In this document: positions 1-64,000 of the stretch, one piece after another
Position numbering within the stretch: the first letter of the stretch is position 1
Layout: each line of letters opens with the position of its first letter
DNA from: an uncultured Verrucomicrobiae bacterium
Lineage (GTDB): Bacteria; Verrucomicrobiota; Verrucomicrobiia; Limisphaerales; Palsa-1400
Reading direction: 5' to 3'
Assembly: GCA_963707025.1 (NCBI GenBank)
Contig: CAVPOM010000016.1
Span: forward strand, 32,001 to 96,000
DNA: 64,000 nucleotides
The notes under the pieces: model-generated
What the model saw: the letters and a program-made list of their open reading frames with translations, nothing else
Databases searched by the model: none
Told to the model about the DNA's origin: nothing
Translations under genes and position numbers: made by a program

Positions 1-975
1 CACAATCTGATGCGGCCCGGTGCAATCGCCCGCCGCGTAAATATGCGGCGCGCTGGACTGCATGGCCGCGTTGGTCAGGATCCGCCCCTCCTTCGTCCGG
101 ACGCCGATTCTTTCCAGCCCCAGCCCCGCCGTGTTCGGACTCCGCCCCGTGGCGGCCAGTATTTCCGCCGCCGCCACGGTGCGCTTGCGGTTGCCGCATG
201 CAAATTCGACCACCTTGCTCCGTCCCTTGCGGAACACCCGCGCCAGGCGGGTCGGCGCAAAGATCTCCACCCCTTCGCGCCGCAAAACCGTTTCCAGCGC
301 CGTCACGGCATCCGGGTCGAACTCGCGCAACACCTGTCCGCTCCGCTGGATCAACGTCACCTTCACGTCCATCCGGCAAAAAAATTGCGCCAGTTCCACC
401 GCCACCGGCCCGCCGCCCAAAACCACCAGCGACCGCGGCGGCGCCGGCAGCGCCAGCGCGGCATCGCTGGTCAAAAACCCCGCCTCCTCCAGGCCCGGAC
501 ACGGCGGCGGCGCCGGAACCGAACCGGTGCTGATGATAAAATGTCTTGCGGTCAGCCAGCGCGGTTTGCTTCCCGTCTCAATCAACTCCAGCGTGTGTCC
601 GTCCACAAAACGCGCCCGCGCCCGCAAAAAGTCAAAAAGCCCTTCGTTCAATTGCTGCCGGCGGAATCCGGCGAAATCTTCCACCATCGCCCTTTTCCGC
701 GCCATCACCTTGGCGAAGTCGAACCCCGCTTTGGGAATCCGCAGGCCCCAAGTTGCGCCCTGTCGCGCCAGGTGCAGCGCCTCCGCCGCGTAGAGCAGCG
801 CCTTGCTGGGCATGCAACCCCGCAGGATGCAAAGCCCGCCCACCTCCTGCCCCCCTTCCAGCACCACCGCACGCAACCCCGCCGCCGCCGCCGTCCGCGC
901 CGCCGCGTACCCCGCGCTCCCTCCCCCCAATACGGCCACATCGTAGTGGAAAGATTTGTGTCGTTGCATCATCAT
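1..975 (-). CDS. Dihydrolipoamide dehydrogenase-like pyridine nucleotide-disulfide oxidoreductase (runs off the window start)
   Basis: Not in the ORF track. Manual minus-strand translation MMMQRHKSFHYDVAVLGGGSAGYAAA...GGLCILRGCMPSKALL shows the GxGxxG FAD motif and the redox CxxxxC(M/I)PSK motif. Confidence 0.85.
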   Translation of the reverse strand, partial: MMMQRHKSFHYDVAVLGGGSAGYAAARTAAAAGLRAVVLEGGQEVGGLCILRGCMPSKALLYAAEALHLARQGATWGLRIPKAGFDFAKVMARKRAMVEDFAGFRRQQLNEGLFDFLRARARFVDGHTLELIETGSKPRWLTARHFIISTGSVPAPPPCPGLEEAGFLTSDAALALPAPPRSLVVLGGGPVAVELAQFFCRMDVKVTLIQRSGQVLREFDPDAVTALETVLRREGVEIFAPTRLARVFRKGRSKVVEFACGNRKRTVAAAEILAATGRSPNTAGLGLERIGVRTKEGRILTNAAMQSSAPHIYAAGDCTGPHQIV

Positions 976-1081
976 TGACCTTTCGATTTAAATTTTATGA
1001 ATAAGAAGGAGCCTGCGATACGAATCAATCCTAATCGTAATCCCAATCTTAAACCGGGCGCAGGATAAAATTTTTCGTGGC

Positions 1082-1120
1082 TCGCCCTCATCCTAACCTT
1101 CTCCCCCGGGAGAAGGAACA
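1082..1120. repeat. CCCTC-type palindromic intergenic repeat
   Basis: CCCTCATCCTAACCTTCTCCCCCGGGAGAAGG hairpin; related sequences near 27430-27460 and 42222-42256. Confidence 0.5.
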
Positions 1121-1235
1121 GACCTCGCCGCCTCGGGCTGGGCGCAGGCGCGTCCGGTCAATCCCAGCGCCGGCAATTCGCGACGACGGCAATTCCCCCC
1201 GTTGACATCCCGTCTCCCTTGCCTACCATGGCTTG

Positions 1236-1661
1236 ATGGAAAAACGAATTTGTCCCCGCAGCCCGCGCGAAACGATGGACGGTTGGATGTATCTGCCCCG
1301 TTACATTGACAAAATCCGCCTGCACCTCGCCGGCAAGCTGCACTCCGATTACACCGAAAATCTCGGCAAACGCTTCGATGGCCTGTGGCTCAAGACCGCC
1401 GGCCTCACCCACGAAAAAATGCTGGAAGTCGTGAAAAACTCCAGCACCGACGGCGAAGTCTGCGATTGGGTCCGGCAAAACGTGAAAAAAACTCCCGCCG
1501 AAAAAGCCGCCCATCACGACGACATGATGAGCCGTCCCAAAGCCGGTGATGCCGAAGGCCAGGCCCGGTTAAAAATGCGCAAAGAACAAGCCGGCGTGGC
1601 CCAGCGCGACGACATCCGCACCTACGTGGACGTCATTGACGCCGACGAGCACAGACTCTGA
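1236..1661 (+). CDS. DUF5069-family protein
   Basis: PRSPRE.M.G..YLPR.IDK.R N-terminus and D.ID.DE.R C-terminus typical of this family. Confidence 0.75.
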   Translation: MEKRICPRSPRETMDGWMYLPRYIDKIRLHLAGKLHSDYTENLGKRFDGLWLKTAGLTHEKMLEVVKNSSTDGEVCDWVRQNVKKTPAEKAAHHDDMMSRPKAGDAEGQARLKMRKEQAGVAQRDDIRTYVDVIDADEHRL

Positions 1662-1765
1662 CCCGCCTTGAAGGCCCCGGCCTGTGGTCACACCGGAAAA
1701 TGGCGCAGAGGAGTGCCCGCAAACCGCTCCTTGCTCATACGGGTGGCGAATGCTATGGTTAAGGC

Positions 1766-1987
1766 GTGACAACCACAGTCGAGGCCATTTACGAAAATGG
1801 GATGTTGAAACTTTCCGGCCCGTTGCCCTTGCGGGAGAAAGCCCAGGTCGTAGTCACCATCCACTCCAAGCCGCTTTCTGGAGAGGACAAGGAACGCCGG
1901 GCCTGGCTCAAAGCCTCCGAGGAAGCCCTCGCGCGCGCCTGGGACAATTCGGCCGACGATGTTTTCAATGAACTTCTCGATAAGTGA
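1766..1987 (+). CDS. Type II antitoxin, DUF104/AF2212-like
   Basis: VEAIYENGMLK...PL.L.E...V.V.I signature; acidic C-terminus; overlaps the downstream toxin gene. Confidence 0.75.
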   Translation: MTTTVEAIYENGMLKLSGPLPLREKAQVVVTIHSKPLSGEDKERRAWLKASEEALARAWDNSADDVFNELLDK

Positions 1988-2285
1988 AGTTGTCCTTGTC
2001 CCGATTCCCTTCATAAACCTCGCCAGCCAAAAAGTGCGACCGGCGGTGGTGGTGGGCCTCAGTTCTTATGCCGGTGATCTGTTCGTCGTTCCGATTTCCT
2101 CTCAAATGCAGAAAGTTGAATTGATCTTGCAGGATTGGAAAGCAGCCGGACTCAATGTCCCTTGCGGAATCAAGGCCCAGTTGGCCACGATCGAAAGCAA
2201 ACTCATTGTCAAAACCATTGGCAAACTTTCGGCGCGGGATCAGGCGTCCTGCCAGTCCCGGTTGCGTGCATGGCTGCAATTATAG
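1968..2285 (+). CDS. MazF/PemK-family toxin
   Basis: EVVLVPIPF...KVRPAVVV motif, VPISS, AAGL, IGKL. Confidence 0.85.
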   Translation: MNFSISEVVLVPIPFINLASQKVRPAVVVGLSSYAGDLFVVPISSQMQKVELILQDWKAAGLNVPCGIKAQLATIESKLIVKTIGKLSARDQASCQSRLRAWLQL

Positions 2286-2351
2286 GCGCAGAATGAAGCA
2301 GCAGGGGCGAAAACTGGCATTTTGCCACCGGGCAGGCTAAAATCTGGCTTG

Positions 2352-5012
2352 ATGGCAGGCAGCACCAACAGCACAGCAGCGAATTCCGGGACGGCCGCGG
2401 AACCAATCGGCAATGCCAAATCCGCAATCCGCAATCCGCAATCCGCCCTGTCTGCCCTAGCTCCGCCCTGCGGAGCGAAAGCGGAAATCCGCAATTCCCC
2501 CGAGCTGCTCGCCCCCGCCGGCGACTGGGAATGCGTCAAGGCCGCCGTGGAAAATGGGGCCGACGCCATTTACTTCGGCCTGGACCGCTTCAACGCCCGC
2601 ATGCGCGCGCAAAATTTCACGGAGGCCGACCTGCCCCGATTGATGGAGTTCCTCCACCGCCGCGGCGTGAAGGGCTATGTCACCTTCAACACCCTGGTCT
2701 TTGAAAATGAAATGGCGGACGCCGAACAGTTTCTGCGCGCCTTGATCGCGGCGGGCGTGGATGCCGCCATCGTGCAGGACGTGGGAATATGCCGTTTGAT
2801 CAGAATGCTCTCGCCCGATTTTCCCATGCACGCCTCCACGCAAATGACCGTTACCAGCGCGGCGGGCCTGGATTTTGCCCGGCAACTCGGGTGCAGCCTG
2901 GTCGTGCTGGCGCGCGAATGTTCCGTCAAGGAAATCGAAATGATGCAAAGCGCCCAGGCGGCCCCGCTCCCGCTGGAGGTTTTTGTGCATGGCGCCTTGT
3001 GCGTCGCTTATTCCGGCCAATGCTTGACCAGCGAGGCCCTGGGCGGGCGCTCCGCCAATCGGGGCGAATGCGCCCAGGCCTGCCGCATGCCCTACGATTT
3101 GATGTGCGACGGCCAGCCCGTTCCCCTCGGCGACCGCCGCTATTTGTTAAGCCCCCAGGACCTGGCCGGATTGGAAGTGCTGCCGGATTTGATCCGCGCC
3201 GGCGTGGCCTCGCTGAAAATCGAGGGCCGTCTCAAATCCCCCGAATATGTGGCCAACATCACGCGGGTTTACCGGCAGGCCCTGGACAAACTTCGCGCCC
3301 AACCGGCCGACGCCCCGCGTCTCGACGGCCAGTCGCGCTACGAATTGGAAATGGCTTTTTCGCGCGGACTGCACACCGGCTGGTTCGGCGGCGTCAACCA
3401 TCAACGGCTGGTCCACGCCCGTTTTGGCAAAAAACGCGGCGTCTGCCTCGGCATGGTGCGGCGCGTGGAAGGGGAAAAAGTTTTCGCCCGTCTGGAAGCG
3501 CCCCTCCAGGCCGGCGACGGCATTGTCTTTGACGCCGGCCGGCCCGACGAAAAGGAAGAGGGCGGCCGCGTCTATCGCGTGGAGCCGGCGCGGGGTTCGG
3601 ACCGATCCTTGTCCATCCTGGCTTTCGGACGGGACCATCTTGATTTCAACCGGATACATATTGGCGACAGGATTTGGAAAACGAGCGATCCGGAACTGGA
3701 CCGCCGCCTGCGCCGAAGTTTTGCGGGCCAGGCGCCCCATTTCCGCCGTCCCCTCTGGCTGGAAGTTCACGGGCGCGCCGCCGGCCCGATGACTTTGATC
3801 GGCCGCGACGAACTGGGTGATGTGGCCCAGGTGGCATCCCGCCTGCCGCTGGCCGTGGCGGGCAGGCAACCGCTCACCACCGAGAAGCTGCGCCAACAAC
3901 TGGGCCGCCTGGGCGGAACGGTTTTGCAATTGGGCGATCTGCGCAATTTCCTCCAAGGCGAAGTCATCCTGCCCGCCAGCGAGTTGAACCGGATGCGCCG
4001 CGAACTTGTTGGCGCCATCGAGGCAATGCGGGCGCAGCCAAAGCGGTGGCAGATTTCCTCCTTCGCCAAGCCTGCGGAGAACAGGGCGGATTGTTCACCC
4101 TCCGCAGGCTCGGCGAAGGAGGGCGGATTGAAGACCGGCGCCACCAACCTTGGCCCTGACGAGGCGGAGCTAATCGTATTGGTCCGCACCATGGCCCAGT
4201 TGGAAGCCGCGCTCCAGTGCGATTTGCGCACGATCTATTGCGAGTTCGAGGACCCAAAGAAATACCGCGAAGCCGTAAACCTTTTCCGTCAATCCGCAAT
4301 CCGCAATCCGCAATCTGCAATTCTGGTCGCTCCTCCCAGGATTTTCAAACCCGGCGAAGACTGGATTCTCAAACAAGTCCGCTCCTGCGGGGCCGACGGC
4401 TGGTTGATTCGCAATTACGATCATTTGCAATACTTCGCCGAGGGCCGCCGGGTGGGGGATTTCTCCCTGAACGTGGCCAACCGCCTGGCGGCGGACTATT
4501 TCAAAAATCAGTTCGGACTGGAACGCCTCACCGCCTCCTACGATTTGAACATGGTGCAACTGGAGGCGCTCCTGCAATCCGCCCCGCCCGCGTGGTTCGA
4601 GATCACCATTCACCAGCACATGCCCATGTTCCACATGGAGCACTGCCTTTTCTGCGCCTTTCTCACCACCGGCACCGACTACACCAACTGCGGCCGCCCC
4701 TGCGATAAACACGCCGTGCAACTGCGCGACCGGGTGGGCTTGCAACACCCGCTCAAAGCCGACGCCGGCTGCCGCAACACCGTTTTCAACGGCCGGGCGC
4801 AGACGGGGGCGGAATACGCCGCCCGGCTCATGGCCTTGGGGGCGCGCCATTTTCGCATTGAGTTTGTCAACGAGAGCGCGGATGAAGTGAGGCGCATCAT
4901 CGCCAAATATCGCAGCCTGCTGCGGGGGGAGATGAGCGGCGCCCAACTGTGGCGCGAGCTGAAATTGCACCACCAACTCGGCGTCACCCGCGGCCCGATG
5001 GAAAAGAGTTGA
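2352..5012 (+). CDS. Peptidase U32 family protein with DUF3656 region (RlhA-like RNA hydroxylase)
   Basis: PELLAPAG, GADAIYFG, HASTQM, HGALCVAYSGQC, SANRGECAQACR and SLKIEGR motifs; second degenerate U32 domain at the C-terminus. Start codon uncertain. Confidence 0.85.
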   Translation: MAGSTNSTAANSGTAAEPIGNAKSAIRNPQSALSALAPPCGAKAEIRNSPELLAPAGDWECVKAAVENGADAIYFGLDRFNARMRAQNFTEADLPRLMEFLHRRGVKGYVTFNTLVFENEMADAEQFLRALIAAGVDAAIVQDVGICRLIRMLSPDFPMHASTQMTVTSAAGLDFARQLGCSLVVLARECSVKEIEMMQSAQAAPLPLEVFVHGALCVAYSGQCLTSEALGGRSANRGECAQACRMPYDLMCDGQPVPLGDRRYLLSPQDLAGLEVLPDLIRAGVASLKIEGRLKSPEYVANITRVYRQALDKLRAQPADAPRLDGQSRYELEMAFSRGLHTGWFGGVNHQRLVHARFGKKRGVCLGMVRRVEGEKVFARLEAPLQAGDGIVFDAGRPDEKEEGGRVYRVEPARGSDRSLSILAFGRDHLDFNRIHIGDRIWKTSDPELDRRLRRSFAGQAPHFRRPLWLEVHGRAAGPMTLIGRDELGDVAQVASRLPLAVAGRQPLTTEKLRQQLGRLGGTVLQLGDLRNFLQGEVILPASELNRMRRELVGAIEAMRAQPKRWQISSFAKPAENRADCSPSAGSAKEGGLKTGATNLGPDEAELIVLVRTMAQLEAALQCDLRTIYCEFEDPKKYREAVNLFRQSAIRNPQSAILVAPPRIFKPGEDWILKQVRSCGADGWLIRNYDHLQYFAEGRRVGDFSLNVANRLAADYFKNQFGLERLTASYDLNMVQLEALLQSAPPAWFEITIHQHMPMFHMEHCLFCAFLTTGTDYTNCGRPCDKHAVQLRDRVGLQHPLKADAGCRNTVFNGRAQTGAEYAARLMALGARHFRIEFVNESADEVRRIIAKYRSLLRGEMSGAQLWRELKLHHQLGVTRGPMEKS

Positions 5013-5205
5013 CGACCCGTTTTTCCAATTCGTCAATGGTGATGCACTCGCCGGGGTTTGCGAGGGTGGCGCGCGCGGCTTTCAGGTCGGCCTCTGTTTC
5101 GAGGGCCTCCTATTCAGCCAAATCATCAACCAATGAAACGACCTTATTCGCCCGATCTTGTGACAGGTTTTCTAACTTGGCGACGGCTTCTGTAATAGTG
5201 CTCGT
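5013..5205 (-). pseudogene. Degraded small antitoxin-like gene
   Basis: Reads (ACG)STITEAVAKLENLSQDRANKVVSLVDDLAE*EALETEADLKAARATLANPGECITIDELEK; start codon lost and in-frame TAG at 5110-5112. Confidence 0.5.
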
Positions 5206-5299
5206 AACTTATGCTGGAAACAATTTGCCAGCAGTGCTGGTTTCTTCAAGAAGAGTTTTCTCGCGCAAACATTCTGGAGCTTGTTAGACTGCGCCACTG

Positions 5300-6598
5300 A
5301 TGTTGCTGCAAAATAATTTGGAATTTGCATTTGTGGCGCGGCCCAAGGAGGTTCCGGGACACGCTCCCGGACTCAAGGCCCCATTCGCCGAACAACTCCT
5401 GGCCTTTGATGAGTTCGGCAAAAAAACCGTTCTGGCCGAAACCACCGCCGCCACCGCCGGCGGCAAACTCTTGTCCGTCCCCACTTATATCAATGAGTTT
5501 TGGACGGCCAAACAGCGGGCCGCCAGCCGGCTGCACGAAATTTCCTATCGCGCCTGCTTCAAGCCGCAACTCCCGCGCTTCTTCATCGAGCGCCTGACCG
5601 GGCCGGGCGACCTGGTCCACGATCCGTTCATGGGGCGCGGCACCACCCTCCTCGAGGCCGCCCTCCTGGGACGCGTGCCCTGCGGCTGCGACGTTAATCC
5701 GCTCAGTCTGGTCCTGGTGCGCCCGCGCCTGCGCCCGCCCACCCTGGAACAAATCCACGCCCGCCTGGCGCAGATTGATTTCAAAGACCACGAGGAGGCC
5801 CCGGAAGATCTCCTGGTTTTTTTCCACCCGGAAACTCTGCGGGAAATCGCCGCTCTGAAAAAATATTTGCTGGGCCGCGGAACACTCGACCCGGTTGATG
5901 AATGGATTGCCCTGGTCGCTCTCAACCGGCTGACGGGCCATTCCAATGGATTTTTTTCCGTCTATACCTTGCCGCCCAACCAGGCGGTTTCGGTCAAGTC
6001 ACAGCGGAAAATCAACGCCGACCGCCGCCAGACACCGCCGCGCCGCCATGTGCCGGATTTGATTCTAAAAAAAAGCCGGAATCTCCTCAAAGACTGCGAC
6101 ACCACCACCCGCGCCCGTCTGCGCGCCGTGGCGGAAAAGTGTATGCTGCTCAACCAACCCGCCCATGCCACCGCCGAAATCCCCGCCGGTTCGGTTTCGC
6201 TGGTGGTGACCTCGCCGCCCTTTTTGGACGTGGTTGATTATGCGGGGGACAATTGGCTGCGTTGCTGGTTTCTCGGCATTGACACCAAAGGAGTCAAACT
6301 GACAGTGCCAAAAAAGTTGGACGAGTGGCAGGCGGAAATGACGGCGGTTTTCCGGGAACTGCGGCGGGTCTTGCGCCCTGGTGGTCACGTCGCTTTTGAA
6401 GTCGGCGAAGTCCGCCGGGGCGAAATCAAATTGGAGCAAACGGTGCTGGGCTGCGGGCTGGCGGCCGGACTGCGCCCGGAGCTGATCTTGATCAACGATC
6501 AAGAATTCACCAAAACCGCCAACTGCTGGGGCGTGGACAACAACGCCAAAGGGACCAACACCAACCGCATCGTCCTCTTCCGCAAAGAACCCCCCTGA
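5300..6598 (+). CDS. Orphan amino (N4-C/N6-A) DNA methyltransferase
   Basis: SAM motif DPFMGRGTT, catalytic VTSPPF, RVLRPGG; no adjacent restriction endonuclease. Confidence 0.8.
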   Translation: MLLQNNLEFAFVARPKEVPGHAPGLKAPFAEQLLAFDEFGKKTVLAETTAATAGGKLLSVPTYINEFWTAKQRAASRLHEISYRACFKPQLPRFFIERLTGPGDLVHDPFMGRGTTLLEAALLGRVPCGCDVNPLSLVLVRPRLRPPTLEQIHARLAQIDFKDHEEAPEDLLVFFHPETLREIAALKKYLLGRGTLDPVDEWIALVALNRLTGHSNGFFSVYTLPPNQAVSVKSQRKINADRRQTPPRRHVPDLILKKSRNLLKDCDTTTRARLRAVAEKCMLLNQPAHATAEIPAGSVSLVVTSPPFLDVVDYAGDNWLRCWFLGIDTKGVKLTVPKKLDEWQAEMTAVFRELRRVLRPGGHVAFEVGEVRRGEIKLEQTVLGCGLAAGLRPELILINDQEFTKTANCWGVDNNAKGTNTNRIVLFRKEPP

Positions 6599-6616
6599 GC
6601 GCCGGCCGCGCCCTCT

Positions 6617-6985
6617 CTACCGTTTGAAACTTTTCCAGTCGCGCAACTTTCCGTCCGGCGCGAAGACCAGGCGCAGCCACTTGCCCGCATCGGGCCCCCC
6701 GGGATAAACCGCCACGACTTCCAGCGCCACCCACCCCGGCGTGGCCATGTATTCCCCTTCGCCCTGCCCCACCGTCGCCGGTGAATAGGATCGCACCAGC
6801 CATTCCGCCACCACGGTGCCGTCGCCCTGTTTGGCGCTCTTGTCCGGCGCGCCCAACTCCTGCGCCGCCTGGGCGTAGGTGTAGTTTCCGACGCGGCCAT
6901 TCCAGTCAATTCTCGGCCCCGAGGCGCACCCGGCGAGCAGGCACGCCATCAGCGCCGGCCACAAAGCAAAACGAATCAAGCGCAT
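6617..6985 (-). CDS. Small lipoprotein
   Basis: MRLIRFALWPALMACLLAG-C lipobox; ELGAPDKSAK..DG..VAEW and LVF..DG.L..W. Confidence 0.65.
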   Translation of the reverse strand: MRLIRFALWPALMACLLAGCASGPRIDWNGRVGNYTYAQAAQELGAPDKSAKQGDGTVVAEWLVRSYSPATVGQGEGEYMATPGWVALEVVAVYPGGPDAGKWLRLVFAPDGKLRDWKSFKR

Positions 6986-7113
6986 AACATTATGCTCCTC
7001 TGCAATCAACATAACCCAAACTTCAGCGCAGGCAAGGGAGGCAGTCAAGACCTCCTTCTCGCGTGGCAGGGCGCGCATTCCTTTGCGCGCCGTGGCGGAC
7101 AGCGCAGTACCCT

Positions 7114-7350
7114 CTACCGTTTGTAGCATTTCCAAGAGCGCAATTCTCCATCCGGCCCGAAGACCAGGCGGACATACCGGCCCGATTCCTGCCCCCCTGG
7201 ATATTCGATGACAATTCCAGGCTCCTCCCGATACGGTGGGAGCGTCTCACCATCCCAATCAAATCGAACTGCCGCCTTTGGAGAGGTGCTCACCAGCCAT
7301 TCCGCCACCAAACTGCCGTCGCCTAGTTTGGCGCTCTTGAAAGGGACACC
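7114..7350 (-). pseudogene. 5'-truncated paralog of the adjacent lipoprotein
   Basis: GVPFKSAKLGDGSLVAEWLV...YPGG...RLVFGPDGELRSWKCYKR aligns with 6617-6985; preceded by an in-frame TAG (7351-7353), no signal peptide. Confidence 0.65.
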
Positions 7351-7613
7351 CTAAAGTATTCCGGGCTTTTCCGAGCCTCACCTCGCCTCCAGCCGCACAC
7401 CCCGTCGAGTCTGGATCTTCCCGGCTGCGGTGGGAGGGCGCGCGGCGCTGTTCTGGAGGGCGGTTTCTGTCTCCTCACGATTGAGATTGCGCTGAAAAGC
7501 GGCGGAAATGCACCTGGGGCGCGCCGGGGCGGAACAGGCCAAACCCAGCCGTTGACAAACCCGCCGCTTGCGCTACCGTTGTCGGCTCTTGGGTAGAAAC
7601 CGAGTTAACAAAT

Positions 7614-7883
7614 ATGCCGAATACAAAATCAGCCGGACGCCGCATGCGCAACAGCGCGCGCAAGCAACTGCATAATCGCAGCATCAAAAGCCGCTTGCAC
7701 AATTTGGAGAGGACTTTTGCCGAACTGCTCGGCGCCGGGAAAAAGGACGAAGCCGGCGCCGCCTTGCGCCTGCTCAGTTCCGCCTTTGATAAGGCCGTCA
7801 AGACCGGCGTGGTCAACCGCCCCATGGCCAACCGCAAGAAGTCCCGCCTCAGCCTGCGCCTCAACGCCGCCAAGCCCGCCTGA
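7614..7883 (+). CDS. rpsT: 30S ribosomal protein S20
   Basis: MPNTKSA.RR.R...NRS.KSR...DKAVK.GV...N.A.RKKSRL. Confidence 0.95.
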   Translation: MPNTKSAGRRMRNSARKQLHNRSIKSRLHNLERTFAELLGAGKKDEAGAALRLLSSAFDKAVKTGVVNRPMANRKKSRLSLRLNAAKPA

Positions 7884-7885
7884 GC

Positions 7886-8818
7886 TCACTTGCCATTTCC
7901 CGGCCTGCTGCCGGGAAAGCTCGCGGGCGCGGGCGTCACGGGCGGCTCCGCCTTCTGCGGCGGCGGCAGATCGTTCGCCGAGACAACCCGCGCGCCCCCG
8001 GCCACCCTCACTCCGCCCTCCGCATCCGCGCGCAAGGCCGGCCGCTCGTTGGTGTATTGATAAGTTTGCCGTTCCAGAATCTGGCCCAGCGTGTCAATGA
8101 CGCAGTAGGTAAACGCCTTGGCGTCGGTCTGATGCAGAACATGCAAATTATTAAACCGGTCCAGCTTCACATCCGGCTCGCTGAAGGAGAAATAGGGGCC
8201 GAGGGAAACCAGCCGCAGAGTCCGGCCGCCCGAAACGTCGGTCAAGCGGACATAAAGACTCATGCCGCTCATGGTTTCCTTTTTCTCCAAATAATACCTG
8301 CGCGCCTCCGGCGGCTGGTTGCTCTGGCTTGGCAACAACTGGACGCCCACGGGCACGTCCGTGCCCGGAAGGTTCATCAGCCGGACGCCGCTAATGACCG
8401 TGAAAGTGGCCGGCTGCGCCGCAATCTCCTGCCCCCATTGCGCAATCTTGATCGCCGCTTTGACAGTATAGTGACCCGGCTGGCGGAAATCGAAATAAGG
8501 GGTTAAATTGAATTCCCGCGAGGCGGACAGCCCGGCCGGGACGTTGGTTTCGCCCTCAATATAGACGTGGTTGGTGCCGATGGGCGGCACCAGCGAGTTC
8601 TTCTCCCCCAGCACGGTAAAGGTGAGCCAATCGCTCCCCGTCCCCAGCTTGAGATCCTGCCCGGAACGATTTTGGATGGTCATTTTCACGAGCATCTTCT
8701 CGTCCGCCAGCACTTGATTGTCCGGGACGCTCAATTCCGCCGACACCGCAATAACCTGGGACCGGGCCAGCGGAAGAAAGCCAAGGAGAAGCGCCCACAA
8801 AAAAACGATCCTTTTCAT
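7886..8818 (-). CDS. Secreted hypothetical protein
   Basis: Signal peptide MKRIVFLWALLLGFLPLARSQ, beta-rich body, Pro-rich tail. Confidence 0.65.
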   Translation of the reverse strand: MKRIVFLWALLLGFLPLARSQVIAVSAELSVPDNQVLADEKMLVKMTIQNRSGQDLKLGTGSDWLTFTVLGEKNSLVPPIGTNHVYIEGETNVPAGLSASREFNLTPYFDFRQPGHYTVKAAIKIAQWGQEIAAQPATFTVISGVRLMNLPGTDVPVGVQLLPSQSNQPPEARRYYLEKKETMSGMSLYVRLTDVSGGRTLRLVSLGPYFSFSEPDVKLDRFNNLHVLHQTDAKAFTYCVIDTLGQILERQTYQYTNERPALRADAEGGVRVAGGARVVSANDLPPPQKAEPPVTPAPASFPGSRPGNGK

Positions 8819-8928
8819 AAAATCCACCTTAACCCGCCGCGCCTTGGCCGGCAAGCTCCAAAAACCGCCCGCCCACTTGCCTTTTTTGGGCATCCCTCCT
8901 CCTGCAAAGCTCAATCCCATCCCGCCTT

Positions 8929-9918
8929 CTACGTTGTAAAATCAGCCAGGGGAATTCCCGCGATCCCTTCCAGCACCCGGATGGGCGCCCGCTCCGGGCG
9001 GATGACCACCCGCAGAGGAATGGTGAAGCCCTGCTCCAGCGTGCCTGCGGCGGACAACTCGGCGTGCGGCACCGCATCGGTCAGACAGATCCAGCTCGAG
9101 CCAGGCGGGAATTCCAGCCGGATTTTCTTGCTCTTCTCCTGCCAGTCCTTTTTCTCCTTCAAATGCTGCTCAAACCCAAGCATAAACCGGTCGTAGGCGG
9201 TCCATTCCGCGGCCTTCATCCCCAGCATCAACTTTAATTCGCGCACCAGCGGATGACTGCGCTGGCTGCCGCGCGCCGCGATCCGCCCCAGTCCCGCTTC
9301 CTGCGCGTACCGCTGTGCCAGCGCCTCAAAGCTCTCCGCGACCGCCCAAACCACCGGTTCCACCGGGTGAATGTTGGTAAAACATCGCAGGAGGCGCCGT
9401 CCCCGCGTCGGGCGGGTGGAAAAAGCGTCCAGATGGAGCAGGTCGTTGCGCCCCCGTTGCGGCTGGGCGCTTGTTCTCCCGTTCCACCGCAGGCTGGCAT
9501 GATCCAGCGTCCAATCCATCGCATACGGCGCTAGAATCCAGCCGAGCAACCTCGTCACTTCCGACGAGTAACGCCGCAGGATGCCATGCACGCGCCGGCC
9601 GGCGCTCTTGGACCCCATCGTCCCCTTCAGGGGGCCTTCCAGCGGATGATACGAAACCGCGCTCTCCTGTCGCAAGCCGGCCTTTCCCCATGTCAACAAA
9701 ATTTCCTGGTCCGCTTTGGCGAAATCAAAGGGGCTGCGCTCGAAGAACAGAATGCGCCCCTCCTCCAACTGTTCGCAGCATTGGCGGGCGCGCGGCAACG
9801 CCTCTGCCGGCGCCGCCCAGCCTTCCGGGTGCTGGTAATCGTCCACCCGTATCAGCACATCCTCTGCGGGCGGGCTGGGTTGGGCGCAGGCAGGTGGACC
9901 TTCGTGCATCGTGCTCAT
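8929..9918 (-). CDS. Kdo hydroxylase (KdoO)-family Fe(II)/2-oxoglutarate oxygenase
   Basis: LEEGRILFF, RNDLLHLDAF.TRPT.G.R.LR.FTNI.P, YDRFML, FPPGSSW...D.V.HA. Confidence 0.75.
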   Translation of the reverse strand: MSTMHEGPPACAQPSPPAEDVLIRVDDYQHPEGWAAPAEALPRARQCCEQLEEGRILFFERSPFDFAKADQEILLTWGKAGLRQESAVSYHPLEGPLKGTMGSKSAGRRVHGILRRYSSEVTRLLGWILAPYAMDWTLDHASLRWNGRTSAQPQRGRNDLLHLDAFSTRPTRGRRLLRCFTNIHPVEPVVWAVAESFEALAQRYAQEAGLGRIAARGSQRSHPLVRELKLMLGMKAAEWTAYDRFMLGFEQHLKEKKDWQEKSKKIRLEFPPGSSWICLTDAVPHAELSAAGTLEQGFTIPLRVVIRPERAPIRVLEGIAGIPLADFTT

Positions 9919-10660
9919 AAATGCCGGCTGGCGGTCAGCGATGGCGGCTCAGCCTGCCGCTTCCCCGGCCCCAAGTCAAGCCCTCCCCATTGCCGGTGGC
10001 AGCACCCTGATTTGTTGCTGAGCCAGGTCTGTGGCCCCAAATCGGCGCGCCGCGCCGGCGCTGCCGCCATCAATTTAATCTGTCCGGGGGACAGGCAGAC
10101 TTGAAAGGGGCTTCGTATCGCCGGAGAATTCCGGCGCGGAATTGCGCCGAATCGTCCGGGTTGGCCGGTGGGTCGGAATGGGCTGCCCCGGCGGCCTCAG
10201 AGGCAGCCTCCGGGATGGCCGGCGCAAGCCGGTTGCTTGACTGGGCGGCGGCAGAGTCAAGCTTGCCGCCCGCTTCGCGAGGAGAAGATGATTTGATCAA
10301 ATGTGCCATAGTCGCTCCTTCCACGTTCAGAACTTAGCCTCATTATTACCGTTGCTTCCAATGCGCCCGACAGGTTGTGCCAGGGGCGGAGCCGGTTCAT
10401 CACCCGATGCGGCTCCCGTGCGCCCGGCTTGGACGCGATGAGTCATTGATTTCCTGGGAAATCGGGTCTTGCAGCGACCATAAACAATGTCATTGGCAAG
10501 TCAAGCCTCAATTGCGGGCTGGTCGAACGAAAAGCCCTCCATCAGCAATCCTGGGACGGAAAACTCGCAGGGTTCGGGCCTGCCCGGGGCGCCCTTTTTC
10601 CCAAGGAAAGCGCGGCCCGCCAGAGGCCACGCGCCTCGGGCCGGGGGCGGACGGGGTGGT

Positions 10661-11404
10661 TTATGGTGGCGCGACGGCCTGGCCGGAGGTGAGGCTGAGG
10701 AAGACTTGTTCGAGGGTGCCATTGGCGCCGGCGCTGGCCTGGCGGCGCAGTTCGCCGGCCGTGCCCACCGCCACCAGACGGCCCTGATGCATGATGCCCA
10801 CCAGGTCGGCCATTTCCTCGGCGACGCTGAGTTGGTGGGTGGAAAGGAAAACCGTGCAACCCCGCCGGGTGCGCTCTTTGAGAACGTCCTTGACGACGCG
10901 GGCGTGCTGGGGGTCGAGGCCGATCATCGGTTCGTCAATAATAAAAACTTCCGGGTCGTGCAGGAGGGAGGCGACGATGGCCACCCGCTGGCGCGTGCCG
11001 TGGGACAGCCCGTCAATGGGTTTGCCGGCGTATTCGTCCAGATGGAAGCGCGGGATCAATTCCCGGGCCGCCTCCTCCAGGAGCGCCCCGCTCATTTGAA
11101 AAATCTGGCCGGTGAACCGGAAGAATTCCCACGGTGTCAGTTTCTCGTAGAGAAAGGGGAAGTCCGGCACGTAGGCCATGCGGCGGCGCGCTTCCAGCGG
11201 GTCGGTCTGGATGTCAAAGCCGGCCACGCGCGCGCTGCCGGAAGTCGGCTTGAGCAGCCCGGCCAGGACCCGGAGCAGGGTGGTCTTGCCGGCGGCGTTG
11301 GGGCCCAGGACGGCGAAGAACTGGCCACGGCCGACTTGGAGAGTCAGATCGGAGACGGCCACCAGGTCGCCAAATTTTTTGGTGAGATGGCGCAGTTCGA
11401 TCAT
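10661..11404 (-). CDS. ABC transporter ATP-binding protein
   Basis: Walker A GPNAAGKTT, signature LSHG, Walker B IIDEP, H-loop STH. Confidence 0.9.
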   Translation of the reverse strand: MIELRHLTKKFGDLVAVSDLTLQVGRGQFFAVLGPNAAGKTTLLRVLAGLLKPTSGSARVAGFDIQTDPLEARRRMAYVPDFPFLYEKLTPWEFFRFTGQIFQMSGALLEEAARELIPRFHLDEYAGKPIDGLSHGTRQRVAIVASLLHDPEVFIIDEPMIGLDPQHARVVKDVLKERTRRGCTVFLSTHQLSVAEEMADLVGIMHQGRLVAVGTAGELRRQASAGANGTLEQVFLSLTSGQAVAPP

Positions 11405-12210
11405 CCGTTGCTGGCGGGACTGAGGGCCTGATTGCGCAGGGAAATTTTGCGGGGCAGGTCCACCCGCAGAATTTCGCCGACGGGGCTGACAAAAATTTCC
11501 ACCCGCTGCCCCAAAACGAAGGCGTCCAGCCGGTAAGCGCGCACGGTGGTGTCCCCGTACTTCATGTGGTCTTCGTGGGCCTCCCACTCAATGGTGCGAA
11601 CGGTCACGCCGGGCAGGCTTTGGTTCATGCCCAGGACGCCCAGGGCGAAGGTGCCGCCCACTTCTCCGAAGAGCGACTGGGGGTCGCGCAGTTCGGCGAA
11701 GGTCCAGGTCTTGTCCCAGGCGGTGTCGCCTTCGTTGACTTTGAGCATGATTTTTTCCTCCTTGGCCAGGGCGTGGACGTCCCAGGACTTGGGCGGCATG
11801 GAGGCGTGAAAGCGGAAATCCTGCCAGACCTTGTTGGTGTCCAGGGCGAAAGCAATTTGGAATTTGACGTGGTTGCTGTTTTTGTAGAGGAGGCGGCCCG
11901 CGAAACTCAAGGTGTAGCCGGTGAGCTTTTGCCCCAGCCCGTCCGGCCGGAATTCGGCCGCAAGGATTTTGCTGCTGATCAGGGGCGAATCGGCCAGGCC
12001 CGCCGTCCAACTGCCCGAACCGGTCTTGACTTCGTGATCGTAGATGTCCAGGCGGGAATTGTCCGGGGCGGTCAGGATCTTATCCCAGACGGCTTCGGCC
12101 GGCAGGGCGCTGCCAAAGGCGCTGTGCCCGCCGAACTGGGACTGCCAGAGCAAATAGTTCATGGACAGCCAGAAGACGGTCACTCCCAAAAAGAAGAGGC
12201 GCGGGCGCAT
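11401..12210 (-). CDS. Membrane-anchored hypothetical protein
   Basis: N-terminal hydrophobic helix; overlaps both neighbouring genes. Confidence 0.65.
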   Translation of the reverse strand: MRPRLFFLGVTVFWLSMNYLLWQSQFGGHSAFGSALPAEAVWDKILTAPDNSRLDIYDHEVKTGSGSWTAGLADSPLISSKILAAEFRPDGLGQKLTGYTLSFAGRLLYKNSNHVKFQIAFALDTNKVWQDFRFHASMPPKSWDVHALAKEEKIMLKVNEGDTAWDKTWTFAELRDPQSLFGEVGGTFALGVLGMNQSLPGVTVRTIEWEAHEDHMKYGDTTVRAYRLDAFVLGQRVEIFVSPVGEILRVDLPRKISLRNQALSPASNG

Positions 12211-12998
12211 CAGGGCAAATTCAAATTCTGGCCGATGCGCAGATGGGTGGGGCTGATATTGGGATTGGCGGCCAGGACGGCGCTGGGTTTGAGCCCGTAA
12301 CGGGCCGCCACCGAGTAAATGCTGTCTTTGGGCTGGATGACGTAGGTGCGGGGATGGGCGGCCTCCGTGGCCGGCGGATTGGTGAAGGCGGATTGCGGAT
12401 TGGCCGACGCGGCCTGATTTGGATTAGGATTAAGACCAGGATTCGGAACGGGATTGCCGGCTAAAGGGCGGATGGGCTGGGCGGGCGCGGTCCCGGGAGC
12501 GGGGAGCGGGGCAACGCCGGCGCCGGGGTGATTTCTGGCTTCATCCAATTGCCGTTTGAGGAGGCGGTTTTCTTCGGTCAGGGCATAGACTTCGCGCTGC
12601 AGATTCTGGCTGTTGGGCAGGGGGAACTCCGTGCCGGCCAGCTCCAGTTTGCAGCCGCGGATGCGTTCGCGCACCAGCGGCGCGCGCGCGGAATCGGGGA
12701 CCAGGAGGAGGAGCCGTTCGTAGTGGTAGATGGCGGCGGCGTAGTTGTTGAGGTTGTTGTCGTAAAGGCAGCCCAATTCAAAATGGGCCGCCGCCGAACG
12801 CGGGTTGGTTTCCAGCGCCTTTTCAAACTCGTCCGCGGCCGCTTTGAACTCGTGGCTGTTGACCAGGTCCCGCCCGCGTTGGAAGTGCGGGTCCCGTTCC
12901 TCGTCCTGATGATTGTCGTTCCCCGGGAAACAACCGCACACTCCCGCCGCCACCAACATGAAAACGGCGCAGAAAAAAATAGGCCGCAAACATTTCAT
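12210..12998 (-). CDS. TPR + LysM domain lipoprotein
   Basis: Lipobox-like signal, TPR motifs (AAAHFELG), coiled coil, C-terminal LysM (YVIQPKDSIYSVAARYGL...L.IGQ.L.LP). Confidence 0.8.
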   Translation of the reverse strand: MKCLRPIFFCAVFMLVAAGVCGCFPGNDNHQDEERDPHFQRGRDLVNSHEFKAAADEFEKALETNPRSAAAHFELGCLYDNNLNNYAAAIYHYERLLLLVPDSARAPLVRERIRGCKLELAGTEFPLPNSQNLQREVYALTEENRLLKRQLDEARNHPGAGVAPLPAPGTAPAQPIRPLAGNPVPNPGLNPNPNQAASANPQSAFTNPPATEAAHPRTYVIQPKDSIYSVAARYGLKPSAVLAANPNISPTHLRIGQNLNLP

Positions 12999-13126
12999 GG
13001 GCCGCATCATAAACGATCCGGGGCCAAAGGTCAAAGCTTCCTTGACATCCCCAATCTCCGCCCAACGCGGGCGCTTGAACTCCCCGGCGATGCGACGGTT
13101 TCAGGCCGGGCGCGCATCTCACTTTT

Positions 13127-13223
13127 TATACCATTTCCAGTTTGCTGTGGCACTGTAGCGGCGGTCTGCGACCGCCGCCAATCGCTTTGCCAACAGTGCA
13201 GTTACGAACTGGAAGACGTATTA
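13127..13223. mobile_element. ~95-bp MITE-like element with IS630-type ends and an internal GTAG-REP hairpin
   Basis: TATACCATTTCCAGTT...AACTGGAAGACGTATTA ends; internal GTAGCGGCGGTCTGCGACCGCCG; an inverted second copy at 28273-28367. Confidence 0.6.
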
Positions 13224-13340
13224 GACAGTTCCCAGGCAGGGACGCCGCACGGCGGCCCTGCCCAAAAAACAGCCCAAAAAAGCTCTTGCGCGGCAAGCGG
13301 CCGCAGCCTATATTTTCCGTTCTTTTGAAAAAACTGATTT

Positions 13341-13550
13341 ATGCGACGACCCAGAGGCATTAAAACGAAAAAGTCGGTGGCCAAGCGATTCAAAATCACC
13401 GGCACCGGCAAGGTCATGCGCATGCGCGCCGGCAAACGGCACTTGCTCCAAACCAAAAACCCCAAGCGCCGGCGCAATCTGGGCACGTCCAAACAGGTGG
13501 ACCCGACGGATGCTTACCGGGTTTTGCAGAATCTGCCTTTCAGTCATTGA
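13341..13550 (+). CDS. rpmI: 50S ribosomal protein L35
   Basis: KTKKSVAKRFKITGTGKV...GKRHLL. Confidence 0.95.
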   Translation: MRRPRGIKTKKSVAKRFKITGTGKVMRMRAGKRHLLQTKNPKRRRNLGTSKQVDPTDAYRVLQNLPFSH

Positions 13551-13583
13551 CCGGGCCGCTCCACCCTTTTCCCCCGACTTAAC

Positions 13584-13970
13584 ATGCGTGTCACCAATTC
13601 TCCCGCCTCCCGCAAGCGCCGCATGCGGACCATCAAAGCCGCCAAGGGCTTTCGTCTCAAGCGCTCCAAACTTTACCGCTACGCCTCCGATGCGCTCGAC
13701 CACGGCCTGCAATACGCCTACCGCGACCGCAAAACCAAGAAGCGCAATTACCGGGCTTTGTGGCAGGTGCGCATCAACGCCGCGGCCCGCGCCGCGGGCA
13801 CCACTTACAGCCGTTTCATGGAGGGGCTCAAGGCGGCCCAGTGCGCCCTGGATCGCAAGGTGCTGGCGGATCTGGCCGCCACGGACAGCGCCGCCTTCGG
13901 CGAATTGGTGCAACTGTCGCAAAAGTCCCTGGCGGCCAAGGCGGCGGCGCGCCTGCCGGCCAAAACTTGA
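13584..13970 (+). CDS. rplT: 50S ribosomal protein L20
   Basis: AKGF...YAYRDRK.KKRNYRALW..RINAA...YSRFM.GLK...LDRKVLA.LA. Confidence 0.95.
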   Translation: MRVTNSPASRKRRMRTIKAAKGFRLKRSKLYRYASDALDHGLQYAYRDRKTKKRNYRALWQVRINAAARAAGTTYSRFMEGLKAAQCALDRKVLADLAATDSAAFGELVQLSQKSLAAKAAARLPAKT

Positions 13971-14019
13971 ATTGTGAAAAGTGGCCGCACAGCTCCGCCC
14001 GGTCCGATGGGTTTGCCTT

Positions 14020-15024
14020 ATGCCTCTGCTCGATGACATCGCACCCCTGAAGGAGGCGGCCCTGGCCGAGTTGACGGCCGCGACCGACCTGGCCGGCCTG
14101 GAGCAGGCCAAGGGGACCTGGCTGGGACCGCATGGGAAATTTACCGCGCTGATGAAGCAATTGGCCGCCCTGCCCAGGGAGGAACGTCCCGCCGCGGGCA
14201 AGTCGTTCAACCAAACCAAGGCGGCCTTGGAAGCGGTTGTAACCCAGCGCCGCGGCGACCTGGAACTCCAGGCCGCCCTGCCCAGGGAACAAACCGATTT
14301 TACCCTGCCGGGACGCCGCCGCCCGCTGGGCAAGCTTCATCCCCTGACCCAGGTTACCGAAGAGATCGTGCGCAGTTTTCGCAAGCTCGGTTTTGCCGTG
14401 GCCGACGGGCCGGAGGTGGAGACCGACTATTATTGCTTCGACGCGCTGAACACGCCGGAGGATCATCCGGCGCGCGCGGAGCAGGACACCTTTTATTTGC
14501 ACGGCACCGACGGCCAACTGCTGCGCACCCACACCTCCTCGGTGCAAATCCGCGCCATGAAAAAGCAGGCCCCGCCGGTGCGCATCATTGCGCCGGGCCG
14601 GGTCTATCGCCGCGACACCCCCGACGCCACCCACAATCCGACCTTCCACCAGATCGAGGGATTGTACGTGGACCGCGGGGTGACGGCAGGGGATTTGAAA
14701 GGAACGGTGGAGTTTGTTTTCCGGCAATTGCTGGGGGCGGAGACGAATATCCGTTTTCGTCCGCACTATTTTTCCTACACCGAGCCGAGCTTTGAAATTG
14801 ATTTTTCCAACACGCTGACCAAAAAGATGGGCCGGGAATGGCTGGAAATCGCCGGCTGCGGCATGGTCCATCCCCAGGTTTTTGAGAACGTGGGCTACGA
14901 TCCGGAGATTTGGACCGGATGGGCCTTCGGCTTTGGCATCGAGCGGGTGGCCATGATTCGTTACGGCATCCCCGACATCCGCCTGTTTTACGAAAACGAT
15001 GTCCGATTCCTGCGCCAATTTTAA
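14020..15024 (+). CDS. pheS: Phenylalanine-tRNA ligase alpha subunit
   Basis: HPAR...DTFY, LLRTHTS.VQ, PGRVYR, DATH.P.FHQ.EG, FRPHYF..TEPS, AFG.G.ER. Confidence 0.95.
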   Translation: MPLLDDIAPLKEAALAELTAATDLAGLEQAKGTWLGPHGKFTALMKQLAALPREERPAAGKSFNQTKAALEAVVTQRRGDLELQAALPREQTDFTLPGRRRPLGKLHPLTQVTEEIVRSFRKLGFAVADGPEVETDYYCFDALNTPEDHPARAEQDTFYLHGTDGQLLRTHTSSVQIRAMKKQAPPVRIIAPGRVYRRDTPDATHNPTFHQIEGLYVDRGVTAGDLKGTVEFVFRQLLGAETNIRFRPHYFSYTEPSFEIDFSNTLTKKMGREWLEIAGCGMVHPQVFENVGYDPEIWTGWAFGFGIERVAMIRYGIPDIRLFYENDVRFLRQF

Positions 15025-15094
15025 AACGGGCCCGCCCCGTTTTGTCTTGCCACCGGCAGGCAAAAAGGCGAAAAAATATACCGATCAATTTCAC

Positions 15095-15475
15095 ATGGCC
15101 GAAAAAGCAAAAATTCTCGTGGTCGAAGACGAACCCAGCCTGCGCCTGCTGGTGCGCAAAGTGCTGGAACGAAGCGGCTTCGAGGTGCTGGAGGCCGCCT
15201 CCGGCATGTCCGCCATGCAATTATGGGACAAGGACAAGCCCCATATTGATCTGCTCCTGACCGACATGGTGATGCCCGACGGGATGAGCGGACGCCAATT
15301 GGCCGATCGCCTCAAGGCCGACAACCCGGGCTTGAAAGTCCTTTACACTTCGGGCTACAGCACCGAGTTGCTGGGCAAGGACCTGGCCTTGCAGGAGGGG
15401 ACCAATTTCCTGCAAAAACCTTATCCGCCATCCAAGCTGGTCCAAACCGTCCGCACCGCCCTGGGCTTGGATTGA
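15095..15475 (+). CDS. Single-domain response regulator (CheY-like receiver)
   Basis: ILVVEDE, LLTDMVMP, YTSGY, FLQKP. Confidence 0.9.
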   Translation: MAEKAKILVVEDEPSLRLLVRKVLERSGFEVLEAASGMSAMQLWDKDKPHIDLLLTDMVMPDGMSGRQLADRLKADNPGLKVLYTSGYSTELLGKDLALQEGTNFLQKPYPPSKLVQTVRTALGLD

Positions 15476-15508
15476 CCCGGCGCCGCCCGCGTGGGCATAA
15501 ATCCCGGG

Positions 15509-16153
15509 TCAAGGCGACAAACGTTCAATTCTCCACCCGCCCGCCGCCTGGCGGGTGTAACAGAAGCGGTCGTGCAGGCGGTCGGGGCGGCCCTGCCAGA
15601 ATTCGATGGTGGCGGGGGTGATGACGTAGCCGCCCCAGCAGGGCGGGCAGGGAACCGGGCCGCCGGAAAATTTCTTCTTTACTTGGGCCAGTTCCTTTTC
15701 CAAGTCGGCCCTCCGGGCCACCGCCTCGCTTTGCGGCGAGGCCCAGGCCGTCCACTGGCTGCCCTCGTGACGCTTCTGAAAATAGGCTTCCGATTCTTCC
15801 CGCGGCACTTTGGCGGCGGCCCCGCAGATGCTGACCTGCCGTTCCAGTTCGCGCCAATAAACCAGCAGGGCGACGCGCGGGTTGGCCTCCAATTCGCGCC
15901 CCTTGCGGCTCTGGCAATTGGTGAAGAACAGGAAGCCGCGCGCATCCACGCCCTTGAGCAGGACAATGCGGGCCGAGGGCTGGCCTTCTGGGCCGACGGT
16001 GGCCAGGGACATGGCGCTGGGTTCCAGCACCTGCGCGCGAATGGCTTCGTCGAACCACAATTCAAACTGTTGGATGGGGTCCGGCGCCAAATCGGTGCGG
16101 CGCAAGCCCGCCAGCGCGTATTCGCGTCTAAGATCGTCAAGTGAGGCTCTCAT
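15509..16153 (-). CDS. pdxH: Pyridoxamine 5'-phosphate oxidase
   Basis: LRREY, PSARIVLLK, SRKG, RQV, WGGY, EFWQGRPDRLHDR, W.IERLSP. Confidence 0.95.
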   Translation of the reverse strand: MRASLDDLRREYALAGLRRTDLAPDPIQQFELWFDEAIRAQVLEPSAMSLATVGPEGQPSARIVLLKGVDARGFLFFTNCQSRKGRELEANPRVALLVYWRELERQVSICGAAAKVPREESEAYFQKRHEGSQWTAWASPQSEAVARRADLEKELAQVKKKFSGGPVPCPPCWGGYVITPATIEFWQGRPDRLHDRFCYTRQAAGGWRIERLSP

Positions 16154-16297
16154 TTGGTTTTAACCATTCTTATCAACAAATCTGCCCATAAATTACCCTA
16201 ATAATCGTCCGCCGTCAAGGCCGGCGGTGCTCTTATCCGTTGGCGGCGCCCCAAAAAAGGCTGCCGCGCCGCCGCCGCGGGCGCATCCCGGGTTTTG

Positions 16298-16362
16298 GCA
16301 GGGTCGCGGCGCTGCGCCGGCCTTGATCCCGATTCCGAATCGGGACGGCGTTCCTGCCTGAG
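16298..16362. repeat. REP-like palindromic repeat
   Basis: Contains TCCCGATTCCGAATCGGGA; a related copy at 60327-60388. Confidence 0.6.
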
Positions 16363-16449
16363 AATTGTCCAAAAAGTGAGATGCGCGCCGCCGCCGCCTC
16401 TGCCGCAAAATAGGGTTGCCAGCGCGCCGGTTTTGCCCATCCTTGCGGC

Positions 16450-17298
16450 GTGCGCTTTGTTTGCAAAGTCAACGCCATGCAGCGGCTGGGGCGGCAGTGG
16501 CAACAGGCCGGAAAAACGGTGGTCCTGGTGCCGACCATGGGGTCTTTGCATCGCGGCCATGTCCGCTTGATCGAGCGGGCGCGGCAATGGGCGGGACGCA
16601 AGGGCCGCGTGGTGGTCAGTCTTTATGTCAATCCGGCGCAATTCGGGCCCCAGGAGGATTTTGCCGCCTATCCCCGCGATCTGCAAGGCGATCAGCGTCT
16701 CTGCCGCGCGGCCGGGGTGGATGTCCTTTTTGCGCCGGAGAACGCGGAGATGTACCCGCCCGGTTTCAGCACGGCCGTGCAGGAGGAGAAGCTGGCGGGC
16801 GGAATGGAGGGGGCGGCGCGACCGGGACATTTCCGCGGGGTGACGACGATCGTGGCCAAGCTGTTCAACGTCGTGTTGCCGGCGGCGGCGGTCTTCGGCG
16901 CGAAGGACTTTCAGCAGGCGGCGGTGATCCGGCGCATGACGCGGGACTTGAGTTTTCCGGTGAAGATTGTGGTCGCGCCGACGGTGCGCGAGGCGGACGG
17001 GCTGGCGCTGAGTTCGCGCAACCAATATCTTTCGCCCGCGCAACGGGAGCAGGCCTCGGTGCTGTGGCGGGCCATCCAGCGCGCGCAAGAGACGGTGGCC
17101 CGGCGGCCGGTGGCGGCGGCGCGGTTGAAACGGGAAACGGCCCGCCTGGTCGCGGTGCAGGCCGGGGCGCGCCTGGATTATGTCGAGTTCTTCGACCCGG
17201 AAACCCTGCAGCCCGTCAAGAAAGCCAGGCCCGGCACGCACATGGCCCTGGCCGTTTTTGTGGGCCGGACCCGTTTAATTGACAACGGGCGGCTCTAA
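16450..17298 (+). CDS. panC: Pantoate-beta-alanine ligase
   Basis: VPTMGSLHRGH, VNPAQF, RPGHFRGV, FG.KDFQQ, READGLALSSRN, RLIDN. Confidence 0.95.
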   Translation: MRFVCKVNAMQRLGRQWQQAGKTVVLVPTMGSLHRGHVRLIERARQWAGRKGRVVVSLYVNPAQFGPQEDFAAYPRDLQGDQRLCRAAGVDVLFAPENAEMYPPGFSTAVQEEKLAGGMEGAARPGHFRGVTTIVAKLFNVVLPAAAVFGAKDFQQAAVIRRMTRDLSFPVKIVVAPTVREADGLALSSRNQYLSPAQREQASVLWRAIQRAQETVARRPVAAARLKRETARLVAVQAGARLDYVEFFDPETLQPVKKARPGTHMALAVFVGRTRLIDNGRL

Positions 17299-17701
17299 TC
17301 CGCCGCGCCCGCAGCTCAGTCGGCTTGCTAAAGCAGGAAGGCCGGGCTGGCTTGTTGCCCCGCGTTGTCCCGCTGCAAGCCCTGCGAGTGTGGAAGGCGG
17401 AGCTTCCGCCGTCACAATGACCATGGCGGACAAGACGGGGGGCAGGCTGTCCCCAACCTTTGCCGCGCGCGTTTCAGGGAAAATCCTTTAATGAACTGGA
17501 GGATAGAGACCAAACGCTGCTTCAACTTCGCGGATGCGCTGACGGCGCGGGTGATTCAGGTTAAGTGCTTCTACAGTGGCGCGGCCCTCAGCAGTCAATC
17601 CTTTGATTTGATAGCCGCAAAACCGGAAGTGTTCTGACCAGAGTTGCAGCACGGGATGAAATAACCGAACATGCCCGCCAGTCACCGGATCTGGCGCCCT
17701 A

Positions 17702-18705
17702 GAGCATTTCCATAAATCATGTAGCGTAGCGGGCGTTTAAAAAGAAGCCCCGGCAATCGGCGGTGGAGATGGCTTCAAAGGCAATCTTCGCCGCTTGGAG
17801 CAGTTCCTTGGCGGTTCGCGGCGCGAGACCTCGCATAATTTGTTTGACCTTGCTCCACATATTTTCGATGGGATTAAAGTCTGGCGAATAGGGCGGCAGA
17901 TACAGCAGCGTTGCCCCGGCCTCTTCGATGGCTTGGCGGACTCCGGTCACCTTATGCGTGGCCAAGTTGTCCATGATGACCAAGTCACCCTTGCGCAACT
18001 CCACCACCAGCCCCTGCTGGATCCAGGCCAAAAACATTTCCCCGTCCATGGCCCCCTCAAAGAGGCAGGGGGCCGCAGGCCCGGCCAGACGAATGGCGCA
18101 GACCAGGGTGGTGGTCTGATAATGTCCCTGCGGGACGTGGGCCGCCAGTCTTCGGCCCACGGGTGACCGCCCGCAAAAACGGGTCATCTTGGTGTTGGCC
18201 CCGCTTTCATCCACGAAGACCAGTCGGGCAGGTGGGTCACTTGCCAGACGCTCATGCCAATGGGCCCGCTTTTCGGCCACGTCCGGACGGTTCTGCTCGG
18301 CGGCGCAGAGCGTTTTTTTTATAGCTCAACCCCAGTTTGCGCAGCCACAAATCCACAGTGGAGGTCCCGAAAGGGCGGTCCAGACGCGCCCCCAACTCGG
18401 CCAACGTCGCGTCGGGCTGGGCCGCCACCAGCTTTTGCAGGCGAGCCTGGCGTCCGGCGTTCAGCAGCGTTTTGCGCCCGCACAAATGGGTTTGCGGCTG
18501 GAGCGTGCCGCGCTCTTGGAACTGCTGCCGGACCCGGCGCACCGCCGCCACGCAAAAGCCGAAAAAGTCCGCGATCTCGCGGGTGCTTTTGCCTTGTTCA
18601 TAGAGTTGCAGGATGCGCTCGCGCGCAGACACGGGTATCGCTCGCATGGCTCAAGCCTGCCAGCCCTCTCGCCCCAGTCAAGCTATATCATTTATGGAAA
18701 CGCTC
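17702..18705 (-). mobile_element. IS630-family insertion sequence
   Basis: TIRs GAGCATTTCCATAAAT / ATTTATGGAAACGCTC; TA duplication at 17700-17701 and 18706-18707. Confidence 0.95.
17717..18647 (-). CDS. IS630 transposase, two frames joined at an A8 run (18313-18320)
   Basis: HTH ORF plus DDE ORF (FVDESG, MDNLATHK, LPPYSPDFNPIE); downstream frame reads KKTLCAAEQNRPDV. Confidence 0.9.
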
Positions 18706-18906
18706 TAATGCCGCTGGCTTTATGCAGATTGCATCCAGGGCACGCCAGCGCGAGATTCTCTAAATCAGAGCGCCCACCCATGCACTGTGGGATGATGTGT
18801 TCGATGTGGAAAGTGGCTCCCTGGATGCTCTCGTGCATCAGGCAATATTGGCAACGTCCGCCAGCACGCGCCCGAACTGTGCGCGACAGTTCTTCCGGGA
18901 CGCTCA

Positions 18907-19128
18907 TTACGGCTGCCTGCCTAAAATCTGCAATGCTTCGCCGCGGACGAGCGACAGTTTCTCGCTCAATTCAACCAATGCCTCCAGTTCCTCTGTTTCA
19001 GATGCCTGTAGCAGCCCCTCGTTGTTTCGGTCCATTAGGTCCTGAAGACGATGATCCGCCTTCGTTGGAAAATGCAAATTCCCAACAGCCTCTATCCACT
19101 CAATCGGCGCGGCAATGGTTGAATTCAC
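18907..19128 (-). CDS. Small helical protein upstream of the HNH gene (putative antitoxin)
   Basis: RLQDLMDRNNEG.L...E.EEL..LV.L; stop codon overlaps the HNH start (TAATG). Confidence 0.65.
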   Translation of the reverse strand: MNSTIAAPIEWIEAVGNLHFPTKADHRLQDLMDRNNEGLLQASETEELEALVELSEKLSLVRGEALQILGRQP

Positions 19129-19298
19129 GGCACTATCTTAAGACAGCAAAGCGTTGCTGTCAACGGCGTTGCCGGGAAACAATCACAGCAGACATCACCG
19201 AATTCTGCTCCGCGCTTCGGTTTGAAAAACTCCCGGCCTCGTTTGAGGCGGGAGACTGCAGGGTTCTCGCAGCACAAAATCCGCAATCCGCAATCCCC

Positions 19299-20069
19299 CT
19301 ACATTCCCATGATCTGGTAGCCGCAGTCCGCGTAGAGGACCTGGCCGGTGATGGCGGCGGCGCCGTCGCTGGCCAGGAAAAGGCCGGTGGCGCCCAGCTC
19401 CTCGGGGAGAACATTGCGCTGCAAAGGCGCGTGGGCTTCGTAGTGTTTGAGCATGTCGGAAAAGCCCGCGATGCCGCGGGCGGCCAAAGTATTGACAGGA
19501 CCGGCGCTGATGCAGTTGACTCTGATTTTTTTCGGGCCGAGATCGTAGGCCAGGTAGCGCGCGCTCGATTCCAGGGCGGCCTTGGCCACGCCCATGACGT
19601 TGTAGTGCGGCACCACTTTTTCGGAACCGTAATAGCTCATGGCGAGCAGGCTCCCGCCCTCGGTCATGAGCGGGGCGGCGCCCCGGGCCAGCGCGACCAG
19701 CGAATAGGCGCTGACATCCAGGGCGGTGCGGAAGGCCTCGCGGGTGGTGTTGAGGAATTCGCCTTCCAGCGCCTCGCGGGGGGCGAAGGCGACGGAGTGC
19801 AGGAGCAGGTGAAGTTTGCCGAATTTTTGGGCGGCCTGGGAAAAAACGGCGGCGATTTCATCGTCCTTGGTGACATCGCAGGGCAGAATCAAAGCGTCGG
19901 GGCCGAAGGCGCCGGCCAGCTCCTCGACGTTGGCTTTGAGACGTTCGCCCTGGTAGGTGAAGGCCAGGGTGGCGCCCGCCTCGTGCCAGGCCTGGGCGAT
20001 GGCCCAGGCGATGGATCGTTTGTTGGCCACCCCGAACACCAACCCGATTTTTCCTGCCAGTAATAACAT
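19299..20069 (-). CDS. fabI: Enoyl-ACP reductase
   Basis: GVANKRSIAW.IA, HSVAFA, SAYSL, YNVMGVAKAALE, VNCISAGP. Confidence 0.95.
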   Translation of the reverse strand: MLLLAGKIGLVFGVANKRSIAWAIAQAWHEAGATLAFTYQGERLKANVEELAGAFGPDALILPCDVTKDDEIAAVFSQAAQKFGKLHLLLHSVAFAPREALEGEFLNTTREAFRTALDVSAYSLVALARGAAPLMTEGGSLLAMSYYGSEKVVPHYNVMGVAKAALESSARYLAYDLGPKKIRVNCISAGPVNTLAARGIAGFSDMLKHYEAHAPLQRNVLPEELGATGLFLASDGAAAITGQVLYADCGYQIMGM

Positions 20070-20104
20070 ACGTCGTGAAATTGAGTCGCCCCTGCGCCGA
20101 CTTG

Positions 20105-21334
20105 TCAAGCTTCCCTCCTTCGGTAGCGCAGCCAGAACAGCCCGCCCAAGCCGCCGATCAACAGCAGACACACCGCAAGCGTGCCGCTGGAGGGATGGGC
20201 GGGAAAGAGCAGCAAAGCCGCGGCGGCAATGGCCGGACCGGCGCAGTTGCCGGCGCCGATGGCCGATTCATGGATGCCGCCATGCTCGCCTTTGGTTTCC
20301 CCCACGTCCATGGAATAAAAGAGGGAGGAATAATATATCAATCCCAAGGCCAATCCCAAAACCGCCTGGGAAACCACCAGCACCCAGAGGCCCGTCGCCA
20401 GCAACATGGCGCCGAAACAAAGGATCATCACGGCGTAAGCGGCCGCGAGAAAGCGGAACCGGTAGTGCCAATCCGGCCACAGCCAGAGCAGGGCAAACGC
20501 ACCCGCGCGGGAAAAAAGCCAGATGGAGCAAACCACCCCGGCCAGCGTCTCACTCAGATCGAGCTGGCGGGCCAGGGTGGGAATGGTGGCAATAATAGTA
20601 TTGATGGCCAGGTAAGCGCACGGATTGGCCAGCCACGCCATTTTTAGAAAGGTGCGGGCCGGGACGGGCGAGCGGCGCGCTTCGGCCGGGGGCGCGGCCA
20701 GGGGGCCGGGGTCCTCCCCCGCCGCGGCCGGCTGCCGGTTGACCAAGTGCTCCAGCCAAAATGAAAAAATCATCTCCAGGCAAAGCAAGCCGGCCGGGAC
20801 GAAAAACATGCTCCGGCGGCCCCAGGCCTTTTGCATCGCTCCGCCGGTAAAATAAGCAAACGCGCTCGTCACCGCCCAGGTGAAATTGTAAATGCCGACC
20901 AGGCTGCGCAAACGGGCGCGCGTTTCTCCCTCGCTCATCAGCCCTTGCAGCGGCGGCCAGGTAAAGCACATGCCGATGGTGGCCACGACAATCAAGGCCA
21001 GGGCCGGCCCCGCCGCCGTCATCCGGCTGCCGGCGAGAAAGGCGGCGCACATGATGCCCAGGCCCAGCCGAAAAGAGGCGAAGTAGCCGGCCCTCTGGGC
21101 AAAGCGCCCCGCGTAAAAGGCAAAAATGGCATAGACCAATCCGAGCAACGCCGCCAGTTCGAAATTCTGCAATTGCCCGAACCCGAATTGATCCTGCGTG
21201 TAAAAATAAATGTAATAAAAAAAATAAGTCGTGCCCAGCGAGTTGCAACCGGCCAGTATGAAAACGCCGGTCTTCAAGCGGGGCGAGGCGACGCCGCGAT
21301 GGGCCGGGCGCGGGGCATGGGCGGCCGCGCTCAT
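20105..21334 (-). CDS. MFS transporter
   Basis: About 12 hydrophobic segments in two halves. Confidence 0.8.
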   Translation of the reverse strand: MSAAAHAPRPAHRGVASPRLKTGVFILAGCNSLGTTYFFYYIYFYTQDQFGFGQLQNFELAALLGLVYAIFAFYAGRFAQRAGYFASFRLGLGIMCAAFLAGSRMTAAGPALALIVVATIGMCFTWPPLQGLMSEGETRARLRSLVGIYNFTWAVTSAFAYFTGGAMQKAWGRRSMFFVPAGLLCLEMIFSFWLEHLVNRQPAAAGEDPGPLAAPPAEARRSPVPARTFLKMAWLANPCAYLAINTIIATIPTLARQLDLSETLAGVVCSIWLFSRAGAFALLWLWPDWHYRFRFLAAAYAVMILCFGAMLLATGLWVLVVSQAVLGLALGLIYYSSLFYSMDVGETKGEHGGIHESAIGAGNCAGPAIAAAALLLFPAHPSSGTLAVCLLLIGGLGGLFWLRYRRREA

Positions 21335-21527
21335 CCGTGCGACGGAAGGGCCGCGGCGGAAGTTTCCGCGATGGCCTGGCGGCCATCCCAGGGCACCGCG
21401 CCGGACAGGGGCGGCTGCAGCTTTTCCGTCGCGTTCATTATTCCCCGCAGTTTAGCCGTTTTCGGCCGGCCTTGGCAATAGCGGGGAAACAAGACCATTT
21501 CATTTCGGCGGCGCTCACAGAGCGCCG

Positions 21528-22038
21528 CTACATGTCGTAGAGGCCCGCGTCGTGCGAGTAGCCGCCGCCGGCTCCGCCGGCGCTGTCTTCTTCGCCGCCC
21601 ATCAAACCGCCCAGCACGTCGCCCATGTCCTCCTCGATTTTTTCCGGGTCTTCGCCCGCTTCCAGGCGCTTGATGGCGACATCAAATTCCTTGGGCACGC
21701 TGCCGGCGGGCATGAGGTCCTTCATTTTCTTCATCATCCGCGCCATGTGGCGCGGATTGTTTTCGTCCAGATGTTCCATGTCCCGTTCCATTTCGGCCAT
21801 GGCCCTCATCATGCGCGGATCATCCGTGTCGGGCATGGGCGGGCCGGCGGGGCCGGCGTCGCTGTCGGCGGCGGCCGGCTCCTTCAGGCCGCGCGTGAGG
21901 GCGAAGCCGCTGATCTGCCGGGTCAATTTGCGATGGCCGCACTTGGGGCAGGCCAGGCACGCGGCGGGGCGCGACCTTCTTGGAAAGAAAGTTGAAAATC
22001 TTCCGGCACCTGGGACAGGCAAATTCGTAAATGGGCAT
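21528..22038 (-). pseudogene. FmdB-family zinc-ribbon protein with a one-base frameshift near 21953
   Basis: MPIYEFACPRC... continues as ACPKCG...TRQISGFA in another frame; removing one G from GTG CCT G GCC TGC restores the ORF. May be a sequencing error. Confidence 0.75.
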
Positions 22039-22047
22039 AAGATGATT

Positions 22048-22263
22048 TTATGTGGCGTGGCGCAGTTTCTCCAATTCGGCGCCCAACGGCAACCAGTAAC
22101 GCCGGTCCCGTTGCCGTGCGGCGGATTTTTGGATGGCCAGGTCCGTCTCGCGGCTAAACTCGGCCGCGCCGCACAACACGCAGGCCTGTCCGCCCATGAG
22201 CTGGGCGCGGACGCGGCGCGGGCGCATAGAAGAAAGGACTTTGCGTATCGGGTTCGGGATCAA
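22048..22263 (-). pseudogene. Internally deleted nucleotidyltransferase-like gene
   Basis: N-terminal LMGGQAC..CGAAEFSRETD (G-G/DxD-type NTase start) runs directly into a C-terminal-like DRRYWLPL.AELE.LR; only 71 aa. Confidence 0.55.
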
Positions 22264-22384
22264 GTGAGCCTCCCAGCGCGAGATGGGTTTGCCAGAGTTT
22301 GTCGCTTGCCAGCCAGCGTTGCACCGCGGTGAGCCGATACCAGTCGGCCCGCTCGCCTCCCACTAATTTTTCCGGCTGAATCAT
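22154..22384 (-). CDS. Small hypothetical protein overlapping the NTase-like gene
   Basis: WYRLT..QRW..S.KLW...LALGGSLDPEPDTQSPF. Confidence 0.55.
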   Translation of the reverse strand: MIQPEKLVGGERADWYRLTAVQRWLASDKLWQTHLALGGSLDPEPDTQSPFFYAPAPRPRPAHGRTGLRVVRRGRV

Positions 22385-22402
22385 GCCAAATGGATAACAG
22401 GT

Positions 22403-22597
22403 TTAAGCCTTGCGGCGCTTGGGTGGCGGATTGACGAGCGGATGGCCGGAGAGTTTCTCGCGCTTGCGCGTCTCGGCAAAAAGGCGATGCACATCGTGGC
22501 CGTAGGAGGCCGAGAGGGTGTCCTTGATGCGCCAGATTTCCTGCAACACCAAATCGGTGCTCTGGTTGGGCTTCAGTTCTTTGGTCGCGTTACTCAT
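22403..22597 (-). CDS. Putative antitoxin downstream of the PIN toxin
   Basis: D.VLQEIWRIKD.LSA.YGHDV..L; overlaps the PIN gene stop. Confidence 0.65.
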   Translation of the reverse strand: MSNATKELKPNQSTDLVLQEIWRIKDTLSASYGHDVHRLFAETRKREKLSGHPLVNPPPKRRKA

Positions 22598-23066
22598 ACA
22601 GTTCTCCAGTCAGTTCATCCAACGTGCAAAGCACGGGAAGCGTGAAACTCGATTTCTCCGCCAAGGCCCGCATGCGCGCTTGAATGGCCGCGTTGGCAAT
22701 GTGACGGCAATTCCAACTCAAAAGTATATCCATCTGGTGAACCGTGGCGAGCGCGATGTGCGCCGCATCGCGGTCGGCGTCCGGCGGCAGCAGGCCCGAA
22801 TCGAGGATGTGCTGGGTCAGCGTCTCCACTTCGTCAGTCGAGCGCAGCAGCGCGATGCCGGCCATCAGCGCAAGGCGTTGCCGCGCCATCGCCGCCTCGC
22901 CGCTGGCAATCTCATCGAGAACCACCTGCGACGTGAACAACTCATGCTTTGCACGCTTCAAATCCCACCAATCTTTGGTGACTTGCTGGCGGGCAGCTTG
23001 CAGCAGGTCACGGGCCGGACGCGCCACCACGTAGCTCGGTATCGTGCTCTCGATGTAGATGCGCAT
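22590..23066 (-). CDS. PIN-domain (VapC-like) toxin
   Basis: IYIESTIPSY, SQVVLDEI, DAAHIALA, LLSWNCRHIANA. Confidence 0.85.
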   Translation of the reverse strand: MRIYIESTIPSYVVARPARDLLQAARQQVTKDWWDLKRAKHELFTSQVVLDEIASGEAAMARQRLALMAGIALLRSTDEVETLTQHILDSGLLPPDADRDAAHIALATVHQMDILLSWNCRHIANAAIQARMRALAEKSSFTLPVLCTLDELTGELYE

Positions 23067-23141
23067 GTTGCTCAGTTCCATTTGTTCGTTTGCGCTCCCG
23101 GCGGGCGGCCGAACACGGCAGGCGAGCCGCCCGCGCTGCCT

Positions 23142-25086
<1,945 letters not shown>

Positions 25087-25124
25087 GGCCACAATACCCG
25101 CCCCCGGCCCGGGCGTCAACCCCA

Positions 25125-25649
25125 TCAGTTCTTCTGCCCGATCTCCAGGCGCTTGAGGTCCTCGGCCAGAAATTGCGCGACGTCCTTGAACTTTTGCGCG
25201 TTGGCCGGATTCACCTCCATCAACGTCTGGTGCGCTTTCAAACAAGTCCGGGCCAGTTCCACCGCGCTGGCCGGGTCCCCTTTGGAGAGCGGCTCAAATT
25301 TGTCCGACAAGGGGCCGGCGGAGCCGCCGATTTTGAAGAGATGGGCCACGCCCAGATTCTCCAGCGTTTCGCAAATGCGCGGGTTGGCGTTGATCAACTC
25401 CAGCGGCTGCGCTTCGCCCGCGGCGTTGGTTAATTGCAGGCTGATGCCGGCCAAAACGCCCAAAAACGTGCTGTCCATCATCCGGCACCCGCACAGATCA
25501 ATCAGGAAATGCGAGTAGCCGCGCTCCCACAATTCCGCGATCAGTCTTTTCAGATCCACCGTGCAGGTGAAATCGGCCCGCCCGCTGACCTGGAGGCACA
25601 CCGTCCGGTCAAAGACCGCCACCATCAGTTTTGCCGGCGTATTTTCCAT
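25125..25649 (-). CDS. STAS-domain anti-sigma factor antagonist
   Basis: IDL..C..MDSTFLGVL, L.NLGV..LF, AHQTL. Confidence 0.85.
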   Translation of the reverse strand: MENTPAKLMVAVFDRTVCLQVSGRADFTCTVDLKRLIAELWERGYSHFLIDLCGCRMMDSTFLGVLAGISLQLTNAAGEAQPLELINANPRICETLENLGVAHLFKIGGSAGPLSDKFEPLSKGDPASAVELARTCLKAHQTLMEVNPANAQKFKDVAQFLAEDLKRLEIGQKN

Positions 25650-25689
25650 GAGAACGACACTTTAAAAATCGGGCGCGCGGCCCGGGCTG

Positions 25690-26850
25690 TCAAGCCGCCG
25701 CCCGGACGGGGGCGGCCCGGCTGGCGGCGGGACGGCTGACAATTTGGATGAGGGTTTGCTGCAAGAGCAGGGACGCATCCAGATTGCGCGAGATGAATTT
25801 CTGGTTGCATTCCAGCAGCAGGTCCATGGCCTGGATCAATTCGGCCTGGGTGTAGTGGCGCGCCTGCCCCAGCGCGCGGAACAAGACATACGGGTTGATC
25901 GCCAACGGGTTGAATTTCCGGTCCTCCGGCAGGGCGTCCGCCGGCACGCGGGCCAACTGGCCTTTGAACCGGTTGAATTCCTTTTCCGGCTTCAACCACC
26001 CTTGCGCCATCATCTCCCTGACCAGCAGGAGCGCGCGCACCTTGCTGATCAATCCATAAAGCAGGCCGATTTCGTTGCGCTTGGGGTCCCGCTGGATTTC
26101 CCATAATTCCTCGTCCAGACAGTGCAGGACGGCGGCCAGATTGCGTTCGCCCAGGGCGTCGCCCAAGGCAAAGGCGCGCGCCTGTTTGTTGCGGGTCACG
26201 ACGGCGGCGACGTCCCCGGCCTCGATCCGGGTCCGCGCGCCGGCATATAAAACCAGCTTCTCCACCTCGCTGGCCAGCAGGCGGGCCTGCGGGCCGGTGA
26301 ACGCCACCAGTTGCTCCAGCGCTTCCTCGGAGATGTCTTGTTGGGCCTCGCCCAAGGCCCGCCGGACCAGGGCGGCGGCTTCCTCGTGCCATTCGCTTTC
26401 CTTTTCCGACCAGCCGGCAAAAGCTTCCACCGCGCCGATTTTCTCCAGGGCTTTGTAAAAGGATTTTCGTTTGTCCACCTTGCCGGCGCTGACCAGCAGG
26501 CGCACATTGTCCCAGCGGAACGATTTCAGTTCCTGGGCCAGTTCCCCCAGGGCCTCCGTCACGGCGGCGGCCAGGGCCGTCCGTTCCTCGCCCAGAAAAT
26601 TGCAGTTTTGCAGCCAGACCACTTTGGCGCTGCCGAAAAAAGGCAGCGTTTGCAGTGCCTCGCGCAAACGGGCCAGGGCCTGGAGGGCCTCGCCGCTATT
26701 GTTGACCGACGCGTCAATCATCTCGTGATCCTGCCCGCCCAGCTCCCGGCTCCACTTCTGGAACACCTGGCGGGCGCGCTGCTTGACTCCAAATTCATCC
26801 TCGCCGCAGACCAGGAGGACGGAGGATTCAGCCATGACGGAAGGGGGCAT
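25690..26850 (-). CDS. holA: DNA polymerase III delta subunit
   Basis: LLVCGEDEF, TLPFFG..KVV, DKRK, EVEKL.LY, F.L.DA. Confidence 0.85.
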   Translation of the reverse strand: MPPSVMAESSVLLVCGEDEFGVKQRARQVFQKWSRELGGQDHEMIDASVNNSGEALQALARLREALQTLPFFGSAKVVWLQNCNFLGEERTALAAAVTEALGELAQELKSFRWDNVRLLVSAGKVDKRKSFYKALEKIGAVEAFAGWSEKESEWHEEAAALVRRALGEAQQDISEEALEQLVAFTGPQARLLASEVEKLVLYAGARTRIEAGDVAAVVTRNKQARAFALGDALGERNLAAVLHCLDEELWEIQRDPKRNEIGLLYGLISKVRALLLVREMMAQGWLKPEKEFNRFKGQLARVPADALPEDRKFNPLAINPYVLFRALGQARHYTQAELIQAMDLLLECNQKFISRNLDASLLLQQTLIQIVSRPAASRAAPVRAAA

Positions 26851-26864
26851 GAAAGTGGCCGGGT

Positions 26865-27326
26865 TTACTCCGGTTCCCCGGATTCGCCCCGGCTTTCGTT
26901 GATCTGGTCCAGATACACCGTCATGTCTTCGACCTGCTCAAACAGGGAGGCCGCCACGTAGATCTTGCTCTTCTGCGAGGTGGCCAGCGCCAGGCAATCG
27001 CTGGGCCGCGCGTCAATCTCCACGATTTTGCGGCCCAGCTCGTTTTCCTGGTGGAGGATAAGCCGGGCGTAATAGGTCGAGTTTCTCAGTTCGGTGATGA
27101 CCACCCGCTCGATGGTGACGCTGAACCCCTTGAAAATATGGTTGATCAGATCGTGGGTCAGGGGGCGTTCATTGGGGATGTCGCGCAAGAACATGCTGAT
27201 GGCGTTGCCGATGTTGCGCTCGACCTGGATGACAAAAACCTTCTGCTGATTGCCGACGAAAATGGCCCACCCGCTGTTGGCCGGCACCATCCCGCGGATT
27301 TCCACGGGCAATACTTCACTCTTCAT
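26865..27326 (-). CDS. Bifunctional nuclease family (DUF151)
   Basis: RPLTHDL, YYARL, IDARPSD..ALA. Confidence 0.9.
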   Translation of the reverse strand: MKSEVLPVEIRGMVPANSGWAIFVGNQQKVFVIQVERNIGNAISMFLRDIPNERPLTHDLINHIFKGFSVTIERVVITELRNSTYYARLILHQENELGRKIVEIDARPSDCLALATSQKSKIYVAASLFEQVEDMTVYLDQINESRGESGEPE

Positions 27327-27914
27327 GCTCCAAGATTAAGCCGCGCCGGGAAAAAAAACAAGTCAGCGATGCACAAATTGCGGCTTGGGGCAAGGCTGCC
27401 TCATCAAGGGAAATCTCCCCCCTCTTCTCCCTCTCCTTGGAGGCGATGGCCGGGGTGAGGACGAGCTTTATCATCTCCGCGCAGCGCTAATTCCTCCAAC
27501 TTCCCCCTCTCCCCTGTCCTCCGTCCTGTCCTCCGTAAGCCCTGTGGAGGAGGAAAGCCCTATGAAGGAGGAAGGCCAGGCGAAGGCGGATGGAGGAGAC
27601 GGCCAATGCGTCGCCGGAAGCCGTTTCCACTCCTCCCACCCGGGAGGGCGCTCAGTCCCCTGAGCGCCGCGCCCACCTTCGCCAGTCCAACCCGCTCCCA
27701 TTCCCCTGCGGCAGGGCGAGACTCCGTCGAGCCGTGACCTTCCCGGCCCGTGCTTCCATTCCGCCCCGCTCAACCCTCTCAAATCGTCGAAGACCGGCTG
27801 CCCCGCGCCCCGATCATGGCCAGCAGCAAGGAATTTGAACCATCCCGATGGAATCGGGAGATGGCACGGATAAGAAAATGCAGAATGCAAAATGCAAAAT
27901 GCAGAATTCCGAAC

Positions 27915-28005
27915 CCGTATAATCCGTGAAATCCGTGGTAAAACCTCCAAAAAAATGAGCGGCTCCGACGGATTCCAGTTAAAAGCCCCATCAGCCGGCA
28001 CACCG
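27915..28005. repeat. ~90-bp repeat; direct copy at about 30740-30825
   Basis: ATCCG.GAAATCCG.GGTAAAACC...AAAAATGAGCGGCTC.GACGGATTCCAGTT.AAAG.CCCATCAGCCGGCAC.CCG in both copies. Confidence 0.85.
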
Positions 28006-28272
28006 CGCCTCATGGCCTTAGAAAAAGCTTCCGCCATCGCGACGCCCCCAATATCAGTCCGGCCTTTGCCGCTCCGGGCAAGCCGCTGGCCTTAAGCCTG
28101 CTCGCTCAGTTTTCTGTTGGCTGCCCCGGCCACAGGCTGGGTCTGTGCAGGGTACACGGTACAGGTTCTGAACCTTAAGCCAGGTTAGGAATCCTGCGCT
28201 ACGAAAGGCCAATTCCACCGAAAACAGCGAAGAACCGGAATTCGGCTTTTAACGTGTTTATTTGCAACACCT

Positions 28273-28367
28273 TATAGCATTTCCAGTTCGTAACTGCACT
28301 TTGGCCAAGGCGATTGGCGGCGGTCGCAGACCGACGCCACAGTGCAAAAGCAAACCGGAAAGGGTAT
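28273..28367. mobile_element. Second copy of the IS630-type MITE with an internal REP
   Basis: TATAGCATTTCCAGTTCGTAACTGCAC...GGCGGCGGTCGCAGACCG...AAACCGGAAAGGGTAT, close to the reverse complement of 13127-13223. Confidence 0.6.
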
Positions 28368-28382
28368 CAGCCCCAATGCCCT

Positions 28383-30371
28383 TCACTCGAAGCGCAGCAC
28401 GGTGAAGGAATGGGGCGGAAACAGGCGCGTGGTCTGGCCGAGCTTGATGCCGTGCCGCCACTGGCTTTGCTTGGGCGCGATTTGATCGGAATTGGCCGCC
28501 GTGTTCACCGCGTCAACTGTGCCGGATAATTCCATTGCCTGGGCGACGGATTTGTCCGGAACAAATCCCGCCAGATGAATCTGGGCCATGACCTCCTGGT
28601 TCAGCACGTTGACGACCTGCAGCACCAGCGTCTTGCCGTCGGCACTGCGGGTGGCGACCGCATCAAGCCCGCCTGCCGCGCCAGCCACGTCGCACTTGAC
28701 CAATTGGGGCAGGTAATTATGCGAAAGCATTTGGGTGACGTAACCGGGCGGCTGGAGCCAGACCTGGGACGGGTTGAGGAAGAGCAGCCCCTGGTTCCAA
28801 CCGTTGTCGTTCTGGCCGTCGGGCTGGAGACCGTTGGCGGAGGTGGCGATGGGAATGCGTCCGTCGCGCTCGAGGGCGAGGATGGCCTGGGCGTTGGCCA
28901 GCGCGCGTTTCTGGGCGTGGTTGCCGGCGTTGAACTCGAAGACCACGACCTTGTGCCTGGCGCCATCGGCAATCCTGGCCAGCGCATCGGCAAAGGAGAA
29001 CATGCCCGCCAGCGAGGTATTGGTGGCTGCGGGCTGTTCGGTGTTCACATGGACATCGAACCAAACCTCGCCGTTGCTGGCCTTGGCAAGCTGAAGAATC
29101 CGCTGATGGGCGGCCAGGGTGGCAATCCTGGAAGCCGCGCCAGAAAAATGGAACGGATCTTCAATGGGTTTGTCATAAGCAAAATCCCCAACCACCGGTA
29201 TGATGTCCTTGTCCTTCGCCCAAATAGCCTTGGCCAGCGGCTCAAACTTGTCGGCATATTTTTCGTCCACGCGTTCCTCATTGCCCAATTCGATGTAGCG
29301 GAGGCGATAGGGCTGCGGATGTCCGTCCGCCACCCGGCGGCGGCCCCAGGGGGAATCGGCCGGGCCTTTGGCGTATTCGATGAAGTCGGCCATGTCCTGG
29401 GGCGTCTCACCCATGTTGAAGGCGGGAATATATTCAAAGCCGGCCGCCTCGCAAAAATCCATGAAGTCCGGGATGCCCCATCCATCGGTGGAGTAGCGAT
29501 ACCAAGTGCCTGAGTAGGGAGGACGGCGGTCGCGCGGGCCGATCATGTTCTTCCACTTGTAACCGGTTTTGTTGACCATGGATCCCCCGTAGCGCAGGAC
29601 CGTGATGCCTTGTCCGATCAACCCTTCGGCGACATCCCGGCGCACGGGCAGGCCCTGAAAGCGGCCCCACTGGCCCGGCTGGAGGAAGGCGTGACCGAGC
29701 GTGACCGAGCCGGGCTGCTCCAGCGACAGGGTGAAGCGGCCGGCGGGGGTGGAAGCGTCCGGCGCCAGGGTGAAATCAACGCGCTGCCACTCGTTGCTCG
29801 CCACGACAAGCTGTGTCCGCGCATAGACCTGCGAACCATCCCGGCTTTCCAGGGCCGCCGCCAACTCTGTCCTTTTTTCGGCGCGCGCCCACACATAGCC
29901 TTCGTAGGGCTGGCCGGCGACAAAATTCATGCCCCAGTGATTAAGCCCCTGGTTCTCGACGCCCCATTGCCCAATGCCGGAATCGAAATGCACCTGCTGC
30001 GATTGCCGGCCTGCAAAAGGCCGCTCGGAAACCAAGGCAAAACGGCCCGCCGCCGTGCCGCGCTGCGCCGCCCGCCACATGCCGCTGAGCTGGGCTTCCG
30101 GGGCGGAGGCCGGCGGGGCCGGCTCCTGGAAGCTCTCCCCAAAGATCATCTGGCTGTAAAGCCCGCCATAGATCTCGTGATTCACATCCTCTATGCACGC
30201 GCCGGTCAGGAGACGCGACACAGGTCCGAGGGCGTCATCGGCCTTTACGTAGATGGCGCCATCCCCGGCGAAAGCCGAAAGGGCCGTTCCCATCCACATC
30301 GGAGCCAGACGCAGGAAAAAACAAACACCTTCCCTGCTGCGTTTGGAGAATGAGACTTTGTCAGGCTTCAT
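28383..30371 (-). CDS. GH51 alpha-L-arabinofuranosidase
   Basis: EDVNHEIYGGLYSQMI..ESF, LRYGG, ELGNEE acid/base motif, VVFEFN nucleophile region, C-terminal FPPHSFTVLRF. Confidence 0.85.
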   Translation of the reverse strand: MKPDKVSFSKRSREGVCFFLRLAPMWMGTALSAFAGDGAIYVKADDALGPVSRLLTGACIEDVNHEIYGGLYSQMIFGESFQEPAPPASAPEAQLSGMWRAAQRGTAAGRFALVSERPFAGRQSQQVHFDSGIGQWGVENQGLNHWGMNFVAGQPYEGYVWARAEKRTELAAALESRDGSQVYARTQLVVASNEWQRVDFTLAPDASTPAGRFTLSLEQPGSVTLGHAFLQPGQWGRFQGLPVRRDVAEGLIGQGITVLRYGGSMVNKTGYKWKNMIGPRDRRPPYSGTWYRYSTDGWGIPDFMDFCEAAGFEYIPAFNMGETPQDMADFIEYAKGPADSPWGRRRVADGHPQPYRLRYIELGNEERVDEKYADKFEPLAKAIWAKDKDIIPVVGDFAYDKPIEDPFHFSGAASRIATLAAHQRILQLAKASNGEVWFDVHVNTEQPAATNTSLAGMFSFADALARIADGARHKVVVFEFNAGNHAQKRALANAQAILALERDGRIPIATSANGLQPDGQNDNGWNQGLLFLNPSQVWLQPPGYVTQMLSHNYLPQLVKCDVAGAAGGLDAVATRSADGKTLVLQVVNVLNQEVMAQIHLAGFVPDKSVAQAMELSGTVDAVNTAANSDQIAPKQSQWRHGIKLGQTTRLFPPHSFTVLRFE

Positions 30372-30457
30372 GGATGTACTTAACGGGCTGAGGGTAAGGC
30401 CTGCCACCGCCAATTGGCAATCACTCTTGCGGAAGCGTGCAAGTGCGCGGGTGTCAT

Positions 30458-30727
30458 CAAAGGGGTTACCCATAGCTTTGTCCAATAAAATGCGTAATGA
30501 CATGTAAATCATTGGGTTATGGATGGGTCTATACAGGGCCACTATACCCTCTCACCATGACGCCCGTGCGATGCCAGCGCCCTGAGAAACCACGCCCCAA
30601 CGACCTTCCGCCGCACTTCCTGCCATGCAGCCTTTAGCCTTTAGCCTTTAGCCTTTAGCCTTTCCTCCGCCGCCCCTCCCCTCCGTGTCCTTCGTTTCCT
30701 ACTGTTCAAAACCCTTGGTTCCTCCTG
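30458..30727. repeat. Dispersed non-coding repeat, copy 1 of 3
   Basis: CAAAGGGG...CCATAGCTTTGTCCAATAAAATGCGTAA...TACCCTCTCACCATGACGCCCGTG...(AGCCTTT)x5. Confidence 0.9.
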
Positions 30728-30825
30728 TGCTTATCCGCGCCATCCGCGAAATCCGCGGTAAAACCTTTGCAAAAATGAGCGGCTCTGACGGATTCCAGTT
30801 GAAAGACCCATCAGCCGGCACGCCG

Positions 30826-30875
30826 TGTTAGCGCCGGTTTGAAAATGAGGCGAAAATGCCGGTTTGAAAATGCGG
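30826..30875. mobile_element. IS21-like terminus (orphan end)
   Basis: Starts TGTTAGC followed by tandem GCCGGTTTGAAAATG repeats; no istAB nearby. Confidence 0.5.
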
Positions 30876-31307
30876 ATGGGTGATCGGTCTTAGGAGCGCT
30901 GCTGGGTGTCCCGGCCGAAATGCCGGATCAGTGGATCAGTTCCGTTTTCCCGAGGCGTCCCCGCCTGTAAATCGGCGCCAGCAATCCTCGTTCCCACTGC
31001 CAGGCATCTTGCTGGAGACCAAGTTGGGGTCATGTACTAATAAATTGTTGCTCAGAGGTGAAAAGTGAAAAATAAATCCAAAGGCGGCACGAGTCCTGAA
31101 TCCAAGCCAGAAAACGAACATTCCATCCAGAACCTGCGCCGACGTTACAGAGCGATGGTCATTCGCAGTCTGATTCTGCGAGGTCCAAAACTCTCTTTAT
31201 CCGGTCCGTTATTGCCCTCCGCTCGCCCTCGGAAAACAGATGTTCAAACGGCGCAAGCGGAAATAAATACACTCCGTCCCCTCTCCCGACGAGAGTTGAA
31301 AATTTAC

Positions 31308-32758
31308 CACAGCCATCCCACAGGAAATTGGAAAAAAGTGTTGGCTTGACCATTTGAACCTGCCACAAGGCAGGCATGAAAAACAAAAAAATCAAACCAA
31401 CACGGTCCCGGTTTAACGTTTTGCGCCAGATTTGCAATCTCATTCCTGCGCATGAAGTCTCCAAAATAGCGCGGGAGACCGGGGCTCTGGATAAGTCGCG
31501 CACCTTCAGTCCGTGGAGTCACACGGTCAGTTTGCTGGACGCGCAACTCACCCATTGCATCGGACTCAACGATCTGTGCGACTCGCTGCAATTGCATTCC
31601 GGGCCGCTGTCCACTTTGCGCGGCGCCAGCGCCCCCAGCCGCAACGGCCTCTCCCACGCCAACCGGGAGCGTCCGGCCCAGATGGCCGAACAACTCTTCT
31701 GGCGGGTCCTGGAGCATTTGAAAGCACAGACGCCCGGCTTTGCCGCGGGCCAGCGCCGTGGCCCCGCCTTCCGTTTCAAGATGCCCATCCATGTGATTGA
31801 TAGCACGACCATGGAACTGGTGGCCAACTGCCTGGACTGGGCCAAGCACCGCCGGCGCAAGGCCGCCGCCAAAACCCATATGCGGTTGAATCTGCAGAAT
31901 CTTTTGCCCGGTTTTGTCATTGTGGACACTGCCGCCGAGCACGACAACCGACGGGCGCGGGAACTGTGCGCCGACTTGAAGAGCGGCGAAATCGCCTTGT
32001 TCGACAAGGGTTATGTGGACTTCGGCCACTTGCGGGATTTGGACGGGCGCGGGGTCTTTTGGGTGACGCGGGCCAAGGAGAACATGGGCTATGAGGTGGT
32101 GCGGAAAATGCCCGCCTCCAGAGACCCGAAGATTTTGCGCGACGAAGTGATCGTCCTGAGCAACGAGAACAAACCCGCGCCGGAGTTGATGCGCCGGGTG
32201 GTGGCGCTGGTCGAGATTGATGGAGAGGAACGGGAAATGACCTTCCTGACCAACAACCTGGAGTGGAGTCCGCGCAGCGTGGCCGACCTTTACCGCTGCC
32301 GCTGGCAGATCGAAGTCTTCTTCAAACAAATCAAGCAGACCTTGCAGTTGGCGGATTTTCTGGGCCACAACGCCAACGCCGTGCGCTGGCAGGTGTGGAC
32401 GGCGCTGTTGACCTACGTGCTGTTGCGCTACCTCAGTCACCTCTCCAACTGGGCGCACAGCTTCACCCGGCTGTTCACGATTTTGCGGGCGGCGCTCTGG
32501 GAGAAATATGATCTGCTCAATTTGCTGGCGTGCTATGGGACAGCAGGCGGCAGCTTTCGCCACTTGGCGCGGCCCGAGCAGGCGTATTTCCCCGGCTTCC
32601 AATAAAGCTATGGGACAGCACACGCGCCCAAACAGGCGCATACCAAACCCAAAAGCCAAACTCGGAAAAATCAAAATCTCATTTTACCCCGAAGACCAAT
32701 TAAACCCTTGCAAATGAACAGGTCAGCACCAGACTTTTCCCCTTATGAGACGGGTGTG
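31308..32758 (+). mobile_element. IS4-family element, copy 1 (1451 bp)
   Basis: Ends CACAGCCATCCCACAGG / CCTTATGAGACGGGTGTG; 9-bp TSD AAAATTTAC. Confidence 0.95.
31376..32605 (+). CDS. IS4-family transposase
   Basis: IDST, FDKGY, YRCRWQIEVFFKQIK (YREK motif). Confidence 0.95.
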   Translation: MKNKKIKPTRSRFNVLRQICNLIPAHEVSKIARETGALDKSRTFSPWSHTVSLLDAQLTHCIGLNDLCDSLQLHSGPLSTLRGASAPSRNGLSHANRERPAQMAEQLFWRVLEHLKAQTPGFAAGQRRGPAFRFKMPIHVIDSTTMELVANCLDWAKHRRRKAAAKTHMRLNLQNLLPGFVIVDTAAEHDNRRARELCADLKSGEIALFDKGYVDFGHLRDLDGRGVFWVTRAKENMGYEVVRKMPASRDPKILRDEVIVLSNENKPAPELMRRVVALVEIDGEEREMTFLTNNLEWSPRSVADLYRCRWQIEVFFKQIKQTLQLADFLGHNANAVRWQVWTALLTYVLLRYLSHLSNWAHSFTRLFTILRAALWEKYDLLNLLACYGTAGGSFRHLARPEQAYFPGFQ

Positions 32759-32987
32759 AAAATTTACTTTGAAGTAAATCGTTATCTAGTTGGTGGGGGA
32801 ACAGAATCGTATATTGGTTGAGGGGCGTATAATCGAGGCACTGCTTCCTGTCCTTCAGGAACTTGAACAGGGTTGGAAAGCGAGCTTTGAGCAGAAATTC
32901 AGTCGTGGAAACGATGAGGTATTTGTTCATAATTCATGCTGGGAATCAGACGCCAAAAAGCGGGGAGATGTCAAGCGTTGAGCGCCA

Positions 32988-33581
32988 TCATTCTTTTGGC
33001 GTGTTCTTGATCCGAAATGAATCGGTGACGGAGAGGACTTTTTTGATGTCGCTGTCCTTTGGGTTCTGAATTTCGAGCCATCCCACGCCTTCTTGGACAT
33101 ACAAGATCGAACGCCTGCGACTTTTCAGAAACTCCCGTAAAAGGCCGACGATCAAAGCGACGGTGGCTGATTGAAACATGGCAAGTTCGATCAAATCCGT
33201 AACATCCTTGGAGTTGGCCGCCTCAAACCCGCGCTCGCACACAATACCCATGCTGGACGCCAGTTGCATAATCTCAACAACATCGTCTTTGGAGGCGGAT
33301 ATGTGCGGCGAAAGCTCTGAGGCCAACAGAGCGGCCTCCGATGCGGCAGAGTGCCACTTCTTTACGAAGGCGACCTTGAGCACGTCCGGGTGGTCATTCA
33401 CGTATTCAAAAAACCACGCGAGCATCCCGTCCCACTTTTGCCAGTCACCTTTGGGAAAAAGATGCCAGCCGAGTTGCGCCAGCGTCCGATCTCCCTTCTC
33501 GAAATTGTGGAGCGCCGATGTTGTGAACCAATTGGACTCATCGTTCTTGCCTCCCGCCGCTTGGGCTTCGCCGTGGTCAAC
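32988..33581 (-). pseudogene. 5'-truncated cargo gene; C-terminus resembles an EACC1-type module
   Basis: Open frame abuts the IS3 end; ends in a hydrophobic helix + LREFLKSRRRS + beta hairpin + short helix. Confidence 0.55.
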
Positions 33582-35075
33582 TGAGGTGGACCCCATCCTT
33601 TAGACCACGGAGCGCATGAAATAAGCGCGACTTTTGCCGATTGCTGTCATTACTAATTGTAGTTGACTACTGTTCATTCCGTGTTTCAAAACCCTTTCGA
33701 AAAGAGAGAACGAGCGATGCGGAGCACTGCCCGTCCTCCCTCTCCGTTTTCTTAGGGTTCTCAACTCTACCGCCGCAGGCGGTCTGATTTCAAGCCTTTT
33801 CCTGCCGCCTGCCTCTCTGTCAAGTGCTGCGATCGCTCCTGCCTCTGGCAGGTTGCATCGCTTCCCATTTGGCCGGTTGGGCTCCATGCGTGCCGGGATC
33901 AAAATACGCGTCCGCCGGCGTCGCATAGCCCAACGCCTGGTGCGGTCGTTCCCGGTTGTAGCCGTCAAACCACCGGCCCAGTCCGCGCCCTGCCGCCAAC
34001 CCGTCGCCATAGTCTTGCAAATAAATGTCCTCATACTTGGCGCTCCGCCACAGCCGCTCGATAAACCGGTTGTCCATCCAGCGACCCCGTCCGTCCATGC
34101 TCACGTCCACCCCCGCCGATTCCACCGCATCGATAAACATCGGGGAGGTGAACTGCGATCCCTGGTCGGTATTGGAAATCAACGGCGCCTGACGCCCCGC
34201 CCGCAACGCCGCCTCCCAAGCGTCCACACAAAAGTCCGCCTCCAACGTGTTGCTCAAGCGCCATCCCAGCACGTAACGACTCCACCAATCCATCACCGCC
34301 ACCAAATACATAAACCCAGTTGCCATAGGCACATACGTAATGTCCGAACACCAAACCTGATCCGGTCCCGTCACTGCCAAATTGCGTAACAGATACGGAT
34401 AAATCTGGTGCCCCATCTCCCGCAGACTCGTCTTGGGCTTGGCGTAAATCGCCTCGATCCCCATCAACCGCAGCAGCCGCACCACCCGTTTGCGATTGAT
34501 GGTCAAACCCTCCCGGCGCAACAGCACGGTCAGTTTGCGGCTGCCATAAACCGGGTGGTCCAAATGCATCTGGTCCAACCGCCGCATCAGCGCCAGGTTC
34601 TCCTCTGTCTCCGGACAGCACTGGTAATAATAACTGCCACGGCACACCGCCAGCAGCTCGCACTGGCGCCGCACGCTGAGCTGCGGATCGGGAGCGATTA
34701 AACATGTTAAAGCCCCAGTTGCCTGGACTTTTTTTTAAGCCAGTCCAAGTCCACCGTCAGTTGGCCAATCTTCTCATGCAGTTGGGCAATCAACTGTTCC
34801 TGATCCTCCGTGCGGGGTTGCCCGGGCTCAAACAATTCGGGCATGTGATCCCGAATCGTCGCCCGCCACTGCGTGACCTGCGCCGGATGCACCGCATACT
34901 CTCGCGCCAATTGCGCGACCGTCTTCAGCCCCACCAGGGCTTCGAATCCCACTTTGGCCTTGAAGGCCGCACTGTGTCTTTTCCGTTTTGCTTTCATAAG
35001 TCTGCTCTTTCTTATCTACAGCAAACCGGCAAAAATCGAAACTTACCTGTGGTCTAAAAATAGGGGTCCAGCTCA
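33582..35075 (-). mobile_element. IS3-family element, copy 1 (no target duplication)
   Basis: TGAGGTGGACCCC...GGGGTCCAGCTCA ends; flanks AAC and CCG do not match. Confidence 0.95.
33820..34997 (-). CDS. IS3 transposase OrfA/OrfB, -1 frameshift at A8G (about 34728-34736)
   Basis: OrfA HTH ending WLKKKS; OrfB WCSDITY, NTDQGSQFTS, DN..IER.W...KYE; the -1 frame is open into LSVRRQCELL. Confidence 0.95.
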
Positions 35076-35323
35076 CCGATCACCGCTGGACAATTGAGGA
35101 ACTCGTTGAAAAAGCCACGTCAGCAACAATCCGTTAGTACACCACCCAAGTTGGGCAAATCGTCTGATAAAGGTTGACTTGCCAAAGTTGAACTTGCCAA
35201 GTTTTAATATGTCGGCGGCGCCGGGGAACCGTAACCAGTCCAGCTTTTATGCCGAAAAACGGCCATTCATTGAGTTCCCTGTCTCCGGGTTCGTTTTGCT
35301 TCTGGTCATAGTATGATTAAATT

Positions 35324-35890
35324 TCAGACCCGGAGCGAGGCACGGAAGCCCCTGCCACCGAAGTAAGACTCCGCGCCATTGTGATAGATGAAGACACGGC
35401 CAAAACGGCGATCACCAAAAATGGCGCCGCCTAGTTTTCTGACATCCGCAGGTGTTTTGAGCCAGCTTGACGATTTCGTATCGAAAGCCCCGAGTTTCTG
35501 CAACTCGTGGTATTGTTCTTCGGTCAAAAGCTCGGTGCCCATGGCTGTGGCCACACCCACGGCGCTGTTTTTCGGCTTATGTTCCTTCCTGGAATCCAGC
35601 GCCTCCCGGTCGTAACAAAAATTATTGCGGCCTTGGGGAGTTTCCGGTGAACAATCAAAAAAGATGCATTCGCCGGTTTTTGCATCGTGACCAACTACAT
35701 CCGGTTCGCCACCGGTTTTTTCCATTTCATTAAGCGACCACAGTTTGTCAGGATTAGCTTCCAGCCTGGCTTGCATCTTCGCCCAGGCCACACCTTTGTG
35801 GCGGTTCATGTTTTGCTCGAAACGGGCTTGCAGGGCGCGGAGGAGTTTCTCGCGTTGTTCCGGAGACATTTCCTTTTTGTTGTTATTCAT
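35324..35890 (-). CDS. DUF4256-family protein
   Basis: RFE.NM.RH, ME.TGGEPDVV, DCS.E.P.GR, CYDREAL, FDTK.SSW, YHNGAESY...RGFR. Confidence 0.85.
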   Translation of the reverse strand: MNNNKKEMSPEQREKLLRALQARFEQNMNRHKGVAWAKMQARLEANPDKLWSLNEMEKTGGEPDVVGHDAKTGECIFFDCSPETPQGRNNFCYDREALDSRKEHKPKNSAVGVATAMGTELLTEEQYHELQKLGAFDTKSSSWLKTPADVRKLGGAIFGDRRFGRVFIYHNGAESYFGGRGFRASLRV

Positions 35891-36029
35891 GGTGTTCGCA
35901 TATGGGATTCAAGTGCCTTGGGCTATTTTGCTCAAGCATTTCCATCAATCCGTCGGCGGGACGCCGACGGCCGCGGGCGAGAGGTTCGCTCCCCGTGCAG
36001 GGAATTCTGGATGGCTTCGCCATGAAGCG

Positions 36030-36494
36030 CTATTTTAGTTTGCCAGCCACCGCCTGTAAACGGTTATGTGCCATATTGATGCCCTGCGGCATCCCTATTT
36101 TCAGCACCTGATCGCGGTGGGCGACTGATTCATAGATGACGTGCATGTTGAGTCTGCTGGTGTCGTCGGTGAGTCGCTCAAAGTGCAGGAATTCAAGCTG
36201 GACGCCAAATGGGGTGTTTTCCATTTCAAAGGTGCGGGTGATTTTCTGGTTCGGGGTGAACTGATGGATGACCCCGTTGAACGCGTATTTGTTTCCTTTC
36301 GGATCGGTTGTTTCAAATTGGTAACTGCCGTGCTTCTTGCATTCGAGTTTGAGCACTTTGGTTCCCATCCATTGCTCCACCAGGCCGGGATCCTCGTGCG
36401 CCTTGAAAAGCAATTCCAAGGGCAGATCAAACTCCCTGGTGATGAGCACTTCTTGCTTGCCGTCTTGGGCATCGATTTTTGTTTTGTGTTCCAT
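36030..36494 (-). CDS. SRPBCC/AHSA1-domain protein
   Basis: ITREFDLP.ELLFKA...P.LV.QW, ITRTFEME. Confidence 0.85.
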   Translation of the reverse strand: MEHKTKIDAQDGKQEVLITREFDLPLELLFKAHEDPGLVEQWMGTKVLKLECKKHGSYQFETTDPKGNKYAFNGVIHQFTPNQKITRTFEMENTPFGVQLEFLHFERLTDDTSRLNMHVIYESVAHRDQVLKIGMPQGINMAHNRLQAVAGKLK

Positions 36495-36500
36495 ATCGTT

Positions 36501-36824
36501 TTATTTCTTGGTTTTGACTGCTTTCATTATTGTTTCCAGTTTATTGAACCGGTCGTCCCACACTTTGCGGAACGGTTCGATAAAGTCGGCGACTTTATTC
36601 ATTTGTTTGGCATTGATGTGATAGTAAATTTCCCGGCCGTTTTGCATTGGTGTGAGCAATTCGCACTCGGCCAGGATTTGGATGTGCTTGGAAACTGTCT
36701 GGCGTGAAGATTTGAAATTGTCGGCAATGGCGCCCGGCGTCAAGGCCTGCACCGCGAGCAGGGTGAGAATGGCCCTCCGGGTCGGGTCGGAGATGCCTTG
36801 AAAAACGTCTCTTCTGGATTGCAT
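36501..36824 (-). CDS. ArsR/SmtB-family transcriptional regulator
   Basis: [36 protein letters not shown]. Confidence 0.9.
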
Positions 36825-36826
36825 TA

Positions 36827-36870
36827 TGCAGTTATCTGACTGCGAATATATATGCAGTTATGTGACTGCG
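36827..36870. promoter_or_regulatory. Tandem palindromic operator for the ArsR regulator
   Basis: TGCAGTTATCTGACTGCG and TGCAGTTATGTGACTGCG directly upstream of the start codon. Confidence 0.75.
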
Positions 36871-37133
36871 CAAGTGTTTTTTTGAACTTTTTTAGGGGAA
36901 CGGGTTTCAGATGTAAAAAACCATAATCTAAGAGGAGGCGGCGTGGTTGATTGGCGAGCTTTACACAGTCGTCGTGGCGCTGCTGATAGCGCCCGGAAAA
37001 GGCTTGCAAAATCGCGGGGAAAGTAACAAAGTCAAGAAAGGCCTGCGTCGGTCGTGGGCTGCTAACCCAAAAGGCGAATCCCGATTGAGTTTATGGCTGA
37101 TCAGGATGTTTGGGCTACGCCAGAAGGACCGTT

Positions 37134-37407
37134 CAAAGGGGTCAAAGCGGTCAGACCATAGCTTTGTCCAATAAAATGCGTAATAGCCTGCAAATCATGG
37201 AGTTATGGATTGGTCTATACAGGGCCACTTTACCCTCTCACCATGACGCCCGTGCCATGCCAGCACCCTGAGAAACCACGCCCCAACGGCCTTCCGCCGC
37301 ACTTCCTGGCATTCAGCCTTTAGCCTTTAGCCTTTAGCCTTTCCTCCGCCGCCCCTCCCCTCCGTGTCCTCCGTGTGCTCCTGTTCAAAACCCTTGGTTC
37401 CTCCTGT
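37134..37407. repeat. Dispersed non-coding repeat, copy 2 of 3
   Basis: Aligns with 30458-30727; (AGCCTTT)x4. Confidence 0.9.
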
Positions 37408-38172
37408 CCGTGAAGGCGAAATGATGCGCGAGGTTCGCGGGCGCGCCAGACAAACCAGCAAATGGGACAGGGCCATTCCACTAATTGGACAACCGCAGCA
37501 GAGCAAGCTCAAAAATGAATTATGGATGCGTCAGCGATTGACGCTGGATCAAGCAGTCTCAAATTCGGCCTGTGCAGCGAGGATATCCGGCATTTTTGCC
37601 ATAGGGGTGAGCAAAAGCGAAGCCTCGCGATGCACTTGCGGAAATTCGGAATTGGCAAGCCTCTCCAGTCAAATCAATTGATTCTGTCTTCTCCGTCTCT
37701 CTGGCTCCCAAATGGCTAAAACGCCCCGCAGGGATGGCATGGCTGCTGCTCCTGAAAACCGAGCGGCGCAGAACTTCCGGGCGAAGCCCATGGCAAAGCG
37801 ATGGATTTGCGACGGAATGCTCCGGTTTATGAACACCATCTTGCATGGTTTAAGCGGACTGAAGGTCGCAACTGGGTTGCTTCCGGCAACACTGGCGGCG
37901 CTCTTTTTATTATATTGCCATCTCTTCTGGAAACGAATCTCCCCTGATTATTCCCAGTCCTCTCGATCCGCACGGACTAAAGGCGCTTTTGGCATGCCTG
38001 GCGACGCGATGGAACAGCCCATTCTTAGAGAATCGGCATGAAAGCGCCCGCATGGAAAATGGCCCTCCTGCACTCGAGCTGAAAGAACCAAGTCGAATTA
38101 GACCGTCCGCGGCGCAGCGCGGTTTGGCATGTTGCGGCCCCTGGTCTCAAAAACAGTGTTCGTCTCGCCTGC

Positions 38173-39078
38173 ATGGCGGCCCTCTGCCTTGTGAGTTCTT
38201 TTGCCGCTGCCCAGATCAATCAACCCATCACGCTTTCGGAAGACCCGAGTGACGCCGACTGGATGTCCTCCCGAGCCGGAGAGTGGAGGATGGGGATTTC
38301 ATCCGAGTACTCCTCGGTGGGGGCCGGCGCCGTCAATTTCAACGGCATCAAGGGCTATTCCGGCCTGCAAGAAGTTGACACCCGTTCCATATCCGAAGCT
38401 CCGCTGTACAAAGACTGGTTCGTTCCTTTCGGCCTTGTTTTGCGCAACCTTTCCCTCGGCCCCGTCCCTGGCGCGCCGATCCCCAGCGACATCAATACGC
38501 TCGGCGTCAAATCCGGCCTGGGCTATCACTTGAATGATGATTGGACGATTACCGGTTCCATCGGGTCGCGCTTTTACCGTCTGGATGCGGTGGATAGCAG
38601 CGGCATCGGCGTTGGGCGCTCCGTGCGGGCGACTTACCAGTGGGCACCCAATCTGACGCTCACCTTGGGCCTGGCCGTGGATCCGAACCGCGACCTGCCA
38701 ATTCTGCCGCTGGGCGGCTTGAGATGGGGCATTCGGAGCAACCTCACTTTGAATCTGACTTTTCCAAGATCAGGACTGGTTTACCGGCCCAGTGCCAATC
38801 TGAAGCTCATGGCGGGCTTTGACGGCGATTTCGCTGTCTTCCGCGCTCAGAACAATTTAGGGGACAACATTGGAATGCCGCAATACAACAACGGGTTGGG
38901 AACCTATCGCGAATTCCGCCTCGGTGCGGGCGCCGAATATCGGATTAAGGGCGGGTTTTCGGCCTCCATCAAAGGCGGCTATTCGTTCGACCGTCAACTC
39001 GACTACCAGCGAATTGGCCAGACTGTGAATTTCGGCTCCGCTCTTTTTATTCAGGCCGGGTTGAAATATCATTTTTGA
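38173..39078 (+). CDS. Outer-membrane beta-barrel protein (DUF6268-like)
   Basis: Signal-like N-terminus, alternating amphipathic strands, LPILPLGG, terminal GLKYHF; start uncertain. Confidence 0.7.
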   Translation: MAALCLVSSFAAAQINQPITLSEDPSDADWMSSRAGEWRMGISSEYSSVGAGAVNFNGIKGYSGLQEVDTRSISEAPLYKDWFVPFGLVLRNLSLGPVPGAPIPSDINTLGVKSGLGYHLNDDWTITGSIGSRFYRLDAVDSSGIGVGRSVRATYQWAPNLTLTLGLAVDPNRDLPILPLGGLRWGIRSNLTLNLTFPRSGLVYRPSANLKLMAGFDGDFAVFRAQNNLGDNIGMPQYNNGLGTYREFRLGAGAEYRIKGGFSASIKGGYSFDRQLDYQRIGQTVNFGSALFIQAGLKYHF

Positions 39079-39426
39079 CCAGGCCAGGGAGCCTTTTCTG
39101 TCTCAGGATTACAAACGACTTATTCTGGGGCCTTGTGATTGTGAAGGCGTCAAGCCCGGAAAGCTCCACTGAAGGAGGAAGGCCCGGCGACGGTGGATGC
39201 CCTCCGCTCCTTTCACTCTTCACCATTCTAAATTCACAATTCTTCACTCCGGGGCTTGACAAAAATTAGAACCTATGGTTGAATCCTCAGCGTGAGACAC
39301 GTAGGCAGAGTCCAACGCCGCTTCCGGGAGAAGGCGGCCAGCGCAGGCGCGGCGGGCGGGGAGAAATCGCCGGCGCGTTGTCAGGCGCGCCAACCCCGAA
39401 ATGGAGGGCGGCCCGTTCGAGTTGTT

Positions 39427-39480
39427 TTCACCTGGTTTCACCTAATTTCACCTAATTTCACCTGGTTTCAGCTAGTTTCA
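39427..39480. repeat. 10-bp tandem repeat TTTCACCT(GG/AA)
   Basis: About five consecutive degenerate units. Confidence 0.8.
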
Positions 39481-39692
39481 CTTCCCGGACATGGGGGGGC
39501 CAGGCAGCCAACCGCTTTTCTTCCCGGGACGAACACAATTCCCACAGGATTTTTTACCATCCCGATGGAATCGGGAGATCACACGGATCAGGACGACATC
39601 ACTCCACCACTCCAGCACTCCACCCCCCCCATCGCTCCCTTCCGTGGCGTCCCCATCGTGCCCAATCGTGCCTAATCAAGGTGTTTTTTAAT

Positions 39693-40196
39693 ATGGACCC
39701 ATGCAACCCAAGCCCGGATTTCGCCAGGAAGATTCTGTCCGCCGCTGACCTGCCCGCCTGGCGCGAAGAACTGCGCCGCCGCGGAGGGAAATTGGTCGCG
39801 ACCAACGGCTGTTTTGATCTGTTGCACCTTGGCCATGTCAGTTATTTGCAACAGGCCCGCCGCCTGGGCGATGCCCTCCTGGTCGGCCTGACCAGCGACG
39901 CCCAGGTCCGCCAGCTCAAAGGCCCCGGACGCCCCGTCAACCGCCAGGCCGACCGCGCCGCCGTGGTGGCGGCGCTGGAATCGGTGGACGCCGTCTTCGT
40001 CTTTCCCGAGCGGGACGCGCGCCATTTCCTGGAAGCCGTCCGGCCCGACATTTATGCCAAAGGCGGCGATTACACGCTGGACACCATCAACCAGGACGAG
40101 CGGCGCCTGCTGGAAAAGATGGGCGTCAAAATCGTCATTCTCCCCGCCGTCCCCGGCCAATCCACCAGTGCGACGCTGCGCCAGTTGAAAGTTTGA
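39693..40196 (+). CDS. Heptose-1-phosphate adenylyltransferase (RfaE/HldE domain II-like)
   Basis: TNGCFDLLHLGHV.YL, LKGPGRP, KGGDY, STS. Confidence 0.9.
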   Translation: MDPCNPSPDFARKILSAADLPAWREELRRRGGKLVATNGCFDLLHLGHVSYLQQARRLGDALLVGLTSDAQVRQLKGPGRPVNRQADRAAVVAALESVDAVFVFPERDARHFLEAVRPDIYAKGGDYTLDTINQDERRLLEKMGVKIVILPAVPGQSTSATLRQLKV

Positions 40197-40226
40197 CGTT
40201 TCTCGCCGCACGACTAAACTTACCCC

Positions 40227-40565
40227 ATGCCATCCGACATCTTCCAGGCCAGCCGTTGGACCAGCGGCAATCATTTGTTCCCCACGGTCGTCGAGGTCAC
40301 CGACAAATCGGTCATGCGCCGCAAGCGTGCCTGGTTCAATGTGGATGAAATGAGCATCACCATTTCCAAAGTCGCCTCCATCCACATCAAAACGGGAATT
40401 CTCTGGTCCAAAATTCTCATCGAATCCAGCGGGGGGAGCGATCCGATGGCCAGCCACGGCCACACCAAGGCCGACGCCCGCCGCATCAAGGATTTGATTG
40501 AAAGCTATCAACATCGCGGCCCCGCCGGGCCGGCCCCGGATTCTTCCCCTGCCTCGCAATCTTAA
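40227..40565 (+). CDS. Bacterial PH-domain-like small protein
   Basis: FQASRWT.GN.LFP, E.SI.ISKVAS..IKTG.LWS.I.IES.GG. Confidence 0.65.
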   Translation: MPSDIFQASRWTSGNHLFPTVVEVTDKSVMRRKRAWFNVDEMSITISKVASIHIKTGILWSKILIESSGGSDPMASHGHTKADARRIKDLIESYQHRGPAGPAPDSSPASQS

Positions 40566-40747
40566 TCCTAATCTTAATCATAATCCCATCTTCCACTTGG
40601 CCTTCCCCACTGGCGGAAAGAGATTAAGATGACGATTAAGATGAAGATGACGATCACGATTATGATGATGGAGCAGGACCCGCATCCCGGCGCGATTAGA
40701 TCATCCCCCGCATTGACTTGTCGGCGCGCCGAGTTCATATTATGGCA

Positions 40748-41509
40748 ATGAGCTTTGACATTTCACCGCTCCTGGACCAGTGGGATTATCAGCCCGGCCA
40801 GCTTGTGGTCAGGAAATTCTTCGGCAAGGACGGCTTGGAGAAAATACAGTTGCGCGTGGACCTGGGCCTGTTGCAAATGAACGCCCAGGGCCGCCCCGAC
40901 GGCAAGCATCCCTACGGGCGCGAATCCCTCCTGGAATTTTACCAGGCGCAAATGGAAAAATTTCAAAAGGAGCGGCGGGGCGATGAAAAGAGCTTCCGGC
41001 TTTCCCCGGAGGATTGCGGGCGGCTGCAGCAGGAGGCCCTCCAGTATCATCACCGTTACATCTGCCTGTTCCAATTGGAGGAATTCGACGCCGTGCTGCG
41101 CGACACGGAACGGAACCTCAAGGTCTTTGATTTTGTGCAGCAGCACGCCGGCACGGAGGAGAGCGCCTGGGCTTTGCAACAGTTTCGCCCCCAGCTTTTG
41201 ATGATGCGCATTCGCGCCCGCGGCGCCATCGCCCTCAAGCTCAATCACTACGATCAAGTCCTGCAACTGGTCGAGAGCGGCCTGGAGGAATTGCGCCAGT
41301 TTTACCGCGAACACGAGCGGACGGACTTGCTGGAGCAAAGCGGCGAGATTCAATCCCTCGAAGCCTGGTTGCAGGAAATCCAGGCCAAACGGCCCCTCTC
41401 CCCGCGCGAACGGCTGGAAAGCGCCCTCAGCGAAGCCGTCAAAAACGAGGATTACGAAAAAGCCGCCCAGGTGCGGGACGCCTTGCGCAATTTGCAGACG
41501 GAAAAATGA
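40748..41509 (+). CDS. UvrB/UvrC-motif-containing protein
   Basis: KIQLRVDLGLLQM..GRPDG; C-terminal AV..EDYEKAA..RD. Confidence 0.8.
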   Translation: MSFDISPLLDQWDYQPGQLVVRKFFGKDGLEKIQLRVDLGLLQMNAQGRPDGKHPYGRESLLEFYQAQMEKFQKERRGDEKSFRLSPEDCGRLQQEALQYHHRYICLFQLEEFDAVLRDTERNLKVFDFVQQHAGTEESAWALQQFRPQLLMMRIRARGAIALKLNHYDQVLQLVESGLEELRQFYREHERTDLLEQSGEIQSLEAWLQEIQAKRPLSPRERLESALSEAVKNEDYEKAAQVRDALRNLQTEK

Positions 41510-41590
41510 CGGTCAGGCCATCCGTCTGGCTGGCCAGGGCAGGCCCTCCCCCGCCCGCCAAGCAACGGAGCGGTTGCCGCCGGCACACCC

Positions 41591-41992
41591 TCAATGGCTG
41601 CGCGGGCGAAAGGTCAGGCGGAAATCCTTGGCGGTGGGCGCGGGGGCGGTTATGGCCAGGGGAAGGGTCTCGTGGCCGAACAAGGTGCAGGGCGGTGGCT
41701 CCATGACAAGGCCCAGCGAGACGCCCTCCCGGTCCAGCCAATCCACCTGGTAAATAATCGTTTTCGCGGTGGCGCCGAGGTTTTCCACGTCCACCTGGAA
41801 TCTTAAGTAGCCTTGTGTCGGGGGCATGTCTTGAATTCTTTTGACTCGTATAATGCCGTTCAGGGCGGGATCCACCGTCACGCGTTGGTCCGGGAGCGTC
41901 TCGGCGGCCCCGACCGTTTCGCCCGGATGCGGCGCGGGAGCCGAGCACCCGGCCAGAACGAGGCACATCACCAGCAAAGGAGCGGATTTCAT
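41591..41992 (-). CDS. YcfL (DUF1425)-like lipoprotein
   Basis: LAGC lipobox; Y...W.D..G; AP.P.A.DFRL. Confidence 0.7.
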   Translation of the reverse strand: MKSAPLLVMCLVLAGCSAPAPHPGETVGAAETLPDQRVTVDPALNGIIRVKRIQDMPPTQGYLRFQVDVENLGATAKTIIYQVDWLDREGVSLGLVMEPPPCTLFGHETLPLAITAPAPTAKDFRLTFRPRSH

Positions 41993-42323
41993 CTTCCGGG
42001 CAACCTAACCCAACCGCGCCGCAGATTCCATCAGAAACAGAAAGGAAAGAGCCGCGCTTCCCGCGCGCGGCCCGCCCGGTTCCTCCACTTCCCTATACGT
42101 CAGCCGCGCCCACATCTTGCAATGCCGTCCCCGCCTGCTTGGCGCGCGCCTCCGGCCGTGCGGCCCTTGATGCCGCCACCATCCGATTCCCTTAATCTTA
42201 ATCCTAATCTTAATCTCATTCCGTCGCCCCACGAAGCGGGGAGAGGGTTAGGGTGAACTGCGGATTTCCCAATTCGGGATTGGGTCATGGTGCATCATCG
42301 GGTTGTTTTTTTGATCAAACCAA

Positions 42324-43745
42324 TTATTTTTTGGTTTTTTGGTAAGCCATTCCACCGAAACGAGCGCCAGGCACTCCCTCAATTTCACCTCGTTCCGCCA
42401 TTTTACTCAAAATGCGTTTCATTTTATCGCTGTCTTTTATAAAGGTAATTTCACGGGCTTTCTTGTTCCGAATACTATCATTTTTTTCAAGATATTTCAT
42501 AATAGTTTGCTCCGGAGAGGCAAGAGGTTCGTGACGAATAGTTATCAGTAAATCATTATCCCGTTCTTCAATTTCTGGGTCTTTCAATCCGAGTTGGTTC
42601 ATTTTATCGAATGCAGTGTTTAACCCTTCTCCAACATCCCTATTCGGCGGGTCTGGAAATTTATTTAGCAAACGAACAATCGCGCCATTTCGAGCGAAAC
42701 GTTCACGGAGTATGTTTTCCGGAGTTACATGCGCTGGCAACCGACCAGGGCTTTGAACCTCAACACGATTATCGAAAATACGAACATGAATATCATCTGC
42801 GATGCTGTAGTCTCTGTGGATGACCGCATTTGTAATGATTTCGTGAAGCGTTTCTTGAGGATATTTAATTGGTTCCAGTCCTCCACTTCCAAGGTGTGAT
42901 ATTTTTTCAATTTCAGAGATTGTCTCCGCAACTGTTTCTTTAATCTGTTTATAAAGATGCCCCTCAACAGTAATTGGAATGAATGTTAGAACATCACGAA
43001 ACCCCTCTGCATCTTGAGTTTCATAACGATATATTTTTATGCCGCAACGTTTCGGGAGTTGCGCTTGTGGCTCTTCTGCGAACAAGAGCAATCCGGCAAC
43101 AGTTGGCATCTCATTTGTAAGTAATGATTGTTTCCGGAGCCAAGGCTCTGGCTGGGCGTTTGGAACAACGAATTTAAGGTAATCTCTTGTAACGGACGAT
43201 TCTGTGATAATTGTTTTAGGCACCGGAACGGTATGGCCTTCAAATGAAGTAACCCCCTTTGTGAACTCCAAACGACGCAATTCCTGTGCTGACTTTTGAG
43301 GTAAGTTCTGAGCGGCGCGTCGTATATACGCAATGCCGTCAGTAGCTTTAATAATTTCACGAGTTCGATTAACTTGAATGTGTAAAACGACCCCTTTCCT
43401 ACGTGGACAGCGTAAGAAATCATACTGGAAATCCCTGCCAAGCGGGAAATGCTTTTCAAATGGTTGAACATGACCGTTAGCGGCTTCAATATCGGCGAAC
43501 CCGGACCACTCACGCTTCTTGACATTCCCTCCAAGGAGTTGTTCGGAGATTCCTATATAAAGATCGCCTCCATCGGTATTTGCAAATGCGGAAATGGTAT
43601 GGCTAAGTTTTGATGGCGTAATGGGGACGGCTTTAACATCGGAGAACTGGCCTTCTTCAATTTGGGTGATTGCCTCGGCCTCGGTCTCGTTAATTTCGGT
43701 GACAGGCTTTTCGCTGGTAAAAAGACTTGTTTGTGATTCGGACAT
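42324..43745 (-). CDS. Schlafen/AlbA_2 + HATPase_c_4 + wHTH protein
   Basis: EEGQFSDVK and SAFANTDGG.LYIG (AlbA_2); E.ITNAVIHRDY, F.NRVEVQSPG, RN, G.GL (HATPase_c_4); C-terminal wHTH; visibly AT-rich. Confidence 0.85.
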   Translation of the reverse strand: MSESQTSLFTSEKPVTEINETEAEAITQIEEGQFSDVKAVPITPSKLSHTISAFANTDGGDLYIGISEQLLGGNVKKREWSGFADIEAANGHVQPFEKHFPLGRDFQYDFLRCPRRKGVVLHIQVNRTREIIKATDGIAYIRRAAQNLPQKSAQELRRLEFTKGVTSFEGHTVPVPKTIITESSVTRDYLKFVVPNAQPEPWLRKQSLLTNEMPTVAGLLLFAEEPQAQLPKRCGIKIYRYETQDAEGFRDVLTFIPITVEGHLYKQIKETVAETISEIEKISHLGSGGLEPIKYPQETLHEIITNAVIHRDYSIADDIHVRIFDNRVEVQSPGRLPAHVTPENILRERFARNGAIVRLLNKFPDPPNRDVGEGLNTAFDKMNQLGLKDPEIEERDNDLLITIRHEPLASPEQTIMKYLEKNDSIRNKKAREITFIKDSDKMKRILSKMAERGEIEGVPGARFGGMAYQKTKK

Positions 43746-43758
43746 ATGTTTTATTACG

Positions 43759-43796
43759 TTCCGGAAATACGATATATCAGTTTCCGGAAATGTCAA
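43759..43796 (-). promoter_or_regulatory. Putative sigma70 promoter with two TTCCGGAA palindromes
   Basis: Minus strand TTGACA-16-TATCGT; palindromes at 43759-43766 and 43781-43790. Confidence 0.55.
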
Positions 43797-43879
43797 ATCG
43801 GAAGTCCGATTTTAACGGAAGTAACGTTACTGATTACAAAAGCAGTTACTTAGAAGCGGTAAATAAACGCGAATGTCCG

Positions 43880-43908
43880 TTGACTACGGCAAGCGGTTGC
43901 GGTATATT
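43880..43908 (+). promoter_or_regulatory. Putative sigma70 promoter for the small ORF and transposase
   Basis: TTGACT-17-TATATT, 6 nt upstream of ATG 43915. Confidence 0.6.
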
Positions 43909-43914
43909 TGAACC

Positions 43915-44076
43915 ATGAAAAATAAACACGCGCAAGCATTAGGGAGGCTCGGCGGATTGGCCGGGACGGGAAAGGCAAAGGCTCGCAAGGTGACAAGCGA
44001 GCAAGCACGGGCCGCTGTAATGGCCCGTTGGAATAAGCCGGGTGCAAGGAAATCAGATCAAAAAGTGAAAACGTAA
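43915..44076 (+). CDS. 53-aa basic protein (KN.HA.ALGRLGG...ARW type)
   Basis: Below the ORF-track cutoff; MKNKHAQALGRLGGLAGTGKAKARKVTSEQARAAVMARWNKPGARKSDQKVKT. Confidence 0.75.
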   Translation: MKNKHAQALGRLGGLAGTGKAKARKVTSEQARAAVMARWNKPGARKSDQKVKT

Positions 44077-44194
44077 AAACAAAGGCCATGCCAGTGTATT
44101 CAGCACTGGCATGACCGCAACTAAAGGCTTTCGCCTAAAGTCGGAATCTCGTTGGATTCACCGACAGCTTAGAGCAAAGGCCGGAAAAGGTCAA

Positions 44195-45139
44195 ATGGTT
44201 TGTCATCGCTGTCAAACAGAAGCATTTAAATTCGGAATCAATGCCCAGGGCTTTCAACGGTATCGCTGCAAAACTTGCGGCAAAACGTTCGCGGATATTC
44301 AACGCCCTCTCGGTTCAATGCGGGTTGACTCGGAAAAAGCGTACGAGGTCATCCGACTGCTTTGCGAGGGAACGGGCGTCCGGGCCTGTGAACGCCTCAC
44401 AAGATTAAACCGGCGCACGGTGTTGAGCATTTTGGAAGTCGCGGGCCGGAAGTGCGAGCAACTCATGGCGGACAAAGTGCGGGGCGTCCAGGTCAAAGAA
44501 GTCCAGATTGATGAGATTTACGGGTTTGTTGGCTGCCTACAGCAGAACACGACCGGCCCGGAGGATTACAGGCGCGGGGAACAATACGCATATCTGGCGA
44601 TTGACCGCGCATCAAAATTCATCATCCATGCCTATATTGGCAAACGCGACACGGAGAACAGCCGAGACTTTTTGAAGGGATTGAAGCCAAAGATCGCCGG
44701 ACGGTTTCAACTCACTAGCGATGGGTTCAGAGGCTACAGGGCGGTTTATGGCGGTGTTGGTTCAATCTTTGGAGAACAAGTGGATTATGCCACAGAGGAA
44801 AAAACCTTTGGGCAGGCGCAGCGTGGCGTGGCCAGGCGGTTCAACCCGGTTGTGTGCCTCTCTGTTCACCGCAAAGCCCGCATTGGAACGCCGGACATGG
44901 CTCGCGCAACAACCAACCACGCAGAGAGAACGAATCTGTCTGTACGCCTTTTTAATCGCCGGTTCACCCGCAAGACGATGGGATTCAGCCGGAAGCTGGA
45001 AAATCACCGCTGGTCGGTCATCCTGCAATCCATGCACTTCAATTGGTGCCGGGTGCATTCCGCGCACAAACAAACCCCGGCAATGGCGCTTGGACTGGCG
45101 GACCATGTTTGGACAGTGGCGGAATTGCTGGCGGGATAA
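44195..45139 (+). CDS. IS1-family transposase (single ORF)
   Basis: Zn ribbon CHRC...QRYRCKTCG, HTH, DDE motifs VQIDE / LTSDG / HAERTN, RRFTRKT.GFS(R)K. Confidence 0.9.
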   Translation: MVCHRCQTEAFKFGINAQGFQRYRCKTCGKTFADIQRPLGSMRVDSEKAYEVIRLLCEGTGVRACERLTRLNRRTVLSILEVAGRKCEQLMADKVRGVQVKEVQIDEIYGFVGCLQQNTTGPEDYRRGEQYAYLAIDRASKFIIHAYIGKRDTENSRDFLKGLKPKIAGRFQLTSDGFRGYRAVYGGVGSIFGEQVDYATEEKTFGQAQRGVARRFNPVVCLSVHRKARIGTPDMARATTNHAERTNLSVRLFNRRFTRKTMGFSRKLENHRWSVILQSMHFNWCRVHSAHKQTPAMALGLADHVWTVAELLAG

Positions 45140-45756
45140 TGGGTTCATTTGCCATTGACTCGCTCTCGTTTTGGCGGTACGGTGGAAGCATGTTATTGAG
45201 CAACACGGAAATCCAAAAAGCGATTGATGAGCACGTTTTGTTCATCACCCCCTTTGAAGAAAAGAAGCTAAAGGGGGCCAGTTACGATCTGGCATTAGGC
45301 CGAGAGGCACTTGTCAGCAATCGTGATGAGAAGGTATTTCTGGGGCCAGATCGCACTCATAGTCTTAAATTGGAAGCGGGCGATTTTGCCCTGGTGCTCA
45401 CCAAAGAATCCCTGAAATTCCCAATGGACATGTGCGGGATGATTGGAATGCGCAGTTCATTGGCCCGAATGGGGCTTATACTTTTGCACGGAATGCAGAT
45501 TGATCCAGGTTTTGAAGGATATTTGCGTTTTGGACTTTACAACGCATCTCCCCGCAAAATCACCCTTGATTATGACGATGATATTTGCATGATTGAATTT
45601 CACAAGCTGGTCCAAGCCGCAACCAAACCTGCCCCGCGAAATGAGGACTTAATTCAAGGCAAAATTCCAGAGGTGGACAGACAGTTCTTACGCACGCTAG
45701 AAACCACCAGCTTGAGTGCATTGTCACAAGACATGAGAACCATGTCTGTGAGTGTT

Positions 45757-47249
45757 TGAGGTGGACCCCATCCTTTAGACCACGGAGCGCATGAAATAAG
45801 CGCGACTTTTGCCGATTGCTGTCATTACTAATTGTAGTTGACTACTGTTCATTCCGTGTTTCAAAACCCTTTCGAAAGAGAGAACGAGCGATGCGGAGCA
45901 CTGCCCGTCCTCCCTCTCCGTTTTCTTAGGGTTCTCAACTCTACCGCCGCAGGCGGTCTGATTTCAAGCCTTTTCCTGCCGCCTGCCTCTCTGTCAAGTG
46001 CTGCGATCGCTCCTGCCTCTGGCAGGTTGCATCGCTTCCCATTTGGCCGGTTGGGCTCCATGCGTGCCGGGATCAAAATACGCGTCCGCCGGCGTCGCAT
46101 AGCCCAACGCCTGGTGCGGTCGTTCCCGGTTGTAGCCGTCAAACCACCGGCCCAGTCCGCGCCCTGCCGCCAACCCGTCGCCATAGTCTTGCAAATAAAT
46201 GTCCTCATACTTGGCGCTCCGCCACAGCCGCTCGATAAACCGGTTGTCCATCCAGCGACCCCGTCCGTCCATGCTCACGTCCACCCCCGCCGATTCCACC
46301 GCATCAATAAACATCGGGGAGGTGAACTGCGATCCCTGGTCGGTATTGGAAATCAACGGCGCCTGACGCCCCGCCCGCAACGCCGCCTCCCAAGCGTCCA
46401 CACAAAAGTCCGCCTCCAACGTGTTGCTCAAGCGCCATCCCAGCACGTAACGACTCCGCCAATCCATCACCGCCACCAAATACATAAACCCAGTTGCCAT
46501 AGGCACATACGTAATGTCCGAACACCAAACCTGATCCGGTCCCGTCACTGCCAAATTGCGTAACAGATACGGATAAATCTGGTGCCCCATCTCCCGCAGA
46601 CTCGTCTTGGGCTTGGCGTAAATCGCCTCGATCCCCATCAACCGCAGCAGCCGCACCACCCGTTTGCGATTGATGGTCAAACCCTCCCGGCGCAACAGCA
46701 CGGTCAGTTTGCGGCTGCCATAAACCGGGTGGTCCAAATGCATCTGGTCCAACCGCCGCATCAGCGCCAGGTTCTCCTCTGTCTCCGGACAGCACTGGTA
46801 ATAATAACTGCCACGGCACACCGCCAGCAGCTCGCACTGGCGCCGCACGCTGAGCTGCGGATCGGGAGCGATTAAACATGTTAAAGCCCCAGTTGCCTGG
46901 ACTTTTTTTTAAGCCAGTCCAAGTCCACCGTCAGTTGGCCAATCTTCTCATGCAGTTGGGCAATCAACTGTTCCTGATCCTCCGTGCGGGGTTGCCCGGG
47001 CTCAAACAATTCGGGCATGTGATCCCGAATCGTCGCCCGCCACTGCGTGACCTGCGCCGGATGCACCGCATACTCTCGCGCCAATTGCGCGACCGTCTTC
47101 AGCCCCACCAGGGCTTCGAATCCCACTTTGGCCTTGAAGGCCGCACTGTGTCTTTTCCGTTTTGCTTTCATAAGTCTGCTCTTTCTTATCTACAGCAAAC
47201 CGGCAAAAATCGAAACTTACCTGTGGTCTAAAAATAGGGGTCCAGCTCA
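45757..47249 (-). mobile_element. IS3-family element, copy 2
   Basis: Near-identical to copy 1; 3-bp TSD GTT (45754-45756, 47250-47252). Confidence 0.95.
45994..47171 (-). CDS. IS3 transposase OrfA/OrfB (-1 frameshift)
   Basis: As copy 1, with one substitution DWWSRY to DWRSRY. Confidence 0.95.
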
Positions 47250-47364
47250 GTTTCCCAACTGGCAAACACCCAGAAATGGTTTATCATTCCAGGCATTGTT
47301 GCGATTTTGGTGGGCGTTATTACCGCCGTTCTCACTGCCATTTTCAAGAAATAACCCTTTGCGT

Positions 47365-47733
47365 ATGTCTTTCCTGCCAGCCGCACAACGAGAGATAGGC
47401 AAGCGTCAACCGGGGGATCCTGTGCGCATGACGCTGGAATACATGGTGCGCCATGCAGTCGGGAGACATAACGCTGTGCCGTTAAGGGATATTGTGGATC
47501 ATCTGAACAATCAAGGACTGACCGTCACGGAAACTGGATTTCAGCAAACAATCCTCGCAGAATCCAGAAGTGGAGATTATTATATAGGGTCGGGCCACAG
47601 GGGATATTTCCTGATAGACACAATTGACGATGCCCGCGTGATGAAATCTTTTTACGAAGCTCGGATTCGGAAAGAAAACCAAAATCTTAATAATTTGCAC
47701 CGGCAGTCCACGGTCATCGGCTGGATTCTCTGA
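47365..47733 (+). CDS. 122-aa winged-helix-like hypothetical protein (cargo)
   Basis: ATG 10 nt after the Dcd-TM stop; NAV....I...L, helix, IGSG.RGYFLID wing, C-terminal long helix. Confidence 0.7.
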   Translation: MSFLPAAQREIGKRQPGDPVRMTLEYMVRHAVGRHNAVPLRDIVDHLNNQGLTVTETGFQQTILAESRSGDYYIGSGHRGYFLIDTIDDARVMKSFYEARIRKENQNLNNLHRQSTVIGWIL

Positions 47734-48182
47734 AGATCGTTCCGTTTAACCCCCCATCACATCTCCGCCAGCACAATCTGCGAAGTGGCAATGCGTTGTC
47801 GCTGCTTGCCTTAGGAAACAACCCGGAAGCGCACCATGACCCGGGATTGACATGAGTAATAAGTGAGGACTATATTGTTGGCTGGAGCTTAACAACAGAA
47901 ACCCAAAGGTTTTTGCATGCAATCTTTAACACTCTTCCGGCGGCACGTCTGCATCGCCGCTTTATCCGCGTCTCTTTTCGCCCTGCCCGCGGCGGGGCAG
48001 TCGCAGTCCAACAACGCGTTTTCCATCGTTATCAGCGAACCGACCAATGGCTCGGCCTTTGTCAGCCCGGTCACCGTCCATATCACCGCTTCGGTGTACG
48101 ATGCGACGGATGCGGTTGCCTCCGTCGTGTTTTCGGCAAACCCTCCGCCACCCCTGGAAGGGCCCAGTTTGTTGTTGGGAAA

Positions 48183-49633
48183 CACAGCCATCCCACAGGA
48201 AATTGGAAAAGAGTGTTGGCTTGACCATTTGAACCTGCCACAAGGCAGGCATGAAAAACAAAAAAATCAAACCAACACGGTCCCGGTTTAACGTTTTGCG
48301 CCAGATTTGCAATCTCATTCCTGCGCATGAAGTCTCCAAAATAGCGCGGGAGACCGGGGCTCTGGATAAGTCGCGCACCTTCAGTCCGTGGAGTCACACG
48401 GTCAGTTTGCTGGACGCGCAACTCACCCATTGCATCGGACTCAACGATCTGTGCGACTCGCTGCAATTGCATTCCGGGCCGCTGTCCACTTTGCGCGGCG
48501 CCAGCGCCCCCAGCCGCAACGGCCTCTCCCACGCCAACCGGGAGCGTCCGGCCCAGATGGCCGAACAACTCTTCTGGCGGGTCCTGGAGCATTTGAAAGC
48601 ACAGACGCCCGGCTTTGCCGCGGGCCAGCGCCGTGGCCCCGCCTTCCGTTTCAAGATGCCCATCCATGTGATTGATAGCACGACCATGGAACTGGTGGCC
48701 AACTGCCTGGACTGGGCCAAGCACCGCCGGCGCAAGGCCGCCGCCAAAACCCATATGCGGTTGAATCTGCAGAATCTTTTGCCCGGTTTTGTCATTGTGG
48801 ACACTGCCGCCGAGCACGACAACCGACGGGCGCGGGAACTGTGCGCCGACTTGAAGAGCGGCGAAATCGCCTTGTTCGACAAGGGTTATGTGGACTTCGG
48901 CCACTTGCGGGATTTGGACGGGCGCGGGGTCTTTTGGGTGACGCGGGCCAAGGAGAACATGGGCTATGAGGTGGTGCGGAAAATGCCCGCCTCCAGAGAC
49001 CCGAAGATTTTGCGCGACGAAGTGATCGTCCTGAGCAACGAGAACAAACCCGCGCCGGAGTTGATGCGCCGGGTGGTGGCGCTGGTCGAGATTGATGGAG
49101 AGGAACGGGAAATGACCTTCCTGACCAACAACCTGGAGTGGAGTCCGCGCAGCGTGGCCGACCTTTACCGCTGCCGCTGGCAGATCGAAGTCTTCTTCAA
49201 ACAAATCAAGCAGACCTTGCAGTTGGCGGATTTTCTGGGCCACAACGCCAACGCCGTGCGCTGGCAGGTGTGGACGGCGCTGTTGACCTACGTGCTGTTG
49301 CGCTACCTCAGTCACCTCTCCAACTGGGCGCACAGCTTCACCCGGCTGTTCACGATTTTGCGGGCGGCGCTCTGGGAGAAATATGATCTGCTCAATTTGC
49401 TGGCGTGCTATGGGACAGCAGGCGGCAGCTTTCGCCACTTGGCGCGGCCCGAGCAGGCGTATTTCCCCGGCTTCCAATAAAGCTATGGGACAGCACACGC
49501 GCCCAAACAGGCGCATACCAAACCCAAAAGCCAAACTCGGAAAAATCAAAATCTCATTTTACCCCGAAGACCAATTAAACCCTTGCAAATGAACAGGTCA
49601 GCACCAGACTTTTCCCCTTATGAGACGGGTGTG
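48183..49633 (+). mobile_element. IS4-family element, copy 2 (1451 bp)
   Basis: Same ends as copy 1; 9-bp TSD GTTGGGAAA. Confidence 0.95.
48251..49480 (+). CDS. IS4-family transposase
   Basis: Protein identical to 31376-32605. Confidence 0.95.
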   Translation: MKNKKIKPTRSRFNVLRQICNLIPAHEVSKIARETGALDKSRTFSPWSHTVSLLDAQLTHCIGLNDLCDSLQLHSGPLSTLRGASAPSRNGLSHANRERPAQMAEQLFWRVLEHLKAQTPGFAAGQRRGPAFRFKMPIHVIDSTTMELVANCLDWAKHRRRKAAAKTHMRLNLQNLLPGFVIVDTAAEHDNRRARELCADLKSGEIALFDKGYVDFGHLRDLDGRGVFWVTRAKENMGYEVVRKMPASRDPKILRDEVIVLSNENKPAPELMRRVVALVEIDGEEREMTFLTNNLEWSPRSVADLYRCRWQIEVFFKQIKQTLQLADFLGHNANAVRWQVWTALLTYVLLRYLSHLSNWAHSFTRLFTILRAALWEKYDLLNLLACYGTAGGSFRHLARPEQAYFPGFQ

Positions 49634-51522
49634 GTTGGGAAACGTTTCCAATTATGTCTCTAACCCGCCGTACCGGACATACAGCGTGGACTGGAGCAAC
49701 GCACTCGCCGGGTCCTGGTCGCTCGGCGCTGGAGCTGTCCGCACCAATGGCACCCCCGTCTCCGTCTCCGCCACGCCCGTGCTCATTACCGTGCGCAATG
49801 GCTATTCGCTTTCGGTGGACATCACCCATCCGACTAATGGCGCCAGCTATCCGGCGCCGACCAACATTAGCTTGGTTGCCGACGTGCAAGCCAGCAACGC
49901 CAATCCGGCCTTCGTGGAGTTCTTCGACAATTCCTCTCTGCTGGCCATCGTGTCCAATTCCATCTCCGCCGGCCCGATGCCGGGCGGCGTCTATCTCTTT
50001 GAGTGGACCAATCCACCACCCGGCCCGCACACGTTAACGGCCAGCGTGACGGATACAAACCGCGTTGTCGCCTGGTCGTCTCCGGTGATGATTACCATCG
50101 GCACCGATTCGTTCTCCATTTTTATCACCAGTCCGACCGATGGCGCTGCCTTTACACAGCCGGTCAATGTGCCCATTGACGCTTCGGTGCTGGATGCGGG
50201 CAAGGACGTTGCGTTCGTGAATTTCACGGCAACGCGGGTCTGGCCCCCAGGGATTATGGCGCCGACGTATCTCATCGAATTAGGCGCTGTTTCTAATTGG
50301 GTTTCGATTGCCCCGCCGCGCCACGATTACCTTGTCGTCTGGTCCAATGCGCCGGTCGGCAGTTGGCGAGTCGCCGCCGAGGCAGTGCGCAGCAACGGCT
50401 TGCCCGAAGGCGGGGCCAGCGTTCAATTCACCGTGTTGGGCAACACGACCAATACCAACAACCTGCCGCCTGTTTTGCGCATCACCAGCCCGCCTAACCA
50501 GAGCGACTTCCGCGCGCCGATGAACATCGTCCTGCTGGCCTACGCGTTCGATCCCGATGGTTGGGTGTCGAGCGTCGAGTTCTTTGCCGGCAGCAACAGC
50601 CTCGGCCTTGGCCATCCCATTCCCAGCCCGATTTCACCCGGCCCAATCTTCCCGGCAAATCCTTACCCCATGCCCCCCATCTACCTGTCCAACCTGTTCG
50701 AGTTGATTTGGACCAATCCCGCGCCCGGTGCTTATGCCGTTACCGCGGTGGCCACCGACAACGGCGGCCTCACGGCCACGTCCGCTCCTGTCAATATTAC
50801 CGTCGAACCCGCGCCGCCTCCCCCGACCAATCGGCCCGCCGTGGTCGGCATTGTCGCCAGCGATCCCATTGCCATTGAAGGCACCAATTGCTGGCCCTGG
50901 CTGGGCGGCCCGCCGACCTGGAGCAACTGGATGTCGCCGACGGCTGTTTGGCGCTGGTTCACCAACTGCGGTCCCAAGGACGCCAGCTTTACCTTGTTCC
51001 GCCGGGGCGATACCAACCATGACCTTACTGTCAACTATGCGATTGGCGGCACGGCCTCCAATGGAGTGGATTATGTGACGCTTCCGGGCAATGTCACCAT
51101 TCCGGCCGGCCAAACCGCGGCGACGATTGCCGTCATCCCGATAGACGATGGCACACCGGACATCAGCAGCACGGTCGTGCTGGCCTTGCAGGCGGACACC
51201 AATACGCCGGCGGATTACGCGCTGGGGTTTCCGTGCCGCGCGGAAGTCATTATTATTGACTCGTTTGGGCCGCGGCGGCTGCCGCCGGGATCGGTTTTGC
51301 CGGACGGTTCTTTTCATCTGAGCCTGACGGGCCCGGATGGCGCGTGGTTCCACATTGATGGCTCGACGGACCTGCTGAATTGGACGCCGCTTTGCACCAA
51401 CCAGGTTGTCAATGGCGCCATTGATTTCCTGGACCCCGACGCCGGCCTCTTTAGCTCCCGGATGTACCGCGCGGTTCCGATGGCCAGTTCCCCCGGCAAT
51501 TAAGAGTGGTGAGGTGAGGCGG

Positions 51523-51713
51523 CAAAGGGGTCAGACCATAGCTTTGTTCAATGAAATGCGTAACAGCCTATAAATCATTGAGTTATAGATTGTTCTATTC
51601 AGGCCCAATATACCCTCTCACCATAACGCCCGTGCGATGCCAGCGCCCTGAGAAACCGCGCCCCAACGGCCTTCCGCCGCCCTTCTTGCCATTTAGCCTT
51701 TAGCCTTTCCTCC
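51523..51713. repeat. Dispersed non-coding repeat, copy 3 of 3
   Basis: CAAAGGGGTCAGACCATAGCTTTG...; (AGCCTTT)x2. Confidence 0.9.
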
Positions 51714-51859
51714 TCCCCACCGCCCGCCCGCCCATCACAGCTTTCACTATTCACCATTCAAAATTCACAATTCTCTCCCGTTCAAACTCCTTCTTCGTTC
51801 TGCATTTTGCATTCTGCATTTCCCGCAACATTGCAGCCCCTCTACTCTGTGTCCTGCTG

Positions 51860-54082
51860 TTATCGCGCCCCGCCGCCGTCCGCCAGGGCCGCTTTGCGGA
51901 TGACGTTATTGAAAGTGTCGGCCACGTAGAGGTTCCCCAGCCCATCCACCGCCAGCGCATCCGGATGCCCCGCCTCCCCGGCCATGGCCAGAGTGCTCAG
52001 CGCCCCCGTGCTGCTCAGAACCCGGATGGCCAGGTTGTCCGTGTCCGCCACGTAGATGCGGCCGGAAGGATCCACCGCCAGATTCTGCGGGTGGCGCAAT
52101 TGCGACAGGCCGGGTCCGCCATCGGCCAATCCCGGACTGCCCGCCCGGCCCGCCAGGGTGCTGACCAGGCCCGCCGCCGTTATTTTCCGAATAGTGCTGT
52201 TGCCGGTGTCGGCCACATAAATGTTGCCCGCGCTGTCCGCCGCCACTCCATGCGGATTCCAAAAGCGCGCCTGGGCGCCCAGGCCGTCGCTCGCGCCGGG
52301 ATGGCCCGCCAGGCCGGCCAAAGTGCTCACCACCCCGCCGGGCGTGATCTTCCGCAGGGTCGAACTGCTTGTGTCCGCGACATAGACCGTGCCGTTCCGG
52401 TCTGCCGCCACCCCCCACGGATTGCGAAATTGGGCGTTGTCTCCCGCGCCGTCGTTGCTGCCGGGATGGCCCGCCAGGCCGGCGAGGGTGCTCGCCTGGC
52501 CGGCCGGTGAAATCTTCCGAATCGCGCTGTTGGCCACCTCCGCCACATAGGCATTGCCCAATCTGTCAACTGCAATTCCAAAAGGCCCCCAGAACCGGGC
52601 CATGCTTCCCGGCTGGTGGTCCAGATTGTCGAAGCTCCCGTGGCTGCCCGGCAGTCCGGCCAGGGTTGTCACCACGCCCAGCGGGCTGATTTTTCGGATG
52701 GTGTTGTTGCCCGTGTCCGCCACATAGAGGTTGCCCGCGCTGTCCACGGCCACCCCGCCGGGCGCTTGAAAACGGGCCTCCGCTCCCGTGCCGTCCTGGC
52801 TCCCGCCAACTCCGTCCTGGCCGGCAAAAATGGTCACGGCCCAGCGCGGTTCTGGCGGCGGCTTCACCACTTTGGGAGCCGGATTCGTCGCCACCGGCGG
52901 CGTGGTCACTGCAACCGCCGGAGGGTTCGTCGCCGGCGGCGGCACTTTCACCACGGCGGGCGCCGGATTCGTCGCCACTGCCATTGGAACAATCTTCCTG
53001 TCTTTGGCCGGGAGCACGAAATGGAAAAAATACCAGCCCGCCACTGCCACCGCTGCCACGCCTGCCGCGAAGCCCAGCCAAGGCGGAACCCTCCGCACCT
53101 GCCGCAGTCCGCCCCGCACCAAGCCGCGCGGTCCCACCGGCGCTTTGCCCTGCTTGATCCGTTGCAAGTCCGCCAGCACGTCGCTCATGTCCGCGTAACG
53201 GTCGCGCAATTCCCGCGCCATCGCCCCTTCCGCCACTGTCCTCAGTCCGGCGTCCGCTTCCGGGTTCCGTTCCTGGATTGGTTTGGGCGGGCCGGCCAGG
53301 ATTTGCCGCCGGATTTCCCCGAGGGTCGGCCCGGCGTAAGGCGGCTCGCCCGTGAGCAGCTCGTAAAGCAGCGCCCCGAAGGCGTAAATATCGCAGCGCG
53401 TGTCCTCCGCGTCCCCCGCCGCCACCCCCGGCGACATGTAGGGCGCGGTCCCTTCGCATTGCTGCCGCTCCACGTCCACTATCGTGTCGTTGAACAGCGT
53501 GCGGGCCAGGCCGAAATCCGCCAGGCAGGCCCCGGCTTCCCCCGCGCGCAGAATATTGGCCGGCTTGAGGTCCCGGTGGATGATGCCGCGCCGGTGGGCA
53601 AATTGCAGGCCCTCCGCCACGTTCAGCGCAGTGTCGAGTATAAAAACAGCGTCCAGCGGACGCCCCGGCCGGATGGCCCCCGCCAGGCTGCCCCCCTCGT
53701 AATACGGCATCACAAAATACGGGCCGGCCGCCCGGTCCGACACTTCCAGCACCGGCACGATATTGGGATGCTTGAGCTTCTGCAAATGGCCCGCCTCCTT
53801 GACGAACCGATGCACAATCCGCCCGTCCGCCACCCATTCCGGCCGGATCAGCTTGATGGCCACGCTGCGTCCGCTGCCGGCCTCCCGCGCCAGCAGCACC
53901 ACTCCCATGCCGCCGCTGCCCAGCAGGCGCTGGACTTCATATTGCTGCAAGGTGCCGAGCAGGCCGGGGCGCGCCGGCGGCGCCAGCATTTGTTGCGCGA
54001 TCAATTCCGCGATCGGGCCGCCCAGGGTTGAAACAGGCGGCTGGAAGGCCGGCGGCGTGGGAGGCGGGGCGTCGTGGCTCAT
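51860..54082 (-). CDS. Hanks-type Ser/Thr kinase with a TM helix and extracytoplasmic NHL repeats
   Basis: LGSGGMGVV, VAIK, HRDLKPANIL, DFGLA, GTAPYM; TM; repeated P.GVAVD..GN.YVADT.N..IRKI. Confidence 0.92.
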   Translation of the reverse strand: MSHDAPPPTPPAFQPPVSTLGGPIAELIAQQMLAPPARPGLLGTLQQYEVQRLLGSGGMGVVLLAREAGSGRSVAIKLIRPEWVADGRIVHRFVKEAGHLQKLKHPNIVPVLEVSDRAAGPYFVMPYYEGGSLAGAIRPGRPLDAVFILDTALNVAEGLQFAHRRGIIHRDLKPANILRAGEAGACLADFGLARTLFNDTIVDVERQQCEGTAPYMSPGVAAGDAEDTRCDIYAFGALLYELLTGEPPYAGPTLGEIRRQILAGPPKPIQERNPEADAGLRTVAEGAMARELRDRYADMSDVLADLQRIKQGKAPVGPRGLVRGGLRQVRRVPPWLGFAAGVAAVAVAGWYFFHFVLPAKDRKIVPMAVATNPAPAVVKVPPPATNPPAVAVTTPPVATNPAPKVVKPPPEPRWAVTIFAGQDGVGGSQDGTGAEARFQAPGGVAVDSAGNLYVADTGNNTIRKISPLGVVTTLAGLPGSHGSFDNLDHQPGSMARFWGPFGIAVDRLGNAYVAEVANSAIRKISPAGQASTLAGLAGHPGSNDGAGDNAQFRNPWGVAADRNGTVYVADTSSSTLRKITPGGVVSTLAGLAGHPGASDGLGAQARFWNPHGVAADSAGNIYVADTGNSTIRKITAAGLVSTLAGRAGSPGLADGGPGLSQLRHPQNLAVDPSGRIYVADTDNLAIRVLSSTGALSTLAMAGEAGHPDALAVDGLGNLYVADTFNNVIRKAALADGGGAR

Positions 54083-54624
54083 GGCGCGGGAACTCCCTGG
54101 GCGCCGGGCGGCGCCATCTTTTCGGCGGCCTGCCGCAGCAATTGTTTGGTTTCCTGGTCCAGCCACCCCTGCTCGCCGGTCCAGAGCAGGCCGCGGCGCA
54201 ACTCCGCCTCCGGCAGCCGGGTGATGCGCGCCCCCAGCCGCACCAGCGCGGCGGCGATGCTGGTGTAATACAGCGCCGCCGCCACCTCGCCCGGCAGGCT
54301 GCTCAGCGCGCGATCCATGTTCGCCTTGGCAAAATCCTTCGTCAATTCCAGCAGCTCCACCGGCGGGGCCGGATGATGAAAAAGATCGGAAAAACTTTTC
54401 AGCAACAAACTTTGCGCCTCACTCAATCGCTTCAGCCGCGCCGCCGTGCCGGGATCGTAGCCCCCCAGGTCCACCAGGACCGGCGCGGACATCTGATGGC
54501 GAAAAATAGCCCCCAACTCCTCCGGCCGCCAGAGGCGGACGCCCTCCCCGCTGGCCTCCAACAGGGCGGCCAGGCTCTTGGGCTGCCGTTGAAAGACAGA
54601 TCCTGCGGAGTCAAACTCGGACAT
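54079..54624 (-). CDS. Hypothetical helical protein between the ECF sigma and the kinase
   Basis: Stop overlaps the kinase start (ATGA); host-like codon usage. Confidence 0.7.
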   Translation of the reverse strand: MSEFDSAGSVFQRQPKSLAALLEASGEGVRLWRPEELGAIFRHQMSAPVLVDLGGYDPGTAARLKRLSEAQSLLLKSFSDLFHHPAPPVELLELTKDFAKANMDRALSSLPGEVAAALYYTSIAAALVRLGARITRLPEAELRRGLLWTGEQGWLDQETKQLLRQAAEKMAPPGAQGVPAP

Positions 54625-54679
54625 AATGTTTCCTGTTATCCATACGGTTTCATTCAGCCCATCTTGCGCCTTTTTTCAT

Positions 54680-55416
54680 TCAACCCCGTTTGGCCAGCCG
54701 CGCCAGAAAGGCTTCCAGCTCCTGGATTTCCGCCGCCGTGGCCGCGTCCTGCTCGGCGTACTCCCGGATCACCCGGCCCAGGTGCATTTTGAAAATGCGC
54801 TTGCCGCTCAACAGCAGATTGGAGGCGTCGGTCGGCGAGCGCAGCCCGAAGCGCCCCACCAACTCCTCGTAAGGCGCCGCGCCACCCCCTCCAGGACCGG
54901 CTCCAGCAATCGGATGCGAAACATTTCCCAGATATAACTCCGCCGCGGCTGGTCCGCCGACGGGTCCTTGCAATCCGCCTCCATCCGCTGCAAGGTTTGC
55001 GCCAGCACCGTCCGCGCCCACGTCAAGTCGAACTCGTCCGAGGGCGCCTCCGCCGCGGCCGGTTCCTGGGCCAGCTCCTCCAGCGACACCGGCGGGTGTT
55101 TGGACTCCGCCCGGTTCAACCGGTCCAGCACAAAGTTCCGCAGGCTCGTCTTGAGAAAATCCCGGAACTTACCCCGGCTGCGGTCCGCCCGCTGCAGCCA
55201 GCCTTTCTTCAGGATTTTATCCTCGGCGAAATCCTGCAGCAGCAGATCGGCCTGCTCCTTGAGCGAGGGAAAAGTGGCCACCAGGAAAATGCGCAACGGC
55301 CCCCAGTAAGTGCGGATGAGCCGGTCCAGCCGCGCCTCGTCCGCTTCCCCCGCCCGGCCCAGTTCCGCCCAGTCGGTCCGCGGAAAAATGGAACTGGCTG
55401 ATGATTCGGCAGACAT
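54680..55416 (-). pseudogene. ECF-type sigma factor (kinase-associated type) with a one-base frameshift near 54880
   Basis: FP.T.W, Y..PL, DL.QDF, AD..RG.FR.FL...LRNF, F...WA; region 4 (PYEELVGRFGL...KR.F...L) continues in another frame. Confidence 0.8.
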
Positions 55417-56002
55417 TCTTTTGCCGCCTACCATACACGAAACCGGATTGGCGCGCACTACTCTTTTCCGCAAGAAATCGGGGAGGGGCGCATCTTGACA
55501 CTGCTGCCGGCGGAGTGCGGCCGTCCCCGGCCGCAGCAAGCCAGGGATTGTTTGGGTGCTCAGGAAAATCACCGCCGCGCCGTGTTTCCCACGCGGCTGC
55601 GCCCGAGGACGGGCGCACTCCTGGGGCATTCTTGCGCCTGACGCCAGTAACAGTGTCAAGATACGCCCACCAGGGAAGCGATGCCGGGACGGAGCAGGGA
55701 GCATGGCGCCGGCCCGCCGCAGACCGGCGCGAACCTTCCGCGGTCTTTCCCCGCCGCCGAAAACGGAGGCATGGCCTGATCCCCAATCTTTCCGTTGACA
55801 ACTTCCAACTTAACCACTACTATACGCTCAGTGATGACGGAGCGCGCACATGGCGGGCAAAGCGGTCCGGCGGCAGGCCGCGTGGACGCCAGTTCTCCAT
55901 CACTCCATCACTCCATCACTCCAATGCTCCGCCACTCCACCGGGGTTTTAGTATTTCGCGGACCAAAACTGCCCCCAAATTTCACTCGGGCTCACTAATC
56001 CA

Positions 56003-56680
56003 ATGACCCATGACCGCCAGCAGGACGCGCCGCTCCGCGTCTTCCAGTCCAAAGATCAGACCCGGGCGTTTTACAATAAAATCAGCCGCGTCTATGACTT
56101 GCTTTCCGAACGGAGCGAGGCGCCTGTGCGCAATTGCGCTTTGGGCTTGTTGAAGGCCGGTCCGGGCGAAATTGTTTTGGAAATTGGCTGCGGGACCGGA
56201 CACAGTTTGGTCACCCTGGCCAGGGCGGTCGGGCCGCGCGGGAAGGTTTTCGGCCTGGATTTGTCCGAGCAAATGCTCAAGCAGGCCAAAGCGCACGCCG
56301 CCAAAGCCGGCCTGCTCGACCGGGTCGCCTTCCTCCGCGGCGACGCCGCGCATCTTCCTTGCGCGGACGGCAGCACGGACGCGCTGTTCATGAGCTTCAC
56401 CCTCGAATTGTTTGACACGCCGGAAATTCCCATCGTGCTACGGGAGTGCCGGCGCGTGCTGCGCCGCTCCGGCCGCATCGCCGTGGCCGGCCTGTCCAAA
56501 GGGGGATCGGGTCAGCGCGCCGCCAAAATGTACGAGTGGGGGCACCGGCACTTTCCCAATTTCCTGGATTGCCGCCCGATTTACGTCCGCGCCGCGCTGG
56601 AGGAGGCGGGTTTCCAAATCCAGGCCGCCTTGCGCAAACGCATGTGGATTCCGGTGGAAATTGTTCTGGGCACAAAGTAA
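56003..56680 (+). CDS. Class I SAM-dependent methyltransferase (UbiE-like)
   Basis: VLEIGCGTG, GLDLSEQML, GDA..LP, RRVLR..GRI. Confidence 0.85.
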   Translation: MTHDRQQDAPLRVFQSKDQTRAFYNKISRVYDLLSERSEAPVRNCALGLLKAGPGEIVLEIGCGTGHSLVTLARAVGPRGKVFGLDLSEQMLKQAKAHAAKAGLLDRVAFLRGDAAHLPCADGSTDALFMSFTLELFDTPEIPIVLRECRRVLRRSGRIAVAGLSKGGSGQRAAKMYEWGHRHFPNFLDCRPIYVRAALEEAGFQIQAALRKRMWIPVEIVLGTK

Positions 56681-56700
56681 CATCCGCCCAAAAATGTCCT

Positions 56701-58020
56701 ATGAGCGATTTCCTGTTCGCGCGTTCGCAGATGGCCGGGTCGCTGATTTTCCACATTGTCTTTGCCGCGCTGGGCATCGGCATGCCGCTGCTCATGGTCG
56801 TGGCGGAGGGGGCGTATTTGCGCACCGGCAAAGCGGTCTATCTGGACCTGTGCCATCGCTGGTCGCGCGGCGCCGCCATTCTATTCGCCGTCGGCGCCGT
56901 CTCCGGCACGGTGTTGTCCTTTGAGCTGGGGCTGTTGTGGCCCGCTTTCATGGAAAAGGCCGGGGGGATCATTGGCATGCCCTTTTCCCTGGAAGGCTTT
57001 GCCTTTTTTACCGAGGCAATTTTTTTGGGCGTCTATCTCTATGGATGGAATCGCATCCCGCCGCGCCTGCACTGGATTGCCGGCTGGATCGTCGCGGCCA
57101 GCGGCATCGCCTCCGGCGTTTTTGTGGTGACAGCCAATGCCTGGATGAATGCCCCGGCCGGTTTTATTGCCGTCAACGGCCAGATCACCAATGTGGACCC
57201 GGTGGCGGCCATGCTCAACCCTGCCAGCCTGCACGAAGTGGTCCACATGACGCTGGCGGCATTCCTGGCCACCGGATTTGCGGCGGCGGGTGTCCATGCC
57301 TTTTTTCTGCTGAAAAACCGCGGGAACCCTTTTCATCGCGGCGGGCTGGGCATTGCGCTGGCGGTGGCCTGCGTGAGCGCGCCCCTCCAATGGCTCAGCG
57401 GCGACTTGAGCGCCCGCTCCGTGGCCCGGCTGCAACCGGCCAAGCTGGCCGCCATGGAAGCCCATTACCGCACGGAAGCGGACGCGCCGCTCCTCCTGGG
57501 CGGCTTTCCCGACGATGATGCCCAAACCGTCCCCTATGCGTTGCGCCTGCCAGGCGGGTTGAGTTTCCTCACGGCCCATGACCGCAACGCCAGGGTCGCC
57601 GGCCTGGAAGAATTCCCGCGCCGCGACTGGCCCAACGTGCGCGTCGTGCATTGGGCGTTTGATCTCATGACGGGCTGCGCCCTGGCCATGCTCGGCCTGG
57701 CGGCGGCGGCGGGCTGGCAATGGTGGAGAAAGCGCGCTCTGCCCGAGGGCCGGTGGCTCTGGCGCGGCCTGGTCGCGGCGGGTCCGCTCGGCTTCGTCGC
57801 CATTGAAGCCGGCTGGGTGGTGACGGAAGCGGGACGGCAGCCCTGGATCATTTACGGGGTGATGCGAACGCAGGAGGCCCTGACGCCGATGCCCCATCTG
57901 GGAGTGCCCTTCGTGGCTTTCACCGTGCTTTACCTTTTTCTGAGTGTCGTGGTTTTCATTCTGCTGCGCCGCCAATTCCTGGAAACGGGCGCGGCGGGGC
58001 CAAGCTCGCAACCCGGCTGA
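56701..58020 (+). CDS. cydA: Cytochrome bd ubiquinol oxidase subunit I
   Basis: FHIVF, FAVGAVSG, EG.AFF.E, NAWMN.P, QPAKLAAME, GWVVTEAGRQPW. Confidence 0.95.
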   Translation: MSDFLFARSQMAGSLIFHIVFAALGIGMPLLMVVAEGAYLRTGKAVYLDLCHRWSRGAAILFAVGAVSGTVLSFELGLLWPAFMEKAGGIIGMPFSLEGFAFFTEAIFLGVYLYGWNRIPPRLHWIAGWIVAASGIASGVFVVTANAWMNAPAGFIAVNGQITNVDPVAAMLNPASLHEVVHMTLAAFLATGFAAAGVHAFFLLKNRGNPFHRGGLGIALAVACVSAPLQWLSGDLSARSVARLQPAKLAAMEAHYRTEADAPLLLGGFPDDDAQTVPYALRLPGGLSFLTAHDRNARVAGLEEFPRRDWPNVRVVHWAFDLMTGCALAMLGLAAAAGWQWWRKRALPEGRWLWRGLVAAGPLGFVAIEAGWVVTEAGRQPWIIYGVMRTQEALTPMPHLGVPFVAFTVLYLFLSVVVFILLRRQFLETGAAGPSSQPG

Positions 58021-58024
58021 CCTT

Positions 58025-59023
58025 ATGCTCCAATTCATCATCGCCTTGTTTTTAGTCGTGTCGCTCATCCTTTACGCGCTGCTGGGCGGGGCGGATTTTG
58101 GCGGGGGCATTTGGGATTTGCTGGCGGCGGGGCCGCGGGCGGAGCGGCTGCGCAAAGCCATCGCCGAGGCCATCGGCCCCATTTGGGAGGCCAATCATGT
58201 CTGGCTCATCCTAGTCATCGTCCTGCTCTTCACCGCGTTCCCGGCCGCCTTCGCCGCCATGATGACGGCGCTGAATATCCCGGTCACGGTCATGCTCGCC
58301 GGCATCGTCTTGCGCGGCGCCGCCTTTATCTTCCGCAAGTACGACTCCAGCAAGGAACAGGTGCAGCGGCGGTGGAGCACCCTGTTCGGGGCGGCCAGTT
58401 TTTTCACCCCGTTTTTTCAAGGGCTGATTCTGGGGGCGCTGGCCACGGGGCGGATTCGCTTTGCCCAAGGGCAGGTGCAGTCCGGTTTCTTTGCGGGCTG
58501 GCTGACCCCATTCGCCCTGATGTGCGGCGTGTTCGCCCTGGGGCTGTTTGCTTTTCTGGCCGCCACTTATCTGACCGTGGCCGCCAGGGACCAGCCGGAT
58601 TTGCAAAACGATTTCCGGCGCCGCGCCCTTTATTCCGGGCTGGCCCTGTGGCCGGTCGCGCTGGCCGTTTTTTTCACGGCCAAACAAGGCGCGCCGCAGA
58701 TGTATCATGGGCTGACCAGTTGGTGGGCGCCGGTCCTGCTGGTTTGGACCAGCCTGTTCGCCCTGGGCGCGCTGGTGTGTTTGTGGCGGCGTTGGTTCGC
58801 CCTGGCCCGCCTGGCCGCCATCGGCGAAGTCGCCTTGATCCTGGCCGGATGGAGCGTGGCCCAATATCCCAATCTCGTCACGCCGGACATCACCGTCCTC
58901 AACGCCGCCGCGCCCGCCGCCACCCTCCGCCTGCTTTTTTTGGCCCTGGGCGCCGGCGCCATCGTGCTGTGCCCCTCCCTCCTTTTTCTGTTCCACCTCT
59001 TTGGCGCCCGGCAGAGCCGCTGA
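58025..59023 (+). CDS. cydB: Cytochrome bd ubiquinol oxidase subunit II
   Basis: Y.LLGGADFG.G, IGPIWEANHVWL, FP, LRG.AF.FR. Confidence 0.95.
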   Translation: MLQFIIALFLVVSLILYALLGGADFGGGIWDLLAAGPRAERLRKAIAEAIGPIWEANHVWLILVIVLLFTAFPAAFAAMMTALNIPVTVMLAGIVLRGAAFIFRKYDSSKEQVQRRWSTLFGAASFFTPFFQGLILGALATGRIRFAQGQVQSGFFAGWLTPFALMCGVFALGLFAFLAATYLTVAARDQPDLQNDFRRRALYSGLALWPVALAVFFTAKQGAPQMYHGLTSWWAPVLLVWTSLFALGALVCLWRRWFALARLAAIGEVALILAGWSVAQYPNLVTPDITVLNAAAPAATLRLLFLALGAGAIVLCPSLLFLFHLFGARQSR

Positions 59024-59145
59024 GAGCCGGCGCCGGCCCTCTATGTCAATACTAAATACTACGCCCAAGTCCGCCCTTGTTTTCCGCCCCCGTCCGGGCG
59101 ATGCTGGCGGGCGGGCCTTGGTGCTGCCAGGGCTTTCGGTTGGTT

Positions 59146-59694
59146 ATGCCAGGTGAACCTCCATCTTCCGGTTTTTGGTATTGGCTGCGCGTCGCCGCCG
59201 TCGGACGGCGGCCAAAGCGGACGCTGCTGCGCCTGGCCGTGCTGGTGGTGGGGGCCGTGGTCGTTTTCAAGTTTGCCCTCCTCCCCATTCGCGTCGTCGG
59301 CTTCAGCATGGAACCCGCTTTCCACAACCATGCCATCAATTTCATCAATCGTCTGGCCTATGTCCGCGGCCAGCCCCAGCGCGGCGATGTGGTCGGCATC
59401 CGCCTCTCCACCAACCTCCAGGCCACCGTTCACGTCATGCTCCTGAAACGGCTGGTGGGGTTGCCGGGCGAGACGATCTCCTTTGCCGGCGGTCATCTCT
59501 GCATCAACGGCGATCCCCAGGACGAGCCTTACCTCAAATTGCCCAGCGACTGGAATGAGCCGGGAAAGGCGCTCGGGAGCAACGAGTATTATTTCGTGGG
59601 CGACAACCGCTCCATGCCCTCCGCCCAGCATGAACACGGCGTCGCCTATCGTTCCCAGATTGTGGGCCGGGTGTTATTCAAGGGAAACCAGTAG
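59146..59694 (+). CDS. lepB: Signal peptidase I
   Basis: TM, G.SMEP, LKRLVGLPGE, GDNR. Confidence 0.85.
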   Translation: MPGEPPSSGFWYWLRVAAVGRRPKRTLLRLAVLVVGAVVVFKFALLPIRVVGFSMEPAFHNHAINFINRLAYVRGQPQRGDVVGIRLSTNLQATVHVMLLKRLVGLPGETISFAGGHLCINGDPQDEPYLKLPSDWNEPGKALGSNEYYFVGDNRSMPSAQHEHGVAYRSQIVGRVLFKGNQ

Positions 59695-59736
59695 GCCGCC
59701 TGCGCCCGGACATTGACGCCAAAATGGATTTGTGAC

Positions 59737-60234
59737 ATGAAGCTGATCGTTCGTCTGATGCTGCTGGCCGGCCTGATTGCCCTCGTCCTCTGGTCCTGGG
59801 ACTTCTTTTTTCCCACTCCCCAAAAGGTCATCGAAAAACATCTGGTCAAGCTGGCCCGGCTGGCCTCGTTTTCCTCCACCGACGGCAACTTCAAACGGCT
59901 GGCCGACACCGAAAGAATCGGTTCCCTCCTGGCCCGGAATATCCATGTGGTTTTGGACGTGCCCGGCGGCCGGGGCCAGACCTTCGACAACCGCGAAGAA
60001 TTGCTCCAGGCCGTCATGGCCGCCCGCTCCTCCGTCAAAAACCTGCAGGCCCAATTCACCGACATCGGCATCATCCTCAACCCGGACCGACGGTCCGCCG
60101 TGGCTCTTCTGACAGTCAAAGCGAAAGTTGGCGGAGAGCCTGACTTGCTGGTGGAACTGCTCAAGTTCACCTTTCAGAACACCAATGATGACTGGCTCAT
60201 CACCGGCCTTGAAACGGTCCGGCCGCTGCGGTGA
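59737..60234 (+). CDS. Membrane-anchored NTF2-like hypothetical protein
   Basis: N-terminal TM; C-terminal beta strands ending W.I. Confidence 0.6.
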   Translation: MKLIVRLMLLAGLIALVLWSWDFFFPTPQKVIEKHLVKLARLASFSSTDGNFKRLADTERIGSLLARNIHVVLDVPGGRGQTFDNREELLQAVMAARSSVKNLQAQFTDIGIILNPDRRSAVALLTVKAKVGGEPDLLVELLKFTFQNTNDDWLITGLETVRPLR

Positions 60235-60326
60235 ACGGCCGCGAAGCGGAGAAAGGAAAATGGAAGGAAGATGGAAGACAGCGGAAAAAGCGGGGGCGGG
60301 CGCGGATAGGGCAGAATTCTGCAAAG

Positions 60327-60388
60327 GCAGGGGCGTCGCGCTGCGACGCCCGGGATCCCGATTCCGAATCGGGACACCGTCCCTACCC
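60327..60388. repeat. GTAG-type REP palindrome
   Basis: GGGCGTCGCGCTGCGACGCCC, TCCCGATTCCGAATCGGGA, ending CCCTACC. Confidence 0.65.
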
Positions 60389-60479
60389 AAGGAAATGAAG
60401 ATTCCTGTCCGGCACCAGGGCGGACCGGGCCGAGTCATTTTTCATTTTTTCTGGCGGCGGATTCGGGTACAAGTCAAGC

Positions 60480-61568
60480 GTGATTGATTCTGATGGTTCT
60501 TTGGCGGGCTTTTTGCCCGTCTTGCAGGCGGCCCACCTCGTGGCGCTGGACACGGAGGCCGACAGCCTCCATGCCTACCCGGAAAAGCTGTGCCTGATTC
60601 AAATCAGTGTCGGGGAGGAGGACCGGTTGATTGATCCCCTGGCGCCGCTCGATCTGGCGCCGCTGTGGACGGAACTCAAACGACATCCCCTGATCTTGCA
60701 CGGGGCCGATTATGATCTGCGGCTGTTGCGCAAAAACCACGGGTTCGTGCCGGAACGGATTTTTGACACCATGCTGGCCAGCCGCTTGCTCGGCGACCGG
60801 GAGTTCGGGCTGGTTAATTTGCTGCAAAAGTATCTGGGGGTCAGTTTGGAGAAGGGCTCGCAGAAGGCCGATTGGGCCAAACGGCCGCTGACGCCGCGGA
60901 TGGAGGCCTATGCGCGCAACGACACGCATTTTTTGGCCAAATTGGCCGGTCTTTTGCAAGGGTTGCTGGCGGAGAAGGGCAGATTGGCCTGGGCGGAGGA
61001 ATCTTGTGCCCGGCTGATCGTGGAGTGCGCCATTCCGACCGAGCCGCAGCCGGACCTGGTCTGGCGGGTGAAGGGAAGCCACAAATTGTCCCGCGCGTCG
61101 CTGGCCGTCCTGCGGGAATTGTGGCAGTGGCGGGAGGAGGAGGCCACCGCGGCCAACAAGCCGCCTTTCTTTGTGCTCAGTCACGCGGCGCTGGTGGAAA
61201 TCGCGGCGGCGGCGGTGGAGCAACGGCCTTTCGCGCAGTTTCTGCCGCGCCATTTTTCCGAGCGCCGCCAGGAGGGGTTGGGCCGCGCCATCAAAGCCGG
61301 GCTGGCGCGCGCGCCCGGGGAGCATCCTGATTTTTTGCAGACCAAATCCCAACGGCATACCGAGGCGGAACGGCGCCGGTTCGCCGAATTGGAGGAGCGC
61401 CGCAATGTCCGGGCCGCCCAGTTGGAGGTGGACCCGACCTTGATCGCCAGCCGGGCCACCTTGCTGGCGCTGGCCCACAATTGGGAACGGGCCAGCGCCG
61501 GGTTGATGGCCTGGCAAAAGGAGATTCTGGCTGCTTTGGGCTTGCCTTTGCGGGCCGGGGGCAGATAG
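60480..61568 (+). CDS. rnd: Ribonuclease D
   Basis: ALDTEAD, LCLIQI, LHGADYD, FDT, DW.KRPL, YA.ND; HRDC region. Confidence 0.9.
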   Translation: MIDSDGSLAGFLPVLQAAHLVALDTEADSLHAYPEKLCLIQISVGEEDRLIDPLAPLDLAPLWTELKRHPLILHGADYDLRLLRKNHGFVPERIFDTMLASRLLGDREFGLVNLLQKYLGVSLEKGSQKADWAKRPLTPRMEAYARNDTHFLAKLAGLLQGLLAEKGRLAWAEESCARLIVECAIPTEPQPDLVWRVKGSHKLSRASLAVLRELWQWREEEATAANKPPFFVLSHAALVEIAAAAVEQRPFAQFLPRHFSERRQEGLGRAIKAGLARAPGEHPDFLQTKSQRHTEAERRRFAELEERRNVRAAQLEVDPTLIASRATLLALAHNWERASAGLMAWQKEILAALGLPLRAGGR

Positions 61569-61577
61569 AGTCGCACC

Positions 61578-63092
61578 ATGAACATTGATCTCAAGCGGAT
61601 GGAAATCTGGTTTTTGACCGGCAGCCAGCACCTTTACGGGCCGGCGGCTCTGAAGAAAGTGGCCGAAAATTCGCAGGAAGTGGTGGCGGCGCTGGATGGC
61701 TCGCCAGCCATTCCGGTGCGGATTGTCTTCAAGCCCGTGGTGAAAAGTCCGCCGGAGGCGACGGCCCTTTGCCAGGAGGCGGGGAACAACCCCAATTGCA
61801 TCGGGGTGATCAGTTGGTGCCATACCTTTTCCCCGTCCAAGATGTGGATCAACGGGCTCAAATTGCTGCGCAAACCCCTGCTTCACCTGCATACCCAGCA
61901 CAATCGCGACATTCCCTGGTCCACCATTGACATGGATTTCATGAATCTGAACCAGGCGGCGCACGGGGACCGCGAGCATGGATTCATCATGACGCGGATG
62001 AGAATCAACCGGAAGGTGCTGGTGGGCTCATGGCAGGACCCCAAAATCCAGGGGCAGATCGGCTCCTGGAGCCGGGTGGCGGCGGCCTGGCATGACTGGC
62101 AGGGGGCCAAGTTTTGCCGCTTCGGCGACAACATGCGCGAGGTGGCCGTCACGGAAGGCGACAAGGTTTCCGCGCACATCCAGTTCGGTTATTCGGTCAA
62201 TGGTTATGGGATGGGCGATCTGGTCAAATGCGTCAACGCCGCCAGCGACTCGGAGATCGAGCATCTGGTGCGCGATTACGAAGCCCGATACACCGTGGCC
62301 CCGTTGTTGCGCAAGAATGGCAAGATGCGGGCCTCCCTGCGGGAAGCGGCCAAGATTGAAGTAGGCCTGCGCGCCTTCCTCCAGGCGGGCGACTTCAAGG
62401 GGTTCACGGACACTTTTGAGGATTTGCACGGGCTGGTCCAATTGCCGGGCGTGGCCGTGCAGCGGCTCATGGCTGAGGGCTACGGCTTCGGGGCGGAAGG
62501 CGATTGGAAAACGGCGGCGCTGGTGCGGGCCATGAAGGTGATGGCGGCCGGACTCAAAGGGGGCACCTCGTTCATGGAGGATTACACCTATCACTTGCAG
62601 CCCAACAACATGAAGGTGCTGGGGGCGCACATGCTGGAGATTTGCCCCAGCATCGCCAAAGGCAAACCGTCCATTGAAGTCCATCCCCTGGGCATCGGCG
62701 GCAAGGCCGATCCGGTAAGGCTGGTTTTTGACACCCCGCCCGGGCCGGGGTTGAATGCGTCTCTGATAGATTTGGGCAACCGCTTTCGCCTGCTGGTCAA
62801 TGAAGTCGAGGTGGTCAATCCCGATCATCCCCTGCCCAAGCTGCCGGTGGCCCGCGCCGTCTGGCTGTGCAAGCCCGATTTGGCGACGGCGGCGGCGGCC
62901 TGGATTTACGCCGGCGGGGCGCATCACACCGGCTTCAGCCAGGGGCTGACCACGGAGATGCTGGAAGACTTCGCCGGCATGGCCGGTCTGGAAATAGTTA
63001 TAATTGACAGCAAGACCACCCTGCGGGAATTCCGCAAGGAACTGCGTTACAACGAGGTTTACTACGCGCTCAACCGGGGTTTTGCGGGGTAG
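61578..63092 (+). CDS. araA: L-arabinose isomerase
   Basis: [52 protein letters not shown]. Confidence 0.97.
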
Positions 63093-63247
63093 GGGGAAAC
63101 GGATAAAGTATAAAGGATAGAGGATAAATGAAGGGAGCGGCGGGCGCGCGGAAGATGGGTCCGCGAATTTCGCTAATTGGCGCGAATTGGTTTTGGCTTG
63201 TCACCTCTGCTCCCCGGTTTAATTCACCGGAACCTCTGCTAAACGCC

Positions 63248-63320
63248 TGTAGCGGCGGTCTATGACCGCCGCCATGCCGTTGCTTCCCCTGATTTGCGGC
63301 GGTCATAGACCGCCGCTGCA
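63248..63320. repeat. REP doublet (REPIN-like)
   Basis: GTAGCGGCGGTCTATGACCGCCG ... CGGCGGTCATAGACCGCCGCTGC inverted pair. Confidence 0.75.
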
Positions 63321-63545
63321 ATCGTGGAAGCCGTTTGCGGAGGTCTCTCACTCTTCTTGCGCACTGTAGCGACGGCGGACGCGCCCATTCGATTATGTCG
63401 CGGTTGCGTTCATTTGTCATTTGTCATTTTGCCGCTGCCATCGCGTAACCCCGGCCCGCCTGTTTTCGTCCAACAGCATCATGGACGCAATCCCCCACAA
63501 AAGACAGACAGGCGCGCTTTTGCGGGCTAGACTGGGCTTGACTCA

Positions 63546-64000
63546 ATGATGACCGAGGCCGCTGAAGATTGCGCCGCCGCCGGCGATTTGGACTTGCTCC
63601 AGCCCGGACTGCTGCACGAGTTGTTCGAGCGCCAGGCCGACGCCCGCCCGGAGGCGACCGCGCTGCTCTGCGCCGGCGCGCGGATGAGTTACGGCGAATT
63701 GGAAGGCCGCTCCAATCAACTCGCCCGCCTGCTCCGGCAACGGGGCGTGCGGCGGGGCGATTGCGTCGGATTATGGCTGCCGCGCGGCATGGATGTCCTG
63801 GTGGCGCTGCTGGGCATTATGAAAGCCGGCGCGGCCTATGTGCCGTTGGACCCGGAGTATCCGGCGGAACGGCTCGCGTTTGTGCTGGCGGATTGCCGGG
63901 CGCGCGCCGTGGTCACCAGCAGCGGGTTGGCGGCGCGGGCGGGCGGATGGAACGCCGGCGTCATCGTGCTCGCCTTGGAGGAATGCGCCGCGGAGCTGGC
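63546..64000 (+). CDS. NRPS-type amino-acid adenylation domain protein (runs off the window end)
   Basis: Manual translation: LHELFERQA...SYGELE.RSNQLAR (A1)...LGIMKAGAAYVPLDPEYP.ER (A2). Confidence 0.88.
   Translation, partial: MMTEAAEDCAAAGDLDLLQPGLLHELFERQADARPEATALLCAGARMSYGELEGRSNQLARLLRQRGVRRGDCVGLWLPRGMDVLVALLGIMKAGAAYVPLDPEYPAERLAFVLADCRARAVVTSSGLAARAGGWNAGVIVLALEECAAEL

Follow-up and report, generated by a model that had tools for sequence, protein, structure and literature searches.

Insertion sequences of the IS1 family have ends that begin with GGT and produce target duplications of 8-9 bp. Classical IS1 elements are about 0.7-1.2 kb long, contain transposition genes only and express InsA and InsAB' by frameshifting. 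Tn7-like transposons reportedly carry defence genes, as a study of Tn7 cargo is said to have found. The concept of the transporter IS (tIS) appears in sections of PMC3129680 and PMC9330008, and a section of the latter also deals with Tn3-family transposons that have toxin-antitoxin passengers. Our literature search found no paper on passenger-carrying elements of the IS1 family.

The locus described here lies in a 64-kb window, i.e. the whole stretch of DNA that was analyzed. It is very probably a non-composite unit transposon ('transporter IS') of the IS1 family with a two-gene core, three passengers and a cargo that varies across its clade. The element shares with the IS1 of enterobacteria the best-matching transposase family, the zinc ribbon, the DDE core, the GGT ends and the 8-bp duplication. 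It differs in having a single transposase ORF instead of the InsA/InsAB' frameshift, in its length (4.1 kb compared to <1.2 kb), in its three passengers and the conserved small basic protein that it has in addition, and in a transposase that scores below the curated IS1 cut-offs. The tIS of the IS1595 and IS66 families are alike in their one transposase, terminal inverted repeats (TIRs) and internal passengers; the clade analyzed here, however, is of the IS1 type, and passengers are its rule and not the exception. Tn7-like and Tn3-family transposons are likewise vehicles for defence and toxin-antitoxin genes, but they are much larger and depend on multi-protein or resolvase-based machinery, whereas here a 1-kb transposase and a small ORF accompany 1-3 kb of cargo.

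Table 1. Features of the element and of its nested insertion, in window coordinates.
Feature	Position	Strand	Basis or detail
Target-site duplication (TSD), left copy, CGGGATTG	42275..42282	.	sequence read directly; sole TIR+TSD pair of the window
TIR, left, begins GGTCATGGTGC	42283..42308	+	inverted-repeat scan and end alignment
Schlafen/AlbA_2 + HATPase_c_4 passenger, 490 aa as listed; a downstream ATG is possibly the true start	42324..43796	-	Pfam
53-aa basic ORF, accessory gene conserved across the element family	43915..44076	+	cluster membership, alignment, family HMM
Hairpin, 13-bp stem, between small ORF and transposase; 3' arm includes the transposase ATG	44084..44116	+	folding and comparison
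IS1-type DDE transposase, single ORF, 342 aa, N-terminal CxxC..CxxC zinc ribbon	44111..45139	+	Pfam, NCBIfam, family alignment
Dcd (dCTP deaminase)-fold passenger, first 189 codons, interrupted by IS3	45190..45756	+	Pfam, PDB matches, alignment
IS3-family insertion, TG..CA ends	45757..47249	-	orfA 46881-47171, orfB 45994-46848
Last 33 codons of Dcd-like gene, displaced; transmembrane helix	47253..47354	+	in-frame translation past IS3
122-aa passenger, possibly winged helix plus long C-terminal helix	47365..47733	+	phrog_2113, 1.1e-6; atlas neighbours
TIR, right	47816..47841	-	inverted-repeat scan and end alignment
TSD, right copy, CGGGATTG	47842..47849	.	sequence read directly

The element spans positions 42283-47841 of the window and has outer TIRs and an exact 8-bp TSD at both sides (Table 1). 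The inverted-repeat scan reported arms at 42282-42308 and 47816-47842 (27 nt, 81% complementary). The two 26-nt ends both start with GGT and are identical in 21/26 positions; the outer 11 nucleotides (GGTCATGGTGC) and the inner 10 match, with five substitutions. One G can be assigned to either TIR or TSD, with a longer duplication under the 8-bp/GGT reading. The exact 11-mer GGTCATGGTGC is found at the two element ends and nowhere else; with up to one mismatch it has 6 matches versus 1.19 expected. The 64-kb window was scanned for inverted repeats (≥17/25) with a spacing of 0.7-12 kb and an exact flanking duplication of 8 or 9 bp. This search returned the pair at 42283-47841 as its single result, in agreement with the first-pass annotation, which had described the exact 8-bp TSD and the 26-bp GGT repeats. 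A break in GC content coincides with the ends, from 0.63 outside to 0.48 inside (inside 0.475/0.495, outside 0.626/0.554). Without the IS3 the element measures 4063 bp, it contains one transposase, and no second transposase copy was found beside it; the earlier proposal of a non-composite unit of about 4 kb is thus borne out. Passengers within one pair of ends, one transposase and the absence of flanking ISs are the hallmarks of a transporter IS or unit transposon. The empty site, which had been suggested as a check, was not found in the nearest species, where synteny breaks off some 120 bp short of the insertion point.

The transposase ORF is intact. Its DDE triad, D134, D204 and E272, shows no variation across the family alignment. 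The protein has 561 homologues at E≤1e-3, to which JGI gives the name 'IS1 family transposase'. In both libraries, Pfam and NCBIfam, the best family is IS1, albeit with scores below the curated cut-offs (DDE_Tnp_IS1, 23.0 bits, cut-off 24.1; NF033558, 78 bits, cut-off 100); two relatives, L016 (30.3) and L014 (26.9), lie above the Pfam cut-off. The 53-aa basic ORF had initially been counted as cargo. This has to be corrected, as the gene is conserved in the family: it is present in 28/49 elements, it belongs to a cluster of 21 proteins, larger than any other gene cluster in the family, and it matches the family HMM with 3.1e-12. The hairpin between the two genes folds with -22.7 kcal/mol (z -4.09); it is identical in the related element L109 and is kept with one compensatory change in L113. 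In a metagenome sibling, the transposase of which is 94% identical, the order Schlafen gene - small ORF - transposase is retained. The core is a module of two genes, one for the small basic protein and, after it, one for a zinc-ribbon DDE transposase encoded by a single ORF, and a stable hairpin lies in between. The transposase presumably binds both GGT-ended 26-nt ends and mobilises all DNA between them, generating the 8-bp target duplication, so that the whole element would have moved as one piece through its own transposase. The small basic protein may serve as a transposition cofactor or as a regulator.

The genes previously listed for this locus (Schlafen-HATPase, 53-aa ORF, single-ORF transposase and Dcd-fold gene with a transmembrane segment) are all present inside the ends. 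The Schlafen passenger contains the Pfam domains SLFN_AlbA_2 and HATPase_c_4 and matches phrog_12156 (7.8e-74); its PADLOC match to the pAgo-associated model PDLC02394 (7.7e-18) is at the domain level only. The sibling L109 has a 55%-identical Schlafen gene in the same position. The ORF at 45190-45759(+) encodes a protein with the DCD fold (E 3e-24), which is common to dCTP deaminase (Dcd) and dUTPase. It matches the PDB 'dCTP deaminase' chains 9ln0 and 8y1w with an E of 1e-18. The protein also passes the cut-off of TIGR02274, the NCBI dCTP deaminase model (100.4 vs 92.8 bits), and hence it may still have a role in nucleotide metabolism. It differs from Dcd in having a Gly in place of the catalytic Glu and a C-terminal transmembrane helix. 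The Gly occurs in 16/16 aligned family members; at the aligned position, 4xjc has Glu, whereas the E. coli Dcd entries 1xs4 and 2v9x have Glu-to-Ala or Glu-to-Asp mutations. The helix is present in 15/15 aligned intact relatives (216-232 aa). The family was found in 1/401 genomes sampled from the phylum, which makes it an accessory gene.

The nearest atlas clusters of the 122-aa protein are mostly viral hypothetical proteins. Its single-sequence model (pLDDT 69.5) had no match in the fold search at E≤0.001, and the weak hits are regulators of the MarR/PadR type; the wHTH-like label that the gene had received is therefore plausible, but no fold match secures it. All three passengers match phage protein families. 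PADLOC gave no match for the Dcd-like, 122-aa and 53-aa proteins and detected no complete known system among the passengers. The Schlafen-ATPase, the Dcd-like membrane protein and the 122-aa protein could act in phage defence, but we regard this as somewhat doubtful.

The nested insertion has the attributes of an IS3 element, namely orfA (HTH), orfB (rve integrase core), TG..CA ends and a 3-bp duplication, GTT, at 45754-45756 and 47250-47252. It separates the Dcd-like gene from a hydrophobic membrane tail of 33 aa. The genome contains about 35 other near-full-length copies with ≥99.4% identity to this one, and the insertion must for this reason be recent.

The locus might also be an inert fossil, i.e. 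an element that inserted once as a unit and then decayed, leaving a scar with some genes; we consider this a serious possibility, if clearly the less likely one. The element is single in its genome, as are three other tested elements in theirs, which means that identical copies at different sites were not seen. The five differences between the ends, together with the passenger disrupted by IS3, suggest that the element is possibly inactive now. Such decay is also suggested by a transposase fragment with 88% DNA identity on contig C12 and by a lone right end on C3, which is identical over 26 nt and has no transposase. On the other hand, the transposase ORF with its three catalytic residues is intact, the duplication is still exact and the IS3 arrived recently.

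The interpretation as a unit transposon with its own cargo gains from the relatives of the transposase. The same genome contains six of them with GGT ends and 8-bp duplications (2708-5295 bp). We then consider 80 loci from other species, using a TIR of ≥18/25 plus an exact 8/9-bp duplication. An element with GGT-start TIRs was delimited in 42/80 (2367-4674 bp, median 3196), compared to 1, 1 and 0 of 80 in controls in which the left flank of one locus was combined with the right flank of another. No such pair was returned for the other 38 loci; a contig end truncates 7 of these, and in 3 a good TIR pair lacks the duplication. The first-pass annotation had raised the question of whether homologous transposases sit between tight ends without cargo. 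The outcome was the opposite, as 0/80 loci had a complete TIR pair plus TSD that closely enclosed the transposase. The statement that IS1 elements are normally free of cargo holds for classical IS1 but not for this clade. GC content is below that of the flanks in 41/42 elements, and an internal copy of the terminal 18-mer is absent in 48/49, the single match being marginal. The clade has at least about 580 loci in one-genome-per-species data, with hosts among Acidobacteriota, Planctomycetota, Verrucomicrobiota, Alphaproteobacteria and others.

Four pairs of elements (L086/L105, L029/L031, L013/L014 and L017/L018) share the core alone, with 74-91% DNA identity over about one third to one half of their length; L099 and L087 have 79-85% of their length in common and different duplications. 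The occurrence of different passengers next to closely related cores agrees with the earlier suggestion of interchangeable cargo. The comparison with an 'element A' on which it drew could not be retraced, since no such element is identifiable and the contig holds only one homologue of the transposase. Cargo could be exchanged via recombination between the conserved cores.

The data on the cargo of the relatives show that PADLOC matches (E≤1e-5) occur in 17/96 longer passenger ORFs, spread over 16/42 elements. They comprise RmrT/RmrA (RosmerTA), PD-Lambda-2_B in six elements and SoFic in two, together with HEC-06/GmrSD, HEC-09/NYN, HNH and a type II methylase; what was scored was mostly single components and not whole systems. 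The genome itself contains a relative (C9:13485-16448) with an RmrA-like gene. RosmerTA, PD-Lambda-2, SoFic, GmrSD/HEC-06 and HEC-09 have no match among the passengers in the window itself. The enrichment test proposed earlier came out positive: passengers were matched more often than flanking ORFs, which reached 11/150 (Fisher p 0.022); at E≤1e-20 the numbers are 15/96 and 7/150 (p 0.005). This test is modest, with units that are non-independent, as the six PD-Lambda-2-like elements are related; some of the flank matches fall in apparent defence islands. Pfam detected HigB, YhaV, HicB, PIN, MqsA+SecB, GNAT, Fic and ClpP-like proteins. Among the non-transposase ORFs catalogued, 121/190 are singletons, and neither Pfam nor PADLOC has a match for most. 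A recurrent protein family without assigned function is present in six elements; proteasome-like and ClpP-like passengers occur too. The view of a defence vehicle is supported for the relatives, with their frequent defence and toxin-antitoxin cargo; for the three passengers of the present element defence is a possible role, and the domain-level Schlafen match is the only one that PADLOC gave. It is nearly an even question whether these elements constitute an undescribed, phylum-spanning IS1-related clade, in which a conserved core of small protein and transposase would shuttle defence and toxin-antitoxin modules in variable slots.

Passengers of this kind could also be selfish stabilisers (toxin-antitoxin/addiction) or phage-derived genes for persistence or self-regulation and not defence genes, with the Dcd-like protein as an enzyme of nucleotide metabolism. 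The richness of the relatives in classical toxin-antitoxin parts (HigB-like to Fic in the above list) is consistent with this, as are the phage families matched by the three own passengers, the mostly viral neighbours of the 122-aa protein and the TIGR02274 score; halovirus Dcd homologues moreover adjoin thymidylate synthase. However, relatives also carry defence genes without addiction logic (GmrSD, SoFic, NYN/HEC-09, methylase, HNH). Furthermore, the Dcd-like family has Gly at the catalytic position and a membrane anchor for which a metabolic Dcd has no need, and the gene is accessory in the phylum. We therefore think that this explanation is rather unlikely as an alternative to defence; since toxin-antitoxin and defence roles overlap, it is not an exclusive one.

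It is quite improbable that the element belongs to IS1595, a family with known passenger-carrying ISs. IS1595 elements also generate 8-bp duplications, and the two families are related through a common N-terminal zinc domain, for which the joint model NF050000 was passed here (29.2, cut-off 28). The IS1 and IS1595 models nevertheless score 78 vs 19 bits for this transposase and 69 vs 21 for that of L099, and of the two DDE domains Pfam detects DDE_Tnp_IS1 and not that of IS1595. That the outer repeats and duplication arose by chance around a short IS next to the transposase, as the imperfect ends and the abundance of short inverted repeats (94 pairs) might suggest, can practically be dismissed in view of the sole TIR+TSD pair in 64 kb, the GC break exactly at the ends, the absence of internal end copies and the same architecture in 42/80 relatives vs 0-1/80 controls.

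Small and simply delimited transposons with defence genes would offer a cheap rule for discovery, namely to examine the non-core content between the ends. If the proposed reading is true, the many unannotated passengers of the clade are a compact source of new defence genes; candidates would include the Glu-less, membrane-anchored Dcd-fold protein, the Schlafen-ATPase, the family found in six elements and the proteasome-like and ClpP-like proteins. In the taxonomy of mobile elements, IS1 would join the passenger-carrying IS families, with a second conserved core gene indicated. Such elements would also account for the spread of single defence genes among distant phyla with no need for phages, plasmids or large islands.

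The element lies at window positions 42283-47841, and its limits were read directly from the sequence. An exact 8-bp target duplication, CGGGATTG, is found at 42275-42282 and 47842-47849, and the inverted ends, which start GGTCATGGTGC, begin immediately inside it. Of the inverted repeats listed for the region, this pair is the longest (27 nt, 81%). Compared over 26 nt, the ends agree at 21/26 positions and the five substitutions are located in the middle of the repeat. In the 64-kb window the 11-base terminal word has exact matches at the two ends only; with up to one mismatch there are 6 matches, with 1.19 expected. The whole window was scanned for inverted repeats of at least 17/25, spaced 0.7-12 kb apart, with 8 or 9 bp exactly duplicated on the outside; these ends were the sole pair returned, as the first-pass annotation had described them. 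The GC content breaks at the ends of the element. From 0.626 in the left flank it drops to 0.475 and 0.495 for the two element parts, then rises to 0.554 in the short right flank, compared with 0.57-0.61 for the contigs of the same genome. A companion, "element A", had also been proposed, and no second IS1-type transposase and no second pair of ends with a duplication was found anywhere in the window. A low-GC stretch at about 31-38 kb was considered for it and rejected; it contains IS4- and IS3-type copies and unrelated genes.

Gene and domain calls bear out the layout first proposed inside this one pair of ends (see table). The nested IS3-family element has GTT on both sides, and past it the Dcd-like frame picks up again for 33 codons, which encode a hydrophobic helix. 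Since the genome contains about 35 other near-full-length copies with ≥99.4% identity, the arrival of the IS3 element is recent. The length of the IS1-type element minus IS3 and one GTT is 4063 bp. A promoter scan gave 7 sites, with 5.1 expected.

Coordinates of the element's genes, of neighbouring and related features, and of passengers in relatives (L, loci; G, genomes; C, contigs; G000 is the genome of the window)
Feature	Sequence	Position	Strand	Basis
SLFN_AlbA_2 + HATPase_c_4 protein, 490 aa	window	42324-43796	-	domain search
53-aa basic ORF	window	43915-44076	+	
Hairpin	window	44084-44116		
Transposase, 342 aa	window	44111-45139	+	
DCD-fold protein	window	45190-45759	+	E 3e-24
IS3-family element, orfA + orfB, TG..CA ends	window	45757-47249		
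122-aa ORF	window	47365-47733	+	
AT-rich short repeat	window	42191-42256; ~40560-40640		
IS4-type element	window	48183-49600; 31300-32700		
26-nt copy of right end	G000:C3	297487-297512		
More diverged end copy	C13	23712-23737		
Both L031 ends	G031:C1	1946119-1946668		
P63C passengers		L059:5908-6933; L078:5912-6886; L096:5820-6866; L114:597-1775		
Recurrent 238-355-aa family		L033:5533-6495; L040:2095-3162; L054:3115-3903; L086:5670-6386; L093:5762-6667; L098:5763-6581		
Passengers of L095	L095	1416-2501; 3674-4600; 4672-5025		
Sister zinc-ribbon genes		L013:22-420; L014:591-1130; L016:251-715; L017:4637-5101; L018:32-418		
RmrA or RmrT+RmrA	L029, L106			PADLOC
PD-Lambda-2_B (HigB-like gene adjoins in three)	L057, L063, L064, L087, L099, L102			PADLOC
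SoFic	L052, L094			PADLOC
HEC-06/GmrSD	L089			PADLOC
HEC-09/NYN	L068, L096			PADLOC
Type II methylase	L040			PADLOC
HNH nuclease	L030			PADLOC
STAND-type, weak match	L103			PADLOC

Taken together, the transposase, the zinc domain, the ends and the duplication place the element most likely in the IS1 family. IS1 is the best family of the transposase in both libraries: the protein scores just below the cut-off of Pfam DDE_Tnp_IS1 (23.0 bits, cut-off 24.1) and reaches 78 bits with the NCBIfam IS1 model (cut-off 100). It passes the joint IS1/IS1595 zinc-domain model (29.2, cut-off 28) and obtains only 19 bits with the IS1595 transposase model. A large protein collection contains 561 homologues at E≤1e-3, the best with 61% identity; those that carry a name from their source are called 'IS1 family transposase'. 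The DDE transposase is intact, and an alignment of 24 members shows no variation at D134, D204 and E272 or in an R/F/T/R/T..S block past the glutamate.

Transposase matches in the element's own genome number 13, with one only on the window's contig. Six own-genome relatives have GGT-started ends and exact 8-bp duplications, with lengths of 3204, 3017, 2964, 2708, 5132 and 5295 bp and a GC content of 0.49-0.54. A scan of species, with one genome each, gave at least 603 candidate stretches, at least 580 of which encode a relative; the best 80 of these were analyzed, each with 7 kb per side. We called an element where ends agreeing at ≥18/25 positions around the transposase had an exact duplication of 8 or 9 bp beyond them. 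This was the case in 42 of these best 80 loci, with element lengths of 2367-4674 bp (median 3196), and the GC content is below that of the flanks in 41 of the 42. Well-preserved relatives include L031 and L038, whose ends are identical at 25/25 positions. In a control that matched left flanks with right flanks from different loci, conserved ends turned up in 69-72 of 80 pairings, and a duplication occurred in just 1, 1 and 0 of 80. Among the remaining 38 loci, 11 have no GGT-ended pair (seven of them with a contig end near the transposase), three combine a good end pair with flanks that lack an exact duplication (L066, 3793 bp; L090, 2935 bp; L041, 2805 bp), and the rest gave chance-level pairs only.

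The alternative to be weighed is an IS with a stray end; the first-pass annotation had named ends tight around a cargo-free transposase as the outcome that would speak against its reading. In none of the 80 loci do a full end pair and its duplication closely enclose the transposase, and an internal copy of the terminal 18-mer is lacking in 48 of 49 elements (the 42 external ones and the seven of the own genome). Because there is no tight pair and all but one of the elements lack such an internal copy, the family members are unit transposons. Their recurrent architecture consists of a core, formed by the transposase and a small basic ORF, and of slots for passengers.

The 53-aa basic ORF had initially been counted as cargo. 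It falls in the largest ORF cluster, 21 proteins whose C-terminal motif, rich in Gly, Lys, Ala and Arg, closes with an invariant Trp. A profile of 18 cluster members matches 28 of the 49 elements; given this recurrence, the gene belongs to the family core and is not cargo. Two more clusters of small ORFs, each drawn from five elements, seem to be variants of it. In 24/42 external elements a stand-alone small ORF, on the same strand as the transposase, starts no more than ~280 bp from the left end; it is at the corresponding end in the own-genome element L015 and immediately upstream of the transposase in the window's element. In two elements the motif is present solely as the N-terminus of a P63C-domain passenger. 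Four P63C passengers open with the basic motif, and these sequences suggest that it may act as a portable module for binding DNA or a partner. For one member of the small-ORF cluster, AlphaFold gives an all-helical model with four helices and moderate confidence (pLDDT 76.6); we infer that the small protein is a DNA-binding cofactor or regulator. After the stop codon of the small ORF follows a hairpin (-22.7 kcal/mol, z -4.09) with the transposase start codon within its 3' arm. It is identical in L109, a metagenome sibling of the element, and shows one compensatory and one wobble change in the more distant L113 (transposase 55% identical).

Between closely related cores the transposase, the end regions and the small ORF are common and everything else differs. 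L086 and L105 have 77% identity over 43-46% of their length, and L029 and L031 have 82% over a third; the own-genome pairs L013/L014 and L017/L018 likewise share the core and differ in the rest. L099 and L087, from different alphaproteobacteria, have 79-85% of their length in common, cargo included, and their duplications differ. Clustering of 190 non-transposase ORFs of ≥60 aa, picked greedily by length (the 42 external elements contributed 168, the seven own-genome elements 22), resulted in 135 clusters, 121 of them singletons.

For PADLOC scoring (E≤1e-5) we took 96 of the 168 external passenger ORFs, namely the longer ones (~100 aa upwards) with the small conserved ORFs excluded. Matches were obtained for 17 of them, in 16/42 elements; an RmrA-like gene is also present in L015. 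Further passengers recognized by Pfam include YhaV, HicB, PIN, MqsA with SecB, GNAT, ClpP-like, proteasome-like and HATPase_c_2+DUF4325 proteins, as well as a second Dcd-fold protein in L095. The control was a random set of 150 from the 244 ORFs of ≥100 aa that the 3.5-kb flanks of these 42 elements contain; 11 matched, several of these being generic helicases or kinases. The odds ratio of cargo to flanks is 2.7 (p 0.022), and at E≤1e-20, with 15/96 versus 7/150, it is 3.8 (p 0.005). The defence enrichment is real but modest, because the six PD-Lambda-2-like elements are kin, single models and not whole systems were scored, and the flank of L088 is defence-island-like.

One passenger family of 238-355 aa that neither Pfam nor PADLOC recognizes recurs in six elements; it is a candidate new gene of defence or conflict. 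The acidobacterial element L095 encodes the HATPase_c_2+DUF4325 protein on one side of the transposase and Dcd-fold and S4-domain proteins on the opposite side, an arrangement that resembles the window's element, where ATPase and Dcd-like gene also lie on opposite sides; the L095 Dcd-fold protein (308 aa) again lacks the catalytic Glu and has a different C-terminal domain. In five of the six sister elements of the own genome a zinc-ribbon protein of 128-179 aa is encoded near one end, and in one case its C-terminus is a 'superinfection immunity' membrane domain (PF14373). No such gene is present in the window's element.

The early proposal of defence cargo is supported for the passengers of the relatives, whose defence matches modestly exceed those of their flanks, but for the window's Schlafen/AlbA_2-HATPase protein the PADLOC matches are domain-level only (one pAgo-associated and two Aga models). 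A defence role of the window's three passengers is plausible, if unproven, and is put forward here tentatively. The main rival explanation is that they are toxin-antitoxin or phage-derived regulatory genes. The Schlafen protein is matched full-length by phrog_12156 (7.8e-74), and its distant matches are genes of temperate actinophages. L109 has a transposase 94% identical to that of the window and the same gene order (Schlafen, small ORF, transposase), but the Schlafen proteins are only 55% identical over 265 residues; this passenger has therefore either diverged much faster than the core or is a swapped allele. The 122-aa protein has a weak match to a functionally uncharacterised phage family and resembles small hypothetical proteins, mostly viral. 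Its structure model points to a winged helix followed by a long helix at the C-terminus, in line with the original "wHTH-like" label, but the fold search with this model gave no match at E≤0.001.

The Dcd-like family is tight and comprises 125 proteins at E≤1e-10, nearly all of 216-232 aa; one intact natural orthologue is P0122, with 222 aa. The position of the catalytic Glu was set by PDB alignments, from the residue altered in the E. coli Dcd mutants 1xs4 and 2v9x and present as Glu in 4xjc; 16 aligned members have an invariant Gly there. A C-terminal transmembrane helix is present in 15/15 intact aligned members, and the window's protein still passes the NCBI dCTP-deaminase cut-off. At E≤1e-20 the gene occurs in 1/401 sampled genomes of the phylum, namely the window's own, and is consequently accessory; none was found in viral contigs.

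The region is an insertion hot spot. The IS4-type element (409-aa transposase) has two copies in the window, of which the one at 48183-49600 interrupts a secreted-protein gene that starts at 47917 and adjoins the IS1-type element; a third copy is inside the own-genome element L017. Just left of the insertion is an AT-rich short repeat of the form AATCTTAATCCTAATCTTAATCT, which recurs widely in related genomes, with 8 matches in G015 alone, and is a dispersed intergenic repeat. An empty site, expected by the first-pass annotation in relatives, was not found when the flanks were searched in 30 of them; in the nearest species (G003, 89% identity) the match stops at about window position 42154 and an unrelated kinase gene follows. 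Public-read contigs from four runs, compared with 41800-48300, cover almost only the IS3 and IS4 parts, and none spans the element or IS3.

Elsewhere in the genome, on contig C3, 26 nt identical to the element's right end bound a low-GC segment of ~2.7 kb in which small ORFs accompany an IS3-like copy (78% identity). The segment lacks an IS1-type transposase, and a left end to pair with the 26 nt was not found; the segment may represent a relative that has decayed or is non-autonomous and holds other content. On C13 there is a further copy of the end, with more divergence. In G031, the genome of L031, both ends of that element recur ~550 bp apart, which suggests a miniature, transposase-less, MITE-like derivative.

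The Tn7 family provides transposon vehicles of defence or toxin-antitoxin genes, and ISfinder includes long IS1-subgroup members. The element differs from the classical IS1 definition in its length, its single ORF, its passengers and its extra core gene. Full-text searches, with ISfinder and its key reviews outside their coverage, found no literature on IS1-family elements with passengers or defence cargo. Passenger-carrying ISs are known as a kind: the concept of 'transporter ISs' is established, as passages of PMC3129680, PMC9330008 and PMC7986276 show, and a passage in PMC9330008 mentions the Tn3 family among vehicles of defence or toxin-antitoxin genes. The departure here is an IS1-type element with passengers and an extra core gene.

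In the mechanism that we propose, the zinc-ribbon transposase would bind the GGT ends and move the whole unit with staggered cuts 8 bp apart, and the small protein and the hairpin may tune transposase expression or end binding. Homologous recombination in the conserved core and ends could swap cargo from one element to another, which would fit the conserved core and the divergent slots. Three external elements are each present as a single copy in their genome. The element may spread mainly between genomes, which fits the low copy number, with single copies in four genomes.
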